Part shown: positions 1-64,000 of the stretch, in pieces
How positions within the stretch are numbered: position 1 is the stretch's first letter
Layout of the letters: every line of letters begins with the position of its first letter
Translations under genes and position numbers: made by a program
Origin: Phoronis australis
Lineage: Eukaryota; Animalia; Phoronida
Direction: 5' to 3'
DNA: 64,000 nucleotides
NCBI GenBank assembly: GCA_002633005.1
Contig: NMRA01000262.1
Span: 363,735-427,734 of the forward strand
The notes under the pieces: model-generated
Database searches by the model: none
What the model saw: only the letters and a program-made list of their open reading frames with translations
What the model was told of the DNA's origin: nothing

Positions 1-44
1 AGTAAGTAAATATTTAATACTTAAGATATTTTGTATTCATTCAA

Positions 45-3000
45 ATTTTTATTGGCCCACATATTTGTAAGTGGGTGCATTATGTCATCATTATGTCATC
101 ATTCCTGTCCATCCATCCCGCGTCCACTGCTCTATCTCCAAAACCATAGCGGATGGGCATGAGCTGTCTTACAACATCTCTTGTGGTGCTTTTTATTGCC
201 CATCTTACCAGAGATTACCTATTATACGTTATTTACCTGTATTCATTATATTGTAATTGTATTAGTCATAATAAATGACCTTATATCCCCTACCTCGGTT
301 TCCTTTTCATCTCTGGTAACGAGCTTGCGACGCACGTATCATTTATCTTTATTCGGGACATATGTTGATCATATTAATTGCTTTCATGGATGGAATGGCA
401 TGGCCAAACTTTTGGATGTACTTCCCTACCAGTGTGCCCCCTTGTGGCAATTTTTTACATTGATCTCTGTATCTTCAAAGGTCTTTAATGGATTTTCATA
501 ATATTTGGCATATAAGCATCTACTATCTTGCTGTTTTTGGATGAATTTAGGTATTTTGTCCCACCTAGTGGCCATTTTTACTGTTTTCAAGTCCAGCCTT
601 CTGCCAACCAAACCACTCTAAAAATGCTTCAGAAAATTGGCATATAAATTCTTACTGTAAAGAGGACTGCTGACGATGATTTTCCAGCGACTTCAACTGC
701 TGTGTCAGGTTTTTTTTTACACCCATGGCTGTATCTCCAAAGCCCTCTGCAAGATCTTGAATAAATTTAGCAAGTGTATTTATATGAAATTGACAATGGA
801 TGACAACGATTTTTGGAGGAATCCGAGTTGTAACTGGTGTACTCCCTTTTAAGTGGCAATTTAATTTTTTTATGTTTACCTCAGTCTATATCTTCAAAGG
901 CCCTCAATGGATTTTCATAAAATTTGGCAAATAAGCATCTTCTAGTGAAGTGACGCTATTTTTCTGTTTTCATATGGATTCGAGGTATTTTGCACTACCT
1001 AGTGGTGTTTTTCACTGTTTTCAAGTTTGTTTTTGGCACCCACTCTTCTGTCAACCAAACCACTCTAAGGATGATTGTGAAAATTGACATATATGTTCTT
1101 ACGGTGAAGACAATGGCTGATGATGATTTTTCGACAAATTTGACTACTGTGGCGCCTCCTAGTGGCAGCTATGGTTTTTGGCTGTATCTCTTAAGCCCTC
1201 CACAGGATCTTTATTAAATTTAGCACGTGTATTTTCATGTGAGTAACAAGGGACGATGATGATGACTTTCAGACGTATCCCATGAATGGTGGGCTAATTT
1301 CATTTTCTTTCTGTTTTTCTCTGTTTCTCTGAAGTTCCTTGCCGGTTTTTCTTGAAATCTGGTAAACAACTTTCTATTAAAGAAGCAATGACATGTTCCC
1401 GTGTTTTGCATGGATTTGACATATTTCGTGACATCTAGTGGCTATTTTTAATGTTTTCTAGTCTGTTTGTGGTGTCCGCCCCTCTACCAACCAAACCAAC
1501 CTAAGGATGATTTTAAAAATTGGCATTTATGTTTTTACTGTGAAGAAGACGGTTGTTTGCATGGCTATCTCCCAAACCCTCTGCGGGATCTATATTTAAT
1601 TCGGCAAGTGTATTTATACGAAGTTGAAAACGGCAAATTGAATGGATCCAAGTACCGCTGCACCCCCTAATGGCAATTTTATTTTTTCATTACTTCCTTA
1701 TCTTTGATATATTCTGCGCCACTTGGTTGTCATTTAAAAAATGTTTGAGTGTGTTTTTCATCCTTTCCATACACCAAACCGCTTGAATGCTTATAGTAAA
1801 ATTTGGAGATGTGTTCTTGATCAGAAGGTTGAGGCTAACGCTCAGGGTTTTCGAACGTGTTCAACTACTTTAGCCCACGAAGTGACAACTTTGCTTTTCT
1901 TGCGTGCGCGGCTGTATCTCCTTTACCCTTTACAGGATCTTTCTGAAACTTAGCAGATGTGCTAATTTTAGGCTAATTTTAGACTAATAGAGCTGTGCTC
2001 CCTAGTAGCAATTTTATTACTTGGCGGAATTCTTCGAATTCCGACAAGTATGTTGCTCTGTCGTCAAGTTTTTTTTTGTTCGCACTGTACAGGTCGCAAT
2101 TTTCGTCGGATTCTCACGAAATTTGCACACGACGTGTAGATTGGAAAGTCCTGGAAGCCTATTGTTTTTGGTCATGATCAAATTCAAAAAAGGCGGACAT
2201 GGCGGCCATTCTGTTTCCGATTTCAGAGTCAAATGCTCATAGAGGCCGCATTTTTCGACGTACAGGGCTGAAACGTGGTACGATTATTATAGAACACATG
2301 TGCTACAACTGTGCCGAAAATCGTTGACTTCCAGTCAAAGATGGCGGAAATATTGGAAGTGGCGCATGCACCCCTCGATATCTGGCCGAAAACGTTTTCT
2401 CCTGTAGAGGGCGCATTGGCGAACCAATCACTTTCAAACTGGTCACGTGTTTGTTGCTTTTAATCGGCTTTTATAAAATTTTGTTTAACCGGAAGTCACT
2501 TTCAAGATGGCGGCTGTGGCGCATTTTCACCCATTTTCAATTGTTCTGCTCTCGCATTTTTAATGGGAAGAGCAAATGATGTGAATTTTTGCATGTTGAT
2601 TCCTTGAAGTATGCTCTTTCAAACGTTCTGCGGTAACGTTTTTTCAGACTTACCGTTTTCGAGTTATTATACTGAATTTCAAAAAAACCCGCAAAATTTC
2701 AATTTTTTCGAAAAAATTATAGAATGTTGCGGAAATATCAATTTAGATAAAGTTTGGAACGGGCTTTCAGGAGAAGTTTTCCATTTTTCACTAGGACGTC
2801 TACTTTTTGTATTATTTGAGATTTTCTGATATCGCTGTTCCTTTGTTGAGCGCTCTAACTGCATTGATGTTGGTTTAGTTTATTTGAACAAGACTGTAGT
2901 TTATTTCTTACTAATTTATGACATCTAAGTTCGTTGTATGAATGTTATGATGTTGTTCATCATTGCCACCTTCATCATCGCAGTCATTGGCGTTAATTTT

Positions 3001-3069
3001 GCCTATTGTCGCTCAAGTCTGTAGGTAAGCACTGAACAGCCAGGCCGCGGCTACGGAGCATTTTCTAGT
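45..3069 (+). mobile_element. Helentron/DINE-1-like (HINE) non-autonomous element region with degenerate internal repeats
   Basis: T-run followed by a cccac..gtggg palindrome and a (tcca/tccg)-type microsatellite at the 5' end; recurring tgtatctc...gatctt...aaatt units; ends in GC-rich sequence plus CTAGT. Related sequence at 27025-27170 and 27525-27710, and inverted at ~37100-38310. Confidence 0.45.
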
Positions 3070-3817
3070 CCCTAGAATTTATGTTGAGGGCGTGTGTCAG
3101 GTTTGGCGGGTGGTTTGAGGAAATTGTTGACAATTGCCAAGAAACTTATTTACTTGTGTTTTTGAATGAGAAAAGCCAAGTTTTACCTACTTTTGATGCA
3201 AACTGGTGGCTGTCATTTGCTATCAACCCTTGTCGTCTGCTGTCCGAGAAAGCGGGTGCGATTTCAGGTGGCTGTCAGACAGATTAAATTTGCCAAAAAA
3301 GTAAATGGTAAGAGGCTTACTATTACCACATAGTTAGAATCTAGTGAGGACGAGCATTCTGAATCTGTAGTCAGACTCTTTCTAGCACTTGCAGGGAAGT
3401 GGATATTTTGGGGAGAAAATTGTCAAATTTGGCGTTTTTTGCAAATAGTTTTGTGTGCCGGAATTTTCTTGCCAATCAGAAATCTGTACAGTTCGGTAGA
3501 GTTTTAAACGGGCTTTCATAAGATATTTTTAATTTCTCGCTAGTCGTCATGATCGTCGTCGTCGTCCTTCCCATCGTCCTCTGTTCGTGTAATTTCGCCA
3601 AGTGACGCTCCTCCGAGCGCTCTCGTTTTTTATGTTTGCCTCTGTAACTCCAGAGTTCCTTGATGCTTTTCCATGAAATTGGGCAAACAAATTTCTGTTA
3701 TGAAGATGACAGCAGCTTTCCTTGTTGTGATGGCCGGATTCTGCAACAACTAGTTTTCATAATTTTTTAGTCTGTTTTTTGTCGTTTGCTGTATCTTCCA
3801 AAATGCGCAGGCAGACA

Positions 3818-4518
3818 GGCGCTAGTCGGATATAATGGACCCTAACTTATTCCAAATAAATCCACTAAATGTAGGTCTAAATGAATGTTTTTGGTATCCT
3901 TGCATTCCTCAGACATCTGGCTATCCATACAAATCCTTTTCACGACCCTCAATTACTCTAGTCTATAACTACGCTATTCCGAACTCGGTCCAATTTAGCC
4001 ACGTGCATCGTGAAATCGTCAGCCATTTCATGGAACTTACTATATCTAGCGCTATCTATCAGCGATTTGCTACAACGCGCTGTTCCTTTTACATCAGTCA
4101 ACGTCATTGGTCGATTTCGTCAATTATTAATGTCATTGTTATTATAATCATCGTACGACTGCTCTCGTCATCTGCACTTTCGTCGTCTCTCTCATGATCG
4201 TATCTGTCATCGTCATGTTATCGTTGTCCATGTTGACTGATGAAAAAGGAACAGCGCATGTTGTAGCAAATTGCCAATAGATGGCGCTAGATATAGTAAG
4301 TTCCCTGAAATGGCTGCCGATTTCACGATGCGCGTGGCTAAAGTGGGCCGAGTTCGGAATAGCGTAGCTATAGACTAGAGTAATTGAGGGTCGTGAAAAG
4401 GATTTGTACGGATAGCCAGATGTCTGAGGAATGCAACGATACCAAAATCATTCATTTAGACCTGCATTTAGTGGATTTATTTGGAATAAGTTAGGGTCTA
4501 TTATATCTGACTAGTGCC
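3818..4518. mobile_element. MITE with ~270-bp terminal inverted repeats and GACA target-site duplication
   Basis: Left arm starts ggcgctagtcggatataatggaccctaac; right arm ends gttagggtctattatatctgactagtgcc; gaca at 3814-3817 and 4519-4522. Confidence 0.85.
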
Positions 4519-6184
4519 GACAGTCATTATGAAAATTGGCAATTGTGTTCCTACTGACAAGAGCATGACTGATGGGGATTTTCAAATGCATCTAACTACA
4601 TTGTCATCTAGGGCTGTTTCTCCTAAACCCCTTGGAAGATGTTTTTAAAATTTTGTAGTTGCATTCCTATGAACTTGACAGCAGTCACTGTGGTTCATAT
4701 GGCAGTTTGTTTCTTCAAGTTTGTCTTTTTATCTTTGGAGTTCTTTTACAGATTTTCATAAACTTTGGAAAACAATTTCGAGAAACAACAACACAATCCC
4801 ATTTTTGGATGGTTTCAATGTATTGTGAGCCACCTATTGGTCAATTTTATGATACAAATAAACACCCCCAGAAGAGCACCATTTGCGGTGCAGTCTTGGG
4901 TGCATTCCAATCCTCTGCTTTGTTCTTTGTTTCTGTTGACAAAAGATAATTATTTTAATTTTCAAAAATTTGAGATTTCCGTCCCTTATTGCCATTTATT
5001 TTTTATGTGTTACCCAATGAGAATCTGATAAATATAATTGGCAGAATTTCCTTTTCTCATTTTTTCAAAAAGTTTGTGAATGTCCTTAATTTGCCAACAT
5101 ATTGTATGATAGTAGCTGCTGTGTATGGATTTTGAAAATGGTTCACAATGACTTCCATTAGTGCTTGTGGCTTATGGTTTTACAAGAAAATAATTCTTCG
5201 TTTTTCTGCCATGTGGCTAAAATTAGAAAGACTTTCTGGTAATAGTTTGAGATTTTCGAATTCGTCAAAACGGAAAATTGTTAGCTTGACTATTTTGTCT
5301 TTTATTGATGTCTTTAAAAATTTCATTAAATTATTTGAGTACAGTTTTTGGCCAGGATTTGCTCTGCACTTTTAGAATATTTACATTAAGCGTGTTTTTG
5401 AGTGTTCATAACAGTTCACCTTTTGCATGAGGTTAATTGCAGTTGTTTAATTGGGAATACAAGTATTCATTATCAGGCCCCACTCATTACGGCGTTTTCC
5501 CTTTGCTCCCAACTTGTTCAATTCTGTAGCCCAACAATAAGTTGGGAAGTTTACCCTTGTATAGCCAATATCTTACACGACTGATTAACTCCATTCTGGC
5601 TTTCATGATTGGAGGGCCAGCTCTCTTTTGTTCGATAATTGCTCTAATCTTGAATAATCGTACCTAGCCTGACTGCGCTTTGCTGTTCAAAATAAAAGTT
5701 AAGTTATACCGTATTTGAACATAAACCAATAGCATCTCTGAAATCCTCGTCAAATGGTGATCATGTTTAGTTTTTGAATCGCCAAAATTGCCCAACTGCA
5801 ACAGAAGTTACGATAATCTATTCTTTCTGAATGTACCAATTCACTCTGGGTTTGACGGTGTTCACATGTGGTCTGTAATAAGCCTGGTAGATAATTAGCG
5901 TGCCTGTTATCATAACAGATAAAAGACTGTGCTTGGCAGTTAACAAAGAAGTTAGATATTATCACATGCTCAGAACCCCCTTCGTCTGGTAAAGTCACTG
6001 AACGGGAAAACGCTTTCATGTGATCGACCACCCTGTATCTGCGCTCTTGCTGTAAATGTGTCTACAATATAATATTATTCCCCAAGGTTGTGCTTTTTCA
6101 TCCTTTGACACATATCTTATTGAGAGTGTAAGGCAAAAACTGCAATACAATGCTTCCAAACACAAATGTTTCACATTTTTTCAG

Positions 6185-6299
6185 TATCATCGGTGTTGTT
6201 CAGATGGTGAACAAGTTGAACGGAACGTTTACAAAGAGCGATGAGGAGTCATTTGAAACATTTGCAGTATATTGTGGCCTGGCACTGCATCATGCAAAG
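6185..6299 (+). CDS. PDE10A: PDE10A-like phosphodiesterase, internal exon (end of GAF-B domain)
   Basis: tttttcAG acceptor and AAG|GTAAGT donor; translates [38 protein letters not shown], matching the GAF-B NK...F...DE motif region of PDE10. A probable upstream donor GTAAGT sits at position 2. Confidence 0.92.
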
Positions 6300-7336
6300 G
6301 TAAGTTAATTTCAACACCTTCTGCCGTTAGGTGTCAGGTAAAACAACTGAACTTTTGTTGTCAAGTGGAACTACTTGGTCTAAATTGATACAAACTAGGT
6401 TGTTTTTGGGTGGCATTCTCCTTTAAGACTACTTTTATGATGGCCTAAAATCAGAACTTAAAGCCTAACTTCAAGGGAATTTTGTTATTTAATATATATT
6501 GAGTTAACCAGACAGTCCTAGCACAGCCTTAGCAAAATAAGAAAGCGTGAGTTTAATCACTAAAACGTAGGCCCGTCAAATGATTAGTGAAGTTGTCGTT
6601 TCTTGCCATATAGCGTCACCACGAGAACCCAGCACATTAAACAGCAAAAGGCTGATAACAGTTGCATTGAATAGAGGTCTGAATAGAAAACATTGAGTAT
6701 CTGTGTTATTCGCAGCTGTTTAAATTAAAATTAGGCAATTGTTTTGGTGACGTAAAAAGCATTTGCCAATAACCCAAACAGCTTATTACATTTGGCACTT
6801 AAAAGCGATGCTCTTAACATAGTCAGAACCAAGTTTACTGGTGTTACTGTTCAAGATGGGCTTTAATGTCATTCAAAGGATGTAGCTAATTACTACTTGC
6901 AAATTTTAAGACCTTAAAAATAAGCTTATTTGAATTTTCACCTTGAAACTGTAGACAAACTTACCAACTAAGATTTTATCAGTGAGAATCTTTTCCAGTT
7001 GTCTTCTTAGTTGGCTATTACTAAACATCATGCTGGGTAAGATTCTTGCATTAGAGTTCAAGTTTCACCGAATCAGATTTGCGGATTTTTTCACTGCCTA
7101 TGGTTCAATCCTGCATGTTTGAGCCATCAGGATTAGACGCAAATTTTCAAGATTGATAAAATCTAAAACATTTTTGCAAATTCTGACTTTGTGTGTTTGG
7201 CAGAGGCTGTTCAATAGATTCAAGAAACTCTTGAGAAAAACTAAATGTAGCCGTGAAAGGCAGCGGAATGGATTGATTGGTTGCTCTAAGACTTCATATT
7301 GGGAATGGATTGATTGGTTGCACTAAGACTTCATAT

Positions 7337-7616
7337 TGCTTTAATTCATACCCATTTGTAGTTATATGACAAAATCAGGAGATCGGAGCAAAAGTACAAG
7401 GTAGCTTGCTTTAATTCATACCCATTTGTAGTTATATGACAAAATCAGGAGATCAGAGCAAAAGTACAAGGTAGCTTGCTTTAATTCATACCCATTTGTA
7501 GTTATATGACAAAATCAGGAGATCAGAGCAAAAGTACAAGGTAGCTTGCTTTAATTCATACCCATTTGTAGTTATATGACAAAATCAGGAGATCGGAGCA
7601 AAAGTACAAGGTAGCT
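7337..7616 (+). repeat. 4 x 70-bp tandem repeat spanning a PDE intron/exon boundary
   Basis: gttatatgac recurs at 7361, 7431, 7501, 7571; preceded by a 2 x 37-bp duplication at 7265-7338. Confidence 0.95.
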
Positions 7617-7711
7617 CTAGAAGTGCTCTCTTATCACAGTCAATGCAGTGAGCAAGAAGTGGAAAGATTAAAAGACAGGGTAATCAGTGCACCTGTTGAA
7701 GATTTCACCAG
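7572..7711 (+). CDS. PDE10A: PDE10A-like exon (GAF-B to catalytic linker helix)
   Basis: Phase 0 to phase 2; LYDKIRRSEQKYKVALEVLSYHSQCSEQEVERLKDRVISAPVEDFT; LSYHS motif; donor AG|GTAAGG. The acceptor is repeated four times (see findings). Confidence 0.88.
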
Positions 7712-7768
7712 GTAAGGTCACCTGTGCATACAGAGTAATTGGAGAAAATACTGCTTCTTCCTGACAAC

Positions 7769-8088
7769 TTGTAGTGACTGGTCATTCTAGCTTTGATGAT
7801 GAATTCTGGTTGTTGTAGTGACTGGTCATTCTAGCTTTGATGATGAATTCTGGTTGTTGTAGTGACTGGTCATTCTAGCTTTGATGATGAATTCTGGTTG
7901 TTGTAGTGACTGGTCATTCTAGCTTCTTTGATGATGAATTCTGGTTGTTGTAGTGACTGGTTATTCTAGCTTCTTTGATGATGAATTCTGGTTGTTGTAG
8001 TGACTGGTTATTCTAGCTTCTTTGATGATGAATTCTGGTTGTTGTAGTGACTGGTCATTCTAGCTTCTTTGATGATGATTTCTGGTTG
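7769..8088. repeat. 44/47-bp minisatellite, ~7 copies
   Basis: unit ttgtagtgactggtcattctagc(ttc)tttgatgatgaattctggttg. Confidence 0.95.
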
Positions 8089-9121
8089 TGTTCAGCCCTC
8101 ATCATGGGGAATTTTGAGTTATTTTGTTTGACTATTATTGGCGTGTACTATGCAACAAAATTTGTAAAGTTTTTGTATGTTTAAGAAACAGACATGAGCT
8201 CTACCATACTTAAAATGCTGATTCACTTGTTGGCAATTTTTGATGTCAAAAACATTTTGGTAGCACCTGGTCGCCATTTTAGTTTTTGTCAGAGTTTATC
8301 TGAGGTGCATTCCATAGATGCAAGAACCTCATAAAAAGTCAAGACCTGATGCACGACCACTTAAAATCACCCATAACTCATAAGTGAAACGCAGGTGCTC
8401 CATGAGTTTGCTGTTCCTTACCAGCATACGCTAGCAAAATGTCATCCCTTGTCCACTGATTATTGTCAAAATGGCCAGACAGATTTTTGATGGACCTTGA
8501 CAGAGAGGTTTTATGACTGTGAGAAGCACCAGCCCAGTAAAGTTTGATGGCAAAATTACTGTACTTAAGTAACATGAAACGTAATGTCACTCAGACTTTT
8601 GTGCAGTGTTTGAATAAATGTGCTGGCCCACCGGTCCAATGTGTCTGACCCAGCTGCCAAGTTGCTGGCCCTGCTTTTAGCTTCCTATCTACGTTTTTGT
8701 CCATCTTTCCTGTACACTAAATGTGCATGTGCGTATGAACCCCATTTTTTTCAGTAACTCTAGGTGAGGAGTTGTTGGTATGAACACCATGTAAGCTGTG
8801 GTTATTAAAATAAAAGTCTTTAACTGGATTTAACCAATATATTTTTGCAAAACACATTTCTCACTGCACAGAACTCTAGGCTAAAGTTCTATCAATAAAC
8901 AATTTAGTGAATGGGGGGATCACTCATATATATTGCTCACAAGGTTCAAACTCGTTAGCATTGAATTAATTGGTTATGAAATCACATCCACATATATAAA
9001 AGGGCCTATATGTGAAAGTTTGCTGGCCCAGCCACAAATCCACTGGCCTCGGATCACCGGGTATTTCGAATGCTGCTTATTTGTAAAAATGATCTTCATA
9101 AATGTATGTTTCCCATTCCAG

Positions 9122-9217
9122 GTACGATTTTTCACCATGGGCAATTGACAATGATGAGAAGCCACTGTATGTGATAAAGATGTTCAAGGCGCTCTTTGAT
9201 GCCAGTACTAAGTATAG
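9122..9217 (+). CDS. PDE10A: PDE10A-like exon (N-terminal part of catalytic domain)
   Basis: ttccAG acceptor, AG|GTAGGA donor, 96 nt, phase 2-2; (R)YDFSPWAIDNDEKPLYVIKMFKALFDASTKY(R). Confidence 0.85.
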
Positions 9218-9910
9218 GTAGGAGATAGTTGATAGTGATTGTCAAGTGTAATACAAGCTTAGTGTGACACATGTCTGCTGCAGGAATCTTTGGATTCTGC
9301 AGTGCAGTTCTTCCTGTTCAAAATAAAGCTGCATATCGCTCTGTTTAGCTGGATAAAAACTAAAATTGAATTAGGCTTTTTAGTATAGTAAAATTAATCT
9401 TGTAATGTCACCTAGCATGATGTGATTCAGCTTGCATTCCCGACACAAAGCATCAGTTGTGTCAACGACTCAAGCAATGGCTCAGAGTTTAGGGTCGGCC
9501 AACCCTCAAGTTTGAAAGTTGTGCATGTACCCATTGCCTGTGACTCGTGCTGGTAATAGAAACTATACGAATTCTATCATGCTGACGAGTGTCATGAGAT
9601 TGTTTTAATAGGAGTATGTCAGGTCTAATTAGATTTTTGTTTTTGCCAGCTTAAAAGAGGGTGAAATGCCACTAAAAGTCTTTGAAGTGATATTATTGCG
9701 CTGAAGTAAAATTTGTGCATGGAATCATAAGAATATCACCTGTTTGATTAAGAATTAGCCAATATTACTTTCCTTGTATTTATTGATTTGATAAGTATTT
9801 TTTGCAATTTAAAAAAATCTATAGTGAGTTTTTACTATTTTGTGGCTGTCCAAATGCCAAAAGAGCTAGACACACACAGTGATATTTCCATATTTTATAT
9901 GTCCATTAAG

Positions 9911-10061
9911 GTATGATCAAGAGACTCTGGTCAAGTTCACGCTGACAATACGCAAGAACTACCGCACCGTGCCATATCACAATTGGGCTCATGCCTTCTC
10001 AGTGGCACATGCTATGTTCACAGTCATCAGGACCACCAAGAATGACTTCACACCTTTAGAG
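9911..10061 (+). CDS. PDE10A: PDE10A-like exon (YHN motif)
   Basis: (R)YDQETLVKFTLTIRKNYRTVPYHNWAHAFSVAHAMFTVIRTTKNDFTPLE; class I PDE YHNxxH motif; GAG|GTAGGA donor. Confidence 0.95.
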
Positions 10062-10606
10062 GTAGGAGTGAACACCAAGCTGCAGAGTTCATGTTACTTT
10101 TTAAATATAGACAAAATCTCATTTTGTGCAAGGTTTAAGATAAATGTCATGATCATTTAGGGTGTTTAAAATTTAAATAAACATCCACTTCTCAGCCTGG
10201 CGAGATGGGTGAAGATTGTGTAAACTTTTCTCAAAATTATGACAGAAATAGACTACAAAATCAGGTGATCAATTTTGTTTAAAAGTATTGACGATTTCAA
10301 TAAAAAATGATATTTAGTTGTTAAGTCTTTTAAAACATCAGAGTTTGGTCAATATGTCTTGCAAATATTGACCCTGTTAGATGGTTCAAGTGCCCAACTA
10401 CAAGTTAGAACAGATTAAATTTTTAGTACAATTTGTCTTTTCCTTAAAATAATTCTAACTAAAATGAGACTTGTTAATGTTCATAAAAGACTGGTCTGTT
10501 TTAAAGTGGCGCTAAACTCATGCATTTTGTCAAAAAACAACGAAATTTTGATGTGATCTCTGGAAAGCCCTGCATGTGGTGACTTCTTCAGACTTTAAGC
10601 TATAGT

Positions 10607-11781
10607 CAGGTCACACACGACCTGCAGTTCCTTCATAACATTTTAGGTCACACACGACCTGCAGTTCCTTCATAACATTTCAGGTCACACACGACCTGCA
10701 GTTCCTTCATAACAATTCAGGTCACACACGACCTGCAGTTCCTTCATAACATTTCAGGTCACACACGACCTGCAGTTCCTTCATAACATTTCAGGTCACA
10801 CACGACCTGCAGTTCCTTCATAACATTTCAGGTCACACACGACCTGCAGTTCCTTCATAACATTTCAGGTCACACACAACCTGCAGTTCCTTCATAACAT
10901 TTCAGGTCACACACGACCTGCAGATCCTTCATAACATTTCAAGTCACACACGACATGCAGTTCCTTCATAACATTTCAGGTCACACATGACCTGCAGATC
11001 CTTCATAACATTTCAGGTCACACACGACCTGCAGATCCTTCATAACATTTGAAGTCACACACGACCTGCAGTCCCTTCATAACATTTCAGGTCACACACG
11101 ACCTGCAGATCCTTCATAACATTTCAGGTCACACACGACCTGCAGTTCCTTCATAACATTTCAGGTCACACACGACCTGCAGTTTCTTCATAACATTTCA
11201 GGTCACACACGACATGCGGTTCCTTCCTTTCATTTCAGGTCACACACGACCTGCAATTCTTTCATAACATTTCAGGTCACACACGACCTGCAGTTCCTTC
11301 ATAACATTTCAGGTCACACACGACCTTCCGGTTCCTTCATAACATTTCAGGTCACACACGACCTGCAGTTCCTTCATAACATTTCAGGTCACACACGACC
11401 TGCAGTTCCTTCATAACATTTTCAGGTCACACACGACTTGCAGTTCCTTTATAACATTTCAGGTCACGCACGACATGCGGTTCCTTTAACATTTCAGGTC
11501 ACATACGACATGCGATTCCTTCATAACATTTCAGGTCACATACGACCTGCGGTTCCTTCATTACATTTCAGGTCACTCACGGCCTGCGGTTCTTTCATAA
11601 CATTTCAGGTCACAGACGACCTGCGGTTCCTTCATAACATTTCAGGTCACACACAACCTGCGGTTCCTTCATAACATTTCAAGTCTCACACGAAGTGCAG
11701 TTCCTTCATAACATTTCAGGTCACACACAACCTGCGGTTCCTTCATAACATTTCAGGTCACACACCACCTGCAGTTCCTTC
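10607..11781. repeat. 37-bp minisatellite, ~32 copies
   Basis: unit catttcaggtcacacacgacctgcagttccttcataa; no spacers. Confidence 0.97.
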
Positions 11782-12549
11782 CAATCCCACAAATCACACC
11801 TATTTTGACCAAGGAACGTTAACTTTACATCTATGTCATGATACTATGTGATTGAAATCAAAACTGTTTTTGACAGCTGTGTATTGTTGTTTTTAATACT
11901 TGTGATGTCTATCACTGATTCAATATGATCTTCGATCAGTGTCACAATGAATAATGGGCCTATGCATTTGGTAAGGGCAATCTCAGCTAGTCATGTTTTT
12001 GTTATTATAGCAGTCAAGGAACTATAGTGCCCGCTGAACGCTACTCTAATTTATTGTTCCCGTTTGTCAATTTACTGGAGAAACAAAAAGTCAAGATGTG
12101 GGCATTAAATGAAATGCAGCAAAATTGGGTTATGTGAGATTTCAGTTTGAACATGGAAATTCAACCTAACCTGAAAATACGGTATTGTGGACCAAGTGCA
12201 TCAATCCTACGCAAAATCAACGTCGTAATTGTTTGAGGTTTTCTGTTCTAATCTAGTACGCTTTGCCTTATACATGGATGACAGTTGTTTCATCCTGGTT
12301 TGTACTTGATGTCCCAGACATTAAAGTTATCAGATGAGTATGAACTCATAGTCTCCCTTAAAATCTGAAGTTTTGAGTTGTCTCAGACTAGCTCAAATCT
12401 AATGGCCATCATGTAAAAACATGATCACATAATATAAAAAATAGAAGCTTATTCTAAATTTGGAATACTAATCTCAAAAATACTTTCAAATTCAATTTTC
12501 AAGATTCCATGTCCTGAAATTCATTTTACTTTCTTTTGCCTTACGCTAG

Positions 12550-12756
12550 AGCCTGGTGTTGTTCGTTGCCTGTCTCTGTCATGACCTGGATCACCGTGGC
12601 AAGACCAACGCGTTCATGGTAAAGAGTGCCTCCCCTCTGGCCGCCATTTACTCTACATCGACTATGGAGCACCATCATTTCAACCAAACTGTCTCAATAC
12701 TACAGCAGGATGGCCACAATGTGTTCCGATACTTGTCACCTCAAGAGTACAAGCAG
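12550..12756 (+). CDS. PDE10A: PDE10A-like exon (HD metal-binding motif)
   Basis: [69 protein letters not shown]; PDEase signature HDxDHxG; 207 nt, phase 0-0. Confidence 0.96.
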
Positions 12757-14247
12757 GTCAGTGGATGGTTTTCTGTCTGTGATACTGCAGGGTAGCCAGG
12801 GGTGTGTTCCACAGTGCGAAACACTCAACTGGTCGCTTGCAGCCAAAATATTTGGCTTGTGTGAATTTCTCCATTTTTCTGGGCTATGCTAGTAAGGTTG
12901 TGAGCTTTCTCTCAACACACTTGCCTTTCATCTTGTCAAGCTTTCAATTAGAATCTTATTTCTAAGGAATGCACCTTGGTCTTCCTCTCTTGTGGCCATT
13001 AGAGCATTCTCATCACTATTGTACTTTTTCATGAATAAACTTCTTTTACCACAGGTTGTATTTACATTCCCACACATTGCAATTCTTTTCTTAAAAATAT
13101 ATTTTTGCAATGTACGAATTTCAGTTCAAACTCTTGAACGAGCAAGAGTTAGGAAATGTGCTTTTAACTTAAAACTGTTGAAATGTATCAATACTGTGTA
13201 ACAATACTGTGTAACAATACTGTGTATGTATATGTATCAATACTGTGTATCTGTATGTATCAATACTGTGTATCTATATGTATCAGTACTGTGTATCTAT
13301 AGTACATGAGGAAAAATGTGCTCTGCAGAATGCTTAATATGACTTTTGAGAAAAACATCATTTTCAGATTTATTCAAACTGACTGTGGAAAAAATAATAA
13401 TTCTTAATCCTATTTTTCAAAGGCTCCCTGCTTAGAAATTTCATCATTGTATAATTTGCTTACTGTTATTCTGTACAAGACAAGCCAACAGCAAAGAAAA
13501 TAAACTTTTCTGTAATGTTATTTTTTGATGATTAATGTGTCCAAAGGGAAATTAACTTGCTTGCCATACTGTGTTCCAAATTAAAGACTACTGTATTCAA
13601 ACAAAAATAATGACCAACATTGTCTTTTTTCGTTTTTCAAATGCTCACTGTATTGCCAAAATGTTAAAAGTTTCATACTAATATATAGTTTTCAAATTAT
13701 CAATAATTGTGTTTGGACACTCTCGTTGCAAATTTTACTAAACTTTTGATAAAATGAAAGTTTAACTGTTCTGCAACATTGTTTTCTAATTTGAAGAAAC
13801 TTCATATTCTCTTCTATTGTAAAAATCACGCCTGCTCCAAACTAGAAGAAACTAAATGTTTGCAACAGCAAATCAAACTGAGGGTCATATAGTTGAAGTT
13901 CCTGGACCAGTTCATATACTTTTGGTTGCAGTGTTCGCAGAGTTGGAAATGTTAAATAACTTTGTAAACTTTCCTTCTCTTCACCCCATTGTTTGTATGC
14001 CTTTAAGATAGCGAAATCATTTACAAAATTTTCAAGTAAAGTAAAGATTTTATTTTTACCTTATGCATGCTTTGACAAGAGAAAACTGGACAGTGCTCCT
14101 AAAATCATAAAAATATGTTGGTTAAATTCAGAATTGGTCAATTCAGTTTTGTTTCTTACTATGAAGAATGAGCTTGTTTGCAAAGTCTCTGGTGGCATTT
14201 TTATTGTCCATCTTTCCAGAGAGAATATTATTTCACGACTATATAGC

Positions 14248-14918
14248 TATTCTCTAACACTGTATTGTACCACAATTCTCCTACACTGTGCTGTACCACT
14301 ATTCTCCTACACTGTGCTGTACCACTATTCTCCTACACTGTGCTGTACCACTATTCTCCTACACTGTATTCTCCTACACTGTGTTGTACCACTGTTTTCC
14401 TACATTGTGCTGTACCACAATTCTCCTACACTGTGTTGTACCACTGTTTTCCTACATTGTGCTGTACCACTATTCTCCTACACTGTGCTGTACCACTATT
14501 CTCTAACACTGTGCTGTACCACTATTCTCCTACACTGTATTCTCCTACACTGTATTCTCCTACACTGTGTTGTACCACTATTCTCTAACACTGTGCTGTA
14601 CCACTATTCTCTAACACTGTGCTGTACCACTATTCTCCTACACTGTATTCTCCTACACTGTGTTGTACCACTATTGTCTAACACTGTGCTGTACCACTAT
14701 TCTCTAACACTGTGCTGTACCACTATTCTCCTACACTGTATTCTACACTGTATTCTCCTACACTGTGTTGTACCACTATTCTCTAACACTGTGCTGTACC
14801 ACTATTCTCTAACACTGTGCTGTACCACTATTCTCCTACACTGTATTCTCCTACACTGTATTCTCCTACACTGTGTTGTACCACTATTCTCTTACGCTGT
14901 CTTGTACCATGACTATTC
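14248..14918. repeat. compound ~15/29-bp minisatellite
   Basis: units ctacactgtgctgtaccactattctc and ctacactgtattctc. Confidence 0.95.
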
Positions 14919-15170
14919 TAGTAATAATAAACAATCTATTCACACCAACCCCTGGTCTCCTTTTCATCTCATGCGATGCATGATTTTTATCTGGTCCAGG
15001 TGTCATGAATGAAATAGTAAGTGTAAGCATTATAATTACAGAGAGTGTACACTACCATAATTCAACTCCCCATTTCTACAGGAGTTTTCATTGGTAGTCC
15101 ATGGATATTCCTTATTGAAATTTAAAATATGTTTACTCTGAAAAATGAGAATGCTTTTGTTTATTTTCAG

Positions 15171-15292
15171 GCACTTGGAAAAATCAAAGAGTGTATCTTA
15201 GCAACAGACCTGGCCTTATTCTTTGGGAACAGAGCAAAACTTAAGGAACTTGTTGATCAAAAGAAATTTGACCCTACAATACTGAATCACAG
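15171..15292 (+). CDS. PDE10A: PDE10A-like exon (ILATD motif)
   Basis: ALGKIKECILATDLALFFGNRAKLKELVDQKKFDPTILNH(R); tttcAG acceptor, AG|GTAAAA donor; ends in phase 2. Confidence 0.94.
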
Positions 15293-15754
15293 GTAAAAAA
15301 ACAGCTGCAATTTAAAGTGTTAAGACATGCAATTAACCCACTTACTATCGCACTCATCTGATTTAAAGCCCAAGATGTATAAATTGAAAATGTCAAATGT
15401 CAGGATGTAGAGAAATTTCCCTGTTGAAATGAAGTACTCATACAAACTGAAAGCAACTTGCTTATTTTCACACAAAATGACTGAAAACAAGATTTAGTGT
15501 TACTGCCAATTTCATAGCTGATCCCAAGTTATGCCAATGTCCACCAAACTTTGATGAGATATAGTTTGATCAATTTTTTTGAATGGAAACAAGAGACTTA
15601 TCAGAATATTTGGTCTGTAGAATTTGGGACATTGGACATTCAGTACATAATTGTATACAAGTTGCTGACTAAGTTGTCTTTGGGAGGACATTATGTTCAA
15701 GTTGCTGACTTAGTTCTAGTTTTGAATCTGTTCTTTTATCATTTTTGCGTGTAG

Positions 15755-15866
15755 AAGGTTAGTGGAGGCCATATTGATGACTGGATGTGACCTGTGTGCA
15801 AGTACCAAACCCTGGGACATCCAATGCAATACTGTTAGCGTTATATTTGAGGAATTTTACCTCCAG
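15755..15866 (+). CDS. PDE10A: PDE10A-like catalytic exon, mutually exclusive variant A
   Basis: 112 nt, phase 2-0; (R)RLVEAILMTGCDLCASTKPWDIQCNTVSVIFEEFYLQ; gtgtAG acceptor, CAG|GTAGAG donor. Confidence 0.93.
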
Positions 15867-17277
15867 GTAGAGATCAATTGCCATAGATTACTGTCAATGC
15901 ATGAGTCACTGTAGTGAAGAGTAGAGTTGTAGAAACAGTTTTCTACTGCATTGGAGGTGGTTAGTCTCACCTCCATGTACAATAATACCTGCTATAGGTT
16001 GGCAAGGCAATGTATGGGTGTTGTGAGTGGTGTGAGCTGTAGTCTATTTCTCTGAAGCCTGTAGTGATTTCTATTCTGAATATTAGAAGAAAACATGGGT
16101 TTATAGACTCTTTAAATTGCTTTTTTGAATGATTGGTCTATTACATCACTTCATTGTCAAAATAATTACATAATGAGACAGTGAGAGACATTCACTCAAG
16201 CAACTAAGGATGACAAAGAAGGACAATCAGGACAAGAAAAATTGTAATGTATTTTATAGTATTATGATGGTTGTTCTTTTTATTGATATAGTTATTATAA
16301 TGTTGAATTTAGATGGTTTACAATCATGGCACACAACTAAGAGTTAAGAGCAACATTGTACGAAACAAGACAAGGCATGCAATAGTGTCAGTGCAAATAA
16401 TAAATATATTAATAGATAATAAAACTATAAAGGATATTTTCATCGTGTTTGGTAGGTTTATTCCAAAATACACGAATACACAAAACAGTAATAATAAGTA
16501 AATAATTAAAGTAACAAATAAGATAAGGACACACTACAGACACATGGTAATAGGAGCCTATCAAAGAACTTCCCTTCATTGCTCTGTGATGCTTTGTAGT
16601 GTCAAAAAGGTGTGCTCCATTGCACGTTTCAAATGTCTGACACATACCATCATTATTTTTCTTTTGCCATAGTCGATAAAAAACGAATGAAATTTTTGTC
16701 ATCACCGACGATTATTATCACTGAGAAGTAGTTACTTGTGCACACTTTAAAACCAGTAATTTCTTTTTGTCTTCATTGTTTTATACTTTACAGTGACCTC
16801 AACACCATTACTCTGAAACTTGTTTCTTGTTTGTAAATGTTATCTTAGAACTCCATTTCTGTGTATTTCTATTAATGACTCATATTTTACTACCAATTAT
16901 CAGATCAGAAAAGCATCGGCTATGAATGATTGCATTTTGTTGCAAGGTTAGATAATTGTTTGGAATTCAAAACCAACAAAGAACTGGGAAAATGACATTG
17001 CTTTCATGCTTCACAATATTTAAATTTAATTTTTTTTTCAAAATTATTCACCAGGTTCATACGTACACTCGCTATTTTGTTTCATGATTTTCCTTTCTCA
17101 CTCTCAGTTGCTGCCTGTTTTCACAACCTATTTGGCTCACACTTTTCCACTCTACTTTAACTGGTAGAAGCCTTTCCCCGCTCTCCACCTGGCAATCTTG
17201 CTCAGAGTGAAAAGCTACACTTGGAGCAGATCTGCTCCTATTTTTTCAGTGTATGTCAGGGTCTTATACCATTATTG

Positions 17278-19348
17278 CTAGTGCATGCTTTGATCAGTTC
17301 TTTACATCCTGGGTCCAGATCTGTTCATAATTGCTAGTGCATCATGGGCTTAGATGAACTCATTTACAGTACAAGCTAAAAGAAAGCAGACACCATTTCC
17401 ACATCATGGCTATCAATTCCGCCTGCATTTTTTTCCCGCTGAACTCGAACTGGAAATAACACACCACGATGCATAATAACAGCTGTAATCTGTCATCATA
17501 ACTCTAATGACATCATACCGGTCCATTACTTTGAACAACCAAGTACTTATGAGGCAACAACTCAACTACCAAAGTACATAATGGCACACTGCCCAATTAC
17601 AAGATTTTTGCCCAGTGACAATCATAAAAGTTTAACTATACCTTTCAATCACGCAGAGTTTGGGTATTTTCTGTTAGCTGTTAGCGGACTGAGACCAATG
17701 CCTACGTACAGCTGAATTATGAAAAAAAAAATTTTACCGTAATCAGTTTGCAAAATACTTGCATGGGATAAATATTTCTGCACGATTAGAGCAAAATTGT
17801 TCTCATGAACATTCTGATTCTGTCGCGTATTTTGTAAGCAAGACCATGTACCTTAAATGATGAATTTGCGAAGCCTCAAAGTACTGCACAGGGCATCGGA
17901 ATATGTTAAATTGTGCCCTTTAGAAAAAGATAACAATGTTACTAGGTGTTGTAATACCATAACAAATAACAAAAAACAAAACATCAAATACAATCCTTTC
18001 TTCATGTGCTCAAAATTATCTTCATGAGACCAGGGACGGAAAGACATCAAATAATTAATAAAGCAACCGAAAGAATGAACTGTAGACCAATGAAAGCGGA
18101 AGGCGGAGATTTTTGTGGAAATTGTACATAAGAGTGTGGGCCTAAATCAGCGCTCTGGTGTTGTGTCAATATCATGAACAACATGAAATCAGTAGCACAG
18201 TACATGTACATGAATCAGTTTTAATTCGATGTAACTTGAGACAGAAACGCGGACTTTTGCATGTATAAAGTAGCAATGAGTGACCTAATTACAGTGTAAC
18301 TGTCGCTTGCATTGGGATTCATCTTTTAAAGTTAACTTGAGGTTTGTTCACGATTGATTAGATCAGAAATATAGGAACAACTAGCTATTCCACTTGAATT
18401 AAACATGACATGTCTACTCATACATGACATGTCTACTCATACATGACATGTCTACTCATACATGACATGTCTACTCATACATGACATGTGTACACTTATA
18501 CATGACATGTCTATTCATACATGACATGTCTACTCATACAGTTAATTCCGCTAAACATGACATTTCTACTCATACAGTGCAGTTTCGCTAAATTATGTCA
18601 ACTGAAATAGCATGGAATTTTATCTGCTCAGCAGGCCTGACTTGGAATACCTTTGTTTTTTCCGTTTACTTTTGGCTTGAACTGTATTAACTAGTGCATG
18701 CTGGGATCAGATCTGTTCACATTACTAAGAGTGCATATTGTAGATTCATCACGGCTTGGAATTTTCCTCTTTTAAGAGGATTACCTCTTTTTTGATTTCC
18801 ACTTGTTTCCAGTTTCCCCTTTTTTTGTTTTTTTTTTCATTTTGACTTGATTCACTCAAAAATGTTTATTTCAGTTAATTTTTACATCACAAAAATATCT
18901 CCATCGCACTATCCTATTTATTTGTGGAACGATACATCACCTGTCCTCGTTTTTGTCATTGGTCATTCCAAGCCCTGATTCATAATAGCTATAGTGCATG
19001 TTCTTGGGATCATATCTGTCGTGTAGCAGGATCAGATCTTTTCACATATCTGACTAGTGCATGATGGGATCTAGGTTGCATCCTATAGATACAAGGCTGT
19101 AGTCACGTGATAGTGTAATCATGTGCTTCCCTTTTAATGGATGGCAACATTTTGATGGTGAGGAAGTACATGATAACAATTCTCTCACAAGAAACTTAAT
19201 TGGTCTCAGGAACGCAATCCAGATCTGTTCACATAACTAGGGGATGATGAGGTCATATCTGCTCATATAACTAGTGCATGATGAAGTCATATCTGTTCAT
19301 ATAACTAGTGCATGATGAGATCAGACCTCTTCATATAGCTAGTGCATG
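17278..19348 (+). promoter_or_regulatory. cluster of Rbfox-type TGCATG intronic splicing elements in a local ~34-bp repeat
   Basis: TGCATG at 17282, 17760, 18258, 18695, 18995, 19058, 19275, 19309, 19343 (also 15898 and 19505 just after each alternative exon). Seven sit in the context TAGTGCATG, most followed by a GATCAGATCTGTTCA-like tract. Confidence 0.7.
18403..18575. repeat. 19-bp minisatellite
   Basis: unit catgacatgtctactcata, ~7 copies plus a partial copy. Confidence 0.9.
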
Positions 19349-19388
19349 CTTGTCGTTGTTGCTATCGTCGTAACTGTTGTCATTCTAG

Positions 19389-19500
19389 AGAGATGTTGAT
19401 GTACCACAGTATGACTGCTGCTGATCTTTGCTCAATGTATAAACCATGGAACCTCCAGGTCAAGTTAGTTAACATCATTATGGAAGAGTTCTGGCAACAG
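19389..19500 (+). CDS. PDE10A: PDE10A-like catalytic exon, mutually exclusive variant B
   Basis: 112 nt, phase 2-0; (R)EMLMYHSMTAADLCSMYKPWNLQVKLVNIIMEEFWQQ; ttctAG acceptor, CAG|GTAATG donor; aligns to variant A without gaps. Confidence 0.88.
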
Positions 19501-20718
19501 GTAATGCATGTTGTAGCAACACAATATGGTAGTTATATAACCATTAAAGCCATTGGAAATTAATGTTTTTTTCTAAATGTTGTTATGTGTAGCTTATTGT
19601 GAGATAGCCTGTAGCCTGGCTGCTACATGAAGTAGTGACATTTTGTGAGCTTATTACATGCCATCTGTTTATCATGTTGCCTAATGATGGAACATAAAAT
19701 CATTCATTTGAATTTGTTCACAATGTCTTCATGATGACATCCATTTTTATTTTCTGATAACTTTCAACATAAACAAGCAGATTCTCCTGGAACAGTACCC
19801 AAACTTTTGCTTCTTATTTTCTTCCCAGTAAAATCAGGGACTTCAACTTTTGTAGACTGTCAATTTTTAGTATTAAGCTTATGCTGATGAATGTTTTTCA
19901 ATCCCTGAGCGTTTTTGGCGGCATGCCAGCAGTTTTCCCAAATGTTCCTTGCATTAGTCAAGTGAAATAATCTATGTTTGTAAAGATGGCAAAATTTGAC
20001 AAGGTTAAGCTGGTCCATCCTACACAGCGATACTGGAATCTTGCTGTATTTACCCAGGATGTTATAAACATCCGTCGGAACATTTGCTCTCTCCTTTTCG
20101 TGCCATTGGAATTACACTTATTTGTTGTTGTCTGATTCTTTTCAAGTTTTATTCGTAATTCCAATGCTAATAAAGTATTACTGCTGTGTTATAGGCTGCA
20201 TCTCCGATGTGAGAAATTTTAATAAACTGGACAGTCAAATGCCCATGTATACGTGATGTGATATTCTTTGCCTTACTGACATCAATGAGAGACACAAAAA
20301 TGTGCATGATTTCCAAAAAAGAGGTCACAGGCGTTTTTATCTCTGGGACAAATGAGAGTTCTATTGCCCAACTGAGACTAAACCTTACAAATATGAATTC
20401 AAGCACTTTTACAGAAGGTGTTGGAAATGTTCCCCATCGGCATCTAAGCACAATTTAATTCGCACAGCTCTATGGAATACATTAGTCAAGAATGAAATTG
20501 ACAAACTACTGAAAAAACTCTTATAGGCACATTGAGTGCTACATGAAGTTTTGAGCCCCAAGCTCAAGCAGAAAAAATTATTACGAAATGTTTGTGGCCA
20601 AGATGTCTAAGGAGATTCACCTTGTATTCAAACTTTTGTATGTTTTTTCCACAAATATAAGCAGTGCACTATGTTAGTGTGAGTCACAAATACTTATGTT
20701 CACTTACAACCATTTCAG

Positions 20719-20799
20719 GGTGATGAGGAGAAGACACAAGGAATCCAACCTATAGCTATGATGGACAGAGCCAAGGCACACCAGCTTCCTCAGAGCCAG
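20719..20799 (+). CDS. PDE10A: PDE10A-like exon (GD...MMDR, invariant Gln)
   Basis: GDEEKTQGIQPIAMMDRAKAHQLPQSQ; 81 nt, phase 0-0. Confidence 0.95.
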
Positions 20800-21049
20800 G
20801 TACTGTTTTAACAAGCACTTCCTGCAATACCACAGTGCTCTTTTGATTCTGCAGTATTTACCCACAAACCTGTGCATTTGCTGGGCACTTCCCTCACAGC
20901 TGTGCACTGCTGCTGTGTTAATAACTATAGTTTGCCATTTGTCATCATTCTTACGCCAATAAAATTTTAAGTGAGTTGCAATACAAACTCAAGTCCCTGG
21001 GATCCACACACATAGTTACACTAGAACAACTTGCACTAGTGCAACTTAC

Positions 21050-21183
21050 CATGGGCGGCGCAGCACTGAAAAAAGTGGGGACTATCAGCCCCCCTGTGGT
21101 ACACCGCCCATAGACCATGGGTGCCAGAGCACTGAAAAAAGTGGGACTATAGCCCCCAGCCCCCCTATGGTGCGCCGCCCATG
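21050..21183. mobile_element. tiny CA...TG MITE with 5-bp TSD (hAT5-like)
   Basis: TIR catgggcggcgca / tgcgccgcccatg; cttac on both flanks. Confidence 0.8.
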
Positions 21184-21398
21184 CTTACCCCTCTTTTAAG
21201 TGGAGCTTCCACATATATCCAATAACTGGGCCAGGTGCCTTCATCTATTCTCACTCAAGTCAAGGTAAAAATAATTCAAATTAAGTTAGTGTGTAGGTAG
21301 TTAATAGAGAAGATATTCTGGACACGTCCTAGTAAGTGCACACCACCAGGACAAGTAATGCCATGGTCAAGGTCAGTGTTGCTGGTTTTGTATTCCAG

Positions 21399-21487
21399 GT
21401 TGGTTTCATCCTTGGAATCTGCCTACCTTGTTATGAGCTGATGGCCGAAGTATTACCTGGTTCTGAACCTATGGCAGAAGGCGCAAG
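21399..21487 (+). CDS. PDE10A: PDE10A-like exon (clamp Phe helix)
   Basis: VGFILGICLPCYELMAEVLPGSEPMAEGA; ttccAG acceptor, AG|GTATAT donor. Confidence 0.93.
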
Positions 21488-21808
21488 GTATATATGACAG
21501 TTAAAGTGCATAAAGTAACTCTTGATTTAAATCACTTGCAGTAATTATTAGACTCAAACTTTTCCTTGATCAAAATTTATTTCTGGACTGATGTATTACT
21601 TCATTATAACTTGAGACCCCCATGGCTTGACCAGTTGACTTGTCATGGCATGTAATCATGCCCCGTGCTCTTGGTCTCAAATAGCACCTGTCATTTTTCT
21701 AAACCATTTCACACATTTAATTCTGCAGCTAACTTACTTTCGTAGGTTTGAAATTTGACACCTGCGTGAATTCAATTTGTGTATCGAGGTCTGCCATGTT
21801 GTTTGCAG

Positions 21809-21881
21809 TGCTAATTTAAAGAAATGGAAAGAACTTGCTGAATCACAACCGGAGAAAGAGGAAGACTCACAGACCAGCTGA
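21809..21881 (+). CDS. PDE10A: PDE10A-like terminal coding exon
   Basis: tttgcAG acceptor; (S)ANLKKWKELAESQPEKEEDSQTS-stop (TGA at 21879-21881); NxxxW motif of the PDE C-terminal helix. Confidence 0.9.
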
Positions 21882-24860
21882 ATTGTGGGATATCACATTT
21901 TACAGCAATTGCTTTGATACCAGTCATTTACTTCTGCACATTTAATTTCACATTGTGAAACGTATGTCAGTTGTTGACAATAATTGTCATATACCATATT
22001 TGCAATACGATGAAGGGAGCACCTTGCTACTTTCTGCATAATATTACTTTTAGACTGTGACATGCAGGTTAATAGTCAGGTGTGGAACAAGAGGGGGCCT
22101 ACAGGGTTCAGAACTCCCCATCTGAGCTTTTGCTGTGTTGTAATAGAAGAATATAATTTGGCAGTCTCTTGTGAAACACTTGCAGTAACTGAAGGAAACT
22201 GTGTGCCATTGACAATAGATGGCGCTGGCTTCACAATGAGAATTTTGAAAGGTATACTAAGAAAAAAGGGACAAAAAACAAAATCTCCACTTTTCACCCC
22301 AAAACCACCACTTGTTTGCCGATGCACAACTAAAACCAACATGAGATTTTGAAACCAAATTTCCTACCAATTCCAAAACTGGTTCAAAAGTACTGTCAAC
22401 CAACTATTTCTTTTGCAAATCTGGCTACCTAAAATCGCAGCCAAAATCTCGTTACCCAGCCGTGCAAAATTGCAACAGGGGCCGCCATCTTGAAGAAGAG
22501 TGCAGCTACAGCCAAGCAAGTGATGTTTTTCATTTTCAACATGTTCACAAATACAAACAAACCACATTCACCGAGTCTACATGCAATGCCTACCTAAAGA
22601 AATGCCCCCAAGCCTGGCCTACCATTAGGTTTTAATATTACTAGGTCCATGAATTAAATTTTGTTTGGTAACATTCAGTAGCAAAATACGGGTATCGATG
22701 GTGTATTTTTATAGGGAAAATAAGAGATAGAAAATGAAAATTACATCTTATAAAATTTACAGAAAACGATAACAAACTATTGTGGAAATCTTGTTTATTG
22801 GAGATCCTATAGGTCTGATAAATCGAAGCACTAGGTTAAAAGTTTGCCAGCGTCCAAAACTATCACAGACTACAGCATGTATTTTAATATCTAATTTACA
22901 TTTTAATGCGATTGTGTGTGTGGGTGTGTGTGTGTTTGATTTCTTTTAAAGACTAGTACAGCTCCTGGAAATCGTTTTCCTATTATATCTACAATTAAGA
23001 CCAAGCCCAGAGGAATGAGAGACAATGCTCCATTGTATGCCATTAAAGCCAGGATTTCAACCTGGGTCTCCTAAATGGTGTCCACAGATTACTGACTTGC
23101 AACATTGTTGATTGTTAAGAAGAATCATTATTTTCCAACAACTATTTAAGAGTTGCAAAGTTTCATAAAGTGTTATGTATATCAGTATTACAAAAGTGCT
23201 GTTTAAAGTGGAAAATTCTTAATTTGCAAAAATTCTTGTGTTCATATGTTGATTGGTATCTTTTAAGAATTCCGAGATAGTCTTTGCTGACGCCAGTACC
23301 GCACAGTGGACTTTTGTGTCGTCCTGTAAAGAGGCTGTCTTCGGAAAGCATGTGTCTGAACTGTGAACAAAGCATGTACATGTAATAATATAATTTGCTC
23401 ACTGTATGTTCAAAATATCTCCCCTGTTTGTGTGAACAAATTTATTTAAATGATTTAAAACTGATGTTCTTCAGATTTCCTTTACAATTTTGTCAAATCT
23501 TTTTGAAACTAAATCTAATGCAATGAGTAACAGACAATTTGCTCTTTTATAACAAAAATGCACATAGAAACTTAATTTTAATGAGTGAATGCAATTGCTT
23601 AGTTTCCCTGTATTCTTTTAGCATGAGTTTTATCCAATAGGGGATAGAAAATTTTGATTTTTTCCTACAATTATGTCCCGCATCAACACTTGATAAGTGA
23701 ACGTTTTAAGTGAAGTGGTATTAGCTAGTACTGTTATTTTCACTTATTCTGATTGTCTATCAAAATGTGCATACATGTGATTTCTTAACTTCAAGTGTAG
23801 AGCATTGCATTTTTACTGTGGTGATGTCTTTGTATTGCTTGTTGTGAATATTGTCAAACAATTTTATTTTAATGTATTATAGCAATTTGATGTCCATGAA
23901 AAGCACTAATCTACATCAAAGACATTATTAACATTATTCAGTGCTAGTCTGACTGTGAATAATACTAATTTATTTTTTAAAGTTTAAATAACAAACGTGG
24001 GTGCATTTAGGTGAGTATGAAAAACTGTTATTGCTTAGAAGCCAGGATGAGTATCCCTAAAAATGTGATAGTCAAGTTTTTGGGGAAACATCGTGCTTTT
24101 ACCCAGTCCATGATTGATTAGTCCAAAATTAAACTCTACAAAACTTCTTACTTTGCGATAACATAAACTTGTACCAAGTTAAATTTTGTATTTTTGTTCT
24201 TTTTGTCTAGATATAGAAACTGGCTGTAGAGGTCGCTGATGTCTACTACTTTGCGCCATTACATGTAAGCTTGTACATTTTCCCGTGGCACCTTTACAAT
24301 TGATCTTAATTGTATTTTTTCTAAAAGATAATCTGGGTTAGTTCATCTTTACTTGGTAATCTTCCACAATTATTGATTTGTCAGTATCCATACGGGCTAT
24401 GTGACCCACAAAATCAAAAATGAAATCTGTTGTTATTTATATTTTGTAGTTTACTTGTTACTGTTTTATTTAGTTATGGTTATTTTCACTTGTTCATTTT
24501 GTGTCTTACGTTTCTCTTGTTACTTCATTATTATGTCTTATATGCTGTTTAAAACTCAAAAATGTCTCTAACATTTTTTCATCTACGGTTGTGAAATTAA
24601 CTGTTATTGGTGCAAATGAAGAGAAACTAGCAGCTTTGAACTTCCATTATCTTTTGTGTAACCTAATCAAGAGCCTATAAACGATGTTTATCTTCAGTAT
24701 TTTCCTCGAGTCTCTTTATCTGTTTTTAATAACCTCACCTAGGCAGCAGTTTCATGGGCACACGGTACTTTTTTAGCCTATAGCAATTTGTGCTCCAAAA
24801 GGTAAAGTGTACATATTTCATTGTCAATTAAAATGTAAAAGAAAGAACCTGTTTTTGTAT
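21882..24860 (+). other. putative long 3' UTR of the PDE gene
   Basis: AT-rich and repeat-poor sequence after the stop codon; ATTAAA at 24827-24832 followed by a T/G-rich tract. The end point is a guess. Confidence 0.3.
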
Positions 24861-25743
24861 TCTTATAACATAAAGTTCAAAATTAACCGTTAGGAGCCGA
24901 GTCTTCACACTACCGTCGGGCTAGTACGTGCGGGATACGCGACAGACTACGTTCCTCTGTACCGTACAAAAACCAGGCTGCTGGAGGAAAACACGAGCGC
25001 CTTTATCACAGGCAATACTTACCTCACTCTTGTGGTCCTTTGGGTCGGTTTCAAACTGAAACGTTTAAGAAAACTAACGTGAATAAAAAAAACGGGTCGA
25101 TTCCTTTCGAAATGATAAATCAAAGCCACAGTATTCTAGTTTTGGTGAGGTGAGAATATGTCGAAATTCCATTCATGTTGTAACTATTTTGCATGAATTG
25201 TTTTGTATAAACTAAAGCTTATCGGAAAGTGAAAGGAAGCGAAACAAAATTGGATTGTTAACTAACGTATCAAAAAGCAGTGGAACTTAATTGTCTTGTA
25301 AAAAGCGATTCTAGATCCTTCAAAATGAGATTTAGCATACATGTAATGCGAAATTGTGAACGTCCTGTTAACAAATTCGCGGTTAATTGTTTGCGTTAAG
25401 GCATTAGGAGTTTAATTTGAACTAACGCACCCACGGTAACATTTCAAATGTAACTGTAAACACAGAATAGCTCAAACTAACGAACAAATGGTAGCATTTC
25501 CAAATATAACTGCGAAAACAGAATAACTTAAAGTGACGCACACATGATGACATTTTGAAACGAAAAAAAAATTGCAGGCGGTCTGATACACGTTGTACCA
25601 GACGTGGGCAGGCCTCGCATGTGGGCCCATTGCACTGATCACCTGGAAATATTTTTATGCTTTATTAGTATATGGTTAAAAACCGAGCTGAGGAGCTAGA
25701 AACCTGGCTCAAGGGTTTAGCAGTGTGACCTGGTGGGACATGA

Positions 25744-26070
25744 CAGTGGCGGATCTAGGATATCACAAAGGGGGGCCCAACATTTTGTCCGGCACTAAGC
25801 ATTTGCGCAAACCACGATTGTACATGCGCATAGCACCGAATGGGGGGAAGTGGAGGGGGGCTCCCCTCCCGCCCAGGAAATGTTTCTGTTTTTTCCTCTA
25901 AAAATCAAGCATTTTCCTTGGTTCCTGAAGTATTATCCAAAAAAAACGGGCAAAAAAAACACGGAGAACGAATCATACAGGAAAACCTGCAAGTGCCAGA
26001 GACTCGAACTCACGACCTAAAGAATAGAGCACGCGTGCTTTACCCCTGCCCCCCCCTAAATCCGCCTATG
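25744..26070. mobile_element. CA...TG MITE with 5-bp TSD inserted in a tRNA-derived SINE-like sequence
   Basis: cagtggcggatctagg ... cctaaatccgcctatg; catga on both flanks; the flanks rejoin as a reverse tRNA-like head (acccacgacctc...aaccaggccac). Confidence 0.8.
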
Positions 26071-28145
26071 CATGAACCCACGACCTCGAGTAAAGAAAGC
26101 GGGCACTTATCAACCAGGCCACACTGCGTCCTCTTTTTGAAACGAAACGGCGAAAACAGAATAACTCAAACTACCGCAAACATGGAAACAGAATAAATCA
26201 AACTAACTAACACATAATATTTTGAAATGAAACGGAGAATACTCTTACTAACGCACACAGTCGAAAGTTTTTCTGTTTTCGGACCGCAGAAGGAACGAGT
26301 GGCCGGGAAAGGTGAAAAAGCAGTCTTTCAACGAATAGTTTTTCAGCAAACGGATCTTTACCCGGGGGTAGGGAAACTCTTTCCATTTTGCTTTCGGTGA
26401 GGAGAATGTCGTCAGATTTCTTACAGTTCCGGTCCAAGGCGCGGAGCCGGGAAAGGGAAAAAACGACTTTGAACGGTTAGTTTTTGGCAAACGAATATTA
26501 ACTTGAAGCCGGACAATTTCGTACTCTGATTGCCAAAAATCTTACTGCTAAAAGTCGGATTGTTTCAGGAAAGGCAAAAAAATACTTTCAATGATTACTT
26601 TTTTCGGCACGGCAAACGGCCTCATACCTATGGGCGAGGAAACTCGCCCATTTTCGCGCTCGGTGCATCGCCGAGAATTTGAACAAGTTCGTTCACACCG
26701 CTTGCAAAAAACTAAGCGTTGAAAGTCGGATATTTTTCCAATTCTGACCGGCTGAGGGCCGAGACAGATAAAAAATCCGATTTTGAAAGGCTAGTTTTAC
26801 GGCAGATAGTCTTCTACCATAGGGTGAGGAAACTCGCCGATTTCATTTCGCTCTTGGCGCTCCACCGAAAATCGCAAAATTTCTGCCAAAACTAACCGTT
26901 GGCAAAGTCGTTTTTTTCCATTTTCAGTTTGATGAATTTGTCTGCCGATTGAAGAAAAACAAATAATTGAGAGTGGAATTGTTCCAGTTTCCGGACTGTG
27001 TCTGCATATGAATGAAAAACTGTTGGGCATGAGCTGTCTTCAACATCTCTTGTGGCGCTTTTTATTGCCCATCTTTCCACAGATTATTATTTTATCTTTA
27101 TGTTATCTGCTTGCGACGCACCTATTATTTTCGGGACATACTTCGAACATAAATGCTATTTCACTCGTTAAATATATTTATGTGAGAAAATAGACTCGTC
27201 TCACTTATATCCCCATCTTTCAGACTGGTCCATTAATCCTTTGTGTAGATTCGCATGCGGTCCTTCTGCACACGAGGCACTAGTACAATATTCCATTTCC
27301 AGCCTCACTATTGGTTCGTTTGTGTCATGGGCCACGAGTTTGGTCAGCTCCTGGCTCCCATAGGCTGATGATTATTACGTGGCATAGGGCTCTTTTATTC
27401 TCAGTAAACATATATTTCCTGCCATCATTACTTCGCTTTATCAGCACTTACGTTCGAGTTTAATCTCTCTTCATTTTTTCCCACCCTCTCCCACCCTCTG
27501 GAACCTCTTACCTGAGTGCTGTGCGTTTTATTGCCCATCTTTCCAGAGATTATTATTTTATCTTTATGTTATCGGTACACTCGTTATTTCCAGTCGGTAC
27601 CGTTATCAGTCATAATAAATGACCTTATATCGCCTATACACGGTCTCCTTTTATCTCTGGAAACGGAGCTTGCGACGCACCTATTATTTTCGTGACATAT
27701 TTCGAACAAAAAAAATGTTAACATTTCTTCTTCCAATTGCCAAAAGACTTAAAGTCGGATTTTTCCATTTCCGGACCGAGGAAGACGCGCTGTGTCGGAA
27801 ACGGTAAATAAGTCCGACTTTCAACGGTTATTTTTTTGGCACTTGGCTTTTTACCTGAGGGCTGGAAACTTAACCATTTTTTGCGCTGTCACCTCCCAAA
27901 AATCAAACAATTTCGTCTGCCGATTGCCGAAGAACTGTTTCTGAAAGTAGGATTTTTTTGCAATTCTGGAGCAAGGCGTATGGCCAATCAATGCAAACAA
28001 AACTATTTTCAATGGTTAGTTTTTACCTGACAGCGGGCAAATTCGCCCATATTTTCTTTCACTGTGTAGACGAAAATTGGACAATTTCGTCCTCCAATTA
28101 CCACAAAGACTAATCGGACTCTGTATAAAAACCAACAGATAGATT

Positions 28146-30423
28146 CCCAAAATCACAGATTTTTTGAGACTTAGCAGAGTTTGGTTTGGTGAAATGTAGA
28201 AAAATCTCATGTTTTACGAATTTTCATCTATTATGTCTCTTTTTATGACCGGTCCCACCATTCTGCAACAAAATTGGGCGCCGACGTCGAAATGTTTGAA
28301 TGCATTTTACTTGCACATATAGAAAGCTGATAACAAATGAGTGATACGCTTTGAAAGGACTATGATTGAATTATTCAATGGTGAACCTTTCAAAATTCAT
28401 TTTCAAGTGTGTATGCTTCAATTTTGTGTTGCAAACACGGCTATTTTGAAGGTTTTCACTGAATTTCCCAGAAATGACTTGATAATAATTTGTTCAGTCA
28501 TTCCTAATCTGTTAATAATTTAAAAAAAACTTGCCTCTTCCGTGGTTTGTGCTTACAAAGCATTACACGAACTGCACTTAGTCCTATTAGCCCGTTCTCA
28601 GATGCCTCAACCACCAATTGAGGGCTCTCGGAACATGTAATTAGCTTGCAAATGGTCTGTAAACTCTGCTCATCATTTCCGAAATAGACGCACAAACAAA
28701 TGCTCATGTTTTCTTTGCTGGTAAGGTATGCAAGGAGCAGAGGGTACAGCTTTTCCAGACACTCGAACAATACCCCAATATTTATAAAAAATATTCTGAA
28801 ATCCCGCAAGTGTACAACAAAATTATTTTTTTTCTATATGGATGAACTCAACCCAAATGAAAATAAGGTTTTATTCGAAATAGTATCAAAATTTCTTTAT
28901 AATATTAAATCTCTGTGTGCGAGTGGATAGAATTGTATACATGTGTACGAAAATGATTTATTTACTTTCGTAATCATATGTCATTTTATACCACAATATT
29001 AGCCTCGAATGGCAGATACAACCGTGTAATAGCTCATAAAGTTATCTCACTAGTGACATAACATTTTGGCGGGAAACCGAGGCCGGCGTCAAGAGTTTCG
29101 AGTCGCCGACTTTATCACTACACCACTCAGCGGCTGACGTCATCGAATTTGAAAATAGAGCACGCGCAACAATCACATGTTCAGCAAAGGGCATTGCACC
29201 AACATTTATACGCTATGAAAAATAAGAAGCATAATTTCCATAAAAAAATATTTTAATTCAGTGAAAATTTTCTCTCGTGTTCTCTCACTTGTAAATCACC
29301 GATCTCCAATTTGAATGCGGGTATCGTGTCGTCGGGATCCTTTGACATGAGCATTATAGTCAGTTACTAGTGGTAATCTACCTTAGCAGACGATATTTTC
29401 CCGGTCAAGCTTAGCGTGATAAAATGTGTAGTAAGCTATAATAGTTGCTAAACCTTAATTTATAGATTCATTTTATTTCCATTTTGTTTTATTTTTCAAT
29501 TAGTTTTAAGTAAAAGCATTATTTGAGAAAAATTGCTCGGCTTTTCTTAAAAGTTCACGACCTCCGACCCCGGGCCTCTCACATAGAAAGCAGTTACAAA
29601 GCCGAAGCGAGTCGAGAAAGGTAGATCGTAACGCTCGTCGGGCGATAATTCTCCAAAATCCACTCGGGCTCTAGATAACCGGGGATAACGACTTCGCCAT
29701 GTAATAATCTATATGTAATTTTAACAAAAGTTTTTTAAATTTACGTAAAATAATTGTATATAGATTTCTCTGTACTTTTTTAACCCAGATATAATGCCTC
29801 TTTGCGCTTTCTGGGTTATTTATATTCATTGTATCGAAGATTTCGTAATAAACATTATAAAAAAGACGCTTTCTGGGTTACGTATATTCATTGTATCGAA
29901 GATTTCGTAATAAACATTATACAAAAAATAGAAAGTTTTGTAAGAAAATTTCACTAAAATAAAAAGTTGAGCTGTCAAATTTGAATAAACATCAAATAAT
30001 TATGCACAGCGTACATTGGTTATTCCAAACACCAAAACACCTTTCAATCTAGTTTGTAAGCTACTTATTTTCATTGCTAAAACATACAGTTTTCGAGATG
30101 GTTAATATGCAAGCTCCGCACCCTTGCGAAAAGTCACGTGACACCCGACAAACAACCAATACGCCAGAGGCACATACACTGTAGTTAAACGATAAAAGTT
30201 TTTTGCACTTTCCGAAAACGCTTAGACAAAGGTAGCAGACGATGCTTTTCAGCTGAGAATCGTACGTTCATGATGTAGAATTTTTAAAGGCGACGATGTA
30301 AATACATGTGTTCGAGGAAAAGTATTTCGGAAACTTCGAAAAGCCGAAGAACACCACACGGGGTTCGCCTTCACGTGACAAATGACAAGGCCAATGATGC
30401 GATATGTACATGTAATGCTGGGT
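28146..30423. mobile_element. dispersed repeat family copy (second copy at ~43515-45537)
   Basis: 28140-28660 aligns to 43505-44060 and 30236-30423 aligns to 45355-45537; the interiors differ; superfamily not assigned. Confidence 0.55.
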
Positions 30424-30490
30424 GTATACCTTCAAGTCGAATTATCTGTACGATGCCATAGATTTCAGGATCTTTTGAACAAAATCAATT

Positions 30491-30786
30491 GGCATCGTTT
30501 ATGGTCATAACTACGACGGTACCTGATCGTCTTCGAACCTCTGACTTACGTTCTTGGCAAATGCTTTCGTAATTGTTCTTACGGCGATCCAAGAATTTCT
30601 CCTCTAACACCTCTTAATCATTACCTCAAGTTCCGAAAACCAACAAAATAGAACCGAGGTCCTATTCCATTATTCCACGCACAATTATTCAGGCAGACTG
30701 CCTGCTTTGAACACTCTAATTTTTTCAAAATAAACGTTCCGGCCACCCGAGACACTCACTTAAGAGCACCAAGGGAAAACCGGGAG
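30491..30786 (-). pseudogene. 18S rRNA pseudogene fragment (V4 and downstream conserved region)
   Basis: Reverse complement of conserved 18S motifs: atcgtttatggtc..actacgacggt, gcaaatgctttcg, ccaagaatttc..ctct, aaaccaacaaaatagaacc..gtcctattccattattcca, ctttgaacactctaattttttc. It has internal deletions relative to a functional 18S. Confidence 0.92.
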
Positions 30787-33710
30787 TAGACAGGGATCCC
30801 TGGGCTTTTTCGGGCATGATAAGGTAACCAATTTTCTTTGGTGCCACAGTGCTCTATTGGTATCCTCATGCTTGGAAATGGTCGTCCGGTGGATGTGGTC
30901 AGGGTAGCCAAGAGAATGACTCTCAAAAATTGAGCTAGATCAATTTTTCTGGTAACCACTTAAAACTGTCTACAATACCTACTGCGTAATCTACTGTATT
31001 AAAATTGGCCAGTGCCACACAATTTCAGTGGTGGGGAGTAACAGCTAGACGGTTATAAACAAGGTAAAAAATTGAGCAAGATCAATCCAAGAGGTAACCG
31101 CATGAAACCAGTTGCAAAATATTCACCGTGAGCCCAGGTATCACGAATAAACACATCTAGTGGTGGTTAGCCTCACCAGACAAGCCCAAAAAAACCCGGG
31201 TTGAGCTAGATTAACCCACCAGGTAACCGCTTGAAAACAATTACGCTATGTTCAGCATCAGTGCTCATGGCACAACAATTAGATGCCCGACAATTTCAGT
31301 GGTGGAGTGCCCCTGTCAGACGATTATCAAATAGGGTTAAAATTGAGCTAGATCAACCCAAGAGAGTTGCAAAATAATCCCCATAGGCCCAGGTATTCGT
31401 AGTCCTATTTTACCAATCTAAACTATTTCCCTTTGTTTTCGGACAAACTTTACCCAAATCCACTTCTTCGTTTGATGCAACTGCTAAAACGAGGAATCAT
31501 ATATAAACAAACCGTACTTTTTGCTGTCGTCTGCGTTATGTATGCGCGACAGCTACCTTCATTTCACACAATGATTAATGAAAAACTTAGCAAAACTGCT
31601 CAGTTTTTGGCACTCTACATCTTTCTTATAAACTACGCCCACTGAGAACTCCAGGAGTACGTCAAGACCAATGACGTCAGTGGCTACATCAACATTTTTC
31701 CAACAATGCTTTATGTATTCTTTGCCCTGATCTACGCCAACTGGGGAACATTGCTTTACCAAAAGTTGACATTCGCAGAACCAATACTACGTGAAGTGCT
31801 GTAAAATGGCGCGTTCTCAGTGCAACGTACGAGGAGGAACTTCTGTAGATCAGCTGCTGACCTCTCTTTAGATCAGTCCGTTAACCGGGATGCAGCATCG
31901 AGCATGATAGGGATAGTGGCTTTCCGCAACTCTGAGAATGCAATGCGTCGATTTTCCCTCTCTATGACACAAAGGGCAACGGCGGTAACTGAGCTTAAAA
32001 CCATGGCATGACATGAAATCAGGTGGAATGCAAAGGGTCAGTGCAATCCTTCAAGAATCAAAAAGATAACGAACAAATGGCAACACTCAGTGTGAAAACT
32101 GACAATTTCTGCAATCCGTTTGCGGACGATGCTCCACTTGTTCTTGTCAACATCGCAGTTGGCCAAGCAGCATCCCAAGCAACGTGACTATCTCATCAAC
32201 GTGCTTATCCGAGGTCATGATGCGAGAGAAAAATTCCAACACGAACGGGAAAACCACACCAATAGGTTTCTGCGACCAGTGAAGTGTACAGCTGTCCAAA
32301 ATTTCGCTGCTGATAACAGGAGGAAGAAAACCAAGGCATCGGCCTCACAGAGACACGAGACAACCGCAGAGAGCCTCAGTGACTTCTTGTTCATACGCGT
32401 AATTGCAGTTGTAGCAGAGAGCACAAACCTCGACCTCCGAAAACTTCTCTCACATCTCAAATCCGAAAAATCTGCTTTGTTTAAAAAATTTGAATTGTTC
32501 CAGACAGAACCTATAACAGGGCTACGGGAAGGTTTTTGATAGCGGATTTCTTCTACATTCAGTTATCTCACAGACGAGAATAGGTGCAACCTACAGATCA
32601 GTTGCACGGTCGATGTTATCAGTGGTCTGTTCGAGACAAGAATGTTGTAAATTCAATTAAGGACAGTACACGGAAACAACTCGGCGAACTTAATTCCACG
32701 TATGCCATGACAAGGCCTGATCAAACTAGGCCCGCGACACAGTTCACAAACACTTCTTAGCAACACTGCGTTCAAGAATGAACTGGTATATGTTTCGTGG
32801 GAAAACCTTGTTTCCCACGGTGGCGACTGCTACCAGTTCTTTCCTAACGATAACCAGCATATCATGGACACAAAACCTGACCACGTTCAAGGCGACCAGG
32901 AGGAAGTGGACACGTTGATTGCGTTCCATGTCGCAAATATCCTTATCGGCTACGTGATAGTGGGGGCTTCAGATACAGATGTCTTAGTAATCTTGCTTGG
33001 TGCACTTGGACTGCAGCGGCGAGAAATATGATCCACGGCCAACGTTGTCATGGACTGTGGGATGAGAACAGTAGGAGATTATTAACATGGCAAACGCTCT
33101 TGAAGAGCTCAAATACGGACTTGCTAGAGCAATGTCTGGATACCACGCCTTCACTGGATGTGACATTTCAGTTTGACGAGAATTGAATTCAATTAGCTGT
33201 TGTTATACGTCTGCCATGTAAATGAAGTCTAAATAACGTGTCATGATTGCCTCCTTTAAATTAAAAATGTTTCTATTATGAATTAGTCTTATACGTCATT
33301 CCTTATTTTTCCGGAAAGGCAAAGTCAATCCCTTGCTGAAAGTGATGAAAAGCTCGCCAATATGTTCACTACTTTTGGAGATGTGCACGACAGCATTCGA
33401 TATCGGTTTGTCACTGGAGTCGTGTATCACATGTAAGCAAAAAGCAAGGTCAAAGATGTTAACAAGGATCTGTTCGTCAAACTTATGGACATGATTGGCA
33501 AAGTTGTTGAGGTATGTAGTGGTAATCCGTAAACAATATAAGTATTCGATCTGATAATATATTGCCATCATCAAAGTCACCTATGCTTATGTTTTTTTAC
33601 TTTTCTTTCAGGAGAACCTACCTGCAAATGTAAAACGAATTGGCTGCGTGTTGCTCCCATTTGTCTTCGTAGCCTACAGATGAAGATTCGCCGAACTCAG
33701 TACGTCACAG

Positions 33711-34882
33711 CATAGATTATAAACAACAGCCGATTTCATAAAGGTGGTTTAAAGTTAAACCTGGTTTAAACTAGATTTAGACCAGGTTTAAAGATAATCT
33801 GCATTTCATAAAGGTGGTTTAACTTTTACACCAGTGGTCTAGTAAAACCTGGTTTAACTCCAATTTAGACCTGGTTTAAGTCAGTTTTCATTTCACCAAC
33901 TAGGTCTATATTCTTTAGACCTGTGTTAAGATCTTAAACCATATTTAACTTTAGACTTGGTCAGACCCAGGTTTAACTGTTAAATACGTCAGACTTGCAT
34001 GGTATAGGTGCAACTGAATGATGCCGCGGAGTGCATTTGCGACGCAGTTTTAGAGCAAAAATGGATTATTTTTACAATATTCAGTTTTACTACGATCAAG
34101 ATCAAACGTAGCAGGGAGGATCCAGGATTTTTAAGAGGGGGGGTGGTCAAGGACTTTTTGAAAGGGGGGACCAAGTCAACAATTTGATATCACTAAAATC
34201 AAAGAAAAGAGGGGCTCCGGACCCCTTGACCTCCCTGGATCCGCCTATGCGTAGACCAGTACTTGCTGGAGTGTGACCAGCGGATTCCTCAGAATACGAC
34301 TGGTCGAGCAGGGCGTCATCGGATTTGACTTAAGGCAGCATCCTCTGATTCTTCTGTCTGAGTTCCACCTCCACTGTTCTCCGATTTAATGTTGCCGGGA
34401 AGGGGTCTTGCCCCCCCCCCCTAGCCGTGAAAAATAAACACTAAAATGACAAGGAAATAAATTTGGGCATTTATCATGTTACATCTACTCGTAAGCGTGC
34501 TCTTTAATGTATGTGTGTTGGGCACAGAAATTACAATTTTCCTGATGAGAAAAGCTTTTAGACCTTTTTCATAAATGTCTGTACTCAGATTCTACTAGTG
34601 TACGCCATTGTATACCCACGTGATCAAGGTTTCATTGAAGCACTTCAATAGTTTCTTTGTTGGGTTTACCCAGCTCGACACAGTGGGGTGCCTTTGATAC
34701 TTTAAAGCTGGTTTTACTGAACCAGCTCCCTGGTCTAGCAAAACCAGTCTTTCAGACTCTTAAACCATGTTGGTGAAATGCACGTCAGGTCTAAAATTAT
34801 ACCAGGTTTAGGAAGACCAGGTTCAAGTCTTAAACCTGGTTTTGTTAAACCACCTTCATGAAATCGGCTGCTATAGTCTATG
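33711..34882. mobile_element. nested insertion: catagattata...tatagtctatg shell around a Harbinger-like element (33727-34870)
   Basis: Flanks gtcacag / gtcacat split the Academ peptide TQYVT|LLWTSA. Inner TIR cagccgatttcat / atgaaatcggctg with many aaacctggttt subterminal palindromes. Confidence 0.7.
34112..34249. mobile_element. CA...TG MITE with 5-bp TSD
   Basis: cagggaggatccagg ... cctggatccgcctatg; cgtag on both flanks. Confidence 0.8.
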
Positions 34883-37800
34883 GTCACATTGCTGTGGACC
34901 AGTGCCGCGACAGCATATCCTGGGGATGGACTGACACACACTGAATATGGTAGGCGTGCAACAGAAACTCGCACGCTATTGCCAATTTGGTTTGAGGGTC
35001 TATTCTCCCTGACATATTGTTCAGTTCGAATGCAGAAGTCAACAACAGTAACCATGGCAATGAAGGAACCATCATTAGAGTTAGTTCGCGTCAAGAATTC
35101 GTCGATTTCGAAGATGAACCAGGAGTGAAGATTCCGACTCCCGGATGAAGAAGATTTATTTAGTTGAGGCTCTTTGGATTTGACTAAAACATGCCCAGTG
35201 AATAAGTTGGCTCATTGGAATGAGATGAATATTGGTTTTAGCTACAAGTCCCCTTTTATTTTTTATGTTTGTTACTGTGTTCTCCAAAATGGGCGAAAAC
35301 ACCTCTACACTGGCTTCATATGGTCGTGTTAGACAGCCTGGAAACTACCAAAGCTGTAATGTGGTAACTTTCCAATTGAGTTAGAATGACAACCATTTCA
35401 TTTGCCCGTCACAGATACACCGGCAATAGAACTGTTCGTTTTATGTCTTCATAGTGCAAATAAAACACAAATTGATTATTCATAGATGTTGTACATGGTG
35501 CTCAATCATCGTGGACACGGCCCGGGCATCCACATTGGGGGAAGGGGTACCCAACCACTACATATTAATCTTTTTGGAAATCATGACTGATTTGCAGTTG
35601 AATTAAATAAAGATTTTAGGTTGTTGTTTCATCTTTTTATTTAATTAATACTCGCATAGATGCATTTGAGTAGAGAGGGGCGTCCCGGCAATAACTTAAC
35701 AGTCGCTCGTGCACTGATTGACCAAACCTTTACATGCTATGGCCCTATCGCTGAATTTGTATGTAGGGAACCTTTTGTTGCAAGCGGAGTGTTGTTGGAC
35801 ATAATGCAAATGGTTTCAAATAGTTACCTGGCGGGTAAATCAGATATTATATTTGGTCGGGTTTGTCCGAGCTAACCCACCACCAGACTTGTCTCGCAGT
35901 CATTCATGATACATGGACTTAGTATAATACGTAAAATATTTTGCAATTGGTTTCTTGTGGTTATCTCTTGGGTTGATTTAGCTCAAATTTTCAATAAATC
36001 ACTATTAATTTTGGCCCTGTGTGCCACGTGCAGTGATGCTGAACATCGTGCAATTGGTTTCAAATTTTTACCAAGTGTTTTGACCTAGCTCAACTCGGGT
36101 AACGCTAGGACCTAGCTATAAAATCTAGCCAAAGTCACGTGTTCTCATTTAAAATACACGGCAATATCCCACGTTATCCCGCGAAATCTTGCTTTTTAGC
36201 GAGGTCCTAGCGTTACTGAACGAGAGGCTGGACTTACGGTGAAGATTTTGCAACTTGTTTTATGCGATTACCTCTTGAGTTGATCTAACTGAACTTGAGT
36301 ATTTGGGCGTGTCTGGCGGGGCTAACCCGCCACTAGATTTGCCTGGTAGAATTATTCTGGATATCTGGGCTTACCGAGATTAATTTGCAACTGGTTTCAC
36401 GTGGTTACCTCTTGGGTTTATCTAGCTCAACTCAGGTATTTGGGCGTGATTGTGGGGGGGGGCTCACCCATCTCACCCATCACTAGATTTGTCTGCTAGT
36501 GTTTATTCGCGATATTGAGCTTGCGATTATTTTGCAACTGGTATTTGCTTGTAAGTGGAACTTTTGTTATAGACAAGTTAACACAAAACTTAAAACTATT
36601 CAAAGTCTCTCTTCAGAAAGCTATAAAAATAGTTTCACACATAAACAAATCAAATGCAATCAAAGGGAATATTTCGTTTTGATCGCGGGACATTTCTATA
36701 GGTAAACAAGAAAATGACAATTCGCAAGCATAATATCAGTAATCACGTCAGCTTTATAAAGAAGCAGCACAACTGCACTGTCTGGGGGTTAAAAACTGAA
36801 GAAATATTGTGGTTTGAATCATTAGTGAATTAGGAATTACTGAACATTAAAGAGTCATTGGCCATTCAGGACCAGCATGCTACTGATTCTCTGAATAACA
36901 TGCAGAGCTCAGTGACCCTAAAGCTATGGTGATGACCTATTTATTATTCCCTGTAATTCTTGCTACACTCATTTCACTACATGGATGTCACATGACTGGT
37001 ATGTCCACACTTGATGTCTTATTGTATATAACCTGATGATGTCTAATGAATAGACGAAATGTCGAATCAGCATGAACTTTTTTATTTGTGCTACGATTGT
37101 CCGTTTTTTGATCCTACTATGGCCAAAAGAGATTTAATTCCAGTAGTGTTTTTAGTAGGGGTATCATACAAATAGTCAATAGATGGCGCATAATGTGTCA
37201 AACTCTTCCGAAGTGAAATGGTGGCGTCATCTCTGTAAAACACAACTATTTGCCAAATTTCATGAAAATGAGCCAACAAACTCCTAACATATAGGGGCAA
37301 ACGGAAAAAAATGACATCAGGGGGCACAGCTATAGTCTGATTTGTCTCTAACTCATCGTCATCTGTTACCATCTCTACAGAAGCCCATCTGCCAAATTTC
37401 GCAAAAATCCTACAAAGGGTTAAGGAGATACAGCTGTAGACGCAAAAAACATTACAGCCCCAAATGGGCACCAGAAGTCAAAAACATCCCAAAATCAACA
37501 TCAGCCAGGATTTTTGCATCAGGAACACGTCAGTTTTCACAATCGTCCTTTGAATGGTTTGGCTGATAGAGATGCAGATGTCAAACACATAATTATGTCA
37601 AACAATTAAAATGGACATCAGATGGCAATGAAAATATCAAATCTGTCCAAAAATGGGAACGTGTTGTCGTCTCCATAATGGAAACCTATTTGCGGTATTT
37701 CATGAAAATACACGTCAACTGAAATTGGAAGGTACAGAGGCAAACTTGGGGTACAGTTTTATTGGGATCAGTTCGACACTCATTACCATTTGTTCACAGC

Positions 37801-38756
37801 TCCACAGGAATACACCTTTAAATCTCACAAAGCTTCTTCAAAGAGATTCGGCTGCAGATGCAAAGAAAATAAAATCGCCACTAGGGGGCGGCACAGCAGT
37901 CGGACATGTTCAAAACTCAATGTCAGTCATGGCCTTCTCATTAGCAACACATCTGTGAATTTTTATCATGATCCTTTGAGCGGTATGGCAGATAGAAAGG
38001 CTGACGACAGAAAACGGACGCAAAAATAACAAAAATATCCACAAGGAAGCGTAAAATTGGTCAAATCTGTCCAAAAATGGAATTATGTTATAATCACCTC
38101 CATACTAAAAGCCTTTATGCCAAATTTCATGAAAATCTGTCAATGATACAGAGGCAAACGTAAAAAAATGAAATTGCCACTAGAGTGCACACCGGTATTC
38201 GAGTTGGTACGAAACTCAACATCAGCCACATAGGAACACAACTGCTAAATTTCACTAAGATCCTGCAAGGGGTATACGAGATACAGTCGCGGACGTCCAG
38301 ACAGAGATTGTATGATTTGGTGCATGCAGAAGAAGACAACAACAGACAAAAAATAATTAAAATGGCAGCAGACAAGATGCTGGATGCCCAGTCGAAGATG
38401 ACAGCACTGTGCACTGACATACAAATATGTGGGTGCAATTACATAGTAAATAAGTTGATTGTGTCACAATGACGGGTTCCATTTTTGACTAGAGTCTGCC
38501 AAAAGTTTAATTCACAAGGAAAACATTGTTAAAATTTAAGAAAAATAAGCAAGAATGATTAATCTTTACACACCCCAACATTCTGGTGACATCAGGTGAT
38601 ACATAATTACATCCAAAATGCTCTCTGTCCCAACCAAGGTTTGAGCCCCCCTAGGACTTTCTGCTAACCTCTTAGCCAACACCTGGCATGTGTGAAGACC
38701 AATAGTTATAGATATTATTGCACTGCCCAGTAAAAGAATAACATTCAATCATCAAG

Positions 38757-40764
38757 TTAAGGTTGTGGGAGATCACGGACAAATGTCCAAACTTGGTAAA
38801 GCTGAAAACATATCTCGCAAATGGCTGACAGGATTCCTATAAAAACCTTCAAACCTTGTACTTTATGCACTGCTCAACTTTGCACTTGGGATCAGTACAA
38901 TGTAGTGTCATACACCATTCACTCTCAGACTGATAAGACAAATGTCAAGAATTCATTGGTCAGTACCATTTATGGTGATTCATTGGCAAGCAGCTTCAGA
39001 TGCTGTAACAGCAATGAAATGGTGTCCTCAAACCTTGACTAATCTGTTGTCCTACCCACAATGCACAGCAGCACGAATGGTTATCACAGATTTTGTGTAA
39101 GCGATAAAAATGTTCACTAGCATCTGCTGTCAATGAGACAAGTTGTGTGTCCGTGATTTAGTAGCTTGAACATGTTGTCAGTTGAGGGCGACTCATCCTC
39201 TTATCCGTGACTTTCTGGAAAACGGGAAGTTGCTGAGAACCTGTTTAAGATAAATTGAATAGTTTAAATTCCTTTTATGCAAACACTACAATACTACATA
39301 CAAAACTCTTCAATCAAAAATACCATTACAGACAAAATTGTTTTCATGTTTACGTTCATAATACCTGAGACTAATAAATATACAATGAACTTTGAAAAAT
39401 GAACAAGGATCAACATTTATTGTCAGTAAGTGAATGTTGGATCTAAAAGAAAATCAAGTAAATGGATTTTTTTCTCTGTTTCCACATTGTGACAATAATT
39501 TATTTGTCAGCAGATTCAAATAATATCACCCATCACATTCAAGTATTTTATGTACTACAGACAACTAAATAGAACCTAAAAACGAAAGCGTTGATGGAAC
39601 AAACACTTTCCTGATAAAACTAATAGAAGGCAACCTTCAAGGACAATGACAACTGCATAAAAAAGCTGAAAATCACCAATCTTGCATAACCAAACACAAC
39701 TTAGATATGTCATTACCTCTGTCTGCTCCTCACACACATGGGAACATTTGTATCAAACATTAATGTATGCCACCATGCTTTGATCAGTCCAGTTATTAAA
39801 TCTTATCAACTGTATTTAGAGATGTCGACAACCTGCAAAAGATCCATACTCATTATGTTACTTCACTCAGTCGAACGTGGTTGTCTTTCGAGAAGCGAAT
39901 GCTGTTCAGTGATTTGTAAAATATTGTGCCAAAGCAAGTGGTATGGACAGTATTATTTCACTGATACAGTTTTGTGTAACATAAAGTCTTTATAAATACA
40001 TCGATGTTTTGTTATGTGGGTCTGTAGCAGAGAAAGACAAAATATTGTAGTCTAGAAAAGTCTAATCATCTCTATGAGACCATTCAAAACATGTCAACAG
40101 AACCTCAGAGAATTGTGTTTTATATCTATTGCCATCAATATTTAGACCTGTTGACATCACACAGCATATACCAACAAAAACCTAAGATTCATTAAATTTC
40201 CATGTTTAAAAATGAGATTAGTATTTCTACTTTATTTGCCAAAAATAACACTTTGACTCAACAAGTATTATATCTGAACTTGTTCCTTAACTAGATTAGA
40301 AATGATTACAGATTCCTTAGGGCCATGCAGGCCTAAAAATTGATAATGCTATCCTACTAGGGTAAAAATTTGAAACAACTTGACTAAGGACAATGTCAAA
40401 TTTTTAAAATGAAGTCAAGCACGTCAGCCTTGAGAGAGCCATTGGCGATTTTATAACTTAAGATATAAATAAAACAGGAAAACACTGCTACCAATTTTGA
40501 AGAAATTCTGAGCTCTGGAGGCGGGGGGGGGGGGGGNNNNNNNNNNNNNNCGGGACATGACAAACTGTTCAATGCAAACTCTTCCCGGTTCATTAGGTAT
40601 AAGGCCTGCAAATAGTACCAGTACGGTAGAAACTCATTCATTCTGTGTCTGGGCCCGTACTGGTATCCTAGCTTTTTCATTGTCCCAGGTTTCCAGTCAC
40701 TTCAACTCCACGTCCACCCTGCACCCATCCCAGTGAACCACCCCAAGTTTGTTAATGGAAAAGC
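38757..40764 (-). pseudogene. spliced pseudogene of an unidentified protein (3 exons: 40764 to gap, 39240-39056, 38801-38757)
   Basis: Good acceptors and compatible phases: AFPLTNLGWFTGMGAGWTWS*SDWKPGTMKKLGYQYGPRHRMNEFLPYWYYLQALYLMN.. / GSQQLPVFQKVTDKRMSRPQLTTCSSY*ITDTQLVSLTADASEHFYRLHKICDNHSCCCALW / LYQVWTFVRDLPQP*. In-frame TGA at 40702-40704 and TAA at 39158-39160. Confidence 0.65.
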
Positions 40765-41137
40765 CTGGAATAACATACAAAATGGACAATAAAACTAATT
40801 AAAACAGGAACAATAACTCACGACAAACAAACCCATGTGCAACATTCGCCTCACGGCGCAATTTTACTCAAAGTTACACACTATATGTTGCAAATGCTTG
40901 CTTAATCTTAAGATCACTTGTGTGAACTTCGCCTAGAAATTTATTCCAAGTTCACTCAAGATTCCGTACAACAACATTACTTTGGCCCATTCTCGACATT
41001 CTCGTTGGCAAGCTATCTGCCTTTCTGAACAAACATGATGAACTAGTTATGTTAACCTAGGCAAACACGTAGCCCCTCGGTCTGCCTGTATACCGGTGGG
41101 TATCCAGGGGCAGGGCAGGGCGATGTAATTGCCTATA

Positions 41138-41959
41138 CACATAGTGTACCTAATTATCGGACGGAACCTAAATATCGGACATTTCAAAAAATCTTACTTG
41201 AAGCATAATCTGAGAGTTAAATGACACCAATTGTTGTTCCGTTGTAATGCAATCAATGTCCGGCACCGTCTCGTTTTTTTACAGCGTTGCCTCGTTTTGA
41301 TTTCACCGAGAGAGGGTGCAATTTAGACCCCCCAGTCGGCCTAAACTGGACGATCGCATAAATCGGTTATAAAAGTTGAAAATAAAATCTTTTTCCACAA
41401 TGAAACTTTCTCACTGAACTGACAATATGTTACTGTTCCATTTTTTTATTTGTTTTTAAACTCAAGTCAAACCCCGACCGCGCACGTGCGGGTGTCATAT
41501 CAAGAAGCCAAAGTGATAATAAAAACTGCAGTGAGTTTGCACGTGCTTTAGTCGTCTGCACTAATTCATCGAAATGACTTGGCGCCGTCATCAGATTTCA
41601 TTTCATGGATAATTTTGTTGCGAATGGACCTGTGTTCTAGCAGCATATATGTCAAAACACTCGAGCTGAAATTTGGCTACAAGGTGCCCGCGGCCATTAC
41701 GTGGTTAGTCAGTTTTCCGCGGTGTGGCGTATGGGGAAACATGGTGTCCGATATTTAGGTTCTCCGAAGGTTTGCTTGTTGTGTTTTTTAAAGTTCAGTC
41801 GGAACATAAATGTGGCTTTCGGTGACAAGATATAGTAACACAACAATTCTATAAAGGTAATTCTTTATTTCAGCAAAGAATTTACAACAATCCGTAGTAT
41901 TTTCAATTAAATATAATGCAAAATGTGCCAAAACGTCCAATAATTAGGTCACTTGACTG
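41138..41959. mobile_element. Tc1/mariner/pogo-type non-autonomous element
   Basis: imperfect TIR ..gtgtacctaattatcggac / gtccaataattaggtcacttgactg, flanked by TA on both sides. Confidence 0.6.
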
Positions 41960-42588
41960 TATGCTCATAATGGCATAATGCTGTGTTAACCGATCTATGA
42001 AGTGACGTCCACTTTAATACATATTTTTAAACTTGTTAGTCGTTTTTGAGTTTGAATTTGTTGATATTCAGTGTTAACATAGACACGTCTCTGACTGGTT
42101 CGGCAGAGAAGGTGTAGACAATGATCATCGTGTCCGCTGGCGCAGCAGAGGCGATGCTAATTATCTAGAGGTGTAGCTCCATCATACGCCGGAAGCTTTT
42201 CGGCGGATTATGCCTCACATCGACTTGACTAATAAATCCCAGTCATGTTGTCATAAATACCTTATGCGAATAGAGGAACACCTTAGGAAGATGAAGATGT
42301 CTTTATTTCCTTCCAACTCCAGCAAATACTCCCGTTATTAAGCTTTTTCTTCGAGCAGTCCCATGTTCCCCACGACTTCATGATGAAGTCTTCTGTGAAC
42401 AGCGAACCTTGCGGAAGATATATGTCCTCTCAATATGAGCATTATCAACGTTATTTAACATCTTATATAACAACCAATTACGTATTTTCAACTAAATTTC
42501 AAGTATATAGTAATTGCAATAAAAAAGTACTTCCATTGTCAGTTACAATTTTTTATATTGTATAAGAATACCCTCACTGAACGTCTTG

Positions 42589-42675
42589 GTCTCCGTGGCG
42601 CAACGGATAGCGCGCTGGACTTCTAGTGGTTTCCTGGTAATTCAGAGGTTGTGGGTTCGAATCCCACCGGAGACG
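42589..42675 (+). tRNA. trnR-TCT: tRNA-Arg(TCT) with 14-nt intron (42626-42639)
   Basis: Acceptor stem GTCTCCG/CGGAGAC, A box TGGCGCAACGG, anticodon stem CTGGA/TTCAG with TCT at 42622-42624, intron after position 37, B box GGTTCGAATCC, T6 Pol III terminator at 42680-42685. Confidence 0.95.
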
Positions 42676-45545
42676 GTCATTTTTTATAAATTTCTGTTTA
42701 TTTGGTGTTTGCGTGATTCTTTATGTAGCGAGATCTGATAAGTGGTATTGACTAATCGCTCTGTAGTTGCAATGTGCCAATATAATTACACTACCTCATT
42801 GTTGACTATCTTACACAGTGATACAAAAGGTACATTTGTATACTTTTCAATATAGGTGACGCTGTGTCATTACGTGTAGTCTCCTGCACAGAACCACGAG
42901 ATTGGTAAGTGTAGAAATATCAAGGGACGCTAGCCCAGTGCTGCGTACAACGTACCACGAGACTAGCCGGCGAGAGAGTGCGCTTTGCTGTGAACTTAGC
43001 TTTTCTCAGTAGCTGCCTGTTTAAAAGGCATTACCAGAAAGGGACAACTAGCAAAACCGCAGTGTTTGATCTCCTTGCCAGATTAATTTCAGGAGTTGTG
43101 TTTCATAGACGATTACATCGGAAACGAAGTAAACCTTTTTTTCTACAGGATATTGAGAAACTCCCTTTGCAACATTAAACAGTTTTTTGAAAATATCGAC
43201 ATCAGCGCACATTAGCGTATCTAATTTGCATGCTGTAATTGAGAGTTTTCGAGATTCTCGTCAGTTCTTACATCACTTGAAATCGTGTTCCTTGCAAAAC
43301 GGTTACGCTTGACCGTAGATGAACATCAATAAAAACTGTGGTTTCTTCACTCTTCACGATGAGTTTGTCTTTCAATTTTTATAGCATGATCTTTGGTACT
43401 TGGCTTTTATAACCACAAGGTCTTTATCCTTGAATTTCATATTCGGGTTCCCGGACTGAGCTGCTTCTTGCGATGCAAGTCCAACTGAAAAAACGCGAAA
43501 GTGTAGATTCTATACCCAAAATCACAGATTTTTGAGACTTAGCATATGAGTTTGGTCTGGTCACACGTAGAAAAATTTCGTTTTTTAATAATTTTCCTCC
43601 ATTATGTCTCGTTTTATTAAGGTATGTTCCTCCTTGCAACAAAATTGGGCGCCGAAGTAGACATGTTTGAATGCGTTATTAGCATGTATAGCTAGCTGAT
43701 AACAAACGAGTGATACGGTTTTAAAGGACTATGATTGAATAGTTTAATGGCATAACTTTCAAAATTTTGTATGCTTTGATTTTGTGCGGCAAAAACGGCT
43801 ACTTTGCAGGTTTTCACTGAAGCCATTTTTGGCCAACTTTGGCACTCTGCAGCAGCCATATTGCTCTTTTTCAAAAAATGACCTTATAATAATTTGTTTG
43901 GTCATTCCTAACTTCTTCATAATCTAAAATAAAAAATCTTGCCTCTCCCGTAGTTTTGGCGTACATAGCATTACACGAACTGCACTCCGTCCTATTTGCC
44001 TGTTCTCATTTGCCTCAACCACCAATAGGGGCCCGCCCTCCAGAAACGTGTAATTAGCGTGCAAAAACGACGTAAAAAGCTTGTAGTTCAGAGAAAGGCA
44101 AACATCACTTCTAACTGCTATTCTCTCAAAGCCACTCTGGTGATTATTGCTTATTACTAAAAAAAAAAATTAGTACATAAATTGTGACATGGCATCAAAG
44201 GCGTTCATCGGTCTACGGTCTCAGCTGGCATGCGTGCTTCGTCTAAATGATAGATGGTGTCGCTATTCGTTTACATGGAGATTGGGCGCGATTCCGAACT
44301 GAATCTGCCTTACTCGTGTTTTTTATATCCGTTGGGAGAGCCACTGGCTTAGCGATAAAGGGAGGCACCTAAGAGCCAGGTTATGGGCCTCTGTTCAGTG
44401 CAAAAAATCTTCAACTCGGTCATAACTCCGCATTATAATTTTGCGTTCATATCAATGTCCCCGTAGGATGCCACGAATTTTAATCTCCACACCGGTCGCC
44501 GGTCACCCCAACCCGTTGACTATATTTCTGGCAGTGCGATCATTAACGGTATGAAAAGGTGGCATTCAAGACCAAGAGAAAGCAATTCATGTAAAACAAT
44601 TTTATCAAGGACTCAGTTCAGACTGCTTTAAAATGAGCCAACTGCCTTTTAGATATGTTAAATACTTATGTGCAACATAGCTGTGTTTCGTTTTGTTCCA
44701 CACAACCACTAATTATTTATTAAGCCTTCTATGCCTCTCCCAGATTACGTGCTCCCATCGGAAACCCCTCATATTTTTTCTTGACCTATCATAGTCAACT
44801 GGTGTACTGACATCATCTTTGTGACCCTCACATTACCGCACAAACCACAGCCTGAACAGCTGATCGCCTGGACTGACAGTAAAACATTGTAGTTTGCTCA
44901 AGGAACTTCACCAATTAGAAACATTGTCAACGTTAGGCATCAATGTCTATTGATAACGCGATTTCTAACCAAAACAATCGTGTCAGGTGAAACACCCTTC
45001 GAACCCAACACACTGGACAGCGGCGTAGATCTCTAATAGGGCGCTATCCATTCACTCACGGCGAACCAAGTTTCGAAGGAATTTGCACCCATGTAAAACG
45101 CCTTATAACAGCTACGTTTCGTACTAAATCTGACAACGATAAACTAACCGAACACTGTGGTGGAAAAACGTATTTATTTTTTCCTCGTTAGATGTCCTCA
45201 TCCTCTAACAATATGCCCGACAACAAATCATTGCTGATCTGGTCGGCACCATTGTTTGTTGTCAGAGGCAAATACACTGTCGCTAAACGACGTTCCGGGT
45301 GAAATCCTTGAGTGTTTTTTGCACTATCCGAAGACGCTTCGACAAAGACAACAGGCGATGCTTTTCAGCAGACTCGTACGATCATGATGTGGGAATTTAT
45401 GAAGGCTACGATGAAAAAATAAGTGTTCGAGGAAAAGTTTTTCGTGGCCAGCCAAAATCCGAAAAACCCCAGACGGGGTTTACCTTAACCTGAAAACTGA
45501 CAAGGCCACTGATGCGATATGTTCATGTAAAGCTGGGTACGTAAT

Positions 45546-48205
45546 TAGGCCCGTAGCCAGGGGCGGGGGGTTCGAGGGGTTCGAACGCACCTCCCCCCTC
45601 CGACGAAAAGGTCCAGCCACAGCCAGATAACTAAATTAGTAATAATTTTGAATTTGCTTCTGATTCAAAGCGCTTCACGTAATCATCGGGCCACCCGGCC
45701 AACTTCGTCCGAGTGGTATTTGCGTAGATGACAGGATCGTGCAGACGATTAGAGTAGGTTTATGTTACTCATCGACATTGAACACATCTGGTGGTCACAC
45801 CGTAGGGAAATGAGAGACGGTCTAGAAATAAATGTCTATACCTAGCTAAGCTATATAGCAGCGAGAGAGCTCTCAAAAAGTCACAGTGCGGTGGGAATAA
45901 AAATCGACCAAGAAACAAACAGAAAATAGGTTTGTTACCTGATATTGCTTGCTAGCATAGTATGGTAAAGGGCAGGCGTTTTCAAATTTGAAATTGAAAG
46001 TGTTCGTCAATTACAGGTATATTTTTCATCCAGTGTCCAATTCGACTGTGGATTGNNNNNNNNNNNNNNNNNNNNNNNNNNNNNNNNNNNNNNNNNNNNN
46101 NNNNNNNNNNNNNNNNNNNNNNNNNNNNNNNNNNNNNNNNNNNNNNNNNNNNNNNNNNNNNNNNNNNNNNNNNNNNNNNNNNNNNNNNNNNNNNNNNNNN
46201 NNNNNNNNNNNNNNNNNNNNNNNNNNNNNNNNNNNNNNNNNNNNNNNNNNNNNNNNNNNNNNNNNNNNNNNNNNNNNNNNNNNNNNNNNNNNNNNNNNNN
46301 NNNNNNNNNNNNNNNNNNNNNNNNNNNNNNNNNNNNNNNNNNNNNNNNNNNNNNNNNNNNNNNNNNNNNNNNNNNNNNNNNNNNNNNNNNNNNNNNNNNN
46401 NNNNNNNNNNNNNNNNNNNNNNNNNNNNNNNNNNNNNNNNNNNNNNNNNNNNNNNNNNNNNNNNNNNNNNNNNNNNNNNNNNNNNNNNNNNNNNNNNNNN
46501 NNNNNNNNNNNNNNNNNNNNNNNNNNNNNNNNNNNNNNNNNNNNNNNNNNNNNNNNNNNNNNNNNNNNNNNNNNNNNNNNNNNNNNNNNNNNNNNNNNNN
46601 NNNNNNNNNNNNNNNNNNNNNNNNNNNNNNNNNNNNNNNNNNNNNNNNNNNNNNNNNNNNNNNNNNNNNNNNNNNNNNNNNNNNNNNNNNNNNNNNNNNN
46701 NNNNNNNNNNNNNNNNNNNNGCCCCCCCTAAATCCGCCTATGATTAATTGACACCCTTGCACATATTTACTATTCAGACAGAGCTCAGATAAGTAGGAGA
46801 CACATTTGTGCAATGATCGATTGGCAGCCAATGAAGGCCAGTATTCGAACCCAAGTCTCCCAAACAGGAGCCCCGACCTCAAACCACTGAGCTACACGCT
46901 TCATTACTCTGATTTTCTGCCAATGAGTCGTAAGAAACATGAATAAATCATTGTATTTGTGTACATTTTGTAACTATTTAAAGGTTGTGCAAAAGTTTGA
47001 CTAGTTCTTAATACATTGACTTCATTGTTTACAAATGAGCTCGGTTCCAATCACTGCCAATCGTGATTCTTGAATCTAACTAACGATTCATCCTCAAGCA
47101 TGGACAACATCAGGGGCTCGGATCAGGGCTTCGGTGACCAACGGTTTTAAGTTAAAGAAGACTGAATGGGGCTCACTGACTTCGTAAAGACTCAAGCACG
47201 GACAGGGTAGCTTGCTAACTACATTTAATTTCGACCTGCCGTGTGCGTGGTTCCGGTGGGTGAGGTTCAGGCGCAGCGGCCCTAAACTTTTCAGTCGCGC
47301 TGTGAAATGATACGACCTTGACATGGATTTGATGAATGTATCGTGGTTGATAATTCATCAATGTTCCCACTTCGTATTTTTTTAAATGCAACAACGTTCT
47401 CATTTTTCCATGTTTGTAAGACATGCGGGCAATTTCGCATGCGCATGAAATCCAAACTAAGTATTTTAATACCCTGGCGTTGTTTTCGGTATAGGTGCAT
47501 CGTTCAGTGTATGCATCATTCATTTTTGCATGTAAAAGTGAAAAAATTACACATGAGTTGAAAAAGTTAGATCTTTTCGTAGTAGTGAACCTTCGAAGTA
47601 GTGAACCTTCGAAGTAGTGAACCTTCGGAGTAGTGAACCTTCGAAGTAGTGAACCTTCGAAGTAGTGAACCTTCGAAGTAGTGAACCTTCGGAGTAGTGA
47701 ACCTTCGAAGTAGTGAACCTTCAAGGTAGTGAACCTTCGGAATGGCGAACCGAATGGTGAGTAGTGAGATGTTCCCATTTCCAACGACGTAAGCAACTTA
47801 AGTAACACGAAAAAATATAACTAGTTAAAAAATTCGTCAATTTATTCTCCGACTAAATATTTCTGTCCCAGTAGGTGCAATCACTCATGCCTGATTTGAA
47901 AATTTGGCAGGAAGTAATGCGAGAACGTTCTGGACCACATCAGGCCTACATCCGAATTGAGTCCCGTTCTTTGGGAGCAACCGGCGTCACGGCATCCTCA
48001 TCTCTGGTATTACTAATTCCGTCTAATCTCAAAAACATAGAGCTGAGAGTCATCGTTATGTACCAAAATTTCCCTTCCCCTTCAATTAATCTGTGTCAAT
48101 TGAGGGCTTTAATAAAACTCCACAGTTTCGACGTTTGCATAATACCAAAGGTCCACCGTTCAAGAAATTCGAACCACCCCCTACGCAATGCTGGCTACGG
48201 GCCTG
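45546..48205. mobile_element. hAT-like element shell containing an assembly gap and nested repeats
   Basis: taggcccgtagccag (45546) and ctggctacgggcctg (48191-48205) are inverted termini; no TSD visible. Confidence 0.5.
47581..47745. repeat. 16-bp minisatellite, ~10 copies
   Basis: unit agtagtgaaccttcga. Confidence 0.95.
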
Positions 48206-48588
48206 GCCTAGATCGAGTGCTGCGACACGTGTTTAGACCGTGCTCATTCCACCACGGCAATAAGATGACCCAAGTTTACTGTGGTCTTTGTGATCAGCGA
48301 TTATTAAGTGTCTATTTTGTGAATATTGACCACCCCTTGGTTCATTTGATTGTAGCTCACGTATGTGTGCAGCATTTCTTGAGCAAGTTGGTCGTGTTCA
48401 TACGGCCTCAAAGCGGACGAAATCGAATGCATTATCGGATTCTCCAAGTGCTTGAGTGTGATATCCGTATCTACTCTCTGCTCAGTCTGCAGACTAATTG
48501 TCCAGTTTTCGCTCAAAATCGTCCTCTTCTTCTGATCTGCTGTGTTCCGCATTTGCAATTCACTGTCAAGAGACCAAACGTCTTCCAC
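48206..48588 (-). pseudogene. decayed coding exon, possibly an upstream part of the 38.7-40.8 kb pseudogene
   Basis: atAG acceptor; VEDVWSLDSELQ...QEMLHTYVSYNQMNQGVVNIHKIDT**SLITKTTVNLGHLIAVVE*; cut off by the hAT terminus at 48205. Confidence 0.4.
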
Positions 48589-48925
48589 CTATTGCATAAT
48601 TTAGAGGGAATAGCTAATTTTTGGGTCAAAATCAAAAAACCACTGCTATTTGGCATCAAAATTGCTTACTTAGTTATGCTTTAAGGTATTTATTTCATAT
48701 TAGATAACTGAAACCTCAAAAACTAAGAAAATGCATGGCGAGAACTCTTTAAATTCTAGTAACTTTGCTTCATCGAAGATATGAGTAGAAGCACAAAGTT
48801 TCACTGAAAGTAAACGCTTTTTTAAGGGATAGTCTGGGAAATGTGGTACGTCCATATTTGTGTGCACATCATGTATAACCAAGGAGTGGTGGTACGTCCA
48901 GAGATGTGTGCACATCATGTATAAC

Positions 48926-50950
48926 CAAGGAGTGTAGTACAATAGGAGTGTTCACCTGTGAGTTCGCTGTTATCGCTACTACTAGCGCCGCCAAGTAGCG
49001 AATAAGCAACGGTCAAGTACGAAGCGCGAGCCGGCGAAGGGCGTCTTTTACAGCGCAATAAATTGCACAAATTCATCCACGAAAACACCAAATCTGCCAT
49101 TTTTATGTTTTCTAAGGATCCAGAAAGGTAAAGATTATTTGTTATTCAATAATATGATACATAGTGTCTTTCATTTTGTGTGTTCTGTTCACGGTTGGAT
49201 GACAAGTCGATCGCAATTCCGGTGCCACTGTCGTCTGCAGTGTAGGCGACTGCACAGCCGGGCTGCCGGTAGGCAATGGCCATCGCCTCTGTTGGCCCGA
49301 CCAAAGGCGATGCAGCTCCTATAGGCGCTCCATACGCCGGAAGCTTTTCGGCGAATTATGCGTCGCACCGACTAAAACATCTAAGTCACGTTGTTATAAA
49401 TACCTTTTGCGCATAGAGGAACACCTTAGGAGGTTGTCGATGTGTTTAAGTCCTTCCAACTCGAACAAATACTCCCGTTATCAAACTTTTTCTTCGAGCA
49501 GTCCCTATTTCAGTTCCCAAAATCGCGAACTCGCCATTTTTATATTGCGCACGCTCCAATTTTTACCGCGCTCACTAGGTGATGTGACTTCATGACCTCA
49601 ATCTTTAAATAGACCAAAGGTGACCCATTGCGGTCTTGTCAGTCAAATGTTCATTTCCAAAATGCCACCACTACTTGTCTTTAATTGGCATTACTTGAAA
49701 CTGATTGTATTTCAATGAATTATTGTTAGTACTTGATAAAAATAAATGCTGTTGATATGACATTTAATAGTCTTTGTGCACATATTTGACAATTTAATGT
49801 TTTTAAACATTGTTGTTAAAAAAACACGGCAAATGCACGGCTGGTTCCCTGCAGCACGTACGCGGAGACTTCAGCTTTCAAAGTTCGTCGGTAGCACCGC
49901 AACTTCTGACCTTCGGCCTGGTTAAAAGAATGAGGTCTCGATTTTGGGAACTGAAATAGCGACTGCTCGAAGAAAAACTTTGATAACGGGAGTATTTGTT
50001 CGAGTTGGAAGGAATTAAACATATCGACATCCTCCTAAGGTGTTCCTTTATGCGCAAAAGGTATCTATATAACAACGTGACTTTGATGTTTAAGTCGGTG
50101 CGAGGCATAATTCGCCGAAAAGCTTCTGGCGTATGGAGCGCCTATAGGAGCTGCATCGCCTCTGGTCGGGCCAACAGAGGCGATGGTCATTGCCTAGGCT
50201 GCCGGTAGAAGGACTATGATTAACGATGTCATTGTCAGCTTTCTTGGATAATTGCAGTTCATGCATTCCAAATCAGCATGTCAACATGTAAGTCACCCGA
50301 ACGATCGTCCATGGGTCAATATGACCGGTGGCACGGCCACAGTCACAGCCACAAGGCCTCAATTCTATCTATGAGTCAAGTTAGAGAATCTGTGAGTCTC
50401 GGTGAAAAATCAACACAATTTTAATGTCCCAAGTTAAGTAACACTGGTGCGTCAATGAAAACATTAATCCCATGCACCAATGATGCGGGGTCCGACCCTA
50501 AAAATATCCCTGGATTGACATTTGAGTCATAGTTTTTTCAGTTGACACCAAGACCGTTTTGTCTCTATTACAAAGCACTACAGGACTACTATAGAGTAGT
50601 GTAAAGTACGCTACCAGTCTTCTTTGAGCCTGATGAGTATGAGGTTTGTTCCTGGGTCTCTCATTAATTTCTGTTAAGTGCAAGCGCTGGGAGCCGACCT
50701 TATGAATAGAGATGCAGCCTACTTGTCGAAGAATTGGAAGTTATGCTCTCGTCACTTCGAGAAGTGCATGTTCATGAATGCTCGTATAAAGAACAAGCTG
50801 ATATGGAATGCAGTATGAAGAACAAGCTGATATGGAATGCAGTATGAAGAACAAGCTGATATGGAATGCAGTATGAAGAACAAGCTGATATGGAATGCAG
50901 TGCCAACAATATTTAATGTCCCGAATACACCAAAAATGAAGACGTCAAAA
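48926..50950 (+). mobile_element. 5' part of a decayed THAP-domain DNA transposon (P-element-like)
   Basis: Terminus caaggagtgtagtacaataggag. Exon 1 SAINCTNSSTKTPNLPFLCF/KDPER|gtaaag (frameshifted). Exon 2 ADLMNRDAAYLSKNWKLCSRHFEKCMF..LIWNAVPTIF (THAP CxxHF and AVPTIF motifs), disrupted by a 4 x 29-bp repeat at ~50789-50901. Confidence 0.75.
49270..50196. mobile_element. non-autonomous TAG...CTA element with ~260-bp TIRs and 9-bp TSD (AcademH-like; MULE not excluded)
   Basis: taggcaatggccatcgcc / ggcgatggtcattgccta; ggctgccgg at 49261-49269 and 50197-50205; a solo related arm lies at ~42115-42365. Confidence 0.85.
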
Positions 50951-51959
50951 AGTTCTCCGGAAATTATGCTCTGGAATAGACTTATTTGGATGTTGGATTT
51001 TTGTCTCACACAGCAAGTATTTTACTGGGAAATCACGTGTAGAAAGGACATTTGGTCAAAATCTGTTTTTCAAATTTTTACTAAGATTGATCAGATTGAA
51101 ACATTTTATGAAAGGTTAGCCTGCCATCTGGAGAGAGCCAAACTGAAACTGATGTAGGGCTGAAATTTTTATCAAACCCAAGCTAAATTATTTGAATCAA
51201 ACTATCAAACAGAACTTGATTTAAAAAGTAACATTTCTAGACAAAAAGTCCCTATTTTCTCAATTTAGGTGTGGACTCCTGCGGCTGAAAGTGTAAACTG
51301 GACGTTTTGGTATTTATACTCTCATTGAGGAGCGTTACTGTGTAATTTTTGTACTGTCCCATGCACAGAGTATGATATACAATTTCTCTGCTCTTGTGTT
51401 CTCTACACTGATCTCAGAACAATCTTATTTGCAGAGATCATGTTGGTTTGTCCCCCTTTTGCTGAGCTAAGGAATCATAATCAGTTTGCTTCTTGATGAC
51501 AAACACCTCTGTGAGTAAATTAGTTTTCACATTTACTTATGATGCATTTCTTGTTTACTTGTGAATTAATAGAGAGCGAGAAGGTTGTTCAGATTTTCTT
51601 GTTGTCTTGGTATATGTGTTGCCTGTTTTGCACGTTTTGGAGATGGTGATTAATATAAGCCCCTGTTGTTGCTAGGTAACAGATATGATCTCGTTGTCAG
51701 GCTGTAACCTTAAATATTTCAGGTTATTGATAAGAGGAACACTGGGTATATGAAATTAAATTTTGGTCTTGTCATCCAAGTCTCTTAGTTCAATTTTGTA
51801 TGAAGTTGTGTGGGTACTGAATATTTTGATTGCTGTTCACTACCTCTCAAAATATTTTGTCATGGAATTTTGCAACTTTGACTAGTTATGAGTAATGATA
51901 TACTCAACGTTAATACGTTTTTTAAGTTGTGAGCTATTCTACAGATTAGCAACTGACTT

Positions 51960-52128
51960 GTAACTATTGGTGATTATAGTGTAACTATTGGTGATTATAG
52001 TGTAACTATTGGTGATTATAGTGTAACTATTGGTGATTATAGTGTAACTATTGGTGATTATAGTGTAACTATTGGTGATTATAGTGTAACTATTGGTGAT
52101 TATAGTGTAACTATTGGTGATTATAGTG
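51960..52128. repeat. 21-bp minisatellite, 8 copies
   Basis: unit gtaactattggtgattatagt. Confidence 0.97.
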
Positions 52129-55100
52129 GAAGAGTGTGGTACTGGCATGTCACTAAGAAATAATGGAATGTTCCAAAATTATATGTAAGAGTGCACCAGA
52201 AGGGATTACAATGTTGTGGTGGTGATGAGCTGCCTTACTTTTTTCTACTTGTAACTGCACAAAACAATTGTCTGCATTGCTAGTAGCCTGGTACATTGAA
52301 TAGGGATCACATGCGAAACTGTTGGGTGGAGATGAAACCAGCAGTGAGCAACGACATTTTTTCGCCATGCTTTTGTTAAGTTTAAATAAATCTGTGAATC
52401 GCAAAAGTAGAATGTTTTTACCTCTGCATAGAATCTGTAAATGTGCAACATTGAAAGTGTTTTACATAGCATAAGAAGTCGCAGCTCCATCGCAGATATG
52501 ATTTTTCAGCTGATGCGCCAAGGCAGACAAGAGCTGTTTCTATATTTCGACCAAGTAATGCATAACTAATTTGATGCGGCATGCGAAGACTGTAAACGAG
52601 TCACCTGTGTAGAGTTTGAAAAACCGTTACCAGTTTCTCGGCAACTTGAGACAGTTCTGGGAGTTGTAAACATTGCAAAAGAAACTCTAATTCTAACACC
52701 ATTAGTTCCTGGTAAAACCATTTTCTGGGAGATGTTCTAAGTATTTGGGTCAGAAATGGCACTCCAAATACAATGGTACCTACACCAACAGTGAAAGATA
52801 GGTGCATGCACCCATATGAAATATTTGGACAATGAAAGCGAAACGCATATTTCGCATGGGGCGTATGGATGTATATATGGGCACACTTTCATTCGGGCAC
52901 ACTTACATACGGGCACACTTGCATATTGATACAATACCAAGCATGACGCGTTACGAAAGAACAAAACGTGTAACTATGAGACAGCAATTGTATTTATAAA
53001 CATAGGTATGTGTGGCCATAGTTTCCCTGGGGATTAGCCAGACAAGACCAAACTGCGAGGACCTGTTGATTCCAAATCCGATTTTCACTTTTGTGGAGTG
53101 AAATGGTCTTGTTCAAAGAATATACCCTGAAATATCCTAAGAGTAAAGAAAAGTTAGTTAATTATAAGTTTCTATTTTTCGACTAGCCAGGACCGGCCTC
53201 TAACTCTTAAGTCTTGCATACTTCGAAAGCTGCTGATCAGCGCTCCATCGGGGAAATTATTGTCTTTGTATGCCCGCCCCATAGAACAGAAATATGTGTC
53301 TCGGGGTAGGTAAAATTATAAAACATCCCAATACGACTCCATACACGGCATTTTGCTTAGGTTTATATGTTAGTACCGTAGACTGTCAGCAGCAATTAAA
53401 TACTTTTAAGTTAAGAGCAGTAACGTAATTAAAAATGACATATTCATGGCGACAATCAAGCATGAATAAAATTCACAGAGTTGAACAGCATTTCACAAAT
53501 TTAACTCAGACAGCTATTTGGAGCTTTTACTGTCAAAAATACTTCGATTTTCTTACATGAACATATTTTTCTTTCACTTTCGTTTCGCATAACTCTGCAA
53601 GGCTAATGCCCTTCGACTTTCCCGGATGTTGAACTACGTGACCTTCAGGCACATGTGGGCTACCGTCCTATTCACAAGCTCACTTTGGTTTGCACGCAAT
53701 GTTAGGTTTCAGGCCTTATGGATACCTTTGCTTTGCACTGGCTCAATGCATTGCCTTATGCACTGCTTGGATTACACATGCAGTTTTGGATGTGCTCTGG
53801 CTAAGTAGTGGGCCAAGGACTCGCGACCCGTTCTCCTTCACGACAGGGAAGAGAACCTCGTGTGCCTGGTTGCATGAAATAGTCCTAAATATGGACTCAA
53901 CTAAGTTCCCTGATTTTTTGCGTATTTGTGTCTCTCTTTAGTCACAGGTATAATAAGTTTATATCATTTCGTCTGTATTATGAGCTCATTTTTGTCTAAT
54001 GACATTTTCTAATAAAATAACTAAAAACTGAGGCATCACCTTGTTTTTGTTTTGAGTGTTTAAAATCCAAAACCTCCTCCACAGGCACAAACCTGAGGTC
54101 AGAATATCCCGTTGAATCAAAATCATTAATGTCGTCTACGAACGCAAAAATTGAGCAAAATCTGAGAAGACAATCTTTGATAGCGAAAATTCTCATGTCA
54201 GTACTTTCTATTCCCAAGAAATTTCCAATTCCAGGTCCGGCGTCGAAAATTAGTTCCTAAAATCACTGGTGGTGGTGCCGTTTTTAAAGTTTCGCCAGGT
54301 TCCTTCATCAGTTACAAAATTTTTGTTCATTTGCTTGTTTTGTCCAGAAAAGCAATCAACGTGTTTGCAAATATTTGCGATTTGAACAGTTTAAATCGAT
54401 TGAATTCAATTTAGTATCTATGTGAATTTCATCTTCCATTGATCGAACTAGAGGTGGAGCCCGAACTGAAATATCGATGAATATGTCCTCCTTTATAGTC
54501 GCCGACTGTTAGTGATGAATGACTGCACTGACAAGTACCATATACATGTATATGTTTTAGTTATCCCAGGCTACGCTTGACTCATTGAATCCTCGGTAAT
54601 TTGATTATGTTTTAATTGTCCCAAGCTACGCTTGACTGATTGAATCCTCGGTAATTTGGTTATACAAGCAATTATCGTGTGTGCGTTATGCACTCGATCA
54701 CGTCTTCATAGCCTAGCAACTCGTGGTAAACTGTGTTGCTTGTCGTCTTTCCGCCTAAGATTTCCTGCTCCGGTACCCGGACAACAGAATGATCTGCTAT
54801 TTAACTTATCCCAGGTTATTTGTTTACGACTAACAATAGAATGATCCACTGCCTGACATATCCCAGGCCATTTGTTTACGACAAGCGTCCGATCTAGGAT
54901 ACGCTCATCGCTGGTATTTCCACATTGAATTCTGCGTGTCTGAACATCGTCAAGTCCCTGCTATTCCAGAAGTGCTTTGAAAGTATACCCAATTGCTATC
55001 AATACCAGCAACAGAAGTTGATGAAGAACGTTTCCCTTCTTCTATACAGAAGATGAAAATGTTAGAAAAAAAGACAATGCTAGATAGGTTTCATATACGT

Positions 55101-55174
55101 GGTAGATTCTGCCAGCAGTTTACCGGCAATCATTTGAACTACGTTTGGTGTCAGAAACAGTTAGGGGTTCGGAT

Positions 55175-55306
55175 TCATTTCCAATTGCTTTGCCCGCTTG
55201 GCTTCCTGTTCTTCGCACTGAAAATCTCTCTTTGTCTTCTCACGCTTGCTGGCTTAATGGTTTGTCCACCGTATTCTTCTAGACATGCCTTGGTCAACTC
55301 GTTCGC
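55175..55306 (-). CDS. probable terminal coding exon of the minus-strand MTBD-like gene
   Basis: ttttgtAG acceptor, phase 0; ANELTKACLEEYGGQTIKPASVRRQREIFSAKNRKPSGQSNWK-stop. Confidence 0.55.
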   Translation of the reverse strand, partial: ANELTKACLEEYGGQTIKPASVRRQREIFSAKNRKPSGQSNWK

Positions 55307-55916
55307 CTACAAAATAACTTTTCTCTAAAATCCCAATACATCCCACATTATCACATATTTTTGTTTTGATTTCCGTACTCCTTGATCGTATTAATAAATG
55401 AAGGCAAGTGCGATAATGTTATCCATTGAATTACATGGCGATATCGGGCGAACCTTGGTGAGATATCGCCTAACTGTTAAAACACCAACCTCCACCATTT
55501 CGTTTGACGATTTTTCGGTCGGTCAAGATTCTCGTACCGTCCAGCGGAACGGTTCACTGAGTGACGAAAGGGTTTGTCAGTAAGTTTTTGATTTTCCATG
55601 AACGTTCATCTATGATGAAAGTTGGTGCAAACAGACAAAAATTATATTTAGTTATGTAACTCATCAGGTTAAAATAGCAACAGGAAACTGTTTGTCACAA
55701 AGTACAAGACAAGGGCGCTTCCTAACAAAATGAAAACTTTCCTCTCATACTTCATGACTGATTTCATTTATTTCTTGATTAAAACGGTTCAAAGATCAAC
55801 GCTTGTGTGGGTTGATGCCAACCTGAAGACATGTGCCATTTCGCGAACCTTTTTTAAGCAGAGTGAATGTTATTTTGAACGCTGTTTTGTCTACAGTACA
55901 AAACAAAAGTTACCAG

Positions 55917-58761
55917 TGTTACGTTTTAGAAGAATGGTGGACGATGTTATCAAAAAGTTTATATTGTGGCTGAACCTAAGCACGGCATCATAACGATGAC
56001 ATCACAGAACATATAAGACAATACCACAACACCTTCCCGCCCTACGAAATAATCTATGTTCCCTTCTTTTTCAATCGTTCCGACCTTCGTAAATTATGCG
56101 GCTCATATTCGGTGCCAGTTGATTCGCAGCCACTGCAGGAACTCCATTAGTTGGTCCGAAAATAAAAGCTAAAGGTCTGTGATCAGTAACCAAAATAAAT
56201 CGTTGTTCGTAAAGAAAACGATGACATTTCTTCAGCACAAAAACGATTACAAGAGCCTCACGTTGAATTTGGCTTATTTCCTTTTCGAGTCCGTGAAAGT
56301 TTTTCAAACATCAGCAGTTGGTGGTTCACTTCCATCCGGATAGCGATGAAAAAGAACACCAATCTCAACATTGGAAGCATAGCAAGAAATTTCCAATTGT
56401 TTTGTCGGGTCAAAATGACCAAGAACTGCGTCTATACATAGGATTTCTTTTAAACTTTGCAAAACTGAACACTCTTCAGCATCTCCAAGGCATATCTTTA
56501 CATGTTCGACGGTTGAGAGGGTCAGTTAAAGTAACTAAATTCGGAATGAAATTTCTATAAAACTGTAACGACCCAAGAAAAGAACGTAGAACGTCTGAAG
56601 GAACTGGCATCTTTAAAATATCCTCTACGTCATTTCCCTTTTTAATGCCTTCATAAAACATGTTACCAAGATATCCCTAATTTTTTTGCCAATACGCATC
56701 TCTCCATTGACATTTCATGCCATTATCTTGCAACAGTTGAGTAAACGTCGCAAGTTTCATAGATATTCATCAGAATTGCGACATCTCACTCAAATATCAT
56801 ATCAATATACAACCACGCCATGTAAATCACTAGTCAATTTGTCCATAGTATCCTGGAAATAACCACGAACAAAAAATCCCAAATGGCAACCTCTTTTGTA
56901 GAACTCCACGATGTGTGGATAATGCCAGGCGTCTCTGACTTTCCGGTGTCAATTTAATCTGATTATAGGCATCAGCTAAATTTATCATTGTGAAACAGAA
57001 GCCGCCACTGAGTTTTCGCATTAGATCTTAAAGCACGGCTGACGGTGAGTTTTAAGTTGAGGATTTATTACTGAGTAATGTACACATATTCAAGTTCTGT
57101 TTATTTTGTCCAGAAAGCGATGCTTTTCTTATAAGGACAACAGGTGTTCGTTGAATGGTGTTGGTTCCCGAATTTCACGTTTGATACCACCATCACAAGT
57201 ATGATTCAAGTCACCCAGTAATACAAATGGTACTGCACGATATTTGCAAAATATTGGTTGGACATCGGGCTTGAATTTTAGATCTACTTTGAAATCGTTT
57301 GAACAACCCAGTTCGGATTTGAAAATGTCTGGAAATTCATTGCAGAAGTTGTTGCATGCTTGCTGAAACTGTACATCACTTTTCCTTCCTCATGACAAAC
57401 AGCACCAACTATGTCCCGTTGGTTGTCCTCACGCGAAAAGGGAATCTTACAGAGAGCAGTGACACCAATTCTTAGTTGTCGAACTGCAGTGCGGCCAACA
57501 ACATTTGTTTGCCATTTCGACTGTAACTTTGCATCTGCAACGGCAATTCCCAATCCTTGTAATGGTTTTTCGTAACACCGACTGTGTGATGGAGATAGTA
57601 CTGGTTTTCCTAAGTTAAACCAAACCTTCTTTGAAATGAAATTGTCTGACGATCCAGTGTCTACGCCAAAAACCGGATTCTTGTCACAAATGTATACAAA
57701 AACCTGAATTGGATCCCCGGCGGTCCGAAATTTAAGTATATTTGTATAGGTCTTGCTAAAATACTGCTTACTTTGGCCCCTGCATTTCGTCTTTAACTAA
57801 GACATTCTGCCTCTGTATAACCTTCTTGTGACAGAAACGACATTCAGCCGTTTTAAACCGAAAATCAGAACGGGAACAATTACCTTTCGGAAAATCTGTT
57901 TTTGGATTCCAGCTGCTTTAGTACCTCCTGACCTATTTGATTGTAACGCAGTTGCTTAATTACCTTAAGCACACCTTCCTCTTTTGGTTCGTAAATTGTT
58001 TCTGTTGCAGCTTTAGCCGCATCTCCAATTACAGTTGCTATTTCAATTAAATTTTGCAAATGACAATTTATCGCCATTGTTGATTGAACAAATGGATCGC
58101 GTATTCATCGCTTCCTCTTGCCGGTTGGTTATGGCTGGAAAGATGTTTTTTGCAGCATCTTACCAAATGCATGCAAGCTCCTGGATTGTTTCACCTGGCT
58201 TTCGTTTGGTGTCGGACCCAATCTTGAAGCGTTCCTGTACTGTAGAACTGATTCTCCATGAACTTTGCTATTTCAACTACGGTTAGCTGATTGATATTCT
58301 TGGCTGGCGTTCGTTGTTATGCCAGCGTACCCAGCAACTTCTATGCCGTGGAAGTTTGGTTTGTTAAAAAGACTTGGGGTAATTTTTCGGTTATTATGGG
58401 ATTGGCTTCTGCGAAAGTTCTAAAACGTGACCAGTAATCTTTGCATAACTCTGTGGAACTATCAAAAGGTGAAAATGGTGAAAATGCAAGTGTTTGTGTT
58501 GAAGCTGCTGGCAGTTGGATGAGTCTACTTGTAATCACCTGAGGGAAACTCTAGTTATTTCCCTGTCGTTGGTTGATTTGTTGCTGTAACAACAACATAA
58601 TTCCAGCTAACTCCGTTCTGATCCTGTAAACTACATACACCAAATGTTATGCTTTCGACGAATGGACGATGATGTTATCAAAGAAAGTGTGTGTTTGATT
58701 GAGCCCAAAAACGACATCATAAACGATGACATCACAGAAAGTATAAGAAAATATTAAAACA
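55917..58761 (-). mobile_element. decayed Ty3/Gypsy LTR retrotransposon (Mag-like), integrase region missing
   Basis: Diverged TG..CA LTRs of ~115 bp at 55917-56031 and 58645-58761; polypurine tract at 56032-56043; gag FSPFDSSTELCKDYWSRF; protease VDTGS; RT INLADAYNQI..RLPFGI; RNase H REALVIVF..LVTDHRPL; many stops and frameshifts. Confidence 0.88.
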
Positions 58762-58856
58762 ATTAGACAGAATGCCGTATCGTCGTCATGAAGATTTGAA
58801 TTCTGATCATAATTAATATGACCGATAATAGCTTTTAGGGCGGCAAACTTATTTAC

Positions 58857-58955
58857 AGGAAGGCTCATCCACTTCACTATTTTTTCTGTTAATTCCTCTT
58901 CATTCTTGGTCATCAGGGGAGACTGTAATGGCGATGAATTCGCCATCTTGTCAGC
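58857..58955 (-). CDS. possible alternative 3' exon of the MTBD-like gene
   Basis: catctAG acceptor, phase 0; ADKMANSSPLQSPLMTKNEEELTEKIVKWMSLP; 3' boundary uncertain (the frame also runs on into the LTR). Confidence 0.35.
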
Positions 58956-59407
58956 CTAGATGGCGCAAGTTAACAAACATTGTCCAGTGTTTCCCACGGT
59001 TATACTCTAGTCGAATTGGACCTCACAAGTGTTATTATTGGCTAAATGAGCCACTCCATACTAATCTTTGCTTGCTTTGAAGTTGTCCACGAAATCGCAA
59101 TGGATAAAAACTCGTCATACTGTTATATATGTAGTTGTGTGGATTGTTTATGTTACAGAAGCTTTGTTACATTTCAAGTTTTTTGACTTTCTTATCGAAA
59201 ACGTTTACTTTCGTCATAAAATTATAGAATTTGCACAATGTGGAGGATTATCTACGAAGGTATAAGCTGGCCAATAATTTCCTTACTGGCAATTGCAGGG
59301 GTATAAACGACACATGTGCCGCCGTAATGTAAGGCGCAACGAGTCAAACTACCTTGCGCAGTCGAAAACACGGCTGGGTTCTTTTTAAAATATAGTGTGA
59401 AACATAC

Positions 59408-59614
59408 CCAATGAAACAATGTCCCTGCTCCTCTGCTGATTGTAGAGACCTCTGTTGGTGAGTGGTTGGAGAGAATTTCGCGCACTCTTGCGGCAACTTC
59501 TGGGTGGAGGTGGTGTTTTTCAATTCTCATTAAGCGGTTGAATAACACCTCACCTTCGCTTACGTTCTGGCCGGGACCTGTAGCATTGCACATTTTTTGG
59601 CACTCGCTCCATTT
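59408..59614 (-). CDS. exon of an uncharacterised protein, dynein MTBD-like second half
   Basis: tttcAG acceptor, TGG|GTATGT donor, 207 nt, phase 0-0; KWSECQKMCNATGPGQNVSEGEVLFNRLMRIEKHHLHPEVAARVREILSNHSPTEVSTISRGAGTLFHW. Confidence 0.8.
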
Positions 59615-60521
59615 CTGAAACATAAGAGAAAATCTCAATTGTCGTGGCTGAAAATAAACCTAGAGTATACGTAACGAGTGAGTTGATCAAAATAGAAGGT
59701 TACTTAGAACATTTTGCATAACTTTAAAATCTTTAAATTTTCCGTTTAGTAATGTGGTTCTAAAATATACGATGCAAGATACTTTATGGTTCACTTAAAG
59801 ACACACTGCATGACAACTGTCAGATTTTAGCACTTTTTTATGTGGCACTGTATGGCAAACACGAGAGAGCCAGAAGGTTACACGTCGCTCACTTCGAACT
59901 CAGCCTCAGCACTTGCAATTCAACAAAGTCGTCACGCTAAAGTGTGATAGTTTGCATTGATTGAAGATGCACACAAGTGCTGTTTATGCACACGTATGCA
60001 TAATTAGAACATACGGGTACAATTATACACATTAGATCAGGTGAAACTCCCGAGCTAATCCACTCCTGCACTGCACATTTCTGGAGAAATGTATTGCAAG
60101 GACCTGGTATGTAAATGTTTTAGTAGCAAAACTAACCTTTTCGACATGAATTCGATATAATAATAACTCTGATCTTGTGTTAAGTATTACTGCTCCAAAA
60201 TGGGGTCTAAACTACTGTTATGCCACTTCCCATTATAACTGTTTTGAGTGTGACAGCCTTCGGTAGTTGTTTGATTTATCCATAAGCTTTAGTTCTCGGG
60301 TAACTTTCAAATAAATCTCAGGTATGAATTAGGAATTCTTTCGCAAAAATTTTATATGGAACTTGACGGAAGGTACATATGGCACACTCATAAATATTCG
60401 AGGCCGCTGAACTAATGTAAATCTACTGTGCGGTATCTAATTATAAACGTGTCACGACCTAATTCGAATCAAGGACCTTGCCGGCCTAAATATATTAAAG
60501 CTGCTGCCTTAGACGTCGGAG

Positions 60522-61685
60522 CAAGGAGTGTACATAGAATAGGAGAGTTCACTCTGCCATCTTGCTATTCGGTGCAATGGTTGTCATCGAAAAAATAACG
60601 CTCCAAGCGGCGAATAAGCATCACTAATTTAGCGGCGTACTCCGAACCATGTAAACGCTGATAAATTCATACTTCAATAACGTTCGACGTGCAGTAAAAT
60701 TAATGTGTAATTGAAAATGGGTAAAATGTGTAAACTAACACCCACTCATAATCGAATGAGAATGAAAATGTGTGTTTTAATCAATATTTAAGTGTATTTG
60801 CTTTCATTGTAGTGAAGCTCCCTTCAAAAGCCATCATGGTCTCGTTGAAAAAAGCAAATTAAAGTTCCTTATGACTACATAATTTTAGTGATTGCTCGGG
60901 NAAGGGAGAGTTGTCCCCACTGCAGAAAAGGGGTACAAGGGAGGTTGGCCCCAAATTGGCACGTGTTGACCTCCTCCCATGGGGGTACACGGGAGGAGTG
61001 CTAAACAGATAAAACCACTAAGATACGCCACGTGAGAGTTTAGCCCCTCCCATCTTCACAAATTTTGATTGTTCCCCTGACCACTGGCAACATGTGCTGA
61101 GGTGGTGATAAGGTTTAGCCCTCGTTTTGTGCATGACCCCAAGGACTTTTTCTTGTAATGACTGGTGGCCATTATGCTCCAGTACCATCATGGGCCTTTT
61201 GCAACTTTTCATTACAAAGTGCTCCCAGTTCACTGCTCGTTTCATGTCCACCCAACGATTCTGTCCCAAGAAAGCATGAAAATCCAGCACTACCGCAACA
61301 CTGTATTCCATTTTGATGATCCATCACGTATAATTTTAGTAGACGTACCTTGACAAAGAAGTATCTGCAGAAGGCAGAGCGTAGCCTGTGCATTAGCTTT
61401 TAGTGCAGACGACACCAGCACCGGGAAAGCGATCGACTTCTCTTCCAACCGACATATTATTAAATGACAAATAATCCTTACCTTTCTGGGTCCGTAGGAA
61501 ACGTAAAAATGACAGTTCTGTTGATTTCGTGGGTGAACTGATGCAATTTATCGCACTGACAAATGCGCCATTCCCCATTGTTCTCGCGCTTCCTACTTGA
61601 CCGTTGCTTATTCACCGCTTGGCGGCGCCAGTAGTTGCGATAACAGCAAACTCACAAGTGAACTCCTATTATACTACACTCCACG
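60522..61685 (-). mobile_element. internally deleted THAP/P-element-like transposon, same family as the 48926 element
   Basis: Inverted termini caaggagtgtacatagaataggagagttcac / gtgaactcctattatactacactccacg; THAP exon 1 remnant MGNGAFVSAINC..ELSFLRF/TDPER|gtaagg at 61578-61482. Confidence 0.75.
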
Positions 61686-61771
61686 GTTGGCATGAGCAAT
61701 TTTAGTTCGAGCTATTGCGAAGTAATGGCTCGCTTTAAAACTATCCTTTAACAGCAGACGAGACGACTTAC

Positions 61772-62058
61772 TTCGGTTTTTGCCTCGTCTTCCCCCAGTA
61801 TTAGGAGAGTAGACACCATGACATGGTGGATTGCCGGTGGTGGGTGAGTATACTGTTTTATCTCAGCCAGAGTGGAGCGATCCATTTCCAAGATGCATGA
61901 CTTGTAGTGCTCCGATCGTTCTAGAGTTGCCTTGAGCTTGCTACACTGTTTCAGTTCGATCGTCATGCGTCTCTTCTTAATAGTTTGACTCATGTCTACG
62001 TTGTTCATTGCGTCACTGACAGCTGCTAGGTCGCAACTATCAGACGCCTGGTGCAAGG
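61772..62058 (-). CDS. exon of an uncharacterised protein, dynein MTBD-like first half
   Basis: Phase 1-0, GAA|GTAAGT donor; ALHQASDSCD...ILEMDRSTLAEIKQYTHPPPAIHHVMVSTLLILGEDEAKTE. Confidence 0.82.
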
Positions 62059-63360
62059 CTTGTAAATACATGGGGAGCTGCCATTTAACTTAATAAACTG
62101 AATTAAACATCAAACTTGTGTGGCAATCAGAGTCCCTTGTCCTGGAACGATGTCTGACTATGTTGTAAATAAGTTAACTTTGAAACAAGACTAGAAGATG
62201 GTTAGCATACATTATTGCATTCGTCCCTAAGTACAACAATAAACATGTATACATGTACAGGCAAAGTTCAATACACAATATCGCACTATCTCAAAATATA
62301 CAAACTTTACATCAGGACTATCCATAATAAAGACTCTACTTAACAAACACGCCCTGAAATCCTTTGGCAAGAACGTGGAGTGAAACAGGTAATCAGATCT
62401 TCATAAACTATTCATAATTGTTGGTAGATGGAAATTTAGATCTTTTCTCTTGGCAAAATTCTATGGTCGCAACATTGTCAACAGCCAATTCATATTTGAA
62501 TGGACAAAATGCGATGGCATTTCATAGCCAAAAAGCAATGACATTTCACGAGAAATCTAATTTAGTGAAAGTGGGTATTTAAGAAAGTGTCAGTGGAAAT
62601 TAGTTTCCTAGTGACAATATAACATCTGCACAGCAACACAGGTGGTGTTGCTTAACTTGCTTAAAATCACCAAATTTCATATCGAAAAACAAAAATGACC
62701 CCAACAGTCAACCAGCTGTCAAATTAGAACACCCGCGAACACTGTCTGACGAAATGTAAATTAGCTGATCTCGAATTACGAACACTTATTTGTCGAAACA
62801 CATTACGTCAAATCGGGAACCTAATCCCAAGACTAGTCATCTTTCATTTCGTTTGGTGTGAAAATTCGTCTCGTTTTCCCGTGGTTTATGGTACACAAAG
62901 GAAAGGAGAGACATCGCGTTTGTGTGGTTGTGACATATATTATCGGACCATGCTGTGTGCCTTATATCTTTCCTTCCAGTCACCGGAGAAGCGCGGATAT
63001 AGAACAACTTTGTACAAAAAAATGCTTCTTGAAGGATACGACACACCGGCGCTTGGCAAAGGTCATACGTCACATCCTTGTCCGCGGAGCTATCGTCACG
63101 TCTCTCTCGTTTTGAGACATTAAATTCACGATGGAGTAATGCAGTGCTATCAAGGAAGGGTTATTGATATCGACAATGTAGTCACTTCTCAAAACAAGGT
63201 AAATCGTAGTTTAGGCATTTTATATTAGCACGAGACAAAATTCACACATTTACACCTCTATAGAAGCCTACTATCAGGTCATCGATATAGCACATGGCAC
63301 CCTATCGGCGGCATGATCCTTATGAATACACCTTAGACGTCCACGTCAACATTTACTCAC

Positions 63361-63543
63361 CCTCCATGCTTTTCAGGTAGTCCAATGTCTTTGTGGCTCT
63401 CGTAATCAACTCTGAATTGATTTTCGCTTCTGTATGATCGTCGTTGTGTTCGTTACATTGTGATATCAACAGTTCGATATCGCCTTTGCTTTCCAATTTC
63501 ATTGCGTTTCTAAGCTTCTTCTGCAGACACTTTTTTGAACGTT
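63361..63543 (-). CDS. upstream helical exon of the same uncharacterised gene
   Basis: ctctAG acceptor, G|GTGAGT donor, 183 nt, phase 1-1, open; RSKKCLQKKLRNAMKLESKGDIELLISQCNEHNDDHTEAKINSELITRATKTLDYLKSME; phase matches the next exon. Confidence 0.78.
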
Positions 63544-63870
63544 CTAGAGCAGGGTAAAATTCGATGCATTTGAGTTAACATCAGTGTTATCAGCAAACAT
63601 TGCCTGGTGGTCAACCGTCATGGATTCTTTTCAATGCACACACATCCACAAATTGCATATTCATTGCTATTGTGAGACTTGTTTTGTACTATTAAAATGG
63701 CAAAGGCTTGCTATGCTATATTTTTCGTTTATTTACCACGTTTTTGACAGTTTTGGTCATTTGAAAGCGCATCTCTCTCCAAAATAAACTAGGCTCACCT
63801 TACGATATAACTCTGTCAAACAAACTACATGTAGGCTCAACCACTAGCACAACTAAGAAAAACAATCTAA

Positions 63871-64000
63871 GCTCACCTACCGCCCCAACTGTATTAAACA
63901 AACTGGGCTCACCTACCGCCCCAACTGTATTAAACAAACTGGGCTCACCTACCGCCCCAAATGTATTAAACAAACTGGGCTCACCTACCGCCCCAACTGT
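63871..64000. repeat. 36-bp minisatellite running off the window end
   Basis: unit ctcacctaccgccccaactgtattaaacaaactggg. Confidence 0.93.

Follow-up and report, generated by a model that had tools for sequence, protein, structure and literature searches.

Diversity among the isoforms of cyclic nucleotide phosphodiesterases (PDEs) is usually regarded as lying mainly at the N- and C-termini, with the catalytic pocket fixed for each gene. A 64-kb stretch of the genome of Phoronis australis, which we call the window and by which we mean the whole stretch of DNA analysed, raises the question of whether a single PDE gene may offer a choice of pockets: the first-pass annotation of this DNA proposed that a PDE10-like gene carries two mutually exclusive versions, A and B, of an exon that contributes to the active site. 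Here we consider whether the pair is real, how it is spliced, how old it is and what the choice might do to the enzyme.

A PDE10 orthologue with a duplicated catalytic exon

The assignment to a PDE10-like phosphodiesterase was borne out, as the catalytic domain is nearest to PDE10A among the PDE families compared. Pfam PDEase_I (PF00233) scores 90 bits on one window exon, that with the HD motif (12550-12756), and the top solved match of this exon is vertebrate PDE10A (PDB 2oun, 5i2r and others) at 92 bits, followed by PDE2 (69) and PDE5 (62); the protein of a relative likewise scores 324 bits against PDE10A and 243 against a PDE5/6 chimera. The exon chain carries the class I cyclic nucleotide PDE motifs (YHN, HD, EHH, Thr, Asp, Glu and Gln), the invariant residue set being that of Table 2 in the available part of PMC12346295. 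Relatives bear the database names 'probable pde-5' or 'PDE10', and the nematode orthologue of PDE10 is PDE-5 according to the same available text (PMC12346295). In a tree of the constitutive exons the window groups with the 'pde-5' orthologues and apart from a PDE11-like row, with a long-branch warning at the root, and identity over these exons amounts to 72-77% with nemertean, brachiopod, annelid and Mya proteins, being highest for nemerteans (75-77%), Lingula and Owenia, and to 57-62% with arthropods; the source is most probably lophotrochozoan. Full-length relatives combine GAF domains with PDEase_I; the window holds the end of GAF-B alone, and the Tubulanus orthologue has two GAF stretches. 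No 5' PDE exons were found in the window ahead of 6185..6299, the first PDE exon there. Ten exons between 6185 and 21881 form one open frame when joined through B, and these are listed here together with A and a further exon discussed below.

6185..6299, + strand: constitutive exon, end of GAF-B (tblastn; AG/GT, open frame)
7572..7711, + strand: constitutive exon, linker from GAF-B to the catalytic domain (tblastn; AG/GT, open frame)
9122..9217, + strand: constitutive exon, start of the catalytic domain (tblastn; AG/GT, open frame)
9911..10061, + strand: constitutive exon, YHN motif (tblastn; AG/GT, open frame)
12550..12756, + strand: constitutive exon, HD metal-binding motif, PDEase_I (Pfam; solved-structure match to PDE10A)
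15171..15292, + strand: upstream exon U, ILATD (frame, spliced reads)
15755..15866, + strand: alternative exon A, probably the ancestral type, spanning PDE10A2 residues 663-699 (anatomy, joints, class assignment)
16058..16243, + strand: probable poison exon (donor from joints; acceptor near 16058-16065 inferred from depth)
19389..19500, + strand: alternative exon B, spiralian derived type (anatomy, joints, class assignment)
20719..20799, + strand: downstream exon D, last residue the invariant Gln (726) (single copy; spliced reads, tblastn)
21399..21487, + strand: constitutive exon, clamp Phe (729) (tblastn; AG/GT, open frame)
21809..21881, + strand: final coding exon, up to the stop codon (tblastn; AG/GT, open frame)

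A and B are tandem, homologous, equal-length exons of the same phase with intact splice sites. Each is 112 nt long, stop-free, of phase 2-0 and flanked by AG and GT, and the two agree without gaps at 15/37 residues and 61/112 nt, so that the anatomy first described for them was measured as claimed; a six-frame motif scan of the 64-kb window yielded no third copy. Reading is open through U-A-D and through U-B-D, the direct joining U-D shifts the frame, and U-A-B-D meets a TGA that starts 33 nt into B and 76 nt ahead of the B/D junction. The frame thus agrees with the earlier statement that inclusion of both exons leads to a stop in B and skipping of both to a frame shift.

Splicing of A and B

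Splicing was followed over positions 15100-20830 in three stranded RNA-seq runs from one study with the same species label, 18-19% of each run being read and a joint being listed when seen in 3 reads from 2 starts. The list comprises seven joints, of which five are GT-AG joints of the PDE gene, the first mate lying on the minus strand throughout and the reads being hence sense to the gene: U-to-A (5, 1 and 0 reads in the three runs), U-to-B (2, 3 and 0), A-to-B (3, 0 and 0, i.e. in one run of the three), 16243-to-19389, that is, into B (4, 1 and 0), and B-to-D (3, 8 and 3, in total 14), all of them low counts. A-to-D and U-to-D joints stayed below this threshold in all three runs. The reads listed no sequence differences from the window in the exons, and the 2015 contig run had zero depth over them.

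Spliced reads that include B are therefore present, with 5 at U-to-B and 14 at B-to-D, and B joins both of its flanks; A joins U, with A-to-D below listing. The junctions that the first-pass annotation had put forward for checking were found to that extent, with both exons spliced to U and B to D, and the A-to-D joint is the one missing from the list. With B-to-D listed and A-to-D not, B is the productive form in these runs and A is at least recognised as an exon. The productive A form would then be made in tissues or stages outside those sampled.

Given the premature stop of the U-A-B-D product, the exclusivity of A and B holds for the full-length protein and not strictly at splicing. The earlier conclusion that exactly one of the two must be used is accordingly right for the full protein but too strong for splicing, in which A-to-B accounts for 3 reads and 16243-to-B for 5, so that 8 of the 13 listed reads into B come from A or from the exon ending at 16243. 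A stop lying far enough ahead of the last junction leads to nonsense-mediated decay under the 50-nt rule, and this fate is predicted for a transcript whose stop lies 76 nt before the B/D junction; exclusivity is thus likely to be policed by nonsense-mediated decay. The previously unannotated exon ending at 16243 starts near 16058-16065 as judged from depth. Among 24 AG acceptors tried for it, 23 bring stops in both contexts, and the one remaining (16188, following A) has a weak pyrimidine tract and is inconsistent with depth. With in-frame stops from every depth-consistent acceptor, this is probably a poison exon. Transcripts carrying A+B or the poison exon would be removed by decay, which would enforce the A/B choice and may also limit the level of the enzyme, while some of the A-to-B and 16243-to-B reads may be nuclear intermediates. 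As for pairing of the docking/selector kind known from Dscam, no outstanding inverted repeat was seen among the 25 listed of 49.

Conservation and age of the pair

The isoforms of relatives considered here are database gene models. In a test of 31 relative groups, which left out the sets of O. edulis and S. cucullata, 16 contained an equal-length isoform pair that is identical outside the segment and has 14-22 differences within residues 663-699, so that conservation of the pair was supported. The paired groups comprise molluscs, nemerteans and a rotifer, along with echinoderms and hemichordates, whose pair is a parallel one; seven genera of the latter two also have two versions. A search with the B peptide matched 8/8 candidates at 71-84% identity, including an annelid, oysters and a nemertean; the decay or absence of B in relatives, which the first-pass annotation had named as speaking against the pair, is not what we find in these. 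Both versions occur among the isoforms of one gene in C. virginica, C. angulata, M. gigas, S. echinata and Tubulanus, and B alone among the listed proteins of O. edulis (15) and S. cucullata (4). The ratio of B to A models varies (Lineus 14/1, Haliotis rufescens 8/3, Mytilus edulis 10/1, Patella caerulea 1/2), and a Bulinus model has A followed by B in tandem, the order of the window. The Lingula A/B pair comes from two contigs, not from one shown gene.

A single version appears in the models of Branchiostoma (17 proteins), Penaeus (15), Ornithodoros (7), Periplaneta (6), Nematostella (3), Owenia (2) and Watersipora (2), counts whose origin in gene models makes the absence of a second version weak; the one version of amphioxus, arthropods and cnidarians is A-like. 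A profile of the derived-type segment matched 115 of 364 candidates, 58 of them new, and these new matches include five named arthropod rows of A-type and two tapeworm rows outside the typing pattern. Rotifers have two tandem copies, both with Met693.

Between the two window exons, window A is the nearer for all eight A segments compared from relatives (8/8) and window B for 7/8 of the B segments, the exception being Patella B (25 to window A, 22 to window B). Window A matches Lineus A at 29/37 residues and Tubulanus A and Lingula A at 27/37 each. Such class-wise conservation of the protein across phyla indicates that both copies are kept under selection. That A or B is a pseudo-exon or arose by chance is ruled out, as both segments are orthologous across phyla and the reads use their exact boundaries.

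Comparison of sequences also indicates that the pair is ancient. In a segment tree of 57 rows and 37 columns, 18 spiralian B rows come together with an unassigned row from Solemya on a single starred branch (97/89) that has window B inside it, window A falls among the A-type rows, and the second ambulacrarian exon joins B at 86/67. The A type is common to arthropods, amphioxus, the first ambulacrarian type and Trichoplax, which makes A likely to be the ancestral exon, and B presumably arose before the spiralian radiation. AU tests on the 37 columns rejected neither an independent ambulacrarian duplication (p 0.43) nor an independent spiralian one (p 0.21), nor a grouping in which the vertebrate exon goes with the second exon of Ambulacraria (p 0.40) or with the two derived types together (p 0.42); hence one origin or two, and retention of the derived exon by vertebrates, are all compatible with these data. 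The Rotaria row P0162 represents the upstream copy of the rotifer pair, and its label as B may be wrong.

What the choice may change in the enzyme

The placing of the exon in the pocket holds: according to the available text of PMC12571622 the active-site residues of PDE10A include Val678, Thr685, Ala689, Ile692 and Tyr693, which are 5 of the 11 listed there and fall within the A/B exon, and the PDE10A2 numbering of that text fits the human PDE10A sequence. Where human PDE10A has Thr685 and Tyr693, both window exons have Gln685, with Phe (A) or Met (B) at 693. Window A reads Ala677, Ser678, Gln685, Phe693 and Tyr697, and window B Ser677, Met678, Tyr679, Gln685, Met693 and Trp697. Across nine paired species Asp674, Leu675, Cys676, Lys680-Pro-Trp682, Gln685, Val689, Ile692, Glu695 and Phe696 are invariant in both classes. 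The classes differ at 693 (A: Phe 6, Tyr 3; B: Met 9), 697 (Tyr in 8/9 A; Trp in 9 B), 688 (Thr in 7/9 A; Leu or Val in B), 679 (mostly small in A; Tyr, Phe or His in B) and 678 (A: Ser 6, Met 3; B: Met 9), and position 666 is likewise class-specific. Potamilus A and both rotifer copies have Met693, so that 693 is not strictly class-bound. At 677, held to distinguish the two variants, Ala is found in all nine A and Ser in window B, but the B class is split between Ser (5) and Ala (4), and 677 as the class switch was rejected. The Tyr693/Gly725 selectivity pocket of vertebrate PDE10A is absent from the window, which has Phe or Met693 and Ser725; this pocket being a vertebrate feature, its absence leaves PDE10 orthology standing.

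Two of these positions presumably correspond to PDE4D Asn321 (677) and Tyr329 (685). Gln685 of both exons aligns with PDE5 Gln775, a residue implicated together with Gln817 in PDE5 specificity in the accessible part of PMC10367598. Among solved structures the best matches of both exon peptides are to cGMP-specific PDE5/6, and the 60 matches listed include no entry of the PDE4 family. Met337, which lines the Q2 inhibitor pocket of PDE4D according to the available text of PMC11820465, corresponds by its spacing (Ile336, Met337, Phe340) to position 693. The likening of B to PDE4 through its IMEEF motif thus captured Met693, present in 9/9 B exons, but B as a PDE4-like exon was rejected in view of its Ser or Ala677, its Gln685 and its best matches to PDE5/6.

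A and B look to have a hydrogen-bond anchor in common and a different hydrophobic lining, a combination that favours tuning over a full cAMP/cGMP switch. Our preferred reading, which we regard as probable, is that of a tandem-duplicated, frame-exclusive pair in a PDE10 orthologue, the choice of A or B yielding two enzymes with differently lined pockets; these would differ in affinity for the nucleotide, in turnover or in sensitivity to inhibitors, and both are predicted to go on handling cGMP. The earlier proposal that structural residues are kept while the pocket differs is upheld; the differing cAMP/cGMP preference attached to it is weakened by Gln685 in both exons and by the PDE5/6 best matches.

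A broader possibility arises from exon D. No second copy of D was found in 12701-24000, in which off-target ungapped scores were <=19 and D itself scored 82-98 with three in-register queries, so the window D is single and of the Gln type. Gene models from oysters, Lineus, Paralvinella, Pinctada, Lingula and Periplaneta have two versions of this exon, and in the molluscs, annelids and Lingula among them the otherwise invariant Gln726 gives way to Glu at the end of one version; many mollusc models show the Glu form only. It is conceivable, if on balance doubtful, that the bilaterian ancestor, or Spiralia with Ambulacraria in parallel, built a combinatorial switch whose A/B pair resets pocket residues 678-697 and whose Gln/Glu pair, found in molluscs and annelids, exchanges the Gln that reads the purine, the resulting forms differing in cAMP/cGMP selectivity, in which case one PDE10 gene would cover the selectivity range that vertebrates split among separate PDE genes. 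The glutamine-switch model explains cAMP/cGMP preference only partly, and the Gln-to-Glu alternative of D offers a direct test of it.

That A and B by themselves effect a true substrate switch, one form being cGMP-selective and the other cAMP-preferring with a selectivity change of at least tenfold, so that one gene would equal two PDE families, we consider unlikely. The exon does carry 5/11 of the active-site residues in the available list (PMC12571622), Met693 of B resembles PDE4D Met337 in 9/9 paired species, the A/B difference is maintained across phyla, and molluscs and annelids swap Gln726 for Glu in the next exon too; but Gln685 occurs in 9/9 A and 9/9 B, 677 is not class-specific, B lacks the Asn677 and Tyr685 of PDE4, and the best matches of both peptides are to PDE5/6. 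From these residues, a tuning of affinity, kinetics or inhibitor response is the more likely outcome.

There is little to suggest that the pockets are alike and that the swap alters the packing of helices 13-14, regulation by the GAF domains, stability or partner binding. The class-specific positions 666, 679, 688 and 697 do lie outside the listed active-site residues, and surface residues close to functional sites are over-represented in homologous mutually exclusive exons, as the accessible text of PMC8373072 reports from another study, but 678 and 693, which are listed active-site positions, differ by class. More improbable still is that only B makes protein in P. australis, with A chiefly routing transcripts to decay through A+B inclusion. 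The joints (3 reads A-to-B, 14 B-to-D, A-to-D not listed) and the majority of B models in relatives (Lineus 14/15, Mytilus edulis 10/11) would suit this, but the identity of window A to the A of relatives (27-29/37) implies selection on the A protein, and many relatives have full-length A isoforms modelled.

Several animal phyla have kept natural enzyme pairs that stand 14-22 residues apart within a pocket exon and are otherwise identical, and nature has in such pairs already set up controlled experiments on the basis of cAMP/cGMP preference and of selectivity for inhibitors. The PDE5-like residue at 685 of the invertebrate PDE10 pocket also bears on how the action of PDE10 inhibitors in invertebrates is read.

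Mutually exclusive exons retune kinetics or substrate choice in PKM1/PKM2, ketohexokinase A/C and CYP4F3A/B. These are vertebrate metabolic enzymes with measured differences, whereas the PDE10 pair is known from sequence and splicing. Among PDEs, variants of human PDE10A differ mainly at the N- and C-termini in the available text of PMC12571622, unlike the window PDE10, which varies in a catalytic pocket exon, and for C. elegans pde-5 one isoform is given in the accessible part of PMC12346295. In line with the first-pass annotation, which knew of no catalytic-core mutually exclusive exon in PDE10, the open papers searched held no description of mutually exclusive or duplicated exons in PDE10 or any PDE, subscription papers and the Drosophila/human mutually-exclusive-exon survey lists being outside that scope. 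The pair, already implicit in public gene models, is real and ancient, and apparently an undescribed case of a known splicing type in an unusual place. It resembles the 236 substitutions arising from tandem exon duplication in a human catalogue (PMC8373072) in being of equal length, swapped, very old and near a functional site; the main text and one supplementary file of that catalogue are without a PDE, the A/B pair is invertebrate, and the A/B exon holds the metal-ligand Asp as well as substrate-pocket residues. Closer in lineage is the duplicated exon 10 of the oyster alternative oxidase, described in the accessible text of PMC5589949, again a spiralian enzyme in which the derived copy alters residues around functional sites; there the exon is terminal and the use of A or B stress-linked, whereas the PDE10 pair is internal, enforced by the reading frame and shared across phyla.

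An additional exon spliced to B

Besides A and B, the alternative 112-nt exons of the catalytic domain, the reads point to an unannotated exon; two of the three RNA-seq runs contain reads that join it to B, 5 in all:

16058-16243, unannotated exon

We propose that it is probably a poison exon; no joint upstream of it was among those listed for the three runs (at least 3 reads from 2 starts).

Repeats and other features of the window

A 70-nt tandem repeat occupies 7336-7616 in four copies that are 99% alike. Each copy comprises the acceptor of the linker exon and its first 39 coding bases, and the last alone runs on into that exon; the array reflects either a recent duplication or an effect of assembly. 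Interspersed repeats in introns (18750-18980, 20020-20320 and 21010-21190) draw many reads from other loci. The last of four minisatellites ends 40 nt before the B acceptor.

10606-11781, minisatellite
14247-14909, minisatellite
18403-18576, minisatellite
19223-19348, minisatellite
30427-30946, minus strand, isolated piece of a eukaryotic small-subunit rRNA, matching positions 621-1113 of the model
42589-42675, plus strand, tRNA match
about 56000-57400, minus strand, broken retrotransposon remnant, with an RT RNase H-like piece scoring at 56074-56310

Exon versions in other animals

At the A/B exon position, echinoderms and hemichordates also have two versions of their own, which differ at residues 682 and 688 (PDE10A2 numbering): Trp682 versus Phe and Thr688 versus Val in all six pairs of protein models (P0115/P0242, P0123/P0267, P0270/P0273, P0283/P0284, P0135/P0361 and P0117/P0332). 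Bdelloid rotifers carry two tandem exon copies (P0363, P0364, P0162/P0334). Met693 is present in both, which suggests possible replacement or convergence of the ancestral A type in this group. In Babylonia and in Nucella there are two distinct pde-5-like proteins per genus (P0122/P0128 and P0127/P0130), both of B type in the representative sequence of each.

Among the relatives' models, the counterpart of the downstream exon D (20719-20799) is likewise duplicated in oysters, Lineus, Paralvinella, Pinctada, Lingula and Periplaneta (P0003, P0013/P0024, P0086/P0197, P0093, P0102/P0362 and P0194). One D version in molluscs, annelids and Lingula has Glu in place of the invariant Gln726, and this Glu form is the sole form in many mollusc models.

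What the first reader, a model, noticed from the sequence alone, without database searches (positions are those of the whole stretch)
15898..19510. Repeat-built Rbfox (UGCAUG) site array positioned to control the exon switch
Seen: ten TGCATG hexamers in the 3.5-kb intron between exons A and B (15898, 17282, 17760, 18258, 18695, 18995, 19058, 19275, 19309, 19343). An eleventh overlaps exon B's donor (GTAATGCATG, 19505). A rough composition-based expectation is under one per 3.5 kb. Seven lie in a local unit resembling ACTAGTGCATGATG(A/G)GATCAGATCTGTTCA(C/T)ATA. The unit is dispersed at 17.3, 18.7 and 19.0 kb and becomes tandem (34-bp period) at 19215-19348, ending about 40 nt before exon B's weak acceptor. 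I did not see this unit elsewhere in the window. Established: Rbfox proteins bind UGCAUG, repress exons from upstream, activate them from downstream, are enriched in neurons and muscle, and control the egl-15 5A/5B mutually exclusive exons in C. elegans. Inference: Rbfox-rich cells would favour A and silence B, and the dose of sites may be tuned by minisatellite copy number.
Basis: partly seen in the sequence, partly recalled or inferred. Interest (0 to 1): 0.8.

Follow-up and report, generated by a model that had tools for sequence, protein, structure and literature searches.

The report
Minisatellite-multiplied Rbfox motifs between swappable exons
In an invertebrate signalling-enzyme gene, an old local DNA repeat has multiplied the sequence recognised by the splicing regulator Rbfox between two alternative copies of an active-site exon; the few copies right next to the exons likely nudge the choice of exon, while the high count looks mostly like a by-product of the repeat.

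Summary
The ten TGCATG hexamers are real (1.4-1.8 expected, not under one), but the whole excess comes from one 34-nt repeat (7 sites); the other 3 are at chance level. The repeat is confined to this intron, lies on the sense strand, is not a common high-copy element, and is an old tandem array partly split by a transposon. It lies between two 112-nt duplicate exons (A, B) of a PDE10/pde-5-like phosphodiesterase; only one at a time keeps the frame. The exon pair is ancient (23 of 28 related loci), but neither the unit nor a site cluster is: other A-B introns hold 0-2 sites. For a role: five sites sit where Rbfox would favour A, the TAGTGCATG block is the best-kept part of the unit (P 0.03-0.13), and rotifer-like loci keep a TGCATG beside paired boxes that would loop out exon B. 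No splice junctions, tissue data or copy-number variation were obtained, so regulation is untested. The scan noted swappable PDE10 exons before in another genome, not this repeat. Verdict: real, lineage-restricted, plausible but unproven splicing element.

The parts
15171..15292 (+). constitutive exon before the pair (122 nt, ends in phase 2)
   Evidence: PF00233 profile 105-134; tblastn; frame test
15755..15866 (+). exon A, 112 nt, catalytic-domain segment (DLCASTKPW...IFEEFY)
   Evidence: PF00233 151-183, E 6.6e-06; A-type segments in homologs
15898..15903 (+). TGCATG 32 nt after exon A's donor, not in the repeat
17205..17365 (+). oldest block of the 34-nt unit, about 4 degenerate periods, one intact TGCATG (17282)
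17760..18263 (+). two lone TGCATG (17760, 18258), chance level
18403..18576 (.). second, unrelated 19-nt minisatellite in the same intron, no TGCATG
18685..18749 (+). unit block left of the insertion (TGCATG 18695; next copy has lost the last G)
18750..18977 (.). 228-nt high-copy element with terminal inverted repeats and a 6-nt flanking direct repeat (MITE-like), inserted into the array
   Evidence: I9; depth, loose ends at 18750/18753 and 18977
18984..19085 (+). unit block right of the insertion (TGCATG 18995, 19058)
19200..19352 (+). youngest tandem block, period 34; TGCATG at -114, -80 and -46 from exon B; one copy has lost the motif
19389..19500 (+). exon B, 112 nt, duplicate of the same segment (DLCSMYKPW...IMEEFW)
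   Evidence: PF00233 149-183, E 1.4e-06; B-type segments in homologs
19505..19510 (+). TGCATG at +5..+10 of exon B's donor
20719..20799 (+). constitutive exon after the pair (starts in phase 0)
   Evidence: PF00233 184-209; frame test

Best explanation
A 34-nt sequence holding TGCATG was amplified as a local tandem repeat in the intron between two ancient duplicate exons of a PDE10-like gene, and the few sites next to the exons likely bias splicing towards exon A in cells rich in Rbfox, while the distant copies are probably passengers. Shown: the sites, the repeat, its confinement to this intron, the insertion that split it, the exon pair and the frame rule (A or B alone is open; both or neither give an early stop). 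Inferred: transcripts with both or neither exon are removed by nonsense-mediated decay, which would enforce exclusivity without the repeat; Rbfox bound at -114/-80/-46 and over exon B's donor would hinder exon B, and at +32 of exon A would help exon A; the array arose by ordinary minisatellite turnover and was at most secondarily kept.
For: Excess vanishes outside the unit (3 vs 1.4, P=0.17). Nine minisatellite arrays in this gene's introns; 0.30 of 18 window arrays would carry the hexamer on a given strand by chance. No unit and 0-2 sites per intron in 10 related loci (7 in 8,406 nt vs 4.8, P=0.20-0.22). Six of ten sites are over 300 nt from an exon. Three of ten unit copies that keep this half have lost the motif. 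For a role of the near sites: positions fit the upstream-represses/downstream-activates rule (PMC2777236 passages); hexamers of the TAGTGCATG block survive in 7-9 of about 14 periods against a median of 4; 4 of 8 distinct rotifer-like sequences keep a TGCATG 70-82 nt after exon B, directly behind a box that pairs near exon A's donor.
Against: The better survival is weak (P 0.03-0.08 for the fixed hexamer, 0.13 for the best of 34 windows; copies are not independent and were partly found by this block) and peaks on AGTGCAT (9 copies), not on TGCATG (7). In three RNA runs bases over the exon B bins (1253, 1380, 336) matched or exceeded those over the exon A bins (1128, 114, 0), which does not suggest strong silencing of B; but counts are a handful of reads, include intron reads and carry no tissue label. 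The array's age and strict sense orientation could equally reflect selection on all copies.
Confidence: 0.5

Rival explanations
1. The whole array is a selected, repeat-built Rbfox silencer of exon B whose strength is tuned by copy number.
For: All 7 unit sites are on the sense strand and only in this intron; DNA depth over the unit bins equals the flanks (43-47.5 vs 47.6); the kept block ends exactly at the last G of TGCATG; more UGCAUG copies act more strongly (PMC2777236); an intronic VNTR with a minimal copy number controls hTERT exon skipping (PMC6562651 passages).
Against: No cluster in related introns; most sites distant; copies decay, lose halves and tolerate an insertion; the one DNA run laid showed the tandem block as assembled, with no length variant listed (it may be the window's own source); exon B is well covered by RNA.
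Confidence: 0.2
2. The repeat is fully neutral: it happens to contain TGCATG, Rbfox plays no part, and exon choice rests on other elements.
For: Chance that some array in the window carries the hexamer is about 0.3, and the motif was picked after the fact; no significant motif excess in related introns (GCATG 16 vs 10.8, P=0.08); L012 and L013 have no TGCATG in the whole A-B intron.
Against: Three perfect sites within 114 nt of an alternative acceptor plus one on its donor would be expected to bind Rbfox (established knowledge); conserved site in rotifer-like loci.
Confidence: 0.22
3. The units act by RNA base pairing, as selector sequences or as a bridge that loops out one exon.
For: Rotifer-like loci use such pairing around exon B (7 of 7, z -2.8 to -6.0); one of six tests of the units gave P=0.02 (exon A, mean energy).
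Against: The other five regions gave P 0.20-0.83; the window's A-side x B-side pairing is at chance (z +0.4); local fold z -1.09.
Confidence: 0.04
4. The unit works as DNA, a cluster of short palindromic transcription-factor sites in an intronic enhancer.
For: The two best-kept blocks are built of short palindromes.
Against: No factor or expression evidence; all copies point one way, as tandem duplication gives.
Confidence: 0.04

Closest known systems
FGFR2 exons IIIb/IIIc regulated by Rbfox2 (PMC2777236, passages)
   Same: UGCAUG sites between two mutually exclusive exons, upstream of and at the second exon; activation of the first and repression of the second is what the geometry here predicts.
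   Different: There the effect is tested and needs ESRP1/2; here the sites come from a minisatellite, are not conserved in related loci and are untested.
C. elegans egl-15 5B/5A (PMC2777236, passages)
   Same: Rbfox-family control of a mutually exclusive pair in an invertebrate.
   Different: One UGCAUG plus a SUP-12 site upstream of the first exon represses that exon; here the sites lie between the exons and are many.
Fibronectin EIIIB repeated UGCAUG enhancer (PMC2777236, passage)
   Same: Many UGCAUG copies in one intron.
   Different: Those are evolutionarily conserved and act on a cassette exon from downstream.
hTERT intron 6 VNTR, 38-nt block 6 repeats (PMC6562651, passages)
   Same: Intronic minisatellite of similar unit length whose copy number affects exon choice.
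   Different: Acts by proposed RNA pairing, not Rbfox motifs; tested by deletion.
SCN9A exon 5a/5b RNA bridge with Rbfox2 (bioRxiv 10.1101/2025.08.16.670673, passages)
   Same: Paired boxes around the second duplicate exon with a TGCATG directly behind the downstream box: the layout of the rotifer-like PDE10 loci.
   Different: The window itself shows no such pairing; the rotifer-like case is untested and shows no compensatory changes in 4 rows.

Membership tests
Rbfox-regulated splicing element | (U)GCAUG on the sense strand near an alternative exon | tested here: met
   A+32, B-114/-80/-46, B+5
Rbfox-regulated splicing element | Excess over chance with independent sites | tested here: not met
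   10 vs 1.4-1.8 overall, but 3 vs 1.4 (P=0.17) outside the repeat
Rbfox-regulated splicing element | Conservation of the sites in orthologous introns | tested here: inconclusive
   No cluster in 10 distant loci (P=0.20-0.22); one site kept in 4 of 8 rotifer-like sequences, after exon B; no close relative available
Rbfox-regulated splicing element | Rbfox binding and Rbfox-dependent change in exon use | not testable with these tools
   Needs CLIP, knock-down or minigene
Mutually exclusive duplicated exons | Two homologous exons of equal length in tandem | tested here: met
   112 nt each, same Pfam positions, 15 of 37 residues identical
Mutually exclusive duplicated exons | Both or neither breaks the reading frame | tested here: met
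Mutually exclusive duplicated exons | Spliced transcripts with one or the other in this species | tested here: inconclusive
   Sense reads over the exon A bins in 2 of 3 runs and the exon B bins in 3 of 3, but no splice joint listed; annotated isoforms of one mussel species carry A or B
Minisatellite / VNTR | Head-to-tail units of 10-60 nt at one locus | tested here: met
Minisatellite / VNTR | Copy number varies between individuals | tested here: inconclusive
   One DNA run, possibly the window's source, no variant listed in the tandem block; RNA depth too low
Dispersed high-copy repeat | Many copies elsewhere in the genome, either orientation | tested here: not met
   None elsewhere in 64 kb; flat depth over unit bins at 90% likeness while the inserted element's bins are about 500-1000 times deeper; short or more diverged copies would be missed and no whole genome was available
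Docking-site/selector or RNA-bridge pairing | Complementary boxes across an exon beyond shuffles | tested here: not met
Known structured RNA (Rfam) | Match at the gathering score | tested here: not met
   One hit of 27.5 bits against a cut-off of 93.5, on the 19-nt repeat

The most novel reading that the evidence does not exclude
An ancient switch between two versions of the PDE10 substrate pocket is run by Rbfox across spiralians, but each lineage delivers the factor differently: rotifers by a paired RNA bridge carrying one UGCAUG, this animal by a minisatellite that was recruited into a many-site silencer whose copy number sets the isoform ratio.
Probability: 0.15. Interest if true: 0.72.

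Novelty: new variant of a known kind. Interest (0 to 1): 0.38.

Why it matters
If the sites work, this is a natural case of a tandem repeat building a splicing-factor site array, with dose open to test, at a switch that changes an enzyme's pocket: the column that holds Tyr in vertebrate-type PDE10A (P0005; its number 693 is recalled, its place in the selectivity pocket is from PMC12982385, passages) is Phe in exon A and Met in exon B. It would also give one of few handles on Rbfox targets in spiralians. If they do not, it is a caution that motif counts inside repeats are not independent evidence. Nine library searches (listings only) showed no paper on this exon pair in invertebrate PDE10 or on a minisatellite-built Rbfox array; the library lacks most subscription journals and no supplements were read.

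Tried and rejected
No whole genome was held, so no genome-wide hexamer or repeat count. Unit as a decayed copy of an exon: best P 0.08 in 8 tests. Unit as a known RNA: no. Unit as selector or bridge: no. Unit in related loci: best profile hit E=4, blastn only simple-sequence matches. The run search listed no RNA holder; the RNA runs came by species label. Splice joints for A and B were not obtained: the joint table was filled by high-copy elements, so exclusivity and the A/B ratio at RNA level stay open. Covariation in the rotifer-like helices: none in 4 rows, so support there is conservation, energy and a changed but still complementary box in L016/L018/L020. GCATGCT looked recurrent in related A-B introns (3 vs 0.8, P=0.03) but was chosen after seeing the data and is not counted. 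The frame test began one base off and was redone. Earlier-finding look-ups by place, by Rbfox words and by sequence gave nothing.

Full report
Gene and exons. The window is animal DNA. Exons at 6.2-21.9 kb on the + strand code the C-terminal part of a PDE10/pde-5-like phosphodiesterase (PF00233; tblastn). A 68-residue exon found 1,532 relatives; among the 120 listed, the highest identities (up to 88%) are mollusc, nemertean and other spiralian proteins named pde-5 or PDE10, so the animal is probably a spiralian (inference). Exon A (15755-15866) and exon B (19389-19500) are 112 nt each, match the same profile positions and share 15 of 37 residues. A or B alone keeps the frame; both or neither give an early stop. 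A-type and B-type segments both occur among the 120 proteins; one mussel species has isoforms with either, and one snail model holds both in a row. Of 28 metagenome loci found with a B-exon alignment, 23 show two such exons in tandem, four show only B within the contig and one is intronless (part of the output was cut). The pair is therefore old. An earlier agent noted swappable PDE10 exons in another genome.

The count. Ten TGCATG lie on the sense strand of the 3,522-nt intron and one on the other strand. Expected: 1.37-1.81 by three methods, about 2.6 at the gene's own sense rate. None of 2,000 shuffles reached ten. But AGTGCA is more over-represented than TGCATG, and hexamers of a second, unrelated 19-nt minisatellite rank beside it: the list reflects repeats. 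With the unit blocks removed, 3 sites remain in 3,041 nt against 1.4 (P=0.17).

The repeat. Four blocks, about 14 periods in 481 nt: 17205-17365, 18685-18749, 18984-19085 and 19200-19352. All copies are on the + strand; nothing outside the intron scores better than E 2.9. Between the second and third block lies a 228-nt element with terminal inverted repeats and a 6-nt flanking direct repeat. In a DNA run its bins have summed depth 26,000-48,000 against 47.6 for unique flanks, with loose ends at its borders, while the unit bins show 43-47.5 (the tool warns that depth is no copy number, and the run may be the window's source). So the inserted element is a common repeat and the unit is not, at 90% likeness; and two of the 'dispersed' clusters are one old array cut by an insertion. 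Minisatellites are ordinary here: nine arrays between 7.2 and 19.4 kb, and 0.30 of 18 window arrays would hold the hexamer on a given strand by chance.

Is the motif favoured within the unit? Hexamers across TAGTGCATG survive in 7, 8, 9, 9 and 7 periods, against a median of 4 over all 34, and survival drops right after the last G. That is what selection on the site would give, but it is weak: P 0.035 (binomial) to 0.08 (simulation) for the fixed hexamer, 0.13 for the best window, copies are related, and the peak is AGTGCAT. Of ten copies that keep this half, two lost the final G and one the core.

Related introns. Ten non-rotifer loci were counted (near-duplicates L002, L003, L005 and intronless L017 left out; three of the ten are partial): 0-2 TGCATG each, 7 in 8,406 nt against 4.8 (P=0.20-0.22); GCATG 16 against 8.7 (rest of loci, P=0.017) or 10.8 (shuffles, P=0.08); after exon B 5 against 2.8-3.1 (P=0.13-0.21). 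No unit-like sequence. All are distant relatives, so this shows that the cluster is not ancestral, not that it is idle. Fourteen loci resemble rotifer proteins; nine were printed, eight distinct. None of their A-B introns printed holds TGCATG, but 4 of 8 have one 70-82 nt after exon B, directly behind a purine-rich box complementary to a box 25-45 nt after exon A's donor; a second pair of boxes is invariant in four. Pairing beats shuffles in 7 of 7 testable (z -2.8 to -6.0), in 1 of 7 other loci (P=0.03), and not in the window (z +0.4). This is the layout reported for SCN9A 5a/5b (bioRxiv 10.1101/2025.08.16.670673, passages) and hints that Rbfox has a hand in this exon pair in at least one lineage; no compensatory pair was seen in the four aligned rows.

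RNA. Three RNA runs of the same species label, about a fifth of each read, give sense-strand reads at low depth. Bases over the exon A bins were 1128, 114, 0 and over the exon B bins 1253, 1380, 336. Both regions are transcribed and B is not generally silent, but these are a few reads, intron reads are mixed in, no splice joint was listed and tissues are unknown.

Mechanism. By the known position rule (PMC2777236, passages) the sites at A+32, B-114/-80/-46 and B+5 all point the same way: exon A in, exon B out where Rbfox is high, as at FGFR2 IIIb/IIIc. The other six are 330-2,100 nt from exon B with no pairing that would bring them close. I therefore read the array as a minisatellite by-product whose near copies likely act (0.5), ahead of a fully neutral repeat (0.22) and a selected, copy-number-tuned silencer (0.2). 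The switch could matter to the enzyme: the column with Tyr in vertebrate-type PDE10A is Phe in A and Met in B (selectivity pocket from PMC12982385; numbering recalled).

Novelty. Repeated UGCAUG elements and splicing-active VNTRs are known kinds. Their union at a duplicated active-site exon was not found in the listings, but it is untested here. Interest 0.38.

Noticed in passing
L014, L016, L018, L019, L020, L022, L028 (introns on both sides of exon B): Rotifer-like PDE10 loci carry conserved complementary boxes that would loop out exon B (7 of 7, z -2.8 to -6.0); in four a TGCATG follows the downstream box, an RNA-bridge layout like SCN9A 5a/5b.
   Followed up: partly
window 7336-7616: A 70-nt tandem repeat (4 copies, 99% alike) duplicates a splice acceptor plus the first 44 nt of a coding exon; only the last copy continues into the rest of the exon, and each unit ends in a possible donor. 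Could give extra short exons or be an assembly artefact.
   Followed up: no
   Followed up: no
proteins P0069, P0072, P0077, P0078, P0093, P0097: Echinoderm and hemichordate homologs also show two types of this segment, so the exon pair may predate spiralians; genomic DNA not seen.
   Followed up: no
L017 1841-2446: Intronless stretch with only a B-like segment (transcript or retrocopy).
   Followed up: no
window 20020-20320 and 21050-21183: Two further high-copy elements in the introns after exon B.
   Followed up: no
window 56074-57389 (-): Broken retroelement-like fragments with RT-RNase H matches (E 7e-11 and 6e-06).
   Followed up: no
window 57883-63574 (-): Several exon-like open frames of a second gene on the - strand; no Pfam match at cut-off in 5 of 5 tested.
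   Followed up: no
window 15753-15757: Exon A has a tandem acceptor three bases apart, which could drop one residue (sequence).
   Followed up: no
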